Positions 1-43,159 of a stretch of DNA of 43,159 nucleotides are shown one piece after another. Under the pieces are notes generated by a model, which saw nothing but the letters and a program-made list of their open reading frames with translations, was not told where the DNA came from and did no database searches. The DNA lies in the NCBI GenBank assembly GCA_964607485.1, contig CAZSKP010000038.1:1-43159 (forward strand). Direction: 5' to 3'. Both the position numbers and the translations under genes were made by a program. Each line of letters begins with the position of its first letter. The stretch's first letter is position 1. The stretch comes from an uncultured bacterium (lineage in GTDB: Bacteria > Abyssobacteria > SURF-5).

Positions 1-2039
1 GGTCGCACCCGTTCCTCGTGGAAGCGGATGGACAGTCCCCCTTCGGTGCCGAGCAGTATCTCGTCGTCGCCGCTCGTGAGCTTCACCTGCGTGAGCCTGT
101 CGCCCTGTTCGAGGGTCATCGCGATGATGCCACCGCTGCGCGGATTGCTGAAGGCGGCGAGCTCGGTCTTCTTCACTCTTCCCTTCTCGGTGACCATCAT
201 CACGTACTTGCCGTCCTCGAACGACTTCACGTTCAGGAACGCCTCGACGTTCTCGCCCTCGGCGAGCTGAAGGATGTTGACGATGGCCCGGCCCTTCGAA
301 TACCTGCCGGCGCGGGGGATCTCGTGCACCTTCAGCCAGTGGACGCGGCCGCGGTCGGTGAAGAATAGGATGTAATCATGCGTGGACGCGATGAAGATGT
401 GTTCGACGAAATCTTCTTCCTTCGTCTCCATCCCTGTCACGCCGACTCCGCCCCGACGCTGTTTGCGATAGGTGCTCACGGGCAGCCGCTTCGTGTAGCC
501 CGCATGGGATATGGTGATGACCATATCTTCCTCGGCGATGAAGTCCTCCACCTTGAACTCGGCGGCCTCACCCAGTATCTCTGTCCGACGTGGGTCGGCA
601 TACTTCTTCTTCATCTCCTCCAACTCGGTGCGGATGACCTGTCTCAAAACGCGGGGGCTATCCAGGATCGACCTCAGGTTGGCCATCGTCTTCAGCAGGT
701 CCTCGTACTCTGCGTCTATCTTTTCGCGCTCCAGTCCGGTGAGCCGCTGGAGCCTCATTTCGAGTATCGCCTGCGCCTGCTTTTCTGTGAGCGCGAACTT
801 GCTCACGAGCGAGTCGCGCGCCTGTTCGGGGGTATGCGACTTTCTGATGGTTTCGATAACCTCGTCGATGTGGTCGAGGGCTATCTTGAGTCCTTCGAGG
901 ACGTGCGCGCGCTCCTCGGCCTTGTTCAACTGGAAGCGCGTGCGCCTCGTCACCACCTCGATCCTGTGGTCGAGGTACTCTGCCAGCATGCGCTTGAGCC
1001 CAAGCACGCGAGGTCGGTTCTCGACGAGAGCGAGCATGATGACGCCGAAGCTGTTCTGCATGGAGGTGTGCTTGTAGAGCTGGTTCAGGATGACCTCGGC
1101 GACTTCTCCCCGCTTCAGCTCGATGACGATGCGCATGCCGTCCTTGTCGCTTTCGTCACGGATGTCGGAGATGCCCGCCACTTTCTTCTGCTGAGCGAGC
1201 GCGGCGATGCTCTCTATGAGCTTGGTCTTGTTGACCTGGTAGGGAATCTCCGTCACGAGGATTTTTTCTTTGCCGCTCCCGCCGGAGGGCTTCTCTACCG
1301 CCACCTTCGCCCGCACGACAACCCTGCCGCGGCCGGTGCGGTACGCCTGCTCTATCCCCTTCCGGCCGAGTATGACGCCGCCGGTGGGGAAGTCGGGTCC
1401 TCTCACCACCTTCATCAGCTCGGCGAGTGAGACCTGAGGATTGTCGATGAGCATGCACAGGGCTTCCACGACCTCACCGAGATTGTGGGGCGGGATGTTT
1501 GTGGCCATTCCGACGGCTATGCCCGAGGAACCGTTGACGAGCAGGTTGGGAAAGGCCGCCGGCAGCACGACGGGCTCCTGGAGCGACTCGTCGAAGTTGG
1601 CCTGGAAATCGACCGTCTCCTCGTCGATGTCGGCGAGCATCTCCTCGGCCATAGGCGCAAGCCGCGCCTCGGTGTACCGCATCGCGGCGGCGTTGTCGCC
1701 GTCGATCGAGCCGAAGTTGCCCTGCCCGTCGATGAGCGGGTAGCGCATGTTGAAACTTTGCGCCATGCGCACGAGCGAATCGTACACGGGCGCGTCGCCG
1801 TGGGGATGATACTTACCCATCGTGTCGCCGACGATGCGCGCGCACTTGCGATACGCCCTGCGCGAGCCGAGCCCGAGCTCGTTCATCGCGTGCAGGATCC
1901 GCCTGTGGACCGGCTTAAGGCCGTCGCGCACGTCGGGCAGCGCGCGGGAGACTATCACGCTCATCGCGTAATCGATGAACGATTTTTTCATCTCGGTCTC
2001 AAGATTGACCGGAACTATTTTTTCGTTCTTCGTGTACAT
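1..2039 (-). CDS. gyrA: DNA gyrase subunit A (3' end runs off the window)
   Basis: Not in the ORF track. Hand translation from ATG at 2039 gives [49 protein letters not shown]...[19 protein letters not shown]. GyrA-box variant QRRGGVG near 442-462. Directly downstream of gyrB. Confidence 0.97.
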
Positions 2040-2062
2040 TCGCTGCGCTTTCGCTATGCTCA

Positions 2063-2143
2063 GGTTTCGGGTTCAGGGTTTCGGGTTGGACGGAGCTTGC
2101 TGCGCTCCTACAATCTCACCTGCGATCTTTCCCTTTTCGCCTC
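2063..2143. repeat. Repeat mosaic in the gyrB-gyrA spacer: heptamer tandem (GGTTTCG/GGTTCAG), GTAG-type hairpin and pyrimidine heptamers
   Basis: GGTTTCG-GGTTCAG-GGTTTCG-GGTTGGA at 2063-2090. The minus strand reads TGTAGGAGCGCAGCAAGCTCCG at 2091-2112. CCCTTTTCGCCT resembles the complement of the heptamers at 18410-18447. Confidence 0.5.
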
Positions 2144-2150
2144 GTCTTCT

Positions 2151-4619
<2,469 letters not shown>

Positions 4620-4654
4620 TTATAGGCCTTTTCCTCGACTAACGGTATCAATTT

Positions 4655-4684
4655 ATGATAGCACAACTCGGCCACAAAAGTAAA
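4655..4684 (-). promoter_or_regulatory. Putative sigma70 promoter of gyrBA
   Basis: Minus strand TTTACT-18 bp-TATCAT with an extended TG, about 47 bp upstream of the gyrB start. Confidence 0.5.
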
Positions 4685-4703
4685 GGAAAATTTTCGGGAA
4701 TGA

Positions 4704-4751
4704 ATACAACATCCTAGGGCGCTGAAGATGATGCGCTACAATATATTGTGG
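4704..4751. promoter_or_regulatory. Tandem NrdR-box-like operator upstream of gyrB
   Basis: ctaCAATATATTGtgg (4736-4751) fits the NrdR consensus acaCwAtATaTwGtgt. A degenerate ataCAACATcctaggg starts 32 bp earlier (4704-4719), the typical tandem spacing. Confidence 0.6.
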
Positions 4752-4861
4752 ATATCTCGGCTAGGTTGGCCTATCGAAAGGTTCTTGGAGTAATAGGTAA
4801 TAATGTCTACTATGATTTTAGCGTTTCAATTATAGGAAGAGAGGACTCGCAAAGAAGGAAT

Positions 4862-5185
4862 TTAGTGAGGTGCAGCTGACCTGAAGACTATTTTTTCGAT
4901 TCCCGAATCCTGGAGCCTGTCGTCAATCTTCTCCATCAACTCTTCCTTTAGCAGGTCGAGTTGTTGGTGCCAGACGGGGTTGTCGACCTTTATGTAGAGT
5001 CTACCGCCGTTTATCTTTTCGGGAATACAGTGTTCGGCGACGTCCTCGCCGACAATTTCCGGCCACTGTGCCCACAGTTGCGCAACCTGGGCGCAACCGC
5101 CAAACTTCCCCACTTGAAAAACCTTTTCAATTATCCTGCCGATCGATTCTGGGCCGCCACCCGAGTGTTTGCGCTTCTTCTTCAT
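4862..5185 (-). CDS. dciA: DUF721 / DciA-family replicative helicase loader
   Basis: W..IVG..VA.H..P...G.L.I.V.NPVW.QQL pattern; canonical position between dnaN and gyrB; ATGA overlap with dnaN. Confidence 0.85.
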   Translation of the reverse strand: MKKKRKHSGGGPESIGRIIEKVFQVGKFGGCAQVAQLWAQWPEIVGEDVAEHCIPEKINGGRLYIKVDNPVWHQQLDLLKEELMEKIDDRLQDSGIEKIVFRSAAPH

Positions 5186-6282
5186 AATCTCACCGGCATG
5201 ACTACATAAAGAAAATTATCGTTTTCCATTGGTTTGAGAAGGCCGGAGCTCTGTGCGTCTTTCAGTTCAATCATCACCTTATCTTCTTCGATCGCTTTGA
5301 GCACTTCGAGTATGAATTGAGGATTAAAGCCCACCTCGACGGACCCGCCGTCGTATTCCACCTCAATCTCATCCCTTACTTCGCCGACTTCGGGGCAGTT
5401 AGTCGCGACTATCATCTTCCCTTTTGAAATCTCATACTTCACCAGATTGTACCGGTCGGTCGTCATCACCTGCGCGCGTCGTGTGGCCACTGCAAACGGT
5501 TCCTTCTCGGCGACGATCTTCTTCTCATGGCTACGCGGAATGACCTGCTCATAGTTTGGAAACACTCCATCTATAAGATTCGATATAACCAGAAGGTTGC
5601 CAAACTCGAATGCGATCTGGTTCTCGGAAAGAAAAATACTTACATCCCCATCTTCCGCAAGTAGCCTCTCCAATTCGACAACCGTCTTGCGAGGGATTAT
5701 GTATGAGCTGTCTCCGCCCGGGCCTTCTTCAAACGAACGAACAGCCAGCGACAGCCTTCTGCCATCAGTGGAGACCAAGCGCAGCTGCTTCCCAGCCAGC
5801 GCGAGGAGCAAACCCGTAATGTTTACCCTATTCGGATCGAGCGAAATCGAGAAACCGACTTTTTTCAGCATTTCCTTCAGGTCGGCCTGAGGCATGGAGA
5901 ACGCTTTTTCGCGCTTTACCTCGGGAGACTTCGGAAACTCGTCCGGAGGCATTCCCATCAGCTTGTATCGAACCACGCCGCAGTTCAATCCCACAGTGTT
6001 TCCGTCGCTCATATCAACGTTAACGACTCCCGGAGGTAAATTGTTCACGATTTCATGAAGCTTCTTGCACGGAAGAGTAACGATTCCCTCTTCCTCCACG
6101 TTTTCGCAATCGACAATACACTCGATTCCCACCTCGAGGTCGGTTGCGACGAGCTTTAGTGACTTTCCCTTCGCCTCGAGCAACACGTACTGCAACATCG
6201 GAAGCGTGCTTCTCGTTGACACGACATTTTGCACATTTCCTATCGCATCGCGCAGTTCATCTCTTGGGATTGCAAGTTTCAT
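5182..6282 (-). CDS. dnaN: DNA polymerase III beta sliding clamp
   Basis: ATDLE, STDGRRL, GVFPNYEQVIP, GFNPQF and C-terminal VVMPVRL; downstream of dnaA. Confidence 0.97.
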   Translation of the reverse strand: MKLAIPRDELRDAIGNVQNVVSTRSTLPMLQYVLLEAKGKSLKLVATDLEVGIECIVDCENVEEEGIVTLPCKKLHEIVNNLPPGVVNVDMSDGNTVGLNCGVVRYKLMGMPPDEFPKSPEVKREKAFSMPQADLKEMLKKVGFSISLDPNRVNITGLLLALAGKQLRLVSTDGRRLSLAVRSFEEGPGGDSSYIIPRKTVVELERLLAEDGDVSIFLSENQIAFEFGNLLVISNLIDGVFPNYEQVIPRSHEKKIVAEKEPFAVATRRAQVMTTDRYNLVKYEISKGKMIVATNCPEVGEVRDEIEVEYDGGSVEVGFNPQFILEVLKAIEEDKVMIELKDAQSSGLLKPMENDNFLYVVMPVRL

Positions 6283-6329
6283 GTGGAATTCCCCCCGGCT
6301 ATCACATCTCTATTGGATATATGCTCGTT

Positions 6330-6413
6330 GCTTTTTCTTTTCTGCTTATTCTTACTTATAAAGATTATAAAATAGAAATATGTAGTAGTATGGGACGTGG
6401 ATAATGTGAAAAA
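6330..6413 (-). other. oriC unwinding module: tandem DnaA boxes, GC spacer, DnaA-trios and AT-rich tract
   Basis: The minus strand reads TTTTTCACA-TTATCCACG-TCCCA-TACTACTAC-ATATTTCTATTTTATAATCTTTATAAG, the same order as the B. subtilis incC basal unwinding system. Further degenerate boxes occur at about 6478-6590 (e.g. TCTTCCACA 6529-6537). Confidence 0.75.
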
Positions 6414-6677
6414 AACCTCTTTGCTTTGGAAATTTTAAGAAACCAGGTGTCGATATTCTGAAGAAACCAGGCACACGACATCAACAGTATAAACTTGCGG
6501 AAAGGGTCCAATAACGGTTATCGAGATTTCTTCCACACTATATAACATTTTACCAACGTTTAGTCAACAAGTTTTTGTCTAGCTTTCCACTCGCGCGGAG
6601 GCAGGACATGGTAACGATCACGAACACCACAGAGAGGCCACTTCACTAGCCGAGACGAAAAGCTTCCGCGTGTTTTC

Positions 6678-8021
6678 CTAGTTACTTCTCAACTGCTTTG
6701 CTATTTCGTCCACATCTTTAGCGAGTTGGGGATCGCTGTTCATCGTTTCCCGCACCTTTTTGCAGGCATGCAGAACGGTAGAGTGGTCGCGTCCGCCGAA
6801 GGCGTCGCCAACGTCCACGAGAGATGCCTGTGTGAGCTCGCGGGAGAGGTACATGGCAACCTGACGGGAAAGAGCGATCATCTTTGAGCGTTTTGGGGAA
6901 ACAATGTCCGCCAGGCGGATATTGAAGTGAGAAGCGGTGGTCTTCTTTATCAGGTCAACGGTTATTTGTTTCGTCTGGGACCGTTCGAGCACATCCTTCA
7001 GCGCAAGCTCGGCGGTTTCGAGCGTGAGCGGGCAACCGTGTGCCCGCGCATAGCCGATTACTCGATTGAACGTGCCTTCGAGTTCGCGAATGTTCGCCTT
7101 CACGAGATTCGCGATGAAAAAGAGCATGTCCGACGGACACTGCAGCCCATTCGTTTCGGATTTCTTCTGGAGTATCGCTATACGGGTCTCGATGTCGGGT
7201 GGTTGGATGTCGGTCACCAGGCCCCACTCGAACCTGCTCACGAGGCGCTCTTCCAGCGTGGGGATTTCCTTCGGCGGTCTGTCCGAGGAGAGAACTATCT
7301 GCTTACGGGCGTCGTGCAAGGTGTTAAATGTGTGGAAGAACTCCTCCTGTGTGGCATCTTTCCCCGCAATGAAATGGATGTCGTCTATCAGCAGCACATC
7401 CATCGTCCGGTACTTGTTCCTGAAGGCCAATTGCGAGCGCTGCTGTATTGCCGAAATCAGCTCATTCGTGAACTCCTCCGAGGTGATATAGAGGACCCTC
7501 AGCTTGGCCTGTCGGAGGATATCGTGGCCGATGGCCTGCATCAGATGCGTCTTTCCGAGACCCGCGCCGCCGTAAATGAACAGGGGGTTGTAAGCCCGGG
7601 CCGGTGTCTCGCAGACAGCTTTCGCGGCGGCATGGGCAAACCTGTTCGACAGGCCCACGACGAACTCGTCGAAGGTGTATTTGGAATTGAGGTACGGCGA
7701 AGACTGGGCCTCGGGCTCGGCGGACGTCTGTGGGAGCGGATGGGGTGGTTGTGCTTCAGAGGCCATCTCCTTTTGGAGAGCTTCATTGGGCACGAATGCG
7801 ACCTGCTGAAAGTCGTCCGCGAGCGATGTGACGATGGATGAGATGAGGTCGGTGTACCGCTCGCTTATCCAATTGCCCGTGAAGTTGTTCGGAACGAACA
7901 CCACCAGGCGCCCGTCCTCATAAGAGTGGAATCTCGTCCACGCCAGCCAGGCCTCAAAGGTTCTCGCGTCAACTTTCTCCCGAAGCACTTGGAGACTTCT
8001 GTCCCATAGGTCCACACTCAT
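6678..8021 (-). CDS. dnaA: Chromosomal replication initiator DnaA
   Basis: YNPLFIYGGAGLGKTHL, LLIDDIHF, EEFFHTFN, RLVSRFEWG and GGRDHSTVLHA. Confidence 0.99.
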   Translation of the reverse strand: MSVDLWDRSLQVLREKVDARTFEAWLAWTRFHSYEDGRLVVFVPNNFTGNWISERYTDLISSIVTSLADDFQQVAFVPNEALQKEMASEAQPPHPLPQTSAEPEAQSSPYLNSKYTFDEFVVGLSNRFAHAAAKAVCETPARAYNPLFIYGGAGLGKTHLMQAIGHDILRQAKLRVLYITSEEFTNELISAIQQRSQLAFRNKYRTMDVLLIDDIHFIAGKDATQEEFFHTFNTLHDARKQIVLSSDRPPKEIPTLEERLVSRFEWGLVTDIQPPDIETRIAILQKKSETNGLQCPSDMLFFIANLVKANIRELEGTFNRVIGYARAHGCPLTLETAELALKDVLERSQTKQITVDLIKKTTASHFNIRLADIVSPKRSKMIALSRQVAMYLSRELTQASLVDVGDAFGGRDHSTVLHACKKVRETMNSDPQLAKDVDEIAKQLRSN

Positions 8022-8050
8022 GAACCAAACCTCCCTCCGTCACGCCGCAG

Positions 8051-8363
8051 TTATCCACATAGACTGAAAGCCTGTGGATAGTATCATTTCCCAAAAAAAC
8101 GGGATTGGAAGCGAGAGCCGAGCGCTGTTATCAACAAAAAGCCCAATTTTTCCACAGAGTTATCCACAACCCGTGGAAGCGAATTTGCAACTATCTGTCA
8201 AACAGGATGTTACGTGGCGGGCGCGAAGGTTGGCCTTCCCTTGCCGGGGGATGGGGAATCGATGAACGCCAAGCACTGAAGCTGGGAAAACTTCCGGAGA
8301 ATAGATAGTATGGATGACGAAACGCCGTCTCCCTCGCTTCAGTTTATCAACGAGTTATCCACA
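8051..8363. promoter_or_regulatory. DnaA-box cluster upstream of dnaA (upstream half of a bipartite oriC and/or dnaA autoregulation)
   Basis: Perfect TTATCCACA at 8051, 8160 and 8355. Near-matches TGTGGATAG 8073 (overlapping a minus-strand TG-a-TACTAT -10), TTATCAACA 8128, TTTTCCACA 8148 and TTATCAACG 8344. Confidence 0.85.
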
Positions 8364-8485
8364 TGGCCGCCGACCCCTTCCCCTCCGCTGGCCGTGTTAG
8401 CCATTCATGACGGGAGTCTACGCTAGCCTTTCCCGCTCAAAGAAAAAATTCCCCCGCGAAGAAAGCCCTGCCATTGGGTGAACCG

Positions 8486-8571
8486 AATATACCAGACCGC
8501 CCCAAAAAGCGCAAGCGCAAAATTTGCACACCCGCTTTTCCCTTGCTCGGACGGCCAAAATCATTTATAAT
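8486..8571. promoter_or_regulatory. Divergent sigma70-like promoters (toward dnaA and toward the activase gene)
   Basis: Minus: TTGCGC-17-TATATT (8514-8486). Plus: TTGCTC-17-TATAAT (8543-8571). Confidence 0.5.
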
Positions 8572-8611
8572 GACGGTTGTTCGACAGTCGGAACCACAGA
8601 AGGGTACCAAG

Positions 8612-9409
8612 ATGAATTACTTCGCTGGAATAGATATCGGCTCGCTGACATGTGATGCCGTCATCATCGACGAGTCGGCCAGGATCGTCTCTTTCGCTAT
8701 CGTGCTCACCGGAGCGCGGAGCCGCAACGCCATTGAAGCGGCGTACCATCAGGCACTCCAGGCCGGCGGCCTCAGCCGCGACCAGGTATCCGGCCTCGTC
8801 TCCACGGGGTACGGGCGGGAACAGGTGGAGGGGCGGCTGAAGAGCATAACCGAGATAAGCTGCCACGCCCGCGGTGCCTGCTTCCTGTTTCCCAAGACGA
8901 GGCTCATTCTGGACATAGGCGGACAGGACTCCAAGGCCGTCCGCGTCGGCGAAAACAGCCAGGTCATGGATTTCGCCATGAACGATAAATGCGCCGCCGG
9001 GACGGGGCGTTTCTTCGAGGTCATGGCCCGCGCGCTCGAGATCGACCTCGACGATATGGGCACGCTGGCTGCCCGTTCGACGCACCGCCTCAGCATCAGC
9101 TCCATGTGCACGGTGTTCGCCGAGAGCGAGGTCGTGTCGCTCGTCGCCCGGGGCGAACACGCCGAGGACATCGTGGCGGGCCTGTGCAGGGCGGTGGCCG
9201 AGAGGACCCGAGCCCTTGCCCAGCGGGTCGGCATCTCGCCCGAGGTGACGATGACCGGCGGGGTCGCGAAAAACATGGGGGTCGTGCGTGCGCTCGAAGA
9301 ACTGCTTGGGCACACGTTCAACATTCCCGACGAGCCCCAGGTCGTGGGCGCGCTTGGGGCGGCGCTGTTCGCACGCGAGGCGGCGTTGTCGAAGTCGCCC
9401 TCCGGGTGA
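8612..9409 (+). CDS. CoA-substrate-specific enzyme activase (HgdC/BadF-type [4Fe-4S] ASKHA ATPase)
   Basis: GIDIGS, STGYGR, EISCHARG, DIGGQDSK, MNDKCAAGTGRF, SSMCTVFAESE and TGGVAKN. Start reassigned to ATG 8612 (MNYFAG). Confidence 0.92.
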   Translation: MNYFAGIDIGSLTCDAVIIDESARIVSFAIVLTGARSRNAIEAAYHQALQAGGLSRDQVSGLVSTGYGREQVEGRLKSITEISCHARGACFLFPKTRLILDIGGQDSKAVRVGENSQVMDFAMNDKCAAGTGRFFEVMARALEIDLDDMGTLAARSTHRLSISSMCTVFAESEVVSLVARGEHAEDIVAGLCRAVAERTRALAQRVGISPEVTMTGGVAKNMGVVRALEELLGHTFNIPDEPQVVGALGAALFAREAALSKSPSG

Positions 9410-9440
9410 GTCGCCACGCCCGAAATTCATCAGACGAGAT

Positions 9441-10109
9441 ATGCCACCATCCGGCGACATTTCCCCGAATGCAGGGCTCAGTCGCCAGGCGGTTCATATG
9501 CTGGTGGGGGCGCTTGCGCTGCTGCTCCGCTGGCTCAGCTATCCCCAGGCCCTTGCGCTCGCGGCGGGCCTGATAGTTTTCAACCTGCTTCTCCTCCCGC
9601 GTCTGCCCGGCGCGACGAGGTATCTGTACCGCGCCGACGAGCGGGCTCGCGGCTTCTCGGCCGGAATCCTGCTCTATCCCGTGTCGGTCTTCCTGCTGAT
9701 TCTCGCTTTTCCGATGCCGGTGGCCGCTGCTATGTGGGGAGCGCTTGCTTGCGGTGACGGCATGGCGGGCGCGGTGGGCACGCGGGTAGGCAGGAGGCGG
9801 CTCCCGTGGAACCGGCGAAAGAGTCTCGAAGGCCTGCTGGCGTTCACGCTGGCGGCTGTGCCAGCCGTCGCTTTACTCTACTGGTGGACCGTTCCCAATA
9901 TGTCCTCGTCTCCGCCGTGGTGGCGCTCCGAGCGGTTGCTGAGCCTCTTCGGCTCGCCCGACCCGGGAACCATCGTGCTGGTCTCTCTGATTACGGGATC
10001 CGTTTGTGCCTTTCTCGAAACGCTCAGGCTTAAGATCGATGATAACCTAGTGGCGCCCCTGGGCGGGGCATGCGCGATGGCCGGGCTTGTGTATGTTCTC
10101 TGCGGATGA
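9441..10109 (+). CDS. SEC59/DGK1/VTE5-family CTP-dependent polyprenol/diacylglycerol kinase-like membrane protein
   Basis: RQAVH, GDGMAG..G, WNRRKSLEG and DDNL..P motifs with multiple TM helices. The start at 9441 is tentative. Confidence 0.7.
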   Translation: MPPSGDISPNAGLSRQAVHMLVGALALLLRWLSYPQALALAAGLIVFNLLLLPRLPGATRYLYRADERARGFSAGILLYPVSVFLLILAFPMPVAAAMWGALACGDGMAGAVGTRVGRRRLPWNRRKSLEGLLAFTLAAVPAVALLYWWTVPNMSSSPPWWRSERLLSLFGSPDPGTIVLVSLITGSVCAFLETLRLKIDDNLVAPLGGACAMAGLVYVLCG

Positions 10110-10145
10110 CGAAAAGGACGTCTTTCGAACAGAGTCCGCGTTCGT

Positions 10146-11492
10146 TCACACCGCTATCCCCTTCCACCTGCCCGACAGGAATCTCAGGAACAACACAAGC
10201 GCCTTGCCGTAATGGTCGGCGAGGATGATGAGCCATATCCAAGTGATGCTTAGCCCGAATGCATGGGCCGCTAGCAGCGCGAGCGGCATCCTGACGAGGT
10301 ACATTCCGATGAAAGAGCCGTAGAGCGGCCAGCGCGTGTCGGCAGCTCCCACCAGCGAGCCCGCCAGCGACATGTGTAGTGCCATTGCCGGCTGGCAGAC
10401 GGCGAGTATCCTGACGAACTCTGCGGTGAGCGCGACGACGCGGGCATCGGAAACGTATATGAGCGCTATCGGCCTCGCCGCCGCGAAGAGGGCGACCCCC
10501 ACAGCCGACATCACCCACAGCGCCATCTTCGAGCACTCCCAGCCCTGCGACTCGGCCGCCTCGGGCCGGTTTGCGCCGAGCGACTGGCCGACCAGCGCCG
10601 AGGCCGCGACGGAGAAGCCGAAGCCCGGCATGAACGAGAGCGACATGATGTTCACCCCTATCATGTACGCGGCGAGCGGGTCCGTGCCGTACCCCGTGAT
10701 GACCGACATGTACCAGAGGTAGCCTGCCTGGATGATCCCCTGCTCCACCGCCGAGGGCGAGCCGATGCGCAAAGTTTTCGCCGCCATTTCCCTCTCAAGG
10801 CGGAAGGACCCCTTCGGGAGATTGAGGACGAGGCTTCCTCTCCGCAGGAGGACCAGGAAAGTGACGGCCTCGAGAACGAACGCGGTCACCGTCGCGATGC
10901 CCGCGCCCGCCACCTCCAGCCTCGGCATGCCGAACTTGCCGAATATGAGCGCGTAGTTCAGGAACACGTTCACCAGGTTCGCCGCCACGCTCACTATCAG
11001 AGGAGTTTTCGTGTCGCCCGCGCCTCTCAGCGCCGACGCGGATACCAGCGCCGCGACGAGGAAAATGGTTCCCGCAGCGACGATGCGAAGATATGGGGCG
11101 CCGACCCGGGTGACGGAGGCCTCGGCCCCGAACAGGCGGAAGAGGCCTTCACTCCACACGAGCACGGGCAGCATCAGGAATCCCGACAGCACGACGCCCA
11201 GCAGGAGCGACTGGCCCAGGACGGCGCTGGCCCGGCCTTTATCCCCTGCTCCAATGTATCGAGCCACGAGTGAGATGGTGCCCGTCGTGACCGCGAGCGT
11301 TATCGCCATGACCATGTTGAACATCTGCCCGCTGACGCCGACGGCCGCCACAGCGGTCGGTCCCAGCCGGCCGACCATCACCATGTCCACAATCCAGACG
11401 AATGTGAGGAGCAGATTGTTGAGAATGACGGGCCATGCGAGAGAGAGAATCTGCCTGCGGTCGCGATCTGAGGGGGTGGGGCGTGTGCTCAA
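10146..11492 (-). CDS. MATE-family efflux transporter
   Basis: LAWPVIL..., VDMVMVGRLG, LRGAGDTKTPL, GQSLGA; about 12 TM; TTG start overlapping the uvrC stop. Confidence 0.93.
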   Translation of the reverse strand: MSTRPTPSDRDRRQILSLAWPVILNNLLLTFVWIVDMVMVGRLGPTAVAAVGVSGQMFNMVMAITLAVTTGTISLVARYIGAGDKGRASAVLGQSLLLGVVLSGFLMLPVLVWSEGLFRLFGAEASVTRVGAPYLRIVAAGTIFLVAALVSASALRGAGDTKTPLIVSVAANLVNVFLNYALIFGKFGMPRLEVAGAGIATVTAFVLEAVTFLVLLRRGSLVLNLPKGSFRLEREMAAKTLRIGSPSAVEQGIIQAGYLWYMSVITGYGTDPLAAYMIGVNIMSLSFMPGFGFSVAASALVGQSLGANRPEAAESQGWECSKMALWVMSAVGVALFAAARPIALIYVSDARVVALTAEFVRILAVCQPAMALHMSLAGSLVGAADTRWPLYGSFIGMYLVRMPLALLAAHAFGLSITWIWLIILADHYGKALVLFLRFLSGRWKGIAV

Positions 11493-13372
11493 GCTGTGCC
11501 CTTTCCGCGGTCGGCGCCTGCGGGCGCTTCGTGCGCCCGGTCGAGGGCGAGCTTGATTTCGCGCGCGAGCGCGGGCGAGATTCCGGCCACCGAGGCGATC
11601 TCCTCTTCGCTTGCCTCGGCGAGTCTGCGCGCGCTGCCGAAGCGTTTCAGCAGCGCCGTCCGCCTGCGCGGGCCGACTCCCCTGATGTCGTCCAGCGCGG
11701 AGTGTGTCTGCCTCTTCGAGCGGAGCTTCTTGTGATATGTGATGGCGAACCGGTGCGCCTCGTCGCGTATCTGCTGAAGCAGGCGGAGCGACGCCGAGCC
11801 CGGCCGCAGCAGAATGGGGTCCTTGCGGTGCGGGACGTAAATCTTGTCGGCGTCCTTGACGGCGATCTCCGACTTGTGCCGGTAGCGAATCTTCTCCTTG
11901 GCGATGCCTATCGCGTCCTGGTCGATTATCTGAAGTTCCTCGAACACGCTCAGCACGACGTTGAGCTGACCTTTTCCGCCATCGACGATTATCAGCGACG
12001 GCATCGGCCCCTCCGTCGTCGCGCGGCGCATATGTCTCGTGAGCACCTCGCGCATCATCGCGTAGTCGTCGGCGCCCTCGACGGTGCGCACTTTGAAGCG
12101 GCGGTAGTCGGCCTTTTTCGGGCGACCGTCCTCGAACACGACCATCGAGCCGACGGCGAGCTCGCCCGAGATGTTCGACATGTCGAACGCCTCGATACGT
12201 TCGGGCCTGGAGCGCAGCCTGAGGGCCCGCTGCAGCTCTTCGAGCGCGTCGGTCTCGGCCAGGGCGGCTCGCTGGCGCTCCTCGGAGACGGTGCGCGCGT
12301 TGAGCCGGGCCATCTCGAGCAGGCGGCGCTTCTCCCCGCGCATGGGCACGGCGACGCTCACGCGCTCACCCTTCTTGTCGGACAGCCATTGCTCGAACGC
12401 CTCGGCGTTTTCGGGCGCGAGCGGGAGGAGCACCTCCTTTGGGGCCGGCCTGCCGCCCGAGTAGAACTGGGTGAGCAGCGAGCCGAGCGCTTCTTCGGTC
12501 GGCACCTTTATCTCGTGGAAGTGGTACGGCTCGCTTCCGACCAACTTGCCCTTTCGGACTATCAGCACGGCGACATCGAGGCTGCCGTCGTCGCGCCACA
12601 GGCCGAACACGTCGCGGTCGGTCTCGTCGCCCGCGACCACCTTCTGACGCTCGACGGTCTTCTCCAGCGCCCGTATCTGATCGCGGTATCTGGCCGCCAG
12701 CTCGAAGTCGAGCCGGTCCGAGGACTCCTGCATCCGCTCGCGGAGCGACTGTATCAGCTCGTCGCTCTTTCCCTGGAGGAAGGCGACGACATTGCGCACG
12801 AGGGCGCCGTAGGTTTCCTCGTCCACCAGTCCGCAGCACGGCCCGAAGCATTTGTGCATGTCGTAGTATATGCAGGGGCGCTCGCGGCTGTTGAACGTGA
12901 CGTTCGAGCACTTGCGGAGCATGAAGTAGTTGTTCACGACGCGGTACGTCTCGCGAGCCGCGCGGGCCGACGAGTAGGGGCCGAAATAGAGCGCGCCGTC
13001 GCGTTTGACCTTGCGCGTGATGTAAAGCCGGGGATAATCGTCGCGCATCGTCAGCTTGAGCCGGAGGAAGCTCTTGTCGTCCTTGAGCTTGATGTTGTAC
13101 CGGGGCGCGTGTTGCTTGATGGCGCTGTCTTCGAGGATGATGGCTTCTTTTTCCGTGTCGGTGACGATGCACTCGACATCGGCCACGTGCGCCGCGAGGA
13201 ACGGCGACCACACGCGCCCGTCGTCGCCCGCCAGGAAATACGAGCGCACGCGCTTCTTGAGACTCTTCGCCTTGCCGACGTAGATCACCTTGCCCCGCGC
13301 GTTCTTCATGAGGTACACGCCGGGCGCGTCGGGGAAGTTCTTGGCTTTTTCTTCGAGCGCTTTCTTCGTCAT
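11489..13372 (-). CDS. uvrC: Excinuclease ABC subunit C
   Basis: GIY-YIG (PGVYLMK...IYVGKAKSL), UVR domain (FELAARYRD), RNase H-like (EAFDMSN, IVDGGKGQL), IRDEAHRFA and HhH. Start reassigned to ATG 13372. Confidence 0.97.
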   Translation of the reverse strand: MTKKALEEKAKNFPDAPGVYLMKNARGKVIYVGKAKSLKKRVRSYFLAGDDGRVWSPFLAAHVADVECIVTDTEKEAIILEDSAIKQHAPRYNIKLKDDKSFLRLKLTMRDDYPRLYITRKVKRDGALYFGPYSSARAARETYRVVNNYFMLRKCSNVTFNSRERPCIYYDMHKCFGPCCGLVDEETYGALVRNVVAFLQGKSDELIQSLRERMQESSDRLDFELAARYRDQIRALEKTVERQKVVAGDETDRDVFGLWRDDGSLDVAVLIVRKGKLVGSEPYHFHEIKVPTEEALGSLLTQFYSGGRPAPKEVLLPLAPENAEAFEQWLSDKKGERVSVAVPMRGEKRRLLEMARLNARTVSEERQRAALAETDALEELQRALRLRSRPERIEAFDMSNISGELAVGSMVVFEDGRPKKADYRRFKVRTVEGADDYAMMREVLTRHMRRATTEGPMPSLIIVDGGKGQLNVVLSVFEELQIIDQDAIGIAKEKIRYRHKSEIAVKDADKIYVPHRKDPILLRPGSASLRLLQQIRDEAHRFAITYHKKLRSKRQTHSALDDIRGVGPRRRTALLKRFGSARRLAEASEEEIASVAGISPALAREIKLALDRAHEAPAGADRGKGTA

Positions 13373-13489
13373 AACGGCCTCGCCGGCGGGAGATTCTCTC
13401 AGACAATTATACCCCAGCCGATTCGCGCCGGGCAAGGCTCAGGGGAGGTTAGAGACGAGCGGAAAGGAGAGAAGACCACGAAAGAATTT

Positions 13490-13567
13490 CCGCCACAGAG
13501 CGCACAGAGGTCACAGAGCGATTTTCCGTTTCTGTGCCTCTGTGTTCTCGGTGGTCTCTGTGGCAAA
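13490..13567. repeat. Inverted pair of CACAGAG 9-mer tandem repeats
   Basis: GCCACAGAG-CGCACAGAG-GTCACAGAG facing TTCTGTGC-CTCTGTGTT-CTCGGTGGT-CTCTGTGGC. Confidence 0.7.
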
Positions 13568-13618
13568 AGACTTCGGTAGGATTCCATTTCTGGATTCCCG
13601 CGTTCACGGCAATGACAA
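13555..13618. repeat. 64-bp composite repeat, copy 1 (ends in GGATTCCCGC..GGCAATGACA, a TGTC/CGTC-type REP)
   Basis: Aligns without gaps to 14966-15029 at 51/64 identities (hand count). Confidence 0.8.
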
Positions 13619-13705
13619 GGAAAGAGGATTTCGCGCCAGAATGGACCGCCGGGCCCTTGCCTTTGGAAAATCGGAAGAATGAAACGGAAGGTTCCGTAAT
13701 CCTTA

Positions 13706-14809
13706 CTATTCTTTTGCGCCTGCCTCTTTGAGTACCCGGACAGTTTCGGTATGTCCCTGCTCGAAGGCGAGCGCCAGGCTTGTGTGGCCTTCATTGTCTT
13801 TCGCATTCACGTCTGCGCCCTTGTCCAACAAGATTTTCACGACGTCGGTGTTGCCCTTGAATGCGGCAGCCATCAAGGGTGTCATTCCGTTGCAGGCTTT
13901 TGTGTTCACGTCAGCCCCTTTTCCCATGAGAGCAATTACAGTATCCATGCGATTCGCCGACGCCGCCAAATACAAAGCAGTGTATCCCTTATCGGTTCTT
14001 GCACGCAGGTCTGCGCCCTTATCCAGAAGCACGAATGCCGTGTCGGTATGTCCCATAACCGCGGCATCCATCAGCGGTGTCTTGCAGCGTGCGTCTGCCG
14101 CGTTCGGGTCTGCGCCTCTGTCTATCAAAGCTGTCACTGCATCGGTGCTGCCGTTGCCTGCCGCAAACATCAAGGCGGTCGTGCAACCATTGTCTCTTGC
14201 GTTGACGTCTGCGCCATTATCAAGGAGGGTGCGCACCACATCGGGATGATTATAGAACGCAGCACCCATCAGCGCTGTCATCCCAAACGCTTCGTGACGT
14301 TCATTTACATTTGCCCCGTACCTCAGCAAGGTTTCCACAACGTCGTCATGACCTCCGACAGACGCGATCATTAAGGCCGTTTGACCGCTTTTGTCTTTGA
14401 TGTTCGGGTCGGCGCCATTGGAAACGAGAAATTCAACTCTGCCGTTGTCGCCGCCAGATGTTGCCCGCAACAACGAGGGAATCAGATACATGTCGATTGT
14501 TCTGTGGGTAAGCGCATTGTAGAGAACAAACAGGATAAAGAAAGAGGCTACAACTGCTGCGGATTTGATGGCGGCTCGCCGCTTGAACAGTTTTCTGCCC
14601 GTCCACGCAAAGCCGATCAGGGTGAGAATAACGATAACAAGATGAATGCCGGCTTGGACCAAGTAGATGTTTTCGTGTCTTTGGTCGGAAATAATTTCGC
14701 GTGCAACCAACAGGAAAGCGATTGCGTTGCCTGTCATGCCCCACGTGAAAAAAAAGAATCCCAGTGCCCACAGAATCTTCTTTATGACCGTGCTCCTGAT
14801 TCGTGGCAA
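13706..14809 (-). CDS. Membrane-anchored ankyrin-repeat protein (about 3 N-terminal TM helices and 7-8 ankyrin repeats)
   Basis: Repeated G.T(A/P)LM.AA..G....V..LL..GADVN units; hydrophobic N-terminus; AT-richer than its neighbours. TTG start is uncertain. Confidence 0.9.
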   Translation of the reverse strand: MPRIRSTVIKKILWALGFFFFTWGMTGNAIAFLLVAREIISDQRHENIYLVQAGIHLVIVILTLIGFAWTGRKLFKRRAAIKSAAVVASFFILFVLYNALTHRTIDMYLIPSLLRATSGGDNGRVEFLVSNGADPNIKDKSGQTALMIASVGGHDDVVETLLRYGANVNERHEAFGMTALMGAAFYNHPDVVRTLLDNGADVNARDNGCTTALMFAAGNGSTDAVTALIDRGADPNAADARCKTPLMDAAVMGHTDTAFVLLDKGADLRARTDKGYTALYLAASANRMDTVIALMGKGADVNTKACNGMTPLMAAAFKGNTDVVKILLDKGADVNAKDNEGHTSLALAFEQGHTETVRVLKEAGAKE

Positions 14810-14929
14810 CTTCGGCTACGCTCCTATTTCTCGTCGCGGTTCTTTCGGCCGGACATGACGGTTTCCTCAGTGACAATATTATATCATATCTTCCGATGGG
14901 GGCAGTCGCCGCCGCCGCGCGGATATTTC

Positions 14930-14958
14930 TGTAGGGGCGGTTCGCGAACCGTCCCTAC
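14930..14958. repeat. GTAG-type REP palindrome
   Basis: TGTAGGGGCGGTTCGCGAACCGTCCCTAC, a near-perfect hairpin starting with GTAG. Confidence 0.75.
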
Positions 14959-14965
14959 TCTGTGT

Positions 14966-15029
14966 TCTCTGTGGCAAATAGCGTTGGTAAGATTTTGATT
15001 CTGGATTCCCGCGTGCGCGGGAATGACAA
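14966..15029. repeat. 64-bp composite repeat, copy 2 (GGATTCCCGCGTGCGCGGGAATGACA)
   Basis: Direct repeat of 13555-13618; contains an ATTCCC-N8-GGGAAT palindrome. Confidence 0.8.
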
Positions 15030-15037
15030 AGAAGAGA

Positions 15038-15130
15038 AATCTGCGTGCATCTGTGTTCGTATGCGGTTTGGAAAAGAAAGAACGACCAAGCCACGAAGGG
15101 AACCGCGGATGAATGCAGATAAACGCGGAT
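15038..15130. repeat. Inverted pair of ~10-mer tandem repeats (ATCTGCG / CGCAGAT family)
   Basis: AATCTGCGTGC-ATCTGTGTTC-GTATGCGGTT facing AACCGCGGAT-GAATGCAGAT-AAACGCGGAT. Confidence 0.6.
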
Positions 15131-15136
15131 AGAGAT

Positions 15137-15173
15137 GTGGCCTCTCGGGGACTGGATACCGTCGAGAGGCCAC
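15137..15173. terminator. 11-bp stem-loop downstream of the PHP gene (possible terminator or REP)
   Basis: GTGGCCTCTCG...CGAGAGGCCAC; no clear U-tract. Confidence 0.3.
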
Positions 15174-15222
15174 GATTAAGTCGCGGGGTCTCACCCCACC
15201 CGGAAGAATTGCCGATCAGGCG

Positions 15223-16587
15223 TTAGGGAATATCGACAAACACCGGGTTTGACCATGCGAATTGATACGTCTCGCTGACCACATCGTAGGATGTGACCTC
15301 GACTCGATAGTAACCATCCTCGGTCACGTCGTTGTCCGCCAGCGTGAGATTGACGGTTGGCGCCACAGGGCTCGTAGAATACCAGAGCGCGCCGTCCTTT
15401 ATTACGTCTATCTTGACCAGTATCGCGGTCATTGCCTCCGAGTTGGCGGTCAGCTTGATGTTGGCGGTGCCGTCGAAGATGAACGCCGTGTCGCCCATGT
15501 TTTCGCCGTTCACACACAGCGAGAGCGACGGTCCCGTGGTGGCAAAGGTTCGTCCGGCCTTGATGGCCTTATAGAGTTCCTTCGCATTCAGCTTCTTCAC
15601 ATATGCGCCATTCTTCGCCGAGCCCACCTTCGAACCCTCGATATCCTTGGTGTTGTGGGCGTCGCTGTTGGCCAGGCCGAAAATGGGTGTATCGACGGCG
15701 CCGTCCACGTAGGCCATGAGAAGGTCGTCCCACGAGTTCAACGGGGCCTCGGGCGCGCCCAGCCACTGGCCGGTGCCGCTAAACGCTAGAGTCGCCCAAA
15801 ACACAACGTCTCTCACGGCTATCTGGGAAGGAAGCGGGGGAAACGGAGGCGAGGGTAACGGGTTATCTATGAGCATATGCACGTTCGCGTCGCTCTCGCC
15901 GGTAACGGCCAGGTTGTTCAGCATTATCCCGAACTGCCACGCTTCCTCGGGCGAATAGCCAAGTTGTGACGCGTAACTGCTGATGTCATCGACGTGGCCC
16001 TGATTGTACACCTCGAGGTTGTTCACTCCGTATGAGAGCTGGGTGCTGCCTGACGGATGATTGTGCACGGCGATCCCATGATTCTTGTGGATGTAATCAA
16101 CCCACTTTGCGAGATTTTCCGGATACAATGGGCCGGTTCCGGCGGAGTTGGGCGGAGACTCCCACACTTCTTCAGGGCAGCGCTCAAGGGAGTCATCACC
16201 GACGAAGGGATCGTCGACGCCGAGCGCGATGATATGGTCGCGGTTTAGCATGCCATCGCTTCCCGTCACCTCAAAGCCGGGCAGGACGAGGAAATTGCAG
16301 TCCTCCGGGTCGGGGCAGTCCGACGCAGCCTCGGCTTGCGCGACCAGAGACGCCCAATTTACCTGCGTCAGGCTTTTGCAGTGGTCGGTGATTATCACCG
16401 CGTCCAGTCCGCGCGCGAGCGCGGTCGTCTTTATGTCGCTCACCTCGCCCGTGCCGTCGGAGCGTGTGGTGTGCATGTGCCCATCGTAATAAATAAGTTT
16501 AAACGGATTTCCTGCGAAAGCGCTTCCGGCGCTGAATACGACCAGCAGCGCCGATGCAAGCATGACAAACAACGTCCGAGTTTTCAT
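15223..16587 (-). CDS. Secreted PHP-domain (CehA/McbA-like) metallohydrolase
   Basis: Signal peptide (MKTRTLFVMLASALLVVFSAGSAFA), DGHMHT..SDG, ITDH, GFEVT, HNHP, NSDAH, AIKAGRTFATTGP and C-terminal AWSNPVF. Strong RBS before ATG 16587. Confidence 0.85.
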   Translation of the reverse strand: MKTRTLFVMLASALLVVFSAGSAFAGNPFKLIYYDGHMHTTRSDGTGEVSDIKTTALARGLDAVIITDHCKSLTQVNWASLVAQAEAASDCPDPEDCNFLVLPGFEVTGSDGMLNRDHIIALGVDDPFVGDDSLERCPEEVWESPPNSAGTGPLYPENLAKWVDYIHKNHGIAVHNHPSGSTQLSYGVNNLEVYNQGHVDDISSYASQLGYSPEEAWQFGIMLNNLAVTGESDANVHMLIDNPLPSPPFPPLPSQIAVRDVVFWATLAFSGTGQWLGAPEAPLNSWDDLLMAYVDGAVDTPIFGLANSDAHNTKDIEGSKVGSAKNGAYVKKLNAKELYKAIKAGRTFATTGPSLSLCVNGENMGDTAFIFDGTANIKLTANSEAMTAILVKIDVIKDGALWYSTSPVAPTVNLTLADNDVTEDGYYRVEVTSYDVVSETYQFAWSNPVFVDIP

Positions 16588-17112
16588 CTCTTCTCCCTCC
16601 TCCTTTTCTTGCACAACCGCGGTTGCATTCAACCGTCAACAAATCACAGCATAGGCATCCCCCCTTCTTGTTTTTCACACTCATTCAGCGGCTGGTTCGC
16701 TCCGGGACCCGGAGAACAAATAGGTAAGACGGGAAAGAGGAACTGCAAAAAGGCTGGGAGGAGTGATGCGTGAAAATGTTTGGAACCCTCGGTTTCTGCG
16801 GTCTCTCTTTGCTCCATGAGAAAGCATGCGTAAGACCCCCCGACCCAGACCGGCCCCAATCTCTAACAGGCTTTCTATCACATGTGGAATTAGACTGTCA
16901 AGAGAAAAAATATTGCTATAGGCTAATTTAGCGAAGGGTGGACGCGCATGGCATCAACCGATGGTTTTCCATAGGGTTGGCAGAGGCGGACCGCTCAGGT
17001 TTGGTGCTTTCAACGTAACATTCAGGCGTGAAAGAACTTATCCGCGAAGCGCGCGAAGCAGATGTAGCACACTATGGCCTTCCGTCGTTCTTTGTGCCAT
17101 GGCGGCTCACTC

Positions 17113-18237
17113 TCACTTCCGCATCTCGATGGCGATGAACTTCTCGTTGGAGGGGCCTTTGTAGTCGGAGATGGGCCGGATGAGCCTGTTATCGGAAAGT
17201 TGTTCGAGGATGTGGGCCGTCCAGCCGGCCATGCGGCTCATGGCGAAGATGGCCGTGTACAGGTCGAGCGGGATACCCATACAGTAATAGACCGACGCCG
17301 AGTAGAAGTCCACATTCGGGTCCATCCCCTTTTCCTCTCGCATGATTTCCTCGATGCGGGTGAGCATGCTGTACCACAGCGGGCCGCAGCCGTGCTCGCT
17401 CATCCATTTCGAGTACCGCTTCAGAATCTTCGCGCGCGGGTCCATCGTCTTGTACACGCGATGCCCGATGCCCATGACGCGGCCTTTCTTCTCCAGAAGA
17501 TTGTGAACGTAGTCGTCCACCTTGTCGAGCTCGCCGATTTCGAGGAGCATCTGCATCACGCGCATGTTGGCGCCGCCGTGGAGCGGGCCCTTGAGCGTAC
17601 CGATGGCGGAAGTGACGGCCGCGTATATGTCCGACAAAGTGCTGATGGTCACGCGTGCGGAGAACGTCGAGGCGTTGAGGTCGTGGTCGGCGTGCAGTGT
17701 GAGGCATACGTCGAGCATGCGGGTGAGCACGGGCATCATCTCCTGGCCGGCGAGCATGTAAAGGAAATTATCGGCCAGGCTCTTGTCCTTCATCGGTTCG
17801 ATGACGGGAAGCTCGTTGCGGTTGCGGTTGTAGGCGGCGATTATCGTCGGCGTCTTCGCGACGAGGCGGCCCGCCTTGCGCAGGTTCGCCTCGCGGGATG
17901 AGTCCTCGGTCTCGGGGTCGTACAGGGCGAGCATGCTGATGGATGTCCGCAGCACGTCCATCGGGTGTGCGTCTTTGGGCGACGAGGTTATGAAGTCGAG
18001 CACCGGCTTGGGCAGGTCGCGTTCGGAGGCGAGGTGCTTGTTGAACGCGTCGAGCTCGGTCTGGTTGGGCAGTTTTCCGTTCCAGAGCAAATAGATGACT
18101 TCCTCGAAGCTCGCGCTGTCGGCCAGCACCTCTATCGGATAGCCGCGATACGCGAGAATGCCCTTGTGCCCGTCGATGAAACAGAGCTTCGATTCGGCTA
18201 CGACAACTCCCTCAAGTCCCTTGGCGGTGGTCGTCAT
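17113..18237 (-). CDS. Citrate synthase, short dimeric type (2-methylcitrate synthase not excluded)
   Basis: KGLEGV, HADHDLNASTF, GPLHGGAN, MGIGHRVY, PNVDFYS, SRMAGW and RLIRP. Confidence 0.93.
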   Translation of the reverse strand: MTTTAKGLEGVVVAESKLCFIDGHKGILAYRGYPIEVLADSASFEEVIYLLWNGKLPNQTELDAFNKHLASERDLPKPVLDFITSSPKDAHPMDVLRTSISMLALYDPETEDSSREANLRKAGRLVAKTPTIIAAYNRNRNELPVIEPMKDKSLADNFLYMLAGQEMMPVLTRMLDVCLTLHADHDLNASTFSARVTISTLSDIYAAVTSAIGTLKGPLHGGANMRVMQMLLEIGELDKVDDYVHNLLEKKGRVMGIGHRVYKTMDPRAKILKRYSKWMSEHGCGPLWYSMLTRIEEIMREEKGMDPNVDFYSASVYYCMGIPLDLYTAIFAMSRMAGWTAHILEQLSDNRLIRPISDYKGPSNEKFIAIEMRK

Positions 18238-18406
18238 TTCTGTCGCCCCCTTCTGTTCGGTGCAGCCGCGCCCGCCTCTGCGATGGAAAACGCCGCCTTG
18301 ATATGCGCTCTTCCCGTGCGAACAATAAGTTCATGTAGGAAAACATTCCTTCTAGGTTATTTTGACATGCGATTGCCGTTCTGTAAAGGGAGGGATAAAG
18401 GCTTTT

Positions 18407-18485
18407 GGGGGGAAAAGGGAAAAGGGGGAAAGGCGAAGGGCGAAAGGAAAGACATCCTCACCGCAAAGACGCCAAGGACGCAAAG
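18407..18485. repeat. Purine heptamer tandem followed by CGCAAAG-type tandem repeats
   Basis: GGGGAAAAGGGAAAAGGGGGAAAGGCGAAGGGCGAAAGG, then TCACCGCAAAGACGCCAAGGACGCAAAG. Confidence 0.55.
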
Positions 18486-18616
18486 GGGGCTTCGCGGCCA
18501 TTGTGGGTGAATCCCTTTAGCCGACAAACCGGAAAGCGTCCATAGGTCGCAAATTCGAGATTAACGATTTGACCCCTTTCGCCGCAGACTGCCTTGAGAC
18601 ATTCCTGCTTTTGTGA

Positions 18617-18646
18617 TTGACGACGGGCGTAGCAAGATGGTAATAT
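18617..18646 (+). promoter_or_regulatory. Putative sigma70 promoter of the HEPN-motif gene
   Basis: TTGACG-18-TAATAT with an extended TG. Confidence 0.5.
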
Positions 18647-18675
18647 TTTTTATCACTAGATAAGAGGGTGGCAAG

Positions 18676-20001
18676 ATGAGCGAAAATCAATTGCAGGGAG
18701 GATCATCTGCCAGCGCTAGACGGGAGGAAGAAGATCCAGACATCTCACCTATCGCCGAAGGGACACTTTCTTTCATTGGCCGCATAAATGGTTTGGCCAT
18801 TTCTTTTCCGCTAGTCACGTCTTTGTTGGAAGACGGTTGCAAGACGGAAGTTGGTAGGTTTCACGAATTCATCAAAGAGACAGCAGAAGAAGTAAAAGAA
18901 GAAAGCGAATCTTCAGAGAAGCCGAAAAGAAAGTATAAACTCGGCATTTCTAACATTCATGTATTCTGGAAGTGGATAAATGATCTGCTCAATGTAGACT
19001 CTGCTAGGATCATTATCCCGCAGAGCTTCGTTCTATCCCTTGTAAGTCAGTATGATTTCTTCTTGGGCCATCTCTTGCGTTGTTTATACTTGATGAGGCC
19101 TGAGTTGCTTAATGCCTCAGAGAAGAGTCTTACATATGGTCAACTCCTCGATTTCGAATCTATGGACGAGGCTAAGGAGTTCGTTCTCGAGAAAGAGATC
19201 GAATGGATCTTGAGAAAGAGCCACGTGGATCAATTCTTGGCCATGGAGAAGATCTTCAGTATTGAACTCAGGAAAGGCCTGGACGCATGGCCGATGTTTG
19301 TAGAAGTGACTGAACGAAGGAATCTTTTTGCTCATACAAATGGAGTGGTGTCAAGGCAATACTTGGAAGTTTGCCAGAAACATAATGTGGCAGTTGGGCC
19401 GGAGACGAGGGTTGGCAAGACACTTGGGGCGTCAGAAGAATACTTTGATGCAGCCTACGGTTGTATTTTTGAAATTGGCGTGAAACTTGCTAAAGTGCTC
19501 TGGAGAAAGACCTGTCCGAAGGAAATCGCATTGGCTGATGAACTGCTGACACAAATTATCTATGATTTACTGGTAAGAGAAAGGTATGATCTTGCGCGGA
19601 AACTTGCCGATTTCTCGCAACTTACGGTGAAGACCTTTTCGAGTGACGCGAGGAGGCGGGTCTTCATCGTAAACCGGGCACAAGCCTACAAGTGGAATGG
19701 GGATGAATCTCTGTGTCGGCAGATACTTGAACAAGAGGATTGGTCATCCTGCAGTGATAAGTTTAAGCTCGCAAGATTTGTGCTCTTGGAAGATTTTGAA
19801 CAGGCGGCTAAGTTAATGATCGCTATGGGGAAAAGCGGCGAAATTAATGAAGAGGCTTATCAAGCATGGCCTCTTTTCAAGGAATTTCGAAAGTCGGAGT
19901 CATTCTTGAGCGCATATGAGGATATTTTCGGTCGCCCCTTTGTGACAGTAGAAGAACCTCAGATTGGCGGCGTCAACATGTGTGAGGCGAGCGAGGAATA
20001 G
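18676..20001 (+). CDS. Hypothetical 441-aa all-alpha protein with a HEPN-like RNase motif (RRNLFAH)
   Basis: Long ORF with RBS and promoter; AT-richer than its flanks; R-x4-5-H motif at 19315-19335; helical, possibly TPR-like C-terminus. Confidence 0.6.
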   Translation: MSENQLQGGSSASARREEEDPDISPIAEGTLSFIGRINGLAISFPLVTSLLEDGCKTEVGRFHEFIKETAEEVKEESESSEKPKRKYKLGISNIHVFWKWINDLLNVDSARIIIPQSFVLSLVSQYDFFLGHLLRCLYLMRPELLNASEKSLTYGQLLDFESMDEAKEFVLEKEIEWILRKSHVDQFLAMEKIFSIELRKGLDAWPMFVEVTERRNLFAHTNGVVSRQYLEVCQKHNVAVGPETRVGKTLGASEEYFDAAYGCIFEIGVKLAKVLWRKTCPKEIALADELLTQIIYDLLVRERYDLARKLADFSQLTVKTFSSDARRRVFIVNRAQAYKWNGDESLCRQILEQEDWSSCSDKFKLARFVLLEDFEQAAKLMIAMGKSGEINEEAYQAWPLFKEFRKSESFLSAYEDIFGRPFVTVEEPQIGGVNMCEASEE

Positions 20002-20060
20002 CGACCGTGATCTCATTCCCCATCTTTCTCTGCGGGTGAAGGCAATTTCACCTCTTCCGG

Positions 20061-20090
20061 TTGATTCGCGCGCTGATTTTGGCGTATAAT
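20061..20090 (+). promoter_or_regulatory. Putative sigma70 promoter
   Basis: TTGATT-18-TATAAT upstream of the aminotransferase. Confidence 0.5.
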
Positions 20091-20151
20091 CGAGGCTGTC
20101 AACAACCTTTTCAGAGTCGCATCTTCCCACCGGGTTCCGAGGAGAAAACGC

Positions 20152-21462
20152 ATGGATTACTCGATCAAGACGACGAAATCGAAACGGCTGTTCAAGCGCG
20201 CGCAGAAGGTGATGCCCGGCGGCATCTCGCACAATCTCCGCTACAGCGCACCGTATCCCATCTACATAAAGGAGGCGTACGGCGGCAAGTTTCGCGACGT
20301 TGACGGCAACGAGTTCATTGACTATTGGGACGGGCATTCCGGCCTGATACTCGGTCACAATCCGTCCGAGATAGTGAAGGCGGTCAGGCGCGCGGTCCTC
20401 AAGGGCGTCCACTGGGGGCTCGTGAACAAACACGAGGTCGAGCTGGCCGAGCTCGTGTGCGAGCTCGTGCCGTGCGCCGACGAGGTGCGCTTCTGCTGTT
20501 CGGGCACGGAGGCGACGATGTACGCCGTCAGGCTCGCGCGCGGTTTCACGGGCAGGAACGTCATATTGAAGGCCGAGGGCGGCTGGCACGGAGGCAATAC
20601 GGACCTTACGGTCGCCGTGAGGCCGCCGTTCGACATGGAGGAGAGCATGGGGCTCGTGCCCGAGCTGACGCGTTACACGAAGCATTTCCCCATGAACGAC
20701 CTCGACGCCGTCAAGGCTCTCATACAGGAGAACAAGGACGACTTCGCCGGAATCATCGTCGAGCCGATTGTGACATCCGGCGGAGGAGTCGCGGGCAAGC
20801 CCGAATTCCTGCGCGCACTCCGCGACATAACGCGCGAGGCGGGCGCCGTGCTGATATTCGACGAAGTGATAACCGGCTTCAGGCTTGCGCCGGGCGGCGG
20901 ACAGGAATACTTCGGCATCACGCCCGACCTGTGCACCATGGGCAAGAACCTGTGCGGCGGTATGCCCATCGGCGCCGTCGCAGGCCGACGCGACATCATG
21001 GAGCTCGCGAACCCGCAGCGCTCGTCTGTGAAGAACGAGAAGGTGTACATCGGTGGCGGCACTTACTCAGCGAATCCGTTGTCGATGGTCGCGGGCAAGG
21101 CCGCGCTCACGACGTATCGCGACCGTCGGGACGAGATATATCCCGTGCTCGAGCGCCGCGCCGAGCGGCTGCGCAAGGGGATGCAGGACGCGATGAGGGA
21201 CTGCGGCGTCAAGGCGATGGTGCATGGGATGTCGTCGTTGTTCATCACGCTGTTCCCATACGAAGACGAAGTCCAGATCGACAGCTCGCTGGACGTGTTC
21301 ACGAAGACCGATATGTTCAAAAATATGGAATTCAACTTCAGGATGACCAGCCACGGCGTGTATCTCGTTCACGGCGGCGGTACGCTCTGCACGCAGCACA
21401 CCGACGAGGATATCGACAAGACCATTGAAGCCGCCGCCCAGGTGGCAAAAGAGATGGCGTGA
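20152..21462 (+). CDS. Class-III PLP aminotransferase, glutamate-1-semialdehyde aminomutase-like
   Basis: MPGG, DVDGNEFIDY, SGTEATM.AVRLARGFTGR, LIFDEVITGFR, PDLCTMGK and GGTYSANP. No hem genes are adjacent, so it may be a HemL paralogue. Confidence 0.8.
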   Translation: MDYSIKTTKSKRLFKRAQKVMPGGISHNLRYSAPYPIYIKEAYGGKFRDVDGNEFIDYWDGHSGLILGHNPSEIVKAVRRAVLKGVHWGLVNKHEVELAELVCELVPCADEVRFCCSGTEATMYAVRLARGFTGRNVILKAEGGWHGGNTDLTVAVRPPFDMEESMGLVPELTRYTKHFPMNDLDAVKALIQENKDDFAGIIVEPIVTSGGGVAGKPEFLRALRDITREAGAVLIFDEVITGFRLAPGGGQEYFGITPDLCTMGKNLCGGMPIGAVAGRRDIMELANPQRSSVKNEKVYIGGGTYSANPLSMVAGKAALTTYRDRRDEIYPVLERRAERLRKGMQDAMRDCGVKAMVHGMSSLFITLFPYEDEVQIDSSLDVFTKTDMFKNMEFNFRMTSHGVYLVHGGGTLCTQHTDEDIDKTIEAAAQVAKEMA

Positions 21463-21466
21463 GATT

Positions 21467-21495
21467 TTGTCCTCTTAGGCGGCGCATGCTATAAT
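21467..21495 (+). promoter_or_regulatory. Putative sigma70 promoter of thrC
   Basis: TTGTCC-17-TATAAT with an extended TG. Confidence 0.55.
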
Positions 21496-21534
21496 CGATC
21501 GTGGGAAAACGCTGCAAAGGAGAGTCGGGAAATC

Positions 21535-22872
21535 GTGCAGTACAGGGCCTGGTTCCAGTGCATAGGCGGATGCGAGGGCGAGTATCCGCTGAACGAGATA
21601 ATCTATAGCTGTCCCAAGTGCGGGAACCTGCTCGAGGTGCATCACGACATGGATGTGCTCAGGCAGCGGAGCGGCCCCGCATGGATGAAGCTGTTCGACG
21701 AACGCTTCATGCGGACCGAGTTTCCCTATGGCAGCGCGGTCTGGGGCAAGAAAGAGGTCGTCTGCCCGAGCGTTGACAATGAGAACATCGTGTCGATGTT
21801 CGAGGGCGGGAGCAACCTGTTCTGGGCCGAGCGGCTGGGCAAGCGCGTCGGCGTCCCCGACCTGTGGGTGAAGCAGTGCGGCAACAGCCACACCGGCTCG
21901 TTCAAGGACCTCGGCATGACCGTGCTCGTCTCGATGGTGAAGCAGATGCAGGCCGAGGGGAAGCAGATTCCCGCGGTCGCCTGCGCCTCGACGGGCGACA
22001 CATCGGCCGCGCTCGCCGCGTACTGCGCAGCCGCGGGCATCCGCGCCGTCGTGTTTCTGCCTCGCAACAAAGTATCCATTCCCCAGCTCATTCAGCCGCT
22101 CTCCAACGGCGCCGTCACGCTTTCGCTCGACACCGACTTCGACGGTTGCATGCGACTGGTGCAGGAGGTCTGCGGCAAGAACGACATCTACCTGGCCAAC
22201 TCGATGAATTCTCTGCGGATCGAAGGCCAAAAGACGGTGAGCATCGAGATCGTGCAGCAGTTCGACTGGGAGGTGCCCGACTGGGTGATAATCCCCGGGG
22301 GCAATCTGGGCAATGTGGCCGCCCTCGGCAAGGGATTCCTCCTGATGGAGGAGTTGGGGATAACACGGCGCAGGCCTCGGATCGCCTGTGCGCAGGCCGA
22401 GCGCGCAAACCCGCTCTACCTGAGTTACCTGGAAGGATTCAAGGAGTTCAAGCCGAAGCGGGCGAAAAAAACACTCGCCAGCGCGATACAGATCGGGAAC
22501 CCCGTCAGCGTACAGAAGGCCATAAAGATTCTGAAAAAGTTTGATGGCGTCGTCGAGCAGACGACGGAGGACGAGCTCTCAAACGCGGCGGCGCTTGCGG
22601 ACACCACGGGACTGTTCTGCTGTCCTCACACCGGCGTGGCGCTGTCGGTCCTTTTCAAGCTTATAAAGAGAGGAGTGGTCGAGCCGCACCAGCGGGTCGT
22701 CGTCATCTCGACGGCGCACGGGCTGAAGTTCACCGACTTCAAACTGAGATATCACACCGACAAGCTCCGCGGCGTCGAGCCGCTCCACGGAAACGTGCCC
22801 ATCGAGCTGCCCGCCGACTACGACAAGGTGCTGGATACCATCTACCGCGAGCTCGACCGCCGGGCTGTATGA
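21535..22872 (+). CDS. thrC: Threonine synthase (plant-type subfamily)
   Basis: [46 protein letters not shown] and STAHGLKF. Confidence 0.93.
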
Positions 22873-22884
22873 GAGCGCAAGGCG

Positions 22885-23097
22885 TCAGGCGGGGGGCGCG
22901 TCGCTCTTCTCCTCCGAGGGCTTTTCGGCAGGTTTTTCGGCGGTTCGGGCGAGGCCGTCGAGGTATTCCTCTACCTTCTTGTTCTTCCGCCTGAGGGAGC
23001 GCATCGCGTCGAGCAATTCCTTCTCCAGCTCATCGGCGCTCTGTTCGTCTTCGTTCTGCTCTTCCGCGCCCGGTTCATCGGGCAGATTCTCCGTCAT
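22885..23097 (-). CDS. Small acidic coiled-coil hypothetical protein (70 aa)
   Basis: ATGA overlap with the upstream ORF, GAGG RBS, host-like codon use. Confidence 0.6.
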   Translation of the reverse strand: MTENLPDEPGAEEQNEDEQSADELEKELLDAMRSLRRKNKKVEEYLDGLARTAEKPAEKPSEEKSDAPPA

Positions 23098-23498
23098 TGC
23101 TCTTCCTCGATTTCCGTTTGTTCTTCGGGTGCGTGCTTGCGGCGCGGCTGGAAGTTATATCTGGGCGCATCGGATTGTCCGGGCGGGCAGGCTTCCTCCC
23201 AACCCGGGGGCGGCCCGAGGTCGGATTCGCTCCTCATGCCGAAGTCCTCTCCCGTGGCCGATCTGTCGAACACATCCGGCTTGTCCCCGAACACCTCTCT
23301 TGCGCCCGGCGACGAGATGAGCGCGTGGGCGGGCTTGAAGATCGCATGGTAGAGGACGAATCCCACGGGATGCAGGATGTAGGCGGCCACTCGCAACGGG
23401 TGGCCCGCTTCCTCAGGCTCGAGTTCGTGCGCCAGCGCCGGCTGCGCACACGCCAGCGACACGGCGATAGAGAGGCAGACGGCAAATCGTTTCTTCAT
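23094..23498 (-). CDS. Exported hypothetical protein (134 aa)
   Basis: Signal peptide MKKRFAVCLSIAVSLACAQPALA, strong RBS (GGAGGGG) and an amphipathic HPLR..AY.LHPVG..L..AIF.P motif. Confidence 0.7.
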   Translation of the reverse strand: MKKRFAVCLSIAVSLACAQPALAHELEPEEAGHPLRVAAYILHPVGFVLYHAIFKPAHALISSPGAREVFGDKPDVFDRSATGEDFGMRSESDLGPPPGWEEACPPGQSDAPRYNFQPRRKHAPEEQTEIEEEQ

Positions 23499-23538
23499 GT
23501 TTGTCCCCCTCCAATCTCATCGTGTGAAGCGGTGAGGT

Positions 23539-23832
23539 CTATTTTTTGCCGGGCTGTGACTTCTGCTCGCTGTTCTGTCGGCTCGCCCGTGTGTGGTACA
23601 GCATCAAGAAGTACACCACGGCGCAGGCCGAGAGCAGTATTATTCGGAGAGCGACGACGCCCGCGCTGGGCCAGCGGTCGCCGGGTCCTTGGGTCACGAT
23701 TGAGAGAATCGCGATTGCGACGAAGGTTCCTCCGATCATAAGCGCCTTGATGAATCTGCTTCGCCTATTGTTCTTTCCCGTTTCTTCCTGCGGGCTCTTC
23801 TTCTTTGCAATCGCCTGTGCTTTGGCAGCCAT
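23539..23832 (-). CDS. Small 2-TM hypothetical membrane protein
   Basis: Basic termini, two hydrophobic helices, AAGGA RBS; co-oriented with its neighbours. Confidence 0.65.
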   Translation of the reverse strand: MAAKAQAIAKKKSPQEETGKNNRRSRFIKALMIGGTFVAIAILSIVTQGPGDRWPSAGVVALRIILLSACAVVYFLMLYHTRASRQNSEQKSQPGKK

Positions 23833-23856
23833 GCTGTTATCCTTGCGGCGCGGCGT

Positions 23857-24879
23857 CTACCGTGTCGCCCTTGCAATGAGAGGAATTCTGCGAGGGCCAG
23901 GAGAGGCCGCCTCGTCGGTCAATATTTTTTCGTCGGACCCCGACATGAAATCGAGGACGGCGACGGTGAATTCACCCGGCTTCTCTTCCTGCGGCAGGTG
24001 TCCGCATTGGGGGATTATCACGAGTTTCGACCCGGAGATGTCTCGATGAAACTTTTCGGCGTCTTCCGGGGGTATCCACGTGTCGTTTGCGCCCCAGACG
24101 ATGAGCGTGGGCAGACTGAGTTCGGGGATTCTGACCCGCCATTCTTCGATCTTGGACCTGGGGCTTCTTATCCTCGCCAGAACCGCGCGCATCCCTCCGT
24201 CGGTTCGCAGGGAATAATAGTAAGTGTCAACGGTCCTGTCGGTCACCTTCGCATCGTCGAAGTACGCGCTCTCGAGCGAATCGCGGATACGGCCTCGTGT
24301 GGTGAGGCCCCCCAGCAGCTCACCCACGCCGGGCAGTCTCCCGATACGAATGGTCAACGGCAAGCCGGTGCGGCTTGACGGATAGCCGGCCGCGTCAACA
24401 AGGATGAGCTTCTCCACCCTGTCGGGATACTTGAGCGCCGCCCGCCAGGCGATGTTGCCGCCCATCGAATTGCCGCACAGCGTTGCCCTCTCCAGCCCGA
24501 GCGCGTCCATAAAATGAATCACGAAGTCAACGTATTCGTCGATCGTGTATTGGGAGACCGGCTTGCCGGAGAAGCCGAAACCCTTCAGATCGAGTGCGAA
24601 GACCCTGTATTGCTTCGAGATGGGCTCCAGGCATGACCGCCATGTGTAAAGGGAGGAAGAGAATCCGTGGATGAAAACTATCGGTTCTCCCCCTTCGCCC
24701 ATCGTCACGTATCTCGTCCTCACGCCGTCCACCGTGGTGAAGAGCGAATCGGGCTCGATCACTCCCAGATCCTTCAGCTTTTGCTCGGACAGAGGTCGTG
24801 ATATGATCAGCCCGAACGCGATGAGCGCAACGAACGCGGCGATACAGATTCCGATAGCGACACCCAATTTTCTGAGCAC
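23857..24879 (-). CDS. Membrane-anchored alpha/beta hydrolase
   Basis: FIHGF, DLKGFG.S, GNSMGG nucleophile, WGAND and GHLPQEE. Start reassigned to GTG 24879. Confidence 0.9.
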   Translation of the reverse strand: MLRKLGVAIGICIAAFVALIAFGLIISRPLSEQKLKDLGVIEPDSLFTTVDGVRTRYVTMGEGGEPIVFIHGFSSSLYTWRSCLEPISKQYRVFALDLKGFGFSGKPVSQYTIDEYVDFVIHFMDALGLERATLCGNSMGGNIAWRAALKYPDRVEKLILVDAAGYPSSRTGLPLTIRIGRLPGVGELLGGLTTRGRIRDSLESAYFDDAKVTDRTVDTYYYSLRTDGGMRAVLARIRSPRSKIEEWRVRIPELSLPTLIVWGANDTWIPPEDAEKFHRDISGSKLVIIPQCGHLPQEEKPGEFTVAVLDFMSGSDEKILTDEAASPGPRRIPLIARATR

Positions 24880-25037
24880 TGTCTCTTCTCTCGTTGTACC
24901 TGAGGCGCCTGGCCTCTTTCGGCGTATTCTAACACCTAGCGTGTGCGATGTCAAAGCGAACCGACCCGAAATTATCGACCGAATTTCCCGCCTTCATCCC
25001 ATTCGACACATGGGTGTCGTATGGGCGCAGTGCGATG

Positions 25038-25066
25038 TTGACACCCGCAGGAGCCTGTGCTAACCT
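25038..25066 (+). promoter_or_regulatory. Putative sigma70 promoter
   Basis: TTGACA-17-TAACCT with an extended TG. Confidence 0.55.
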
Positions 25067-25104
25067 GAATCAAGCAGGGCTGTTGGAGAGGCTTATTTGG
25101 AGGG

Positions 25105-25380
25105 ATGCGCGAAATGCATAAGCTCAAGATTACCATCAGGTCCGTCGCGGGAAACTGCGCGGCGGGCTACAAGGTGGGCGACTATTTTCTCGTGAAAGAG
25201 CCGATGCTCATTCCCGCACAGCCGAAGGGACTGTGCATGTACGCGGTCGCGGCGATTCTTCCCTACCTCACCGCGTACTACCGCGACACACCGCCTGAGG
25301 ACTGGATCAACAGGAAGGCGCAGCTACAGTGCCCCGACTCCACTAACACAGTCGTCTTCGGGCTGGAAAGGGTGGAATAA
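25105..25380 (+). CDS. TIGR04076-like small Cys-containing protein
   Basis: G.C.AG.KVGD.F, LC..A, CPD...VVF..ER pattern. Confidence 0.7.
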   Translation: MREMHKLKITIRSVAGNCAAGYKVGDYFLVKEPMLIPAQPKGLCMYAVAAILPYLTAYYRDTPPEDWINRKAQLQCPDSTNTVVFGLERVE

Positions 25381-25405
25381 CATCGTCAAGGATTCGACCT
25401 CGCTC

Positions 25406-26209
25406 ATGCAGAAGCGACTGTCCGAGCTGGTGTTTGTCGCCTTCGACGTGGAGACGACCGGCCTCGATTCGCAGGTGCACCGGATAGTCGAGGTCGGCGC
25501 GGTCAGGTTTGGCCGCGACGGTACCCGCGAAACGTACGAACAACTTGTCAACCCCGGCGGCCCGATGCCCTTAGATGCAAAGGCGATACACGGAATCACC
25601 GACGAGATGGTCGCCGGAAGCCCTCCTATAAGCTCAATCCTTCCCGATACTGTCCGCTTCTTCGGCGATTCCGTACTGGTCGCGCACAACGCCCAGTTCG
25701 ACATCGGCTTCTTCAACGCGGCCTTCGCCGAGGCGGCTCTCGAGCCTCTGCCGAACCCCATCCTCTGCACCCGCGAGCTCGCGCGCAGCCTGTTCCCCGG
25801 ACTGCCGGACTACAAGCTGACGACGCTCGCCAGGACTCTGCGGATTCCTCCGAGCGAACACCATCGCGCAGTGGCCGACGCGGGCACGAGCGCGGCGGTG
25901 TTCGCGCGGTGCGTCGAACGCACATCCGCGACGTGGGGCACGACCCTCGGCGAGCTGCTCCGCCGCCACGGCCCGATCTTCCGGTTCGGAAAAACGCCGG
26001 CCCAAACGCTGCAAGCGATACGGGACGCGCTGGAGACCCGCAAGTCCTTGCGCATCGAGTATAAGGGCGCAAACGGCAGATTCACCCTTCGCAACATCAC
26101 GCCGCTGACAATCGAGGAACGCGGCCGCACCGTGAAGATCGTCGCCTACTGTCATCTCCGCCGCGAGAACCGCACCTTCCGGCTCGACCGCATCACGAGG
26201 ATACTGTGA
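25406..26209 (+). CDS. DEDDh (DnaQ-like) 3'-5' exonuclease fused to a C-terminal WYL domain
   Basis: FDVETTG, VAHNAQFD and HRAVADA; C-terminal IEY...T.R.ITP...AYCHLR.E.RTFRLDRI. Confidence 0.85.
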   Translation: MQKRLSELVFVAFDVETTGLDSQVHRIVEVGAVRFGRDGTRETYEQLVNPGGPMPLDAKAIHGITDEMVAGSPPISSILPDTVRFFGDSVLVAHNAQFDIGFFNAAFAEAALEPLPNPILCTRELARSLFPGLPDYKLTTLARTLRIPPSEHHRAVADAGTSAAVFARCVERTSATWGTTLGELLRRHGPIFRFGKTPAQTLQAIRDALETRKSLRIEYKGANGRFTLRNITPLTIEERGRTVKIVAYCHLRRENRTFRLDRITRIL

Positions 26210-26226
26210 AACTCCGCGATTGCGAC

Positions 26227-26287
26227 GGGGACTGTCCCAAGAATTACGGCCCGAGCTTGTCGAGGGCGTAGATTCGGGACTGTCCCC
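26227..26287. repeat. Two GGGACTGTCCC palindromes around a CCCGAGCTTGTCGAGGG hairpin
   Basis: GGGGACTGTCCC 26227-26238, CCCGAGCTTGTCGAGGG 26250-26266 and GGGACTGTCCCC 26276-26287. Confidence 0.65.
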
Positions 26288-26349
26288 GGAGCGAAACAAT
26301 AGCGGTTCAAGTATAAGGCAGAGTCCCCGCCGCGCGCCGAGAAATCGCG

Positions 26350-26378
26350 TTGAAAAAGTGCCGGGGTTCTGGTATAAT
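26350..26378 (+). promoter_or_regulatory. Putative sigma70 promoter of yebC-ruvCAB
   Basis: TTGAAA-17-TATAAT with an extended TG. Confidence 0.6.
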
Positions 26379-26500
26379 TCAGCAGGTGAGTGTGTCAATA
26401 CGAGCCGATGCGGCGGGGTGGCGGCGGCGGAGAATTGACCGGCCGAGCTGAAGCTTTCGGCACGGTTGCACGATTCCCGTTGCGGGAGGGAAAAACTTCT

Positions 26501-27250
26501 ATGTCCGGGCATTCGAAATGGAGTAAAGTCAAGCACATCAAGGCGCGCGAAGACGCGAAGCGCGGCAAGATTTTCTCGAAACTCATCCGCGAGATCATGG
26601 TCGCGGCTCGCGACGGCGGCGGCGACCCCGCGTTTAATCCCCGCCTGAGAACCATCATCGCCACGGCCAAGGCGGCCAACATGCCTAACGACAACATCGA
26701 CCGCGCGATAAAGAAGGGCACGGGCGAGCTCGGCGGAGTCTCATTCGAGGAGAGCACATACGAGGGCTACGGCCCCGGCGGCGTTGCGATTATGATGGAT
26801 GTTCTCACCGACAACAAGAAGCGGACGGTCGCGGAGATCAGGCATATCATGAGCCGCAACAACGGTAGCCTCGGCGAGGGCGGATGCGTGGCCTGGAACT
26901 TCGAGAAGAAGGGCCTGATAATGATCGAGGCGCCCGGCGTGTCGGAGGAGACGCTGTTCGATGTCGCGCTCGACGCGGGCGCGGAAGACATTCGCTCCGA
27001 GGGCGATACGCATGAGATCATCACCGCGGCCAATGACGTGATGGACGTGAAAGAGACGCTTGAGGGCAAGGGCATCGCCGTCGCGAGCGCCGAGATCACG
27101 ATGCTGCCGAAGAGCACCGTGCGTCTGGACGGAAAGACGGCCGAGTCGGTCCTGAAGCTGATGGACGCGCTTGAGGAGCACGACGACGTCCAGCACGTGT
27201 ACTCCAATTTCGATATTCCGGAAGAAATAATGGCCAAGATTGGAGGCTGA
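26501..27250 (+). CDS. yebC: YebC/PmpR-family protein
   Basis: MSGHSKW..., YEGYGPGG, TDN..RT and DDVQ.VYSN. Start reassigned to ATG 26501. Confidence 0.96.
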   Translation: MSGHSKWSKVKHIKAREDAKRGKIFSKLIREIMVAARDGGGDPAFNPRLRTIIATAKAANMPNDNIDRAIKKGTGELGGVSFEESTYEGYGPGGVAIMMDVLTDNKKRTVAEIRHIMSRNNGSLGEGGCVAWNFEKKGLIMIEAPGVSEETLFDVALDAGAEDIRSEGDTHEIITAANDVMDVKETLEGKGIAVASAEITMLPKSTVRLDGKTAESVLKLMDALEEHDDVQHVYSNFDIPEEIMAKIGG

Positions 27251-27315
27251 GCGGCATCTCCGGAAACGGCGGCAGCTCAATCGTTCGGGCCGAAAAGCGC
27301 TCGAACGCAAGAATC

Positions 27316-27822
27316 ATGGGCGTGGACCCCGGCCTCGCCGCTACCGGCTACGGAGTGATCGGGGCATCGGGCCGACAGCCCTCTCTCATCGAGGCCGGAG
27401 TGCTCCGCAGCCGCGAGAAAGACCCTCTTGAAAAGAAGCTTCTCGAAATTCATCGAGGCATAGACGAAGTAATCCGCGAGTTCGCACCCTCCGTTGTGGT
27501 CGTAGAAGAACTGTACAGCAAGTATGCGCATCCCCGAACGGCGATCCTTATGGGCCATGCACGGGGCGTCATCTACGCCGCGGCAGCCGCGCGAGGGGTT
27601 CCCGTCGTGAGCTACGCATCGACACGCATCAAGAATTCGCTCACCGGACACGGCAGAGCGAGCAAGGAGCAGGTTCAGCGGATGGTGCAGCACACCTTCG
27701 GCCTGCACAAGGCTCCTCATCCACCCGACGTGGCGGATGCGCTGGCCGTGGCGCTGTGTCATCACAATGTGCTCATGCACGGACACGACGTGCTGTCACC
27801 CGCAAGGCCGGTGCGCCGATGA
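27316..27822 (+). CDS. ruvC: Holliday junction resolvase RuvC (true start probably upstream)
   Basis: GVDPG...TGYG, VEE, GHARG, G.A.KEQV and D.ADALAVALCH. Confidence 0.95.
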   Translation: MGVDPGLAATGYGVIGASGRQPSLIEAGVLRSREKDPLEKKLLEIHRGIDEVIREFAPSVVVVEELYSKYAHPRTAILMGHARGVIYAAAAARGVPVVSYASTRIKNSLTGHGRASKEQVQRMVQHTFGLHKAPHPPDVADALAVALCHHNVLMHGHDVLSPARPVRR

Positions 27823-28454
27823 TCTCCAGAATAACGGGCAAGCTCATCCAACTGCGTGAGGACAGGGCGACCGTCGAGCATAACGGCATCGCCTACGATC
27901 TTCTGATTCCCAGCGGAATCGTCCATCGCCTGCGGGGGATGCGGGGCAGGGAGGTCACCTTCTACACGTTTCACTACCTTGAGGGAGGGATGGGCGTGTC
28001 GAATCCCATTCCCCGGCTCGCGGGTTTCACGAACGACATCGAGCGCGAGTTCTTCGAGAAGCTCATCACCGTCCCGGGCATGGGCATACGCGTGGCGCTG
28101 AAGGCGCTCTCCGTGCCGGTCCAATCGATAGCGAGGGCGATAGAGACCAAAGACGTCGCCGCGCTCGTCTCGCTGCCCGGCGTCGGCAGGCGCACCGCCG
28201 AGAAGATCATCGCCGAACTGAACGGCAAGCTGGCCAAGTTTGCGCTCCTTCGGGACGACGAGGAGATACGCGAGCCGGCTCATGAGCCCGACTTCAAGGA
28301 TGAGGTCGTCGAGGTGTTGCTGCAGTTGGGATATTCGCAGGCCGAATCGGAGATGCTGCTCAGGCGGGCGCTTTCGTCCGACACTCACGCCGACACGGCC
28401 GAGGAGCTCATTCGCGAGATTTTCAGGCAGCAGCGCGAGATAAAGACAGGTTAA
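27819..28454 (+). CDS. ruvA: Holliday junction branch-migration protein RuvA
   Basis: MISRITG, L.GF, V.G.G...A, PGVGRRTAEKII.EL and L.QLGY. ATG 27819 overlaps the ruvC stop. Confidence 0.95.
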   Translation: MISRITGKLIQLREDRATVEHNGIAYDLLIPSGIVHRLRGMRGREVTFYTFHYLEGGMGVSNPIPRLAGFTNDIEREFFEKLITVPGMGIRVALKALSVPVQSIARAIETKDVAALVSLPGVGRRTAEKIIAELNGKLAKFALLRDDEEIREPAHEPDFKDEVVEVLLQLGYSQAESEMLLRRALSSDTHADTAEELIREIFRQQREIKTG

Positions 28455-28463
28455 GACAACACC

Positions 28464-29489
28464 ATGACGCGCGAACGCATAGTTGATGGAAGGCCGCTGT
28501 CGGAGGTTGACGAAACCTTCAGTTGGAGCCTCCGCCCGAAGACGCTTTCGGAATACATAGGCCAGCGCAACGTGGTGGAGAAGCTTTCCATCTCCATTCA
28601 GGCCTCGAAGGCGCGGGGCGAGCCACACGAGCATGTCCTCTTCTACGGGCCGCCCGGCCTGGGCAAGACGACGCTCGCGACCGTCATCGCGAACGAGATG
28701 GGCACCAACATGGTCGCGACGTCGGGGCCGGCGCTGGAGCGGACGGGCGACCTCATGGGTCTGCTCACCAACCTCGAACACGGAGACGTTCTGTTCATCG
28801 ACGAGATTCACCGGCTGCCGCGCGTGCTGGAGGAGTTCGTGTACCCGGCGATGGAGGATTACCAGGTCGATTTTCTGGTGGACAAGGGCGCGTTTGCGAA
28901 AACCATTAAGGTGCAGCTCAAGCATTTCACGCTCGTCGGCGCGACGACGCGCGCCGGCTTCCTGACGGCCCCGTTCAGGGAACGGTTCGGTATCTACCAC
29001 TATCTCGATTTCTATCCGCCCGACGAGATCGCCCAGATTCTGGAACGTTCGGCCCGGATACTGGGCATCGAGATCGACCAGCCGGCTATCGAGCAGGTGG
29101 CCGCGAGGGCGCGAGGGACGCCGCGCGTTGCCAACCGCCTGCTCAGGCGCGTGCGCGACTTCGCCGAGGTCAGGCACGACGGCCGCGTCGAGGAACGGAT
29201 AGCCGTCGAGGCGCTCGAACTCGAAGGAGTGGACGCCCGCGGGCTCGACGAGCTGGACCGGAAGTTTCTGCACACGATAATCGAAAATTACGGCGGCGGG
29301 CCCGTCGGCATCACGGCGCTCTCGGCCTCGCTGAACGAAGAAACGGACACGCTCGAAGACATGGTCGAGCCGTACCTCCTCAAGATAGGATTCCTGAATC
29401 GCACACGTCAAGGCAGAATCGCGACCGAACGCTCATTCGAACACCTCGGCCTCAAGCGCGGCGGCGCATCTCAGAAAGAGCTGTTCTAA
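28464..29489 (+). CDS. ruvB: Holliday junction DNA helicase RuvB
   Basis: LRPK...YIGQ, GPPGLGKTT, FIDEIHR, GATTRAG, RGTPR.ANRLL and EPYL. Confidence 0.98.
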   Translation: MTRERIVDGRPLSEVDETFSWSLRPKTLSEYIGQRNVVEKLSISIQASKARGEPHEHVLFYGPPGLGKTTLATVIANEMGTNMVATSGPALERTGDLMGLLTNLEHGDVLFIDEIHRLPRVLEEFVYPAMEDYQVDFLVDKGAFAKTIKVQLKHFTLVGATTRAGFLTAPFRERFGIYHYLDFYPPDEIAQILERSARILGIEIDQPAIEQVAARARGTPRVANRLLRRVRDFAEVRHDGRVEERIAVEALELEGVDARGLDELDRKFLHTIIENYGGGPVGITALSASLNEETDTLEDMVEPYLLKIGFLNRTRQGRIATERSFEHLGLKRGGASQKELF

Positions 29490-29558
29490 TAACGTTGGGG
29501 TCAGGTCTTCAGGGCGTGTTGCTCAAATAATTTCTCACACGACGTTGTTCCTATGTCT

Positions 29559-29658
29559 TGTCATTGCGAGGAGCGAAGCGACGAAGCAATCCCGATGATA
29601 TCCGGGAGACGCCTCTGGGATTGCTTCGGTCGGGTCGTTGACCCTCCCTCGCAATGAC
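29559..29658. repeat. REPIN-like inverted doublet (TGTCATTGCGAG...GCAATC family)
   Basis: TGTCATTGCGAGGAGCGAAGCGACGAAGCAATCCC facing GGGATTGCTTCG...CCTCGCAATGAC. Confidence 0.8.
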
Positions 29659-29671
29659 CGAAGGTTTTTCC

Positions 29672-30229
29672 ATGAAACTACTGCTTCATATATGCTGCGG
29701 ACCGTGCGCCACGTATCCCGCAAAGATTCTGCGCGAGGCGGGCCACGACCTCCACGGCCTCTTCTACAACCCCAACATCCATCCGCTGGCCGAGCACAGC
29801 CTCCGGCTGGAGTCGGCAAGAAAACTGCTTGAAGGAATGGACATCCCGGCGACGATTGACGACGAATACGACGTCGAGGAATATTTCAGGCGCGTCGTCT
29901 ATCGAGAGAGCAACCGCTGCGCAGCCTGCTACCGGCTCCGGCTCGAGCGCGCGGCGCGCGAGGCGGCATCTCAAAAGTTTGACGCCTTCACCACGACGCT
30001 GCTCGTGAGCCCCTATCAGAAGCACGAGCTGATTCGTGAAATCGGCGAGAGCGCGGGCATGGATTACGGCGTCGAGTTCTACTACGAGGATTTCCGACCC
30101 GGCTGGACGGAGACGCGCCGGATGTCGAACGAGATGGGGCTGTACCGCCAGAAGTATTGCGGCTGCATATACAGTGAGAAGGAACGTTTCCTGACCTCGG
30201 GCGACAAGCGCGGTCGCGGCGACCGCTGA
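29672..30229 (+). CDS. queH: Epoxyqueuosine reductase QueH (DUF208)
   Basis: LLHICCGPC, FYNPNIHP, RC..CY.LRL, TTTLLVSPYQ and YRQKYCGC. Start reassigned to ATG 29672. Confidence 0.93.
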   Translation: MKLLLHICCGPCATYPAKILREAGHDLHGLFYNPNIHPLAEHSLRLESARKLLEGMDIPATIDDEYDVEEYFRRVVYRESNRCAACYRLRLERAAREAASQKFDAFTTTLLVSPYQKHELIREIGESAGMDYGVEFYYEDFRPGWTETRRMSNEMGLYRQKYCGCIYSEKERFLTSGDKRGRGDR

Positions 30230-30237
30230 CCCATCCG

Positions 30238-31272
30238 ATGCTCAAGCTCTCAGACTTCGATTACGAACTGCCTCAGGAACTCATCGCCCAGCATCCCGCC
30301 GGGCGCAGGGGCGAGTCGCGCCTGATGGTCCTGGACCGCGCGACCGGCGCGATAGAAATCGGGATGTTTCACGACATCGCCGGATACGTCGGCCGCGGCG
30401 ACGCGCTCGTCCTGAACGACACGAAGGTGTTTCCCGCCCGCCTGCGCGCGACGAAGCCTTCCACCGGCGCGCGCATCGAGATTCTTCTGTTGTACGAGGT
30501 GAGGAAAGGCGTGTGGGAAGCGTTGGTGCGTCCCGGCAGACGCGCGGGCGTCGGCACGGTGCTGTCGATTGAAGGCGCGCGGCAGGCCGACACGGCGGAG
30601 GTCATCGCCGACCACGGGAGCAGGAAGACGCTGAAATTCCATGTCGGGGACGTCAGGCGGCTGTGCTGGCGCGTGGGCGAGATACCTCTGCCTCCCTACA
30701 TCCAGCGCGAGGTAGAGTCCGACGATGCGGACAGGTATCAGACGGTGTTCGCAAGGAGAGAGGGCGCCGCCGCCGCGCCGACCGCAGGCCTGCATTTCAC
30801 GTCGCAGTTGCTCAAGAGCATATGCGACAAAGGGGTATCGCTCGAATTCGTCACGCTGCACATAGGCCTCGGCACGTTCCAGCCGCTTGAGCACGAAGAG
30901 GTCGAGAAAAACCGGCTGCATCCCGAGCGCTACCGCGTGACCGCCAAGACGGCGCGCCGGCTGAACGACGTGCGGCGGCGCGAGGGCAGGGTGTTCGCCG
31001 TGGGCACAACGACGCTCCGGCTGCTCGAGACGGTGGCCACCGAGCGGGGCGAATTCGGCGCGGGCGAAGGAGTGTCGGACATCTTCATCTATCCCGGCCA
31101 CACATTCCGCTCCGCCGACGCGCTCGTCACCAACTTTCACCTGCCGCGCAGCTCGCTGCTCTTGCTCGTGTGCGCGTTCGCCGGCCGCGACCTCATCATG
31201 CGCGCCTACGAAACCGCCGTCAAGGAAAACTTTCGCTTCTTCAGCTACGGCGACGCGATGTTGATTTTGTGA
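30238..31272 (+). CDS. queA: SAM:tRNA ribosyltransferase-isomerase
   Basis: FDYELP.ELIAQ, NDTKV, PLPPYI, YQTVFA, AAPTAGLHF, VGTT, TNFHLP and FFSYGDAM. Confidence 0.98.
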   Translation: MLKLSDFDYELPQELIAQHPAGRRGESRLMVLDRATGAIEIGMFHDIAGYVGRGDALVLNDTKVFPARLRATKPSTGARIEILLLYEVRKGVWEALVRPGRRAGVGTVLSIEGARQADTAEVIADHGSRKTLKFHVGDVRRLCWRVGEIPLPPYIQREVESDDADRYQTVFARREGAAAAPTAGLHFTSQLLKSICDKGVSLEFVTLHIGLGTFQPLEHEEVEKNRLHPERYRVTAKTARRLNDVRRREGRVFAVGTTTLRLLETVATERGEFGAGEGVSDIFIYPGHTFRSADALVTNFHLPRSSLLLLVCAFAGRDLIMRAYETAVKENFRFFSYGDAMLIL

Positions 31273-31281
31273 GGATTCAAG

Positions 31282-31300
31282 TAGGGACAGCCCCCATCTT
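31282..31300 (+). repeat. RAYT-associated palindrome, left copy (TAGGGACAGCCCCCATCTT)
   Basis: 17/19 identical, in direct orientation, to 33071-33089; lies 10 bp after the queA stop. Confidence 0.7.
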
Positions 31301-31324
31301 CTTAGCTGGACGGAGAACCAAGAC

Positions 31325-31825
31325 ATGTATAATTATTACAAATCCTTGCCAGGATACATTACCATGTTTGCCAACGCGATCCTGCTTTTGGGACTTGTAT
31401 TCTTGTTCTTTAGCTGGCGGATATCGGTCGTTCTATTCGCGAGTGCGATTTTTCTTTGGTGTCTTTCGGCTGTACTGCATGATCTCAGAAGTGGTGGGCC
31501 AAGCCTTTACTCGGCATTGGCCCAAAAGTATAAGAATCCTGAAGCAATAGAAGAGTTGAAAGCAAGAGGTCTTTCAGACGAGGGGATACGGGCAATGCAT
31601 GGCGAGGCGGTCAGCATGGCGAAGAGAGCTTTTCGACTCTGGAAGGCAGTTCAGCTGGCGACGATTATCTTGACCATTGCCTTCCTAATTGCCGCACTTT
31701 TTTCGAGTTGGTGGTATTTGGTCCCGGTGCTGCCCACTGTTGGATTGAACATGCTTGCGTATACAAAAAAGATGTTATCAATCCGACGAGACCCTGCAAC
31801 GAACGACCTTGATGAAGTCGTATAG
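31325..31825 (+). CDS. Hypothetical 4-TM membrane protein
   Basis: Two hydrophobic hairpins separated by a soluble loop; GGAG RBS; AT-richer than host genes. Confidence 0.65.
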   Translation: MYNYYKSLPGYITMFANAILLLGLVFLFFSWRISVVLFASAIFLWCLSAVLHDLRSGGPSLYSALAQKYKNPEAIEELKARGLSDEGIRAMHGEAVSMAKRAFRLWKAVQLATIILTIAFLIAALFSSWWYLVPVLPTVGLNMLAYTKKMLSIRRDPATNDLDEVV

Positions 31826-31836
31826 TAGATGATAGT

Positions 31837-31853
31837 AAACGGGGTCCCTATTT
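31837..31853 (-). repeat. Inverted, internally deleted copy of the RAYT palindrome
   Basis: Minus strand AAATAGGGAC----CCCGTTT versus AAATAGGGACAGACCCCATTT at 33068. Confidence 0.55.
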
Positions 31854-31882
31854 AGTTCGCTCACATTCTAGAGGGAATAACG

Positions 31883-32455
31883 ATGAACCTTAACGAGGCA
31901 TCGACATATTTCCGCGAAAGAGTTAACGAGCTCCGCCGGGCTTGCGCTGATGGAACGCCGTGGGTTTTCCTGTGCGCTTCGGCCTTCATTGAGTACCTAT
32001 CGAAACTGGTAAATGGCGAGGACAAGGGACGCGATGGATACAAGAAATTCGTTAAAGATTATCTGAGTCAAGCGAATCCTCTTTACAGAGATTTTGTCTT
32101 CAAGAACGGACAATGCGACTTGGACGTTCAAATGTATTACGTTCTTCGATGTGGCATTGTTCATAGCTTTTCTCTCATACCTGATGACCGTGCCAGAAAA
32201 GCACATGGCCGGGACAGATCAATTGTTCTCTGTCATGCGAGAGAGCGAGATGAACATGGTTGGAAGCATCTTATGCCCTACCCGCCACCAGAGATCAAAA
32301 GTACAGTCAACGACGCTGTGCTATTTGTTGCAGAAGACTTTGTAGACGATATTGGGAAAGTGACGGAACTTATACTTACAGAAGCGAATCTACAGGGCAA
32401 TATCGAAAAGTGGCTGGACCGTCACCCGCCGATTACTGGTGGGTTTAAGGGCTGA
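31883..32455 (+). CDS. Hypothetical protein with a HEPN-like R-x4-H motif (LRCGIVH)
   Basis: GAGGG RBS; helical; IEYLS...Y..FV..Y...Y..LRCGIVHS, with the motif at 32147-32164; AT-richer than host genes. Confidence 0.6.
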   Translation: MNLNEASTYFRERVNELRRACADGTPWVFLCASAFIEYLSKLVNGEDKGRDGYKKFVKDYLSQANPLYRDFVFKNGQCDLDVQMYYVLRCGIVHSFSLIPDDRARKAHGRDRSIVLCHARERDEHGWKHLMPYPPPEIKSTVNDAVLFVAEDFVDDIGKVTELILTEANLQGNIEKWLDRHPPITGGFKG

Positions 32456-32477
32456 AGACATCTCACTATTCGTGAGA

Positions 32478-32495
32478 GGACATCTGTCGCTATTT
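32478..32495 (-). repeat. Degenerate inverted copy of the RAYT palindrome
   Basis: Minus strand AAATAGCGACAGATGTCC, 12/13 identical to AAATAGGGACAGA, 22 bp after the preceding stop. Confidence 0.4.
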
Positions 32496-32606
32496 AAGTC
32501 ACTTAAAAAGAATCTTCTTTTGCTTAGGCCTGTCAGAAAACTCGTTTCGGCAAGAAACCGAAAAAATTTGCCCCAACGCATATTGTTCTCAGTCCTCGCA
32601 TTTTTT

Positions 32607-32702
32607 CTATTTCTTCGTCAAGGCGCGATAGACGAGCACTAACCCGGCTACCGTAATAACAAGCGTGCAGAAAGCTATTAATATCATCAGATGCTCTGCC
32701 AT
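32607..32702 (-). CDS. 31-aa single-TM peptide, type I toxin-like (not in the ORF track)
   Basis: Hand translation gives MAEHLMILIAFCTLVITVAGLVLVYRALTKK*. RBS AGGGGG lies 7 nt upstream; one TM helix with a basic KK tail. Confidence 0.6.
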   Translation of the reverse strand: MAEHLMILIAFCTLVITVAGLVLVYRALTKK

Positions 32703-33070
32703 GGTATACCCCCTGTGATTTCTTGTCGGCCACTTTAACCTAACAACAACTCGCTCCTTTGAGCAGAAGAGAATCTTCGAATTGCGACACGAATATTATT
32801 GGGGATACTCAAGCTGACAAGCCTTTAATGATAAGAAAATCAGATGTTCCATAAATTTAACCATATGGTTCCAAAAACCGTCAAATGCAAGGTCTTTCTG
32901 TTCCACAAGATATTGTACCCCCAAGATGAAGAGGCGAAAATTCATTTGAGACTCCATATCTTGTGCGAAGATGCCCCGCAGAAGCTCTTAAGAAGCAAGT
33001 AGAATTCATAACAGAAGAAAATTCGTCGCTGGCTATGTCTCTCGGTAGATTCTCGGGAAAGGCCGAAAAA

Positions 33071-33089
33071 TAGGGACAGACCCCATTTT
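33071..33089 (+). repeat. RAYT-associated palindrome, right copy (TAGGGACAGACCCCATTTT)
   Basis: Immediately upstream of the RAYT -35; direct repeat of 31282-31300. Confidence 0.7.
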
Positions 33090-33093
33090 TTGC

Positions 33094-33123
33094 TTGACCG
33101 CACCGCCGGTGCTGGATTATCAT
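33094..33123 (+). promoter_or_regulatory. Putative RAYT promoter (possibly leaderless mRNA)
   Basis: TTGACC-18-TATCAT ending 7 nt before the ATG; no SD. Confidence 0.45.
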
Positions 33124-33130
33124 TCAGCCC

Positions 33131-33793
33131 ATGCCGAGAATGGCCAGAGTGGTAGCCACAGATGTTCCGCACCACATCACTCAGCGGGGCGATCGTAGTA
33201 CAGAGATTTTTCTGGACGACGAAGATCGCCAAACCTATCTCGGCTTCCTGAAGCGATATCGGGAAAAGCACGGTCTCGAGATTCTCGCCTATTGCCTGAT
33301 GTCGAATCACATCCACCTTGTGGCCGTGCCTAAGGAAGCCAACTCTCTCGCTCGAACACTGGCGGTCGCACACATGCGCTACACACAGCACTTCAATTGG
33401 AAATATTCTCAGTCGGGGCATCTATGGCACGCACGCTTTTTCTCCTGTGTGCTCGATGATCGGCACACCTTGGCGGCGACGCGTTATGTGGAGCGCAATC
33501 CGGTGAGAGCGGGGTTGGTGGGCCGGCCGTGGGACTACAAGTGGTCGAGCGCGAGGGCGCACATCGGGGAAAGAGCGGACACGGTTCTGTCAACGAGGTG
33601 GCCGCCGAGCAAGCTGCTTTCCCAATGGAGGGACTTTCTCGTGGAGCCGGAAGAAGCGGGCAAACTAGAAGAGATCAGGTTCTCCACACGCAGAGGTCGC
33701 CCGCTCGGTTCGCTGGAATTTGTCGAAAAGTTAGAGCGGCTGCTTGGCAAGCGCTTGGCCGCCCGAAATAGAGGTCGTCCCCGAAAGCAGTAA
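33131..33793 (+). mobile_element. REP-associated tyrosine transposase (RAYT / TnpA-REP, Y1 HUH family)
   Basis: MPR.AR...PHHITQRG, AYCLMSNHIHL (HUH), GHLW..RF.S, RYVERNP (catalytic Tyr), WSS and C-terminal RGRPRK; no tnpB. Confidence 0.9.
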
Positions 33794-34255
33794 GACGAAA
33801 TCGGTGATTTCGGCGCGCTCTTTCCAACCAAGCTTTTGGTAGATTCGGTACGCGGCTCGATGCTTGCCCGTCACAAGGTGAAGCCGCGAACAACCCCGCT
33901 CGAGGGCCTCTCGTTTTATCTCCTCGATCAACTGCTTCCCGATTCCCTTGCTCCGTGCCGACTTGCGCACAAACAATTCTGAAATAAATCCCTCCGGCCC
34001 GCCGAGCACCAGGCAGGGAAGCCAGTGCGCCGAGATGTACCCCGCAACTGTGCCTGATGAAGTCTGCGCGACCAGCACCGTATGGCTGTTATCAGTGCGG
34101 CACATCTCCATATGTCGGGACACCTGCTTCTCTGTCTCGACGGCTGACTTATCTTTCATATGAGAAAGCCACTCGACTTCCCGGAGAATCTCGGCAATTG
34201 CAGCGACGTCTGAGGGAGTCGCAGGACGAATTGTGGTCTCGACACCGCTAGACAT
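33731..34255 (-). CDS. GNAT-family N-acetyltransferase
   Basis: IRPAT..D, ISELFV...RSKGIG..L and Y.KLGW; GGGAGG RBS; the 3' end overlaps the RAYT by 63 bp. Confidence 0.88.
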   Translation of the reverse strand: MSSGVETTIRPATPSDVAAIAEILREVEWLSHMKDKSAVETEKQVSRHMEMCRTDNSHTVLVAQTSSGTVAGYISAHWLPCLVLGGPEGFISELFVRKSARSKGIGKQLIEEIKREALERGCSRLHLVTGKHRAAYRIYQKLGWKERAEITDFVLLLSGTTSISGGQALAKQPL

Positions 34256-34303
34256 TCACTCCTCCCATTCTTGCTATTGTCCGGCAAGCTGTCCGGATGA
34301 GCT

Positions 34304-34331
34304 AATGTCGTCACATTGTACGGACGACATT
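34304..34331. promoter_or_regulatory. Operator-like inverted repeat upstream of the GNAT gene
   Basis: AATGTCGTC-10 bp-GACGACATT; the spacer holds a minus-strand TACAAT. Confidence 0.4.
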
Positions 34332-34447
34332 CATTCCACATGGATGATATCCCGGAATTACTGCCATGGCAAGCAAAAAGAAGTTCCATCTCAAATCGCC
34401 TGTCTGTAACGATGTCACGGCCTGTTGCCCGAATGGCGGTGGCCGAT

Positions 34448-34555
34448 TGTCATTCTGAGCGAAGCGAAGAATCTCTGTTTTGAGATGTAAATTTCCAGAA
34501 TAATGAGGGATTCTTCGTCGCCTGGGTCTGCGACCCTTCGCTCCTCAGAATGACA
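34448..34555. repeat. REPIN-like inverted doublet (TGTCATTCTGAG...GAATCT family)
   Basis: TGTCATTCTGAGCGAAGCGAAGAATCT facing GATTCTTCG...CTCAGAATGACA. Confidence 0.8.
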
Positions 34556-34647
34556 GTTTTGATAGACTCGTGGAACAAGAACCGGTTTGAGCAACACGCC
34601 GGCAAGACCTAACATCGACCTGCGGTCCCGGTTGCACGGTGCGCTGA

Positions 34648-35874
<1,227 letters not shown>

Positions 35875-35893
35875 ACGCCGGCATCGGAGTGAT

Positions 35894-36235
35894 ATGGAAT
35901 CCATAGCGTACGCGGCGCAGGCGCAGCCGGGCGGCGGCGGAGGTGTTTCTCCCCTGGGCGGCATGTTTATTCCGCTCATCCTGATGTTCGTCGTCTTCTA
36001 TTTCCTGCTCATCCGGCCGCAATCGAGGAAGCAGAAGCAGCATCAGGAGATGCTCAGCAACTTGAAAAAAGGCGACAAGGTCATAACGAGCGGTGGTCTG
36101 TACGGCGTCGTCGTGAAAGTGACGGAGAAGGACGTCGTGCTCGAGGTCGCCGACAAGGTGAATTTGCGCTTCACGCTCGGCGCTGTTTCGACCGTGCGAG
36201 AGAAAGACGAATCGGGAAAAAAGGGTTCGAGCTGA
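35894..36235 (+). CDS. yajC: Preprotein translocase subunit YajC
   Basis: FYFLLIRPQ and LKKGDKVITSGG.YG. Start reassigned to ATG 35894 (GGAG RBS). Confidence 0.95.
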   Translation: MESIAYAAQAQPGGGGGVSPLGGMFIPLILMFVVFYFLLIRPQSRKQKQHQEMLSNLKKGDKVITSGGLYGVVVKVTEKDVVLEVADKVNLRFTLGAVSTVREKDESGKKGSS

Positions 36236-36289
36236 GGGGCTTCTTCCGCTCCACGGCCCGCCGTGCAAATAGGTTTCGGGTGATTCGAG

Positions 36290-36322
36290 GCCCTGTCTCC
36301 TCCATTCGGGCAGGGTTTTATT
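36290..36322 (+). terminator. Putative intrinsic terminator between yajC and secDF
   Basis: GCCCTGTCT...GGGCAGGGT stem with G-U pairs, followed by TTTATT. Confidence 0.4.
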
Positions 36323-36395
36323 GTGTTGAAGCGTGAACGCTTCACGTGAAAACGTCCTCAAACCGCCGAACGAGACATACCATCGGAGGGAGTAA

Positions 36396-39041
36396 ATGCG
36401 CAGAAACCTCGGCTGGCGCTTCGCGCTTATCGGCGTGGTAGTCCTGCTGGCCATCTGGTACCTCTATCCCACCATAAAATGGGCGACTCTCTCAGGCTCC
36501 GAGCGCAAGGAGCTGATGGAGGAGTACGCGCGCTACGACGCCGAGCACCCTGAGCCCACTGTTTCGGAGAATGTGACGACCTACCTCGATCGCTGGTACA
36601 AGGGAGACAAGACGAAGGCGGTGAACCTGGGGCTCGACCTGCAGGGTGGGATGCACCTCGTGCTGGAGGTTGACGCCGACGCGGCCCTCACGAATGAGAT
36701 GGTGCGCCTGAAGAACAACCTGCGCAGACATCTCATAGAGAGCCGTGTGGTGGTGGGCTCGATGTCGGTCGAGAATCACAACATCGTCATTCCGGTGAGC
36801 ATGTCCTCGAAGGAAGAGGTAAAGAATGTCATCAAGGACTACTCGAGCGACTTGGACATCAAGGCCGTGGGCGATAAGCTGCTGGTTACGATGCCCGCGA
36901 GCCGTTTCTCTTACCTGCGCACCATGTCGGTGAAGCAGGCGCTCGAGACCATCCGAAACCGTATCGACGAATTCGGCGTTGCCGAGCCGGTCATTCAGCG
37001 TCAGGGCGAGGACAGAATACTGATTCAACTGCCCGGCATCGAGGATCCCCAGCGCGTGATCGAGCTGCTCGGGCGCACCGCACAGCTCAGCTTTCACATC
37101 GTCGTGGACGGACCCGCCTCAGAGCAGCAACTGCTCGCAAAATACAATCAGAAGCTTCCGAGCAACACGTTTCTCGCGCCATTACGCTCCCCCGGCGCGC
37201 ACGGCCGACGGACGTACTACCTGCTGGAGACGGAGGCGTCGGTGACGGGAGCCGACCTCGTCGATGCGCGGGTGGGCAGGGACGAGATGGGCGGGGCCGC
37301 CGTCGATTTCCAACTGAGCCGCGCGGGCGGGATCGCGTTCGGAAAGCTGACCGAGGCGAACCTTTACAAGCAGCTCGCCATCGTTCTCGATAACATGGTC
37401 GAGTCGGCGCCGTCCATTCGGTCGAGAATAACCACACACGGCCAGATAACGGGCCAATTCACCGTCCAGCAGGCCGAGGACCTGGCCATCGTGCTCCGCT
37501 CGGGAGCGTTGCCCGCTCCCGTCAAGATAATAGAGCAGCGCACGGTCGGTCCCACGCTGGGAATCGAATCCATCAAGTACGGATTCAGAGCCGCGATAAT
37601 AAGCCTGGCAATTGTGGCCGTTTTCATGATCTTCTATTATCGCGTCGCCGGAGCGATAGCCGACCTGGCGCTCCTGATGAACATCGTCGGGCTAATCGCG
37701 TTTCTCGCCTATTTCCGAGCTACCCTCACGCTGCCGGGCATCGGGGGCATCATCCTGACTATCGGCATGGCCGTGGACGCGAACGTGCTCGTGTTCGAGC
37801 GCATTCGCGAGGAGCTTCTCAAGGGCAAGACGATACGCTCGGCCATCGACACCGGCTATTCCAAGGCCTTCCTGACGATTCTTGACGCGAACGTCACCAC
37901 GCTGATCACGGCGGTCGTGCTCTTCCAGTTCGGCACCGGCCCCGTCAAGGGATTCGCGGTCACGCTCAGCGTCGGCATTCTCATCAGCATGTTCACGGCA
38001 CTGTTCGTCACCCGGGCGGTATTTGACCTGCTCACGCAGCGCAAGTGGCTCGCCCGCATAAACATGCTTCAATTGCTCAAGGAAACGCACATCGCCTTCA
38101 TACCCAAGCGCTACATCGGAATTACCGCCTCGGTCATCCTAATCGCAATCGGCATGGGAACGTTCATTGCGCGGGGCAGAGACAACCTCGGGATCGATTT
38201 CGCTCAGGGGACCATCGTCCAGGTCAGGTTTGAGCATCCCACCACCACCCAAGAGGTGCGAAGCGCTCTCGCCCGCGCCGGAATAGGGGAAACTGTCATA
38301 CAGCAATACGGGGACCCCCGCGACATACTCATCCGCACCACCGTCAAGCACAACGGCCCCGAGTCGTCGGAGGAAGATGGAAAAGCCGCGCTCGTGGGCG
38401 AGAAGATTGCAGGCGTGCTACACAAAAACCTCCAGACGCCGTTCGAAGTCGAGCGGACCGAAGAGGTGGGCGCCGCCGTGAGCGCCGACCTTCAGAAGAA
38501 AGCGCTTCTCGCGATTCTCTATTCGACAATCGGCATCATCATCTATATTTCGCTCCGGTTCGAGTTCCGCTTCGCAGTGGGCGCAGTGCTGGCGCTGTTC
38601 CACGACGTGTTCATAACGATGGGCGCGCTCGCGGTCACGGGACGCGAGATTCAACTGCCGGTGGTGGCCGCTCTGCTGACCGTTTTCGGATATTCCATCA
38701 ATGACACCATCGTTGTGTTCGACCGAATCCGCGAGGCCATGCGAATGAGGCGCGGCCAGGAATTTACGAAGCTGGTGGACGCGAGCATAAATGAAACGCT
38801 TTCGCGCACCCTCATCACCGCGCTGACGACTCTTTTCGCCGTTGTGGTTCTCTATTTTGTCGGAAGCGAGGTCACGCGCGACTTCGCGTTCGCCCTCATT
38901 GTCGGGATAGCTATCGGGACCTACTCTTCGATATTCATAGCGAGTCCTGTGCTCGTCATCTGGCAGCAGCTGTTTCCCCACAAGCGGCGTGGTTCGGGAC
39001 AGGCAAAGGCTCAAAAGAGAAAGAAACTGAGCAAGGTATAG
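36396..39041 (+). CDS. secDF: Fused protein translocase SecDF
   Basis: LGLDLQGG, RIDEFGV.EP, LRSGALP and GMAVDANVL.FERIREE (SecD); GIDF..G, FHD, GYSINDTIVVFDRIRE and GTYSS.FIA (SecF). Confidence 0.97.
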   Translation: MRRNLGWRFALIGVVVLLAIWYLYPTIKWATLSGSERKELMEEYARYDAEHPEPTVSENVTTYLDRWYKGDKTKAVNLGLDLQGGMHLVLEVDADAALTNEMVRLKNNLRRHLIESRVVVGSMSVENHNIVIPVSMSSKEEVKNVIKDYSSDLDIKAVGDKLLVTMPASRFSYLRTMSVKQALETIRNRIDEFGVAEPVIQRQGEDRILIQLPGIEDPQRVIELLGRTAQLSFHIVVDGPASEQQLLAKYNQKLPSNTFLAPLRSPGAHGRRTYYLLETEASVTGADLVDARVGRDEMGGAAVDFQLSRAGGIAFGKLTEANLYKQLAIVLDNMVESAPSIRSRITTHGQITGQFTVQQAEDLAIVLRSGALPAPVKIIEQRTVGPTLGIESIKYGFRAAIISLAIVAVFMIFYYRVAGAIADLALLMNIVGLIAFLAYFRATLTLPGIGGIILTIGMAVDANVLVFERIREELLKGKTIRSAIDTGYSKAFLTILDANVTTLITAVVLFQFGTGPVKGFAVTLSVGILISMFTALFVTRAVFDLLTQRKWLARINMLQLLKETHIAFIPKRYIGITASVILIAIGMGTFIARGRDNLGIDFAQGTIVQVRFEHPTTTQEVRSALARAGIGETVIQQYGDPRDILIRTTVKHNGPESSEEDGKAALVGEKIAGVLHKNLQTPFEVERTEEVGAAVSADLQKKALLAILYSTIGIIIYISLRFEFRFAVGAVLALFHDVFITMGALAVTGREIQLPVVAALLTVFGYSINDTIVVFDRIREAMRMRRGQEFTKLVDASINETLSRTLITALTTLFAVVVLYFVGSEVTRDFAFALIVGIAIGTYSSIFIASPVLVIWQQLFPHKRRGSGQAKAQKRKKLSKV

Positions 39042-39066
39042 GGACCTCGGTGGAGGCTGCCCGGCG

Positions 39067-39930
39067 ATGAACCTTCTCCTTGTGTGCCGTCTCGTTGACG
39101 ACGCCCTGAGCGAGGACCTCGGGGCCGGAGACGTGACTACCGAATCCGTGATACATCCGGGCGCGACCGCGAGCGGCGAGATAGTAGCCCGGGCGAAGGG
39201 CGTGGTCGCCGGGATTCCCGTTGCAGGGCTATGCTTTCGGCGGCTCGATTCGCGCGTGTCGTTCGAGCAGGCCGTCGAAGACGGGAAGCGGGTCTCTCGA
39301 AACCGGGTCCTGGCACGGCTGTCGGGTCCCGCCGTCTCGATCCTGAAAGCGGAACGGGTGGCCCTCAATTTCGTCCAGCGTCTTTCCGGTATCGCAACCC
39401 TCACCGCCAAGTTCGTCGCCGCCGTCGGGGATGATCCCGTGAGGATCCTCGACACGAGGAAGACCACTCCAGGACTGAGAGTTCTCGAGAAGTACGCCGT
39501 CAGGATGGGCGGCGGCTTCAACCACCGGTGGGGCCTCTACGACGGCGTACTCATAAAGGACAATCACCTGAGGTTTCAGCAGGGAAGCGGAGGCGCAGGC
39601 GCCGTCGGGAAGGCTCTCTCGGCGGCCAAAGCGACGGCGGGACACCTCCAAAAGGTGGAGGTGGAGGCGGAGACGCTCGAGCAGGTCGGCGAAGCCGTGA
39701 GGGCGGGGGCCGACGCGATTCTCTTGGACAACATGGACGCCGAAACACTCGCCGAGGCTGTCGCTATCGCGCGCCGTTCCAAGAAGAAGATACTCCTGGA
39801 GGCTTCCGGAAATGTGTCGCTCAAAAACGTAGGCAGGGTCGCGGCCACGGGCGTGGACGCCATTTCCGTCGGCGCGCTGACCCATTCCGCTCCCGCCCTG
39901 GACATCTCGCTGGAGCTTCGGCCCGCCTGA
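39067..39930 (+). CDS. nadC: Quinolinate phosphoribosyltransferase
   Basis: ED...GD.T, ER.ALN, DTRKT.PG.R, HR.GL.D..LIKDNH, EVE, LLDNM and EASG. Confidence 0.97.
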   Translation: MNLLLVCRLVDDALSEDLGAGDVTTESVIHPGATASGEIVARAKGVVAGIPVAGLCFRRLDSRVSFEQAVEDGKRVSRNRVLARLSGPAVSILKAERVALNFVQRLSGIATLTAKFVAAVGDDPVRILDTRKTTPGLRVLEKYAVRMGGGFNHRWGLYDGVLIKDNHLRFQQGSGGAGAVGKALSAAKATAGHLQKVEVEAETLEQVGEAVRAGADAILLDNMDAETLAEAVAIARRSKKKILLEASGNVSLKNVGRVAATGVDAISVGALTHSAPALDISLELRPA

Positions 39931-39945
39931 GCGACGGACGGTTCT

Positions 39946-40917
39946 ATGGAGAAGGAAGTCCTGAGTTTACTCCGCCAGGGGGAGGGGACGTACGTCTCCG
40001 GTCAGGCGATAAGCCGTGGGCTTGGGGTGTCGCGGACGACGGTGTGGAAATCCGTCGAGTCTCTGAGGAAGCGGGGCTTTCGCATCGATTCGTGCGCCAA
40101 CCGCGGCTACCGGTTGGAGGCCGGTCCCGAGCGGCTGGTCGGGCTGGACATCGAGGTCGGCCTGGGCACGCGCATCGTCGGGAAGTCGGTGGTTTCGTTC
40201 GACTCAGTTCCCTCGACGATTGATGTGGCGATCTCTCTCGCGCGTGAGGGGTCCGCCGAAGGCACGACGGTGGTCGCCGAGTCGCAGACGGGAGGGCGCG
40301 GACGGCTGGGCAGAACGTGGAGTTCTCCGGCCGGCTGCGGCATCTGGACCTCCATCATCCTGAGGCCGCAGGTTTCCCCTCGGGAGGCGCCGAAGCTCAC
40401 GCTGTTGACCGCGGTGAGCGTCGCAAAAACGCTGAACGAGCGGTACGAGATAAATGCCCGGATAAAGTGGCCGAACGACGTGCTCGTGCAGGGACGCAAG
40501 GTCTGTGGGGCATTGACGGAGCTGGTCGCGGAACAGGATGCCGTGAAGTACGCCGTCGCCAGCTTCGGGCTGAATGTGAACCAGACGCGCTCGAAGTTTC
40601 CCGCCGACGTGGCCACGCTGGGGACATCGATGCGGATTGAGGCGGGCCGCAGGTTCGACCGACCCGAAGTGTTCCGAAACGTGCTACGCGAGTTCGATGC
40701 TCAGTACGTCCATTTCAAGGAACATGGCGGCGATGAGATTCTGAGACAGTGGCGCGAGCTTTCCTGCACGCTCGGCAGACGCGTCAGCGTGCGGCTGCGA
40801 GAGGGCTGTGTGGAGGGCATTGCCAGAGAGCTCGACGACGACGGCTCCCTCATCGTGGAACTGGAAGGGGGCGGCAGCCGGTCGGTCGCGTACGGCGACG
40901 TCACGATACTGCGGTGA
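39946..40917 (+). CDS. birA: Bifunctional biotin-protein ligase / repressor
   Basis: N-terminal HTH (SGQ.IS..LGVSR..VWK), Q..GRGR.GR.W, KWPND and RKVCG.L.E. Confidence 0.95.
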   Translation: MEKEVLSLLRQGEGTYVSGQAISRGLGVSRTTVWKSVESLRKRGFRIDSCANRGYRLEAGPERLVGLDIEVGLGTRIVGKSVVSFDSVPSTIDVAISLAREGSAEGTTVVAESQTGGRGRLGRTWSSPAGCGIWTSIILRPQVSPREAPKLTLLTAVSVAKTLNERYEINARIKWPNDVLVQGRKVCGALTELVAEQDAVKYAVASFGLNVNQTRSKFPADVATLGTSMRIEAGRRFDRPEVFRNVLREFDAQYVHFKEHGGDEILRQWRELSCTLGRRVSVRLREGCVEGIARELDDDGSLIVELEGGGSRSVAYGDVTILR

Positions 40918-40969
40918 GGCTCTCGGCGGAATTTCAACGACGCGGAAGGTGCACGGGGGTGGCTCGGGT

Positions 40970-41737
40970 ATGTTGCTCGTGATAGATGTCGGTAATACTC
41001 AGACCGTGATGGGCGTTTACGATGGCGCCGACCTTCTCGTGAGCTGGCGGCTTTCGACCGACATTCGCAAGTCGGGCGACGAGTTCTGGGTGATACTCAG
41101 GAATCTCTTTCGCGAGGCGGGCCTCGACACGTCGTCGGTCGACGGAGTTTGTGTCTCCTCGGTCGTTCCGCCGCTTCAGAGTATGCTCGAGGAAGTATGC
41201 GCTCGATATTTCAAATGCGAGCCGGTCGTCGTCGAGCCGGGCATCAAGACCGGCCTGTCCATTCTCTACGATAACCCTCGCGAGGTGGGCGCCGACAGGA
41301 TAGTCAATGCGGTGGCCGGCATCGACCTGTACGGTTGCCCGCTCATAATCGTGGATTTCGGGACGGCGACCACATTCGACGCGGTGTCGGCGAAGGCGCA
41401 GTACCTGGGCGGAGCGATCGTTCCGGGTATCTCGATTTCCGCCGAGGCGCTGTTTCAGAGGACCGCGAAGCTTCCCCGCGTGGAGCTTGTCGCTCCCAAG
41501 ACTGTCATCGGCAAGGACACTGCGTCCAGCATAAAATCCGGGTTGATATTCGGTTATGCCGAACTGGTGGACGGCATGGTGCGCCGCATACGAAAAGAGA
41601 TGGAGGGCGTGCCGAGGGTGATCGCCACCGGCGGGTACGCCGCGGAAATCGCCAAGCACTCCGATGAGATAGAGGAGGTGAACCCTCTGATCACACTCGT
41701 CGGACTCCGCATAATCTACGAGAAGAACAGGGTGTAA
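40970..41737 (+). CDS. coaX: Type III pantothenate kinase
   Basis: IDVGNT, SSVVP, VGADR, DFGTATT, GGAIVPG and ATGG. Start reassigned to ATG 40970. Confidence 0.96.
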   Translation: MLLVIDVGNTQTVMGVYDGADLLVSWRLSTDIRKSGDEFWVILRNLFREAGLDTSSVDGVCVSSVVPPLQSMLEEVCARYFKCEPVVVEPGIKTGLSILYDNPREVGADRIVNAVAGIDLYGCPLIIVDFGTATTFDAVSAKAQYLGGAIVPGISISAEALFQRTAKLPRVELVAPKTVIGKDTASSIKSGLIFGYAELVDGMVRRIRKEMEGVPRVIATGGYAAEIAKHSDEIEEVNPLITLVGLRIIYEKNRV

Positions 41738-41757
41738 GAACGAGGGCGGGAGAGGGC

Positions 41758-41786
41758 TTGTAAAACGTCCCGCGATGGTTTAAGAT
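41758..41786 (+). promoter_or_regulatory. Putative promoter of lptCAB
   Basis: TTGTAA-17-TAAGAT, ending 7 nt before ATG 41794. Confidence 0.4.
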
Positions 41787-41790
41787 AAAG

Positions 41791-42375
41791 GTGATGGTCA
41801 GTTTTCTATTGCGCACTGTTTCGCTGGTCGGCGCCGTTTCATTGCTTGCGCTGGTTTCATGCAGCGACAAACCCGAGAAGCTTGTCCCTCCCGAACCCGA
41901 GGCTCCTCTCTCAAGTGTGGAGGAAGCCGAAGGGCCCGTTGGGCTCGCGCAGGAGCTTCGGGATGTGAGGTATTCGCAGAGCAAGGAGGGCAGGCTTCAG
42001 TGGGAGCTGGTGGCAAGCACGGTGGAACAGGCGGCCGACGGGCCGACGAGCCTGGAGAAGGTGAAGATAACCTATTACTCGGACGATGGCAGAGTCACCG
42101 TTCTGACGGCGGACTCCGGCCTGTACGAGAACACCACCCACAATGCCGCGCTTCGGGGAAACGTGGTGGTGACGACCTCCGACGGCAACAACCTGAGGAC
42201 GGACGCGCTCAAGTGGAATCAGAAAGCCGAGCTCCTCGAAGGCGAGGGCGATGTGGTCATGACCAGAGGCGGGTCAGTCCTGAAGGGCAAGAAGTTCGAG
42301 CTTTCGCCCGAAGACGAGACCTTCAGAATATACAATGTCGAGGGAACGGTCCAGCACGAGGACATGAACCTATGA
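41791..42375 (+). CDS. lptC: LPS export periplasmic protein LptC
   Basis: N-terminal hydrophobic or lipobox-like segment; WEL.A, L.ADSG.Y, L.GNV and L.TD.L.W beta-jellyroll motifs; upstream of lptA/lptB. Confidence 0.8.
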   Translation: MMVSFLLRTVSLVGAVSLLALVSCSDKPEKLVPPEPEAPLSSVEEAEGPVGLAQELRDVRYSQSKEGRLQWELVASTVEQAADGPTSLEKVKITYYSDDGRVTVLTADSGLYENTTHNAALRGNVVVTTSDGNNLRTDALKWNQKAELLEGEGDVVMTRGGSVLKGKKFELSPEDETFRIYNVEGTVQHEDMNL

Positions 42376-42919
42376 GAATCCGTCGGTGGTGTGGTGCATT
42401 TTTGTTTGTGGTATTCCTCGCCTTCCCGGTCGTCGCAGCGAGCGAGACGCCCGAGCCCGGGCCGAAGCCGGAGGCGGGCCTGACCGCTCGACTGCCGGAG
42501 ATCGAAGAGGTTCGGCTGATCCATGCCGACTCTATGACGCTGACCCGGCAGAAGACGAAGCCCCAGGTGTTCCAGGGCGCCGTGGACATCATCATGGTTG
42601 ACAAGGCGGGGGACGAATCCAGAATCAAGGCTGAGAAGATCACCATTTATTATAAACAGGACCTCAAGAAGATAGAGAGGTTGGAAGCCGAAGGACGCGT
42701 GAGGATAAATCGGCTGGGCACCGAAGCGACTACCGAACTGGCCGTCTACCGCGGTGACCAAAACGTCATAGAACTCCTCAAAGACCCCCACGTGAAGGAT
42801 TCGCGTGGGGAACTTGCCGCCAACAAGATCACGATCTTCATGGATTCCGACGAAGTCGTCGCGGAGGGTAACGTGAGAGGCATCGTGTATCCCGAAGCGT
42901 TTGAAGAATCAACCGCCAA

Positions 42920-42923
<4 letters not shown>
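42372..42923 (+). CDS. lptA: LptA/OstA-family periplasmic LPS transport protein
   Basis: Signal peptide from ATG 42372; I.ADS, F.G.V, I.AEKI.I, AEG.V and A.Y; sits between lptC and lptB. Confidence 0.75.

Positions 42924-43159
<236 letters not shown>

Follow-up and report, generated by a model that had tools for sequence, protein, structure and literature searches.

A queA-tgt insert as a probable small accessory island around a TIRtron/REPtron-type Y1 tyrosine transposase

RAYT and TIRYT genes are very common, and their effects on genomes are still poorly known. In the available part of Di Nocera et al. 2013 (PMC3733652), TIRYT genes are accompanied by TIRs that lie at a constant distance, have a GGGGWSAS in common and are found as single copies, as dimers or in groups; a role in terminating transcription and stabilising mRNA is there hypothesised for REPs. 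The available part of Nunvar et al. 2010 (PMC2817692) describes rayt genes as flanked by inverted REPs, with repeats scattered between neighbouring genes, and its section 8 reports that new REP copies arise preferentially near the rayt gene and accumulate after its acquisition.

We analyzed a window, i.e. the whole stretch of 43,159 nucleotides, from an uncultured bacterium, in which the original prediction had seen a RAYT that may capture or shuffle protein-coding cassettes in an integron-like way. The descriptive part of this proposal was largely confirmed. The queA-tgt junction is indeed split, with a spacing of 3.47 kb as against 55 nt in E. coli K-12, where the two genes lie within queA-tgt-yajC-secD-secF. 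An AT-richer block is bounded by direct repeats, the right-hand repeat adjoins the promoter of an intact RAYT-like gene (Table 1), and the announced order of the elements (REP>ORF<REP ORF<REP peptide REP>RAYT) is correct, the motif order in the island being + - - +. The GC content is 45% in the block 31273-33067, 54-57% in the transposase/GNAT part and 58-61% in the flanks, with GC3 values of 0.47-0.51 for ORF1 and ORF2, 0.65-0.66 for the transposase and GNAT genes and 0.76-0.85 for the host genes. Judged by composition, the AT-rich block is presumably younger DNA than the transposase/GNAT part. Profile searches of the ORFs (Pfam, NCBIfam) found no recombinase or transposase gene in this block and no integrase in the whole island. 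The unrelated repeat element at the right edge of the insert is 74% identical over ~160 nt to its counterpart upstream of the island (inverted-repeat pairs I1 and I2).

Table 1. Features of the queA-tgt interval, in positions of the window.
Feature	Position	Strand	Evidence or remark
queA, left host flank	30238..31272	+	PF02547 E 6e-125; GC3 0.85
Distal motif copy	31279..31300	+	16-mer perfect match; family covariance model 11.2 bits, E 1.5
ORF1, 166-aa integral membrane protein of no recognised family	31325..31825	+	hydrophobic stretches 7-54, 104-137
Degenerate inverted half-copy, 12 nt past ORF1 stop	31837..31853	-	exact match, 10-nt left half
ORF2, 190-aa, uncharacterised family with invariant R-x4-H	31883..32455	+	86 homologues
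Degenerate inverted half-copy, 23 nt past ORF2 stop	32478..32495	-	left 13 nt, 1 mismatch
Small hydrophobic-peptide gene	32545..32820	-	31-aa ORF 32702-32607
Proximal motif copy	33068..33089	+	conserved left end of transposase unit
Promoter-like site of transposase gene	33094..33123	+	TTGACC, 18 nt, TATCAT; 10/12 consensus matches
Y1/HUH tyrosine transposase, RAYT/TIRYT kind, intact	33131..33793	+	PF01797 E 5e-11
GNAT acetyltransferase	33731..34255	-	PF00583 E 6e-17; GC3 0.65, below host genes
Unrelated repeat element, right edge of insert	34430..34625		inverted copy of 29490-29670
tgt, right host flank	34747..35874	+	PF01702 E 1.5e-165

The cargo genes could be assigned only in part. ORF1 matches no Pfam or NCBIfam family at threshold; it has two homologues (87% and 53% identical) and a weak PycTM match in PADLOC (E 6e-4). 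For ORF2, which reaches 304 representative clusters at E <= 1e-3, no sequence match was found in Pfam, NCBIfam, PHROG or PDB. Its family keeps R89, G91, H94, S97, R112 and H129 invariant in 59 sequences, and the R89-x4-H94 spacing makes a HEPN fold (all-alpha, catalytic R-x4-6-H) possible, as a candidate only. The peptide gene is placed on the strand opposite to ORF1 and ORF2, and the promoter and terminator scans give it its own promoter-like site (32820-32793) and a terminator-like hairpin (32563-32545); the 31-aa peptide matches Hol_Tox PF16935 with E 3.4e-4 at 20.8 bits, under the cut-off of 23.3. The 80 loci of transposase relatives that were compared contain none of queA, tgt, ORF1, ORF2 and GNAT, so that the island has no cargo in common with them.

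The transposase scores below both dedicated NCBIfam cut-offs, with 67.6 bits versus 80 for NF047646 (REP_Tyr_transpos) and 17.1 bits versus 55 for NF033573 (transpos_IS200). The HUH histidines H60 and H62 and the tyrosine Y119 are invariant in 47 aligned family members including the window protein, and they align with the HUH and tyrosine regions of TnpArep (4ER8), the best PDB match of the family profile (E 2.9e-5). Because the -10 hexamer ends only 7 nt from the ATG, the mRNA is predicted to be probably leaderless. At the other end, transposase and GNAT genes are convergent with a 63-nt overlap, the last 21 GNAT codons being antisense to the transposase 3' end. No inverted 3' end repeat of the window transposase is recognisable (best score 7 versus a shuffle maximum of 10), and its own mobility is therefore doubtful.

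The motif itself is a 22-nt imperfect palindrome whose direct-orientation copies are identical at 19/22 positions. Perfect matches to the 16-mer with one N are, in the window, exactly these two copies; with up to three mismatches there are four matches versus 0.54 expected, and four or more were reached in 0/100 shuffles. The remaining 41 kb of the window contain no further copy except for a GGGAC-containing palindrome pair at 26226-26288. The proximal copy forms a hairpin of -5.1 kcal/mol (z -3.9) that 0/200 shuffles matched, and it scores 33.7 bits with the family covariance model, of whose training set it is itself a member. The distal copy, 7 nt past the queA stop and at the left edge of the AT-rich DNA, folds with -1.8 kcal/mol (z about 0), the level of shuffles.

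That the palindrome is the transposase's own, as had been predicted, is borne out by its relatives. The window protein has 4288 homologues at E <= 0.001, and relatives from many phyla display, about 40-65 nt 5' of the start codon, a GGGAC core that is preceded by an A-run and followed by 4-6 variable bases, CC and a T-run; in many of them a -35 TTGAC box follows immediately 3', just as the promoter-like site directly follows the proximal copy in the window. Of the 80 loci, 12 miss a flank and were left out; among the 68 others, 44 have an inverted partner that coincides with the stop codon or lies just beyond it, and GGGAC is present in 36 of these 44 inverted pairs, as read by eye from the list. 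The position and core of the proximal copy are the same as in the relatives: palindrome 33068-33089 is the conserved left end of this transposase family. End, promoter, gene and inverted end make up a unit of about 750-920 nt that is common to the relatives' copies in different places. Among the pairs listed, close copies in different contexts have in common only this end-to-end unit: L009 and L010 are 95.3% identical over -63..719, L009 and L014 94.6%, L005 and L006 90.0%, and L054 and L060 98.9%, and L003/L004, L023/L024, L031/L035 and L075/L076 are further such pairs. At least 8 MAGs, among the 80 loci, possess two or more transposase copies, and no target-site duplication was seen at the unit boundaries. 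With the closest relative, L001, the DNA similarity sets in exactly at the proximal motif and runs to the stop codon.

Additional motif copies more than 150 nt away are present in 19/51 non-redundant relatives, and their density declines from 1.53 per 10 kb within 1 kb of the gene to 0.06 per 10 kb at 7.5-10 kb. Their neighbours are toxin-antitoxin genes in some relatives and housekeeping genes in others. The predicted punctuation of small accessory genes by motif copies recurs in the unrelated relatives L016/L017, L005 and L028; the copies of L013 flank housekeeping genes (carB, tatC and pyrD-type).

The inverted copies predicted after ORF1 and ORF2 hold as half-sites and fail at full length. 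The 10-nt left half has, with up to one mismatch, four matches in the 43-kb window, and 4/4 lie inside 31279-33077; two or more half-site matches arose in 20/5000 dinucleotide shuffles of the inner 1767 nt, i.e. P = 0.004 for a half that was picked after the data had been seen. At full length with gaps, the half-copies score 9 and 7, equal to unrelated background matches, and neither folds into a hairpin. With the family covariance model the ORF1 half-copy obtains 10.4 bits (E 2.8), and the ORF2 half-copy has no match at E <= 10. They are more decayed than the distal full copy despite their place in the most AT-rich DNA. Since this DNA is presumably the youngest, simple local seeding leaves their decay unexplained, which counts against the main reading given below. 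They may stem from another array and have come along with the block, or be due to chance.

Among described systems, the locus resembles the TIRtrons or TIRYTs, which in the available part of Di Nocera et al. 2013 (PMC3733652) combine a RAYT-like Y1 transposase, ~220 aa long and found in non-gammaproteobacterial phyla, with short inverted repeats, in small families, at a constant distance from the gene. The window's AGGGACAG fits 7/8 positions of the GGGGWSAS-type core and the GGGGACAG of many relatives fits it fully; the likeness is one of core and architecture. TIRtrons have both TIRs, as the relatives do, whereas the window gene has the 5' repeat only, ~42 nt before the ATG, and, unlike TIRtrons, a second direct copy 1.8 kb upstream with coding genes between. 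With REPtrons (RAYT plus REP/REPIN; Nunvar et al. 2010, PMC2817692, and Bertels et al. 2017, PMC5581495, both in their available parts), the locus has in common the HUH histidines and the tyrosine, a family profile nearest to E. coli TnpArep and, in the relatives, inverted palindromes flanking the gene and copies between neighbouring genes that are densest near it. Of the two inverted cognate palindromes of a REPtron, the window gene has only the 5' one; both are present in the 44 relatives with a partner. The score under the REP_Tyr_transpos cut-off, the A/T-flanked motif with its 3-bp G+C core instead of a G+C-rich REP of 20-40 nt, and the IS-like multiple gene copies per genome in several relatives also differ from REPtrons. 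IS200/IS605 TnpA proteins are alike in PF01797 and in the absence of target-site duplication at unit boundaries, and a 'peel and paste' chemistry would be expected here too; their ends are, in the available part of PMC2817692, same-strand subterminal hairpins with no inverted repeats, whereas the relatives' ends are inverted repeats.

Altogether, we consider that the insert is probably a small accessory island, layered in base composition and organised around a TIRtron/REPtron-type Y1 (HUH) tyrosine transposase, with cargo of ordinary acquired DNA. By analogy with E. coli TnpA-REP, the enzyme would recognise the hairpin in ssDNA and cut and rejoin at its foot. The distal copy and the two decayed half-copies would then be solo ends, either deposited near the gene by transposase activity or part of a related array from which the AT-rich block was imported, and occupying intergenic gaps just past stop codons, where such repeats would be tolerated. 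The window unit is probably stranded, because the gene appears to have lost its 3' end and runs straight into the convergent GNAT gene. The membrane protein, the R-x4-H protein and the hydrophobic-peptide gene would be ordinary horizontally acquired accessory DNA beside the transposase, and the motif copies likely breakpoints for deletions and insertions and not borders of individually mobile cassettes. What the locus chiefly exemplifies is REP/TIR seeding of the known type, in this case within an origin-proximal core operon. Together with its relatives, it depicts one large and mostly uncultured branch in which the unit is compact with a boundary on either side, additional ends pile up within a few kb of the gene and rearrangement junctions occur at ends.

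The original prediction is thus partly supported, and its central proposal of integron-like cassette capture was not supported: the locus fits a known kind of element, and the evidence does not indicate a new gene-capture system. The likeness to integrons is formal only, short folded-DNA sites lying between small accessory genes and adjoining the gene of an enzyme acting on ssDNA hairpins. The island is without IntI tyrosine recombinase, attI/attC, common cassette orientation and promoterless cassettes, its enzyme is an HUH nuclease, and 2/4 motif copies are degenerate and unfolded. Nothing demonstrates a movement of genes as cassettes, and the build-up of repeats around a new rayt gene is already published (PMC2817692, section 8).

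We regard as unlikely a mechanism in which motif-bounded accessory segments are non-autonomous units that the Y1 enzyme excises as ssDNA circles and inserts beside a resident motif copy, with the consequence that the array grows at the transposase left end, a formal parallel to the attC x attI reaction of integrons. Mobile insertion cassettes, MITEs with passengers and one-ended capture by IS91/ISCR are the systems to compare. Here, too, transposon ends bracket a non-transposase gene: ORF1 lies between a + copy and a degenerate - copy, and in L017 a + copy ~66 nt ahead of the start and a - copy at the stop enclose a FitA/PIN operon, the end-to-end bracket of about 790 nt in L017 and L016 having the geometry of a transposase unit. 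The younger, AT-rich block itself sits between two direct copies, directly 5' of the gene's left end. As a further likeness, L025/L026 share 2 kb of upstream DNA in addition to the unit, the common stretch stopping exactly at the right end repeat, a single fixed end; but there, as in L029/L041, no motif lies at the far boundary of the co-duplicated upstream DNA. L016 and L017 differ by a 1.8-kb segment whose right junction is 5 nt before a motif copy, but the left one falls inside a gene, away from any copy. The orthologous loci L028 and L034 have unrelated DNA between the - copy and the + end of the gene, with a MazE-like/PemK pair (PemK E 5e-27) in L028. The bracketed toxin-antitoxin operon, the indel and this orthologous pair are hints of cassette capture, i.e. 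of more than passive seeding. However, no second copy of any bracketed unit was seen in the 80 loci, and no passenger occurs in two different contexts among the pairs listed; ORF-containing brackets are limited, in ~52 non-redundant loci, to 2 places, the window and L016/L017. The mixed orientations, the two window copies that do not fold and the housekeeping flanks of L013 also count against it. We judge it rather improbable that the family's ends bracket toxin-antitoxin or defence-like operons which the HUH enzyme moves in trans beside its own left end, seeding an integron-like array; if the ends did also mobilise such neighbours, this would be a new gene-capture route.

The probable island around a TIRtron/REPtron-type transposase must also be weighed against two further explanations. 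The direct copies could be a tandem left-end duplication, of a kind common in relatives, between whose copies the block was later inserted, or acquired from a relative by homologous recombination, independently of the transposase, the half-copies being chance. We think this improbable as well. Left-end copies do occur in twos or threes within some 25-160 nt in L004, L023, L025, L026, L028, L031, L041 and L047, the half-copies score as background at full length, and the block encodes no recombinase or transposase. But the confinement of all four half-site matches to the 1.8-kb block, the local shuffle probability and the location of both half-copies 12-23 nt past stop codons speak against chance, and no insertion mechanism for the block is evident. 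Finally, it seems very unlikely that the palindrome is mainly a functional signal of the host or the element, before the transposase promoter and behind genes, which selection maintains and transposition does not spread; it could be a protein-binding site or a weak terminator or insulator working in both directions. The left end of IS200 carries a terminator hairpin, and here an A-run and a T-run flank the hairpin directly 5' of the -35 box, with copies just past stop codons and the hypothesised REP functions mentioned above as precedents. Yet the terminator scan of the window called none of the four motif copies, neither the distal copy nor the inverted ones fold, and the covariation of the hairpin pairs is weak and equalled by shifted registers. 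The motif variants, on the other hand, co-vary with the transposase lineage, and the inverted partner sits at the 3' end of the gene, as for transposon ends.

The window is, by its gene content, a core, origin-proximal stretch of chromosome, in the order gyrB-dciA-dnaN-dnaA, uvrC, citrate synthase, yebC-ruvC-ruvA-ruvB-queH-queA, insert and tgt-yajC-secDF-nadC-birA-coaX. The distance between queA and tgt is 3.47 kb, as compared with 55 nt in E. coli K-12 (queA-tgt-yajC-secD-secF). The insert consists of two compositional layers, both distinguishable by GC and GC3 values, the host genes having a GC3 of 0.76-0.85. No match was obtained in an Rfam scan of 29000-35200 (E ≤ 1), nor when the DNA of the AT-rich block was compared with plasmids and phages in distant mode.

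Coordinates of the features discussed, in the window and in relatives' loci (L numbers) carrying homologues of its transposase gene
Feature	Located in	Position	Remark
Ankyrin-repeat gene	window	13706-14809	internal periodicity 99 nt
76-nt direct repeat	window	13547-13622, 14958-15033	79% identical
441-aa ORF	window	18676-20001	GC3 0.49
RNase T-WYL gene	window	25406-26209
Inverted arms	window	26226-26288	48 nt apart
Inverted ~160-nt repeat	window	29490-29670, 34430-34625	74% identical
queA	window	30238-31272
First insert layer	window	31273-33067	45% GC
Distal motif copy	window	31279-31300	direct
ORF1	window	31325-31825	GC3 0.51
Half-copy after ORF1 stop	window	31837-31853	inverted
ORF2	window	31883-32455	GC3 0.47
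Half-copy after ORF2 stop	window	32478-32495	inverted
Second insert layer	window	33068-34429	54-57% GC
Proximal motif copy	window	33068-33089	direct
Promoter-like site	window	33094-33123
-10 hexamer and ATG	window	33118-33131
Transposase gene	window	33131-33793	GC3 0.66
GNAT gene	window	33731-34255	minus strand; GC3 0.65
tgt	window	34747-35874
Bracketed FitA-like/PIN operon	L017	2934-3724	matching part in L016
Second left end	L028	9860-9949
Second left end	L041	9845-9949
Tandem 1379-nt units	L002	5889-9975	three, identical

The transposase gene is intact and encodes a Y1_Tnp protein (PF01797, E 5e-11), which retains the histidines and the tyrosine found without exception in an alignment of 47 members. 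Its homologues at E ≤ 0.001 number 4288, the nearest two with 80% and 70% identity, and its scores fall below the cut-offs of both the NCBI REP_Tyr_transpos (67.6 against 80) and IS200 family (17.1 against 55) models. The single sequence had no match among PDB sequences or in PHROGs. The family profile came closest, among solved structures, to E. coli TnpArep 4ER8 (E 2.9e-5), above the IS200/IS608/ISDra2 transposases. Downstream of the proximal motif lies a promoter-like site, with 7 nt between the end of its -10 hexamer and the ATG. Since this gap of about 7 nt to a conserved ATG (protein start MPR...) recurs in many relatives, the transposase mRNA is likely to be leaderless. At the other extremity, the last 21 codons of the GNAT gene are antisense to the transposase 3' end, and there is thus no room for a 3' repeat; our search for an inverted 3' partner of the window gene gave a score of 7 against a shuffle maximum of 10, hence none.

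The family was analyzed through 80 loci from many phyla, retrieved by a transposase search of species-representative genomes, among which the window's own genome is absent (best identity 65%). Most relatives display, about 40-65 nt upstream of the ATG, an A-run, GGGAC, 4-6 variable bases, CC and a T-run, a motif that often adjoins a TTGAC box directly. A significant inverted partner is found at or just past the stop codon in 44 of the 68 relatives with both flanks, 12 loci without one flank being left out, and GGGAC is present in 36 of these 44 partnered repeats as counted by eye. The original prediction of a palindrome belonging to the transposase itself is well supported. Among the pairs listed, close copies in different contexts have only the end-to-end unit (end, promoter, gene and inverted end) in common. 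This is the case for L009/L010, 95.3% identical from -63 to 719 relative to the ATG, as well as for L009/L014, L005/L006, L003/L004, L023/L024, L031/L035, L075/L076 and L054/L060. Between the window and L001, DNA similarity starts at the motif and stops at the stop codon, L001 having a 3' repeat at the position where the window has none. Among the 80 loci, at least eight MAGs are represented by two or more copies. Taken together, these comparisons show a family that behaves like a compact insertion sequence, with a unit of about 750-920 nt.

In some relatives, the end repeat is also copied in part: its outer 7-10 nt alone recur in tandem, like a stutter, and point away from the gene, either upstream of the left end (L010, L015, L025, L026 and L031) or downstream (L010, L047 and L054); a strict count gives at least two extra copies within 80 nt in 5 of 52 loci. 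In L028 and L041, the full gene is preceded by another left end accompanied by the promoter and the initial few transposase codons, which makes it a 5' duplicate, truncated, whose junction lies at a motif copy. In L002, directly upstream of the Y1 gene and at the end of a 4.5-Mb contig, each tandem unit codes for a DDE_Tnp_1/DUF4372 transposase.

The distal and proximal copies of the window are identical at 19 of 22 positions and are its only perfect 16-mer matches. A target-site duplication was rejected as an explanation for this direct repeat of 19-22 nt, as it contains 3 mismatches and Y1 elements, to our knowledge, make no such duplications. As single-stranded DNA, the proximal copy, an imperfect palindrome in its own right, folds at -5.1 kcal/mol (z -3.9), which 0 of 200 shuffles equalled; the folding of the distal copy is no better than that of shuffles. 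With a covariance model of the motif, built from 37 relatives, the top ranks went to the proximal site and its reverse strand; the distal copy followed with 11.2 bits (E 1.5), then the copy after ORF1 with 10.4 bits (E 2.8), and the copy after ORF2 gave no match at E ≤ 10. Across 37 relatives hairpin covariation is weak, and shifted registers pair equally well. The island described by the original prediction stands overall; the two inverted copies said to punctuate its ORFs are at best relics. Their resemblance to the motif is limited to its left half, their full-length gapped scores (9 and 7) are at the level of unrelated sites, and neither of the two folds. A 10-nt half-site with at most one mismatch has 4 matches in the window, all within 31279-33077, and two or more matches occurred in 20 of 5000 shuffles of the inner 1767 nt, this half-site having been chosen post hoc on data already seen.

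Additional copies are also found around the relatives' genes. Searching with each locus's own 19-mer (at most 3 mismatches), we observed copies located over 150 nt away from the unit in 19 of 51 non-redundant relatives, with a density decreasing from 1.53 per 10 kb at 150-1000 nt to 0.06 per 10 kb at 7.5-10 kb. The genes between them are of mixed kinds: housekeeping genes (carB, tatC, pyrD and others) in L013, IS3, hydrolase and sugar-modifying genes in L007, RHS and GH3 genes in L059, and small toxin-antitoxin genes in L017/L016 (Phd/DUF3368, FitA/PIN and HipA, with 11 copies in 6 kb), L005 (DUF4258) and L028 (MazE-like/PemK, E 5e-27).

According to Nunvar et al. 2010 (PMC2817692), rayt genes are flanked by inverted REPs, with identical repeats scattered between neighbouring genes and, in some species, accumulating near the rayt gene; it is concluded that new copies arise preferentially there. 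REPtrons and TIRtrons are described by Di Nocera et al. 2013 (PMC3733652), with TIRYT genes in Acidobacteria, Planctomycetes and others, whose TIRs lie at a constant distance, have GGGGWSAS in common and form small families, single, as dimers or in groups. The window core AGGGACAG fits 7 of the 8 positions of GGGGWSAS as given there, and many relatives fit fully. The window architecture thus appears to be of a known kind. No paper on passenger capture by RAYTs was found among the titles and abstracts of the open-access papers searched.

Such capture, in an integron-like way, was the possible mechanism originally proposed for the insert. A few loci hint at recombination at the motif. L016 and L017 differ by a 1.8-kb segment with a toxin-antitoxin pair, whose right junction falls 5 nt before a motif copy and whose left junction falls inside a gene. 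Synteny between L028 and L034 extends over about 20 kb; the DNA from an inverted copy to the left end of the gene is unrelated in the two. The FitA-like/PIN operon of L017 is bracketed by a plus copy about 66 nt before the start and a minus copy at the stop, which is the geometry of the transposase unit. Upstream DNA is shared together with the unit over 2 kb in L025/L026 and 1.2 kb in L029/L041, with no motif at its far boundary in either pair. Among the pairs listed from the 80 loci, no passenger was seen in two different contexts, and queA, queH, tgt, ORF1, ORF2, the GNAT gene and the small ORFs had no tblastn match in these loci. Cassette capture found no direct support, and we regard it as a minority possibility, unlikely. 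In our best reading, the insert would represent a probably stranded element of TIRtron/REPtron type, whose solo ends occupy the intergenic gaps of a small accessory island.

Concerning the cargo, ORF1 codes for a 166-aa membrane protein with two homologues; the possibility of a decayed transposase was rejected on this basis. The ORF2 product is a stand-alone protein, like the other members of its unnamed family, which measure about 190 aa (86 homologues, 304 representative clusters); an R-x4-H motif is invariant in them, and a HEPN fold is conceivable. The ORF2 profile had no match among PDB sequences, and a homologue in the protein atlas falls in unnamed clusters only. ORF2 relatives, 27-28% identical, lie on two Acetobacter plasmids beside an integrase and repA, which is uninformative. 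Weak PADLOC matches (PycTM for ORF1, E 6e-4; Csm2 for ORF2, E 0.003) were the only ones and were not relied on. For the closest homologues of ORF1 (87%) and ORF2 (80%), the longest contig is given as 4976 nt in both cases, which suggests a conserved pair. A 31-aa hydrophobic peptide is encoded on the minus strand, by a gene with a promoter-like and a terminator-like site to itself; its match to Hol_Tox is below threshold, and neither the peptide nor ORF1 or ORF2 matched PHROGs.

Elsewhere in the window, two inverted arms with a GGGAC-T-GTCCC core, downstream of the RNase T-WYL gene, fold together into a single long hairpin (-26.7 kcal/mol, z -6.05, 0 of 200 shuffles) and constitute a REPIN-like doublet, its GGGAC core also occurring in the transposase motif. 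The inverted ~160-nt repeat, internally palindromic in each copy and unrelated to this motif, encloses queH-queA, the insert, the transposase and the GNAT gene. The 441-aa ORF, which has no Pfam family and is surrounded by genes with a GC3 of 0.7-0.87, may be a second piece of foreign DNA. Finally, the copies of the 76-nt direct repeat lie on either side of the ankyrin-repeat gene.
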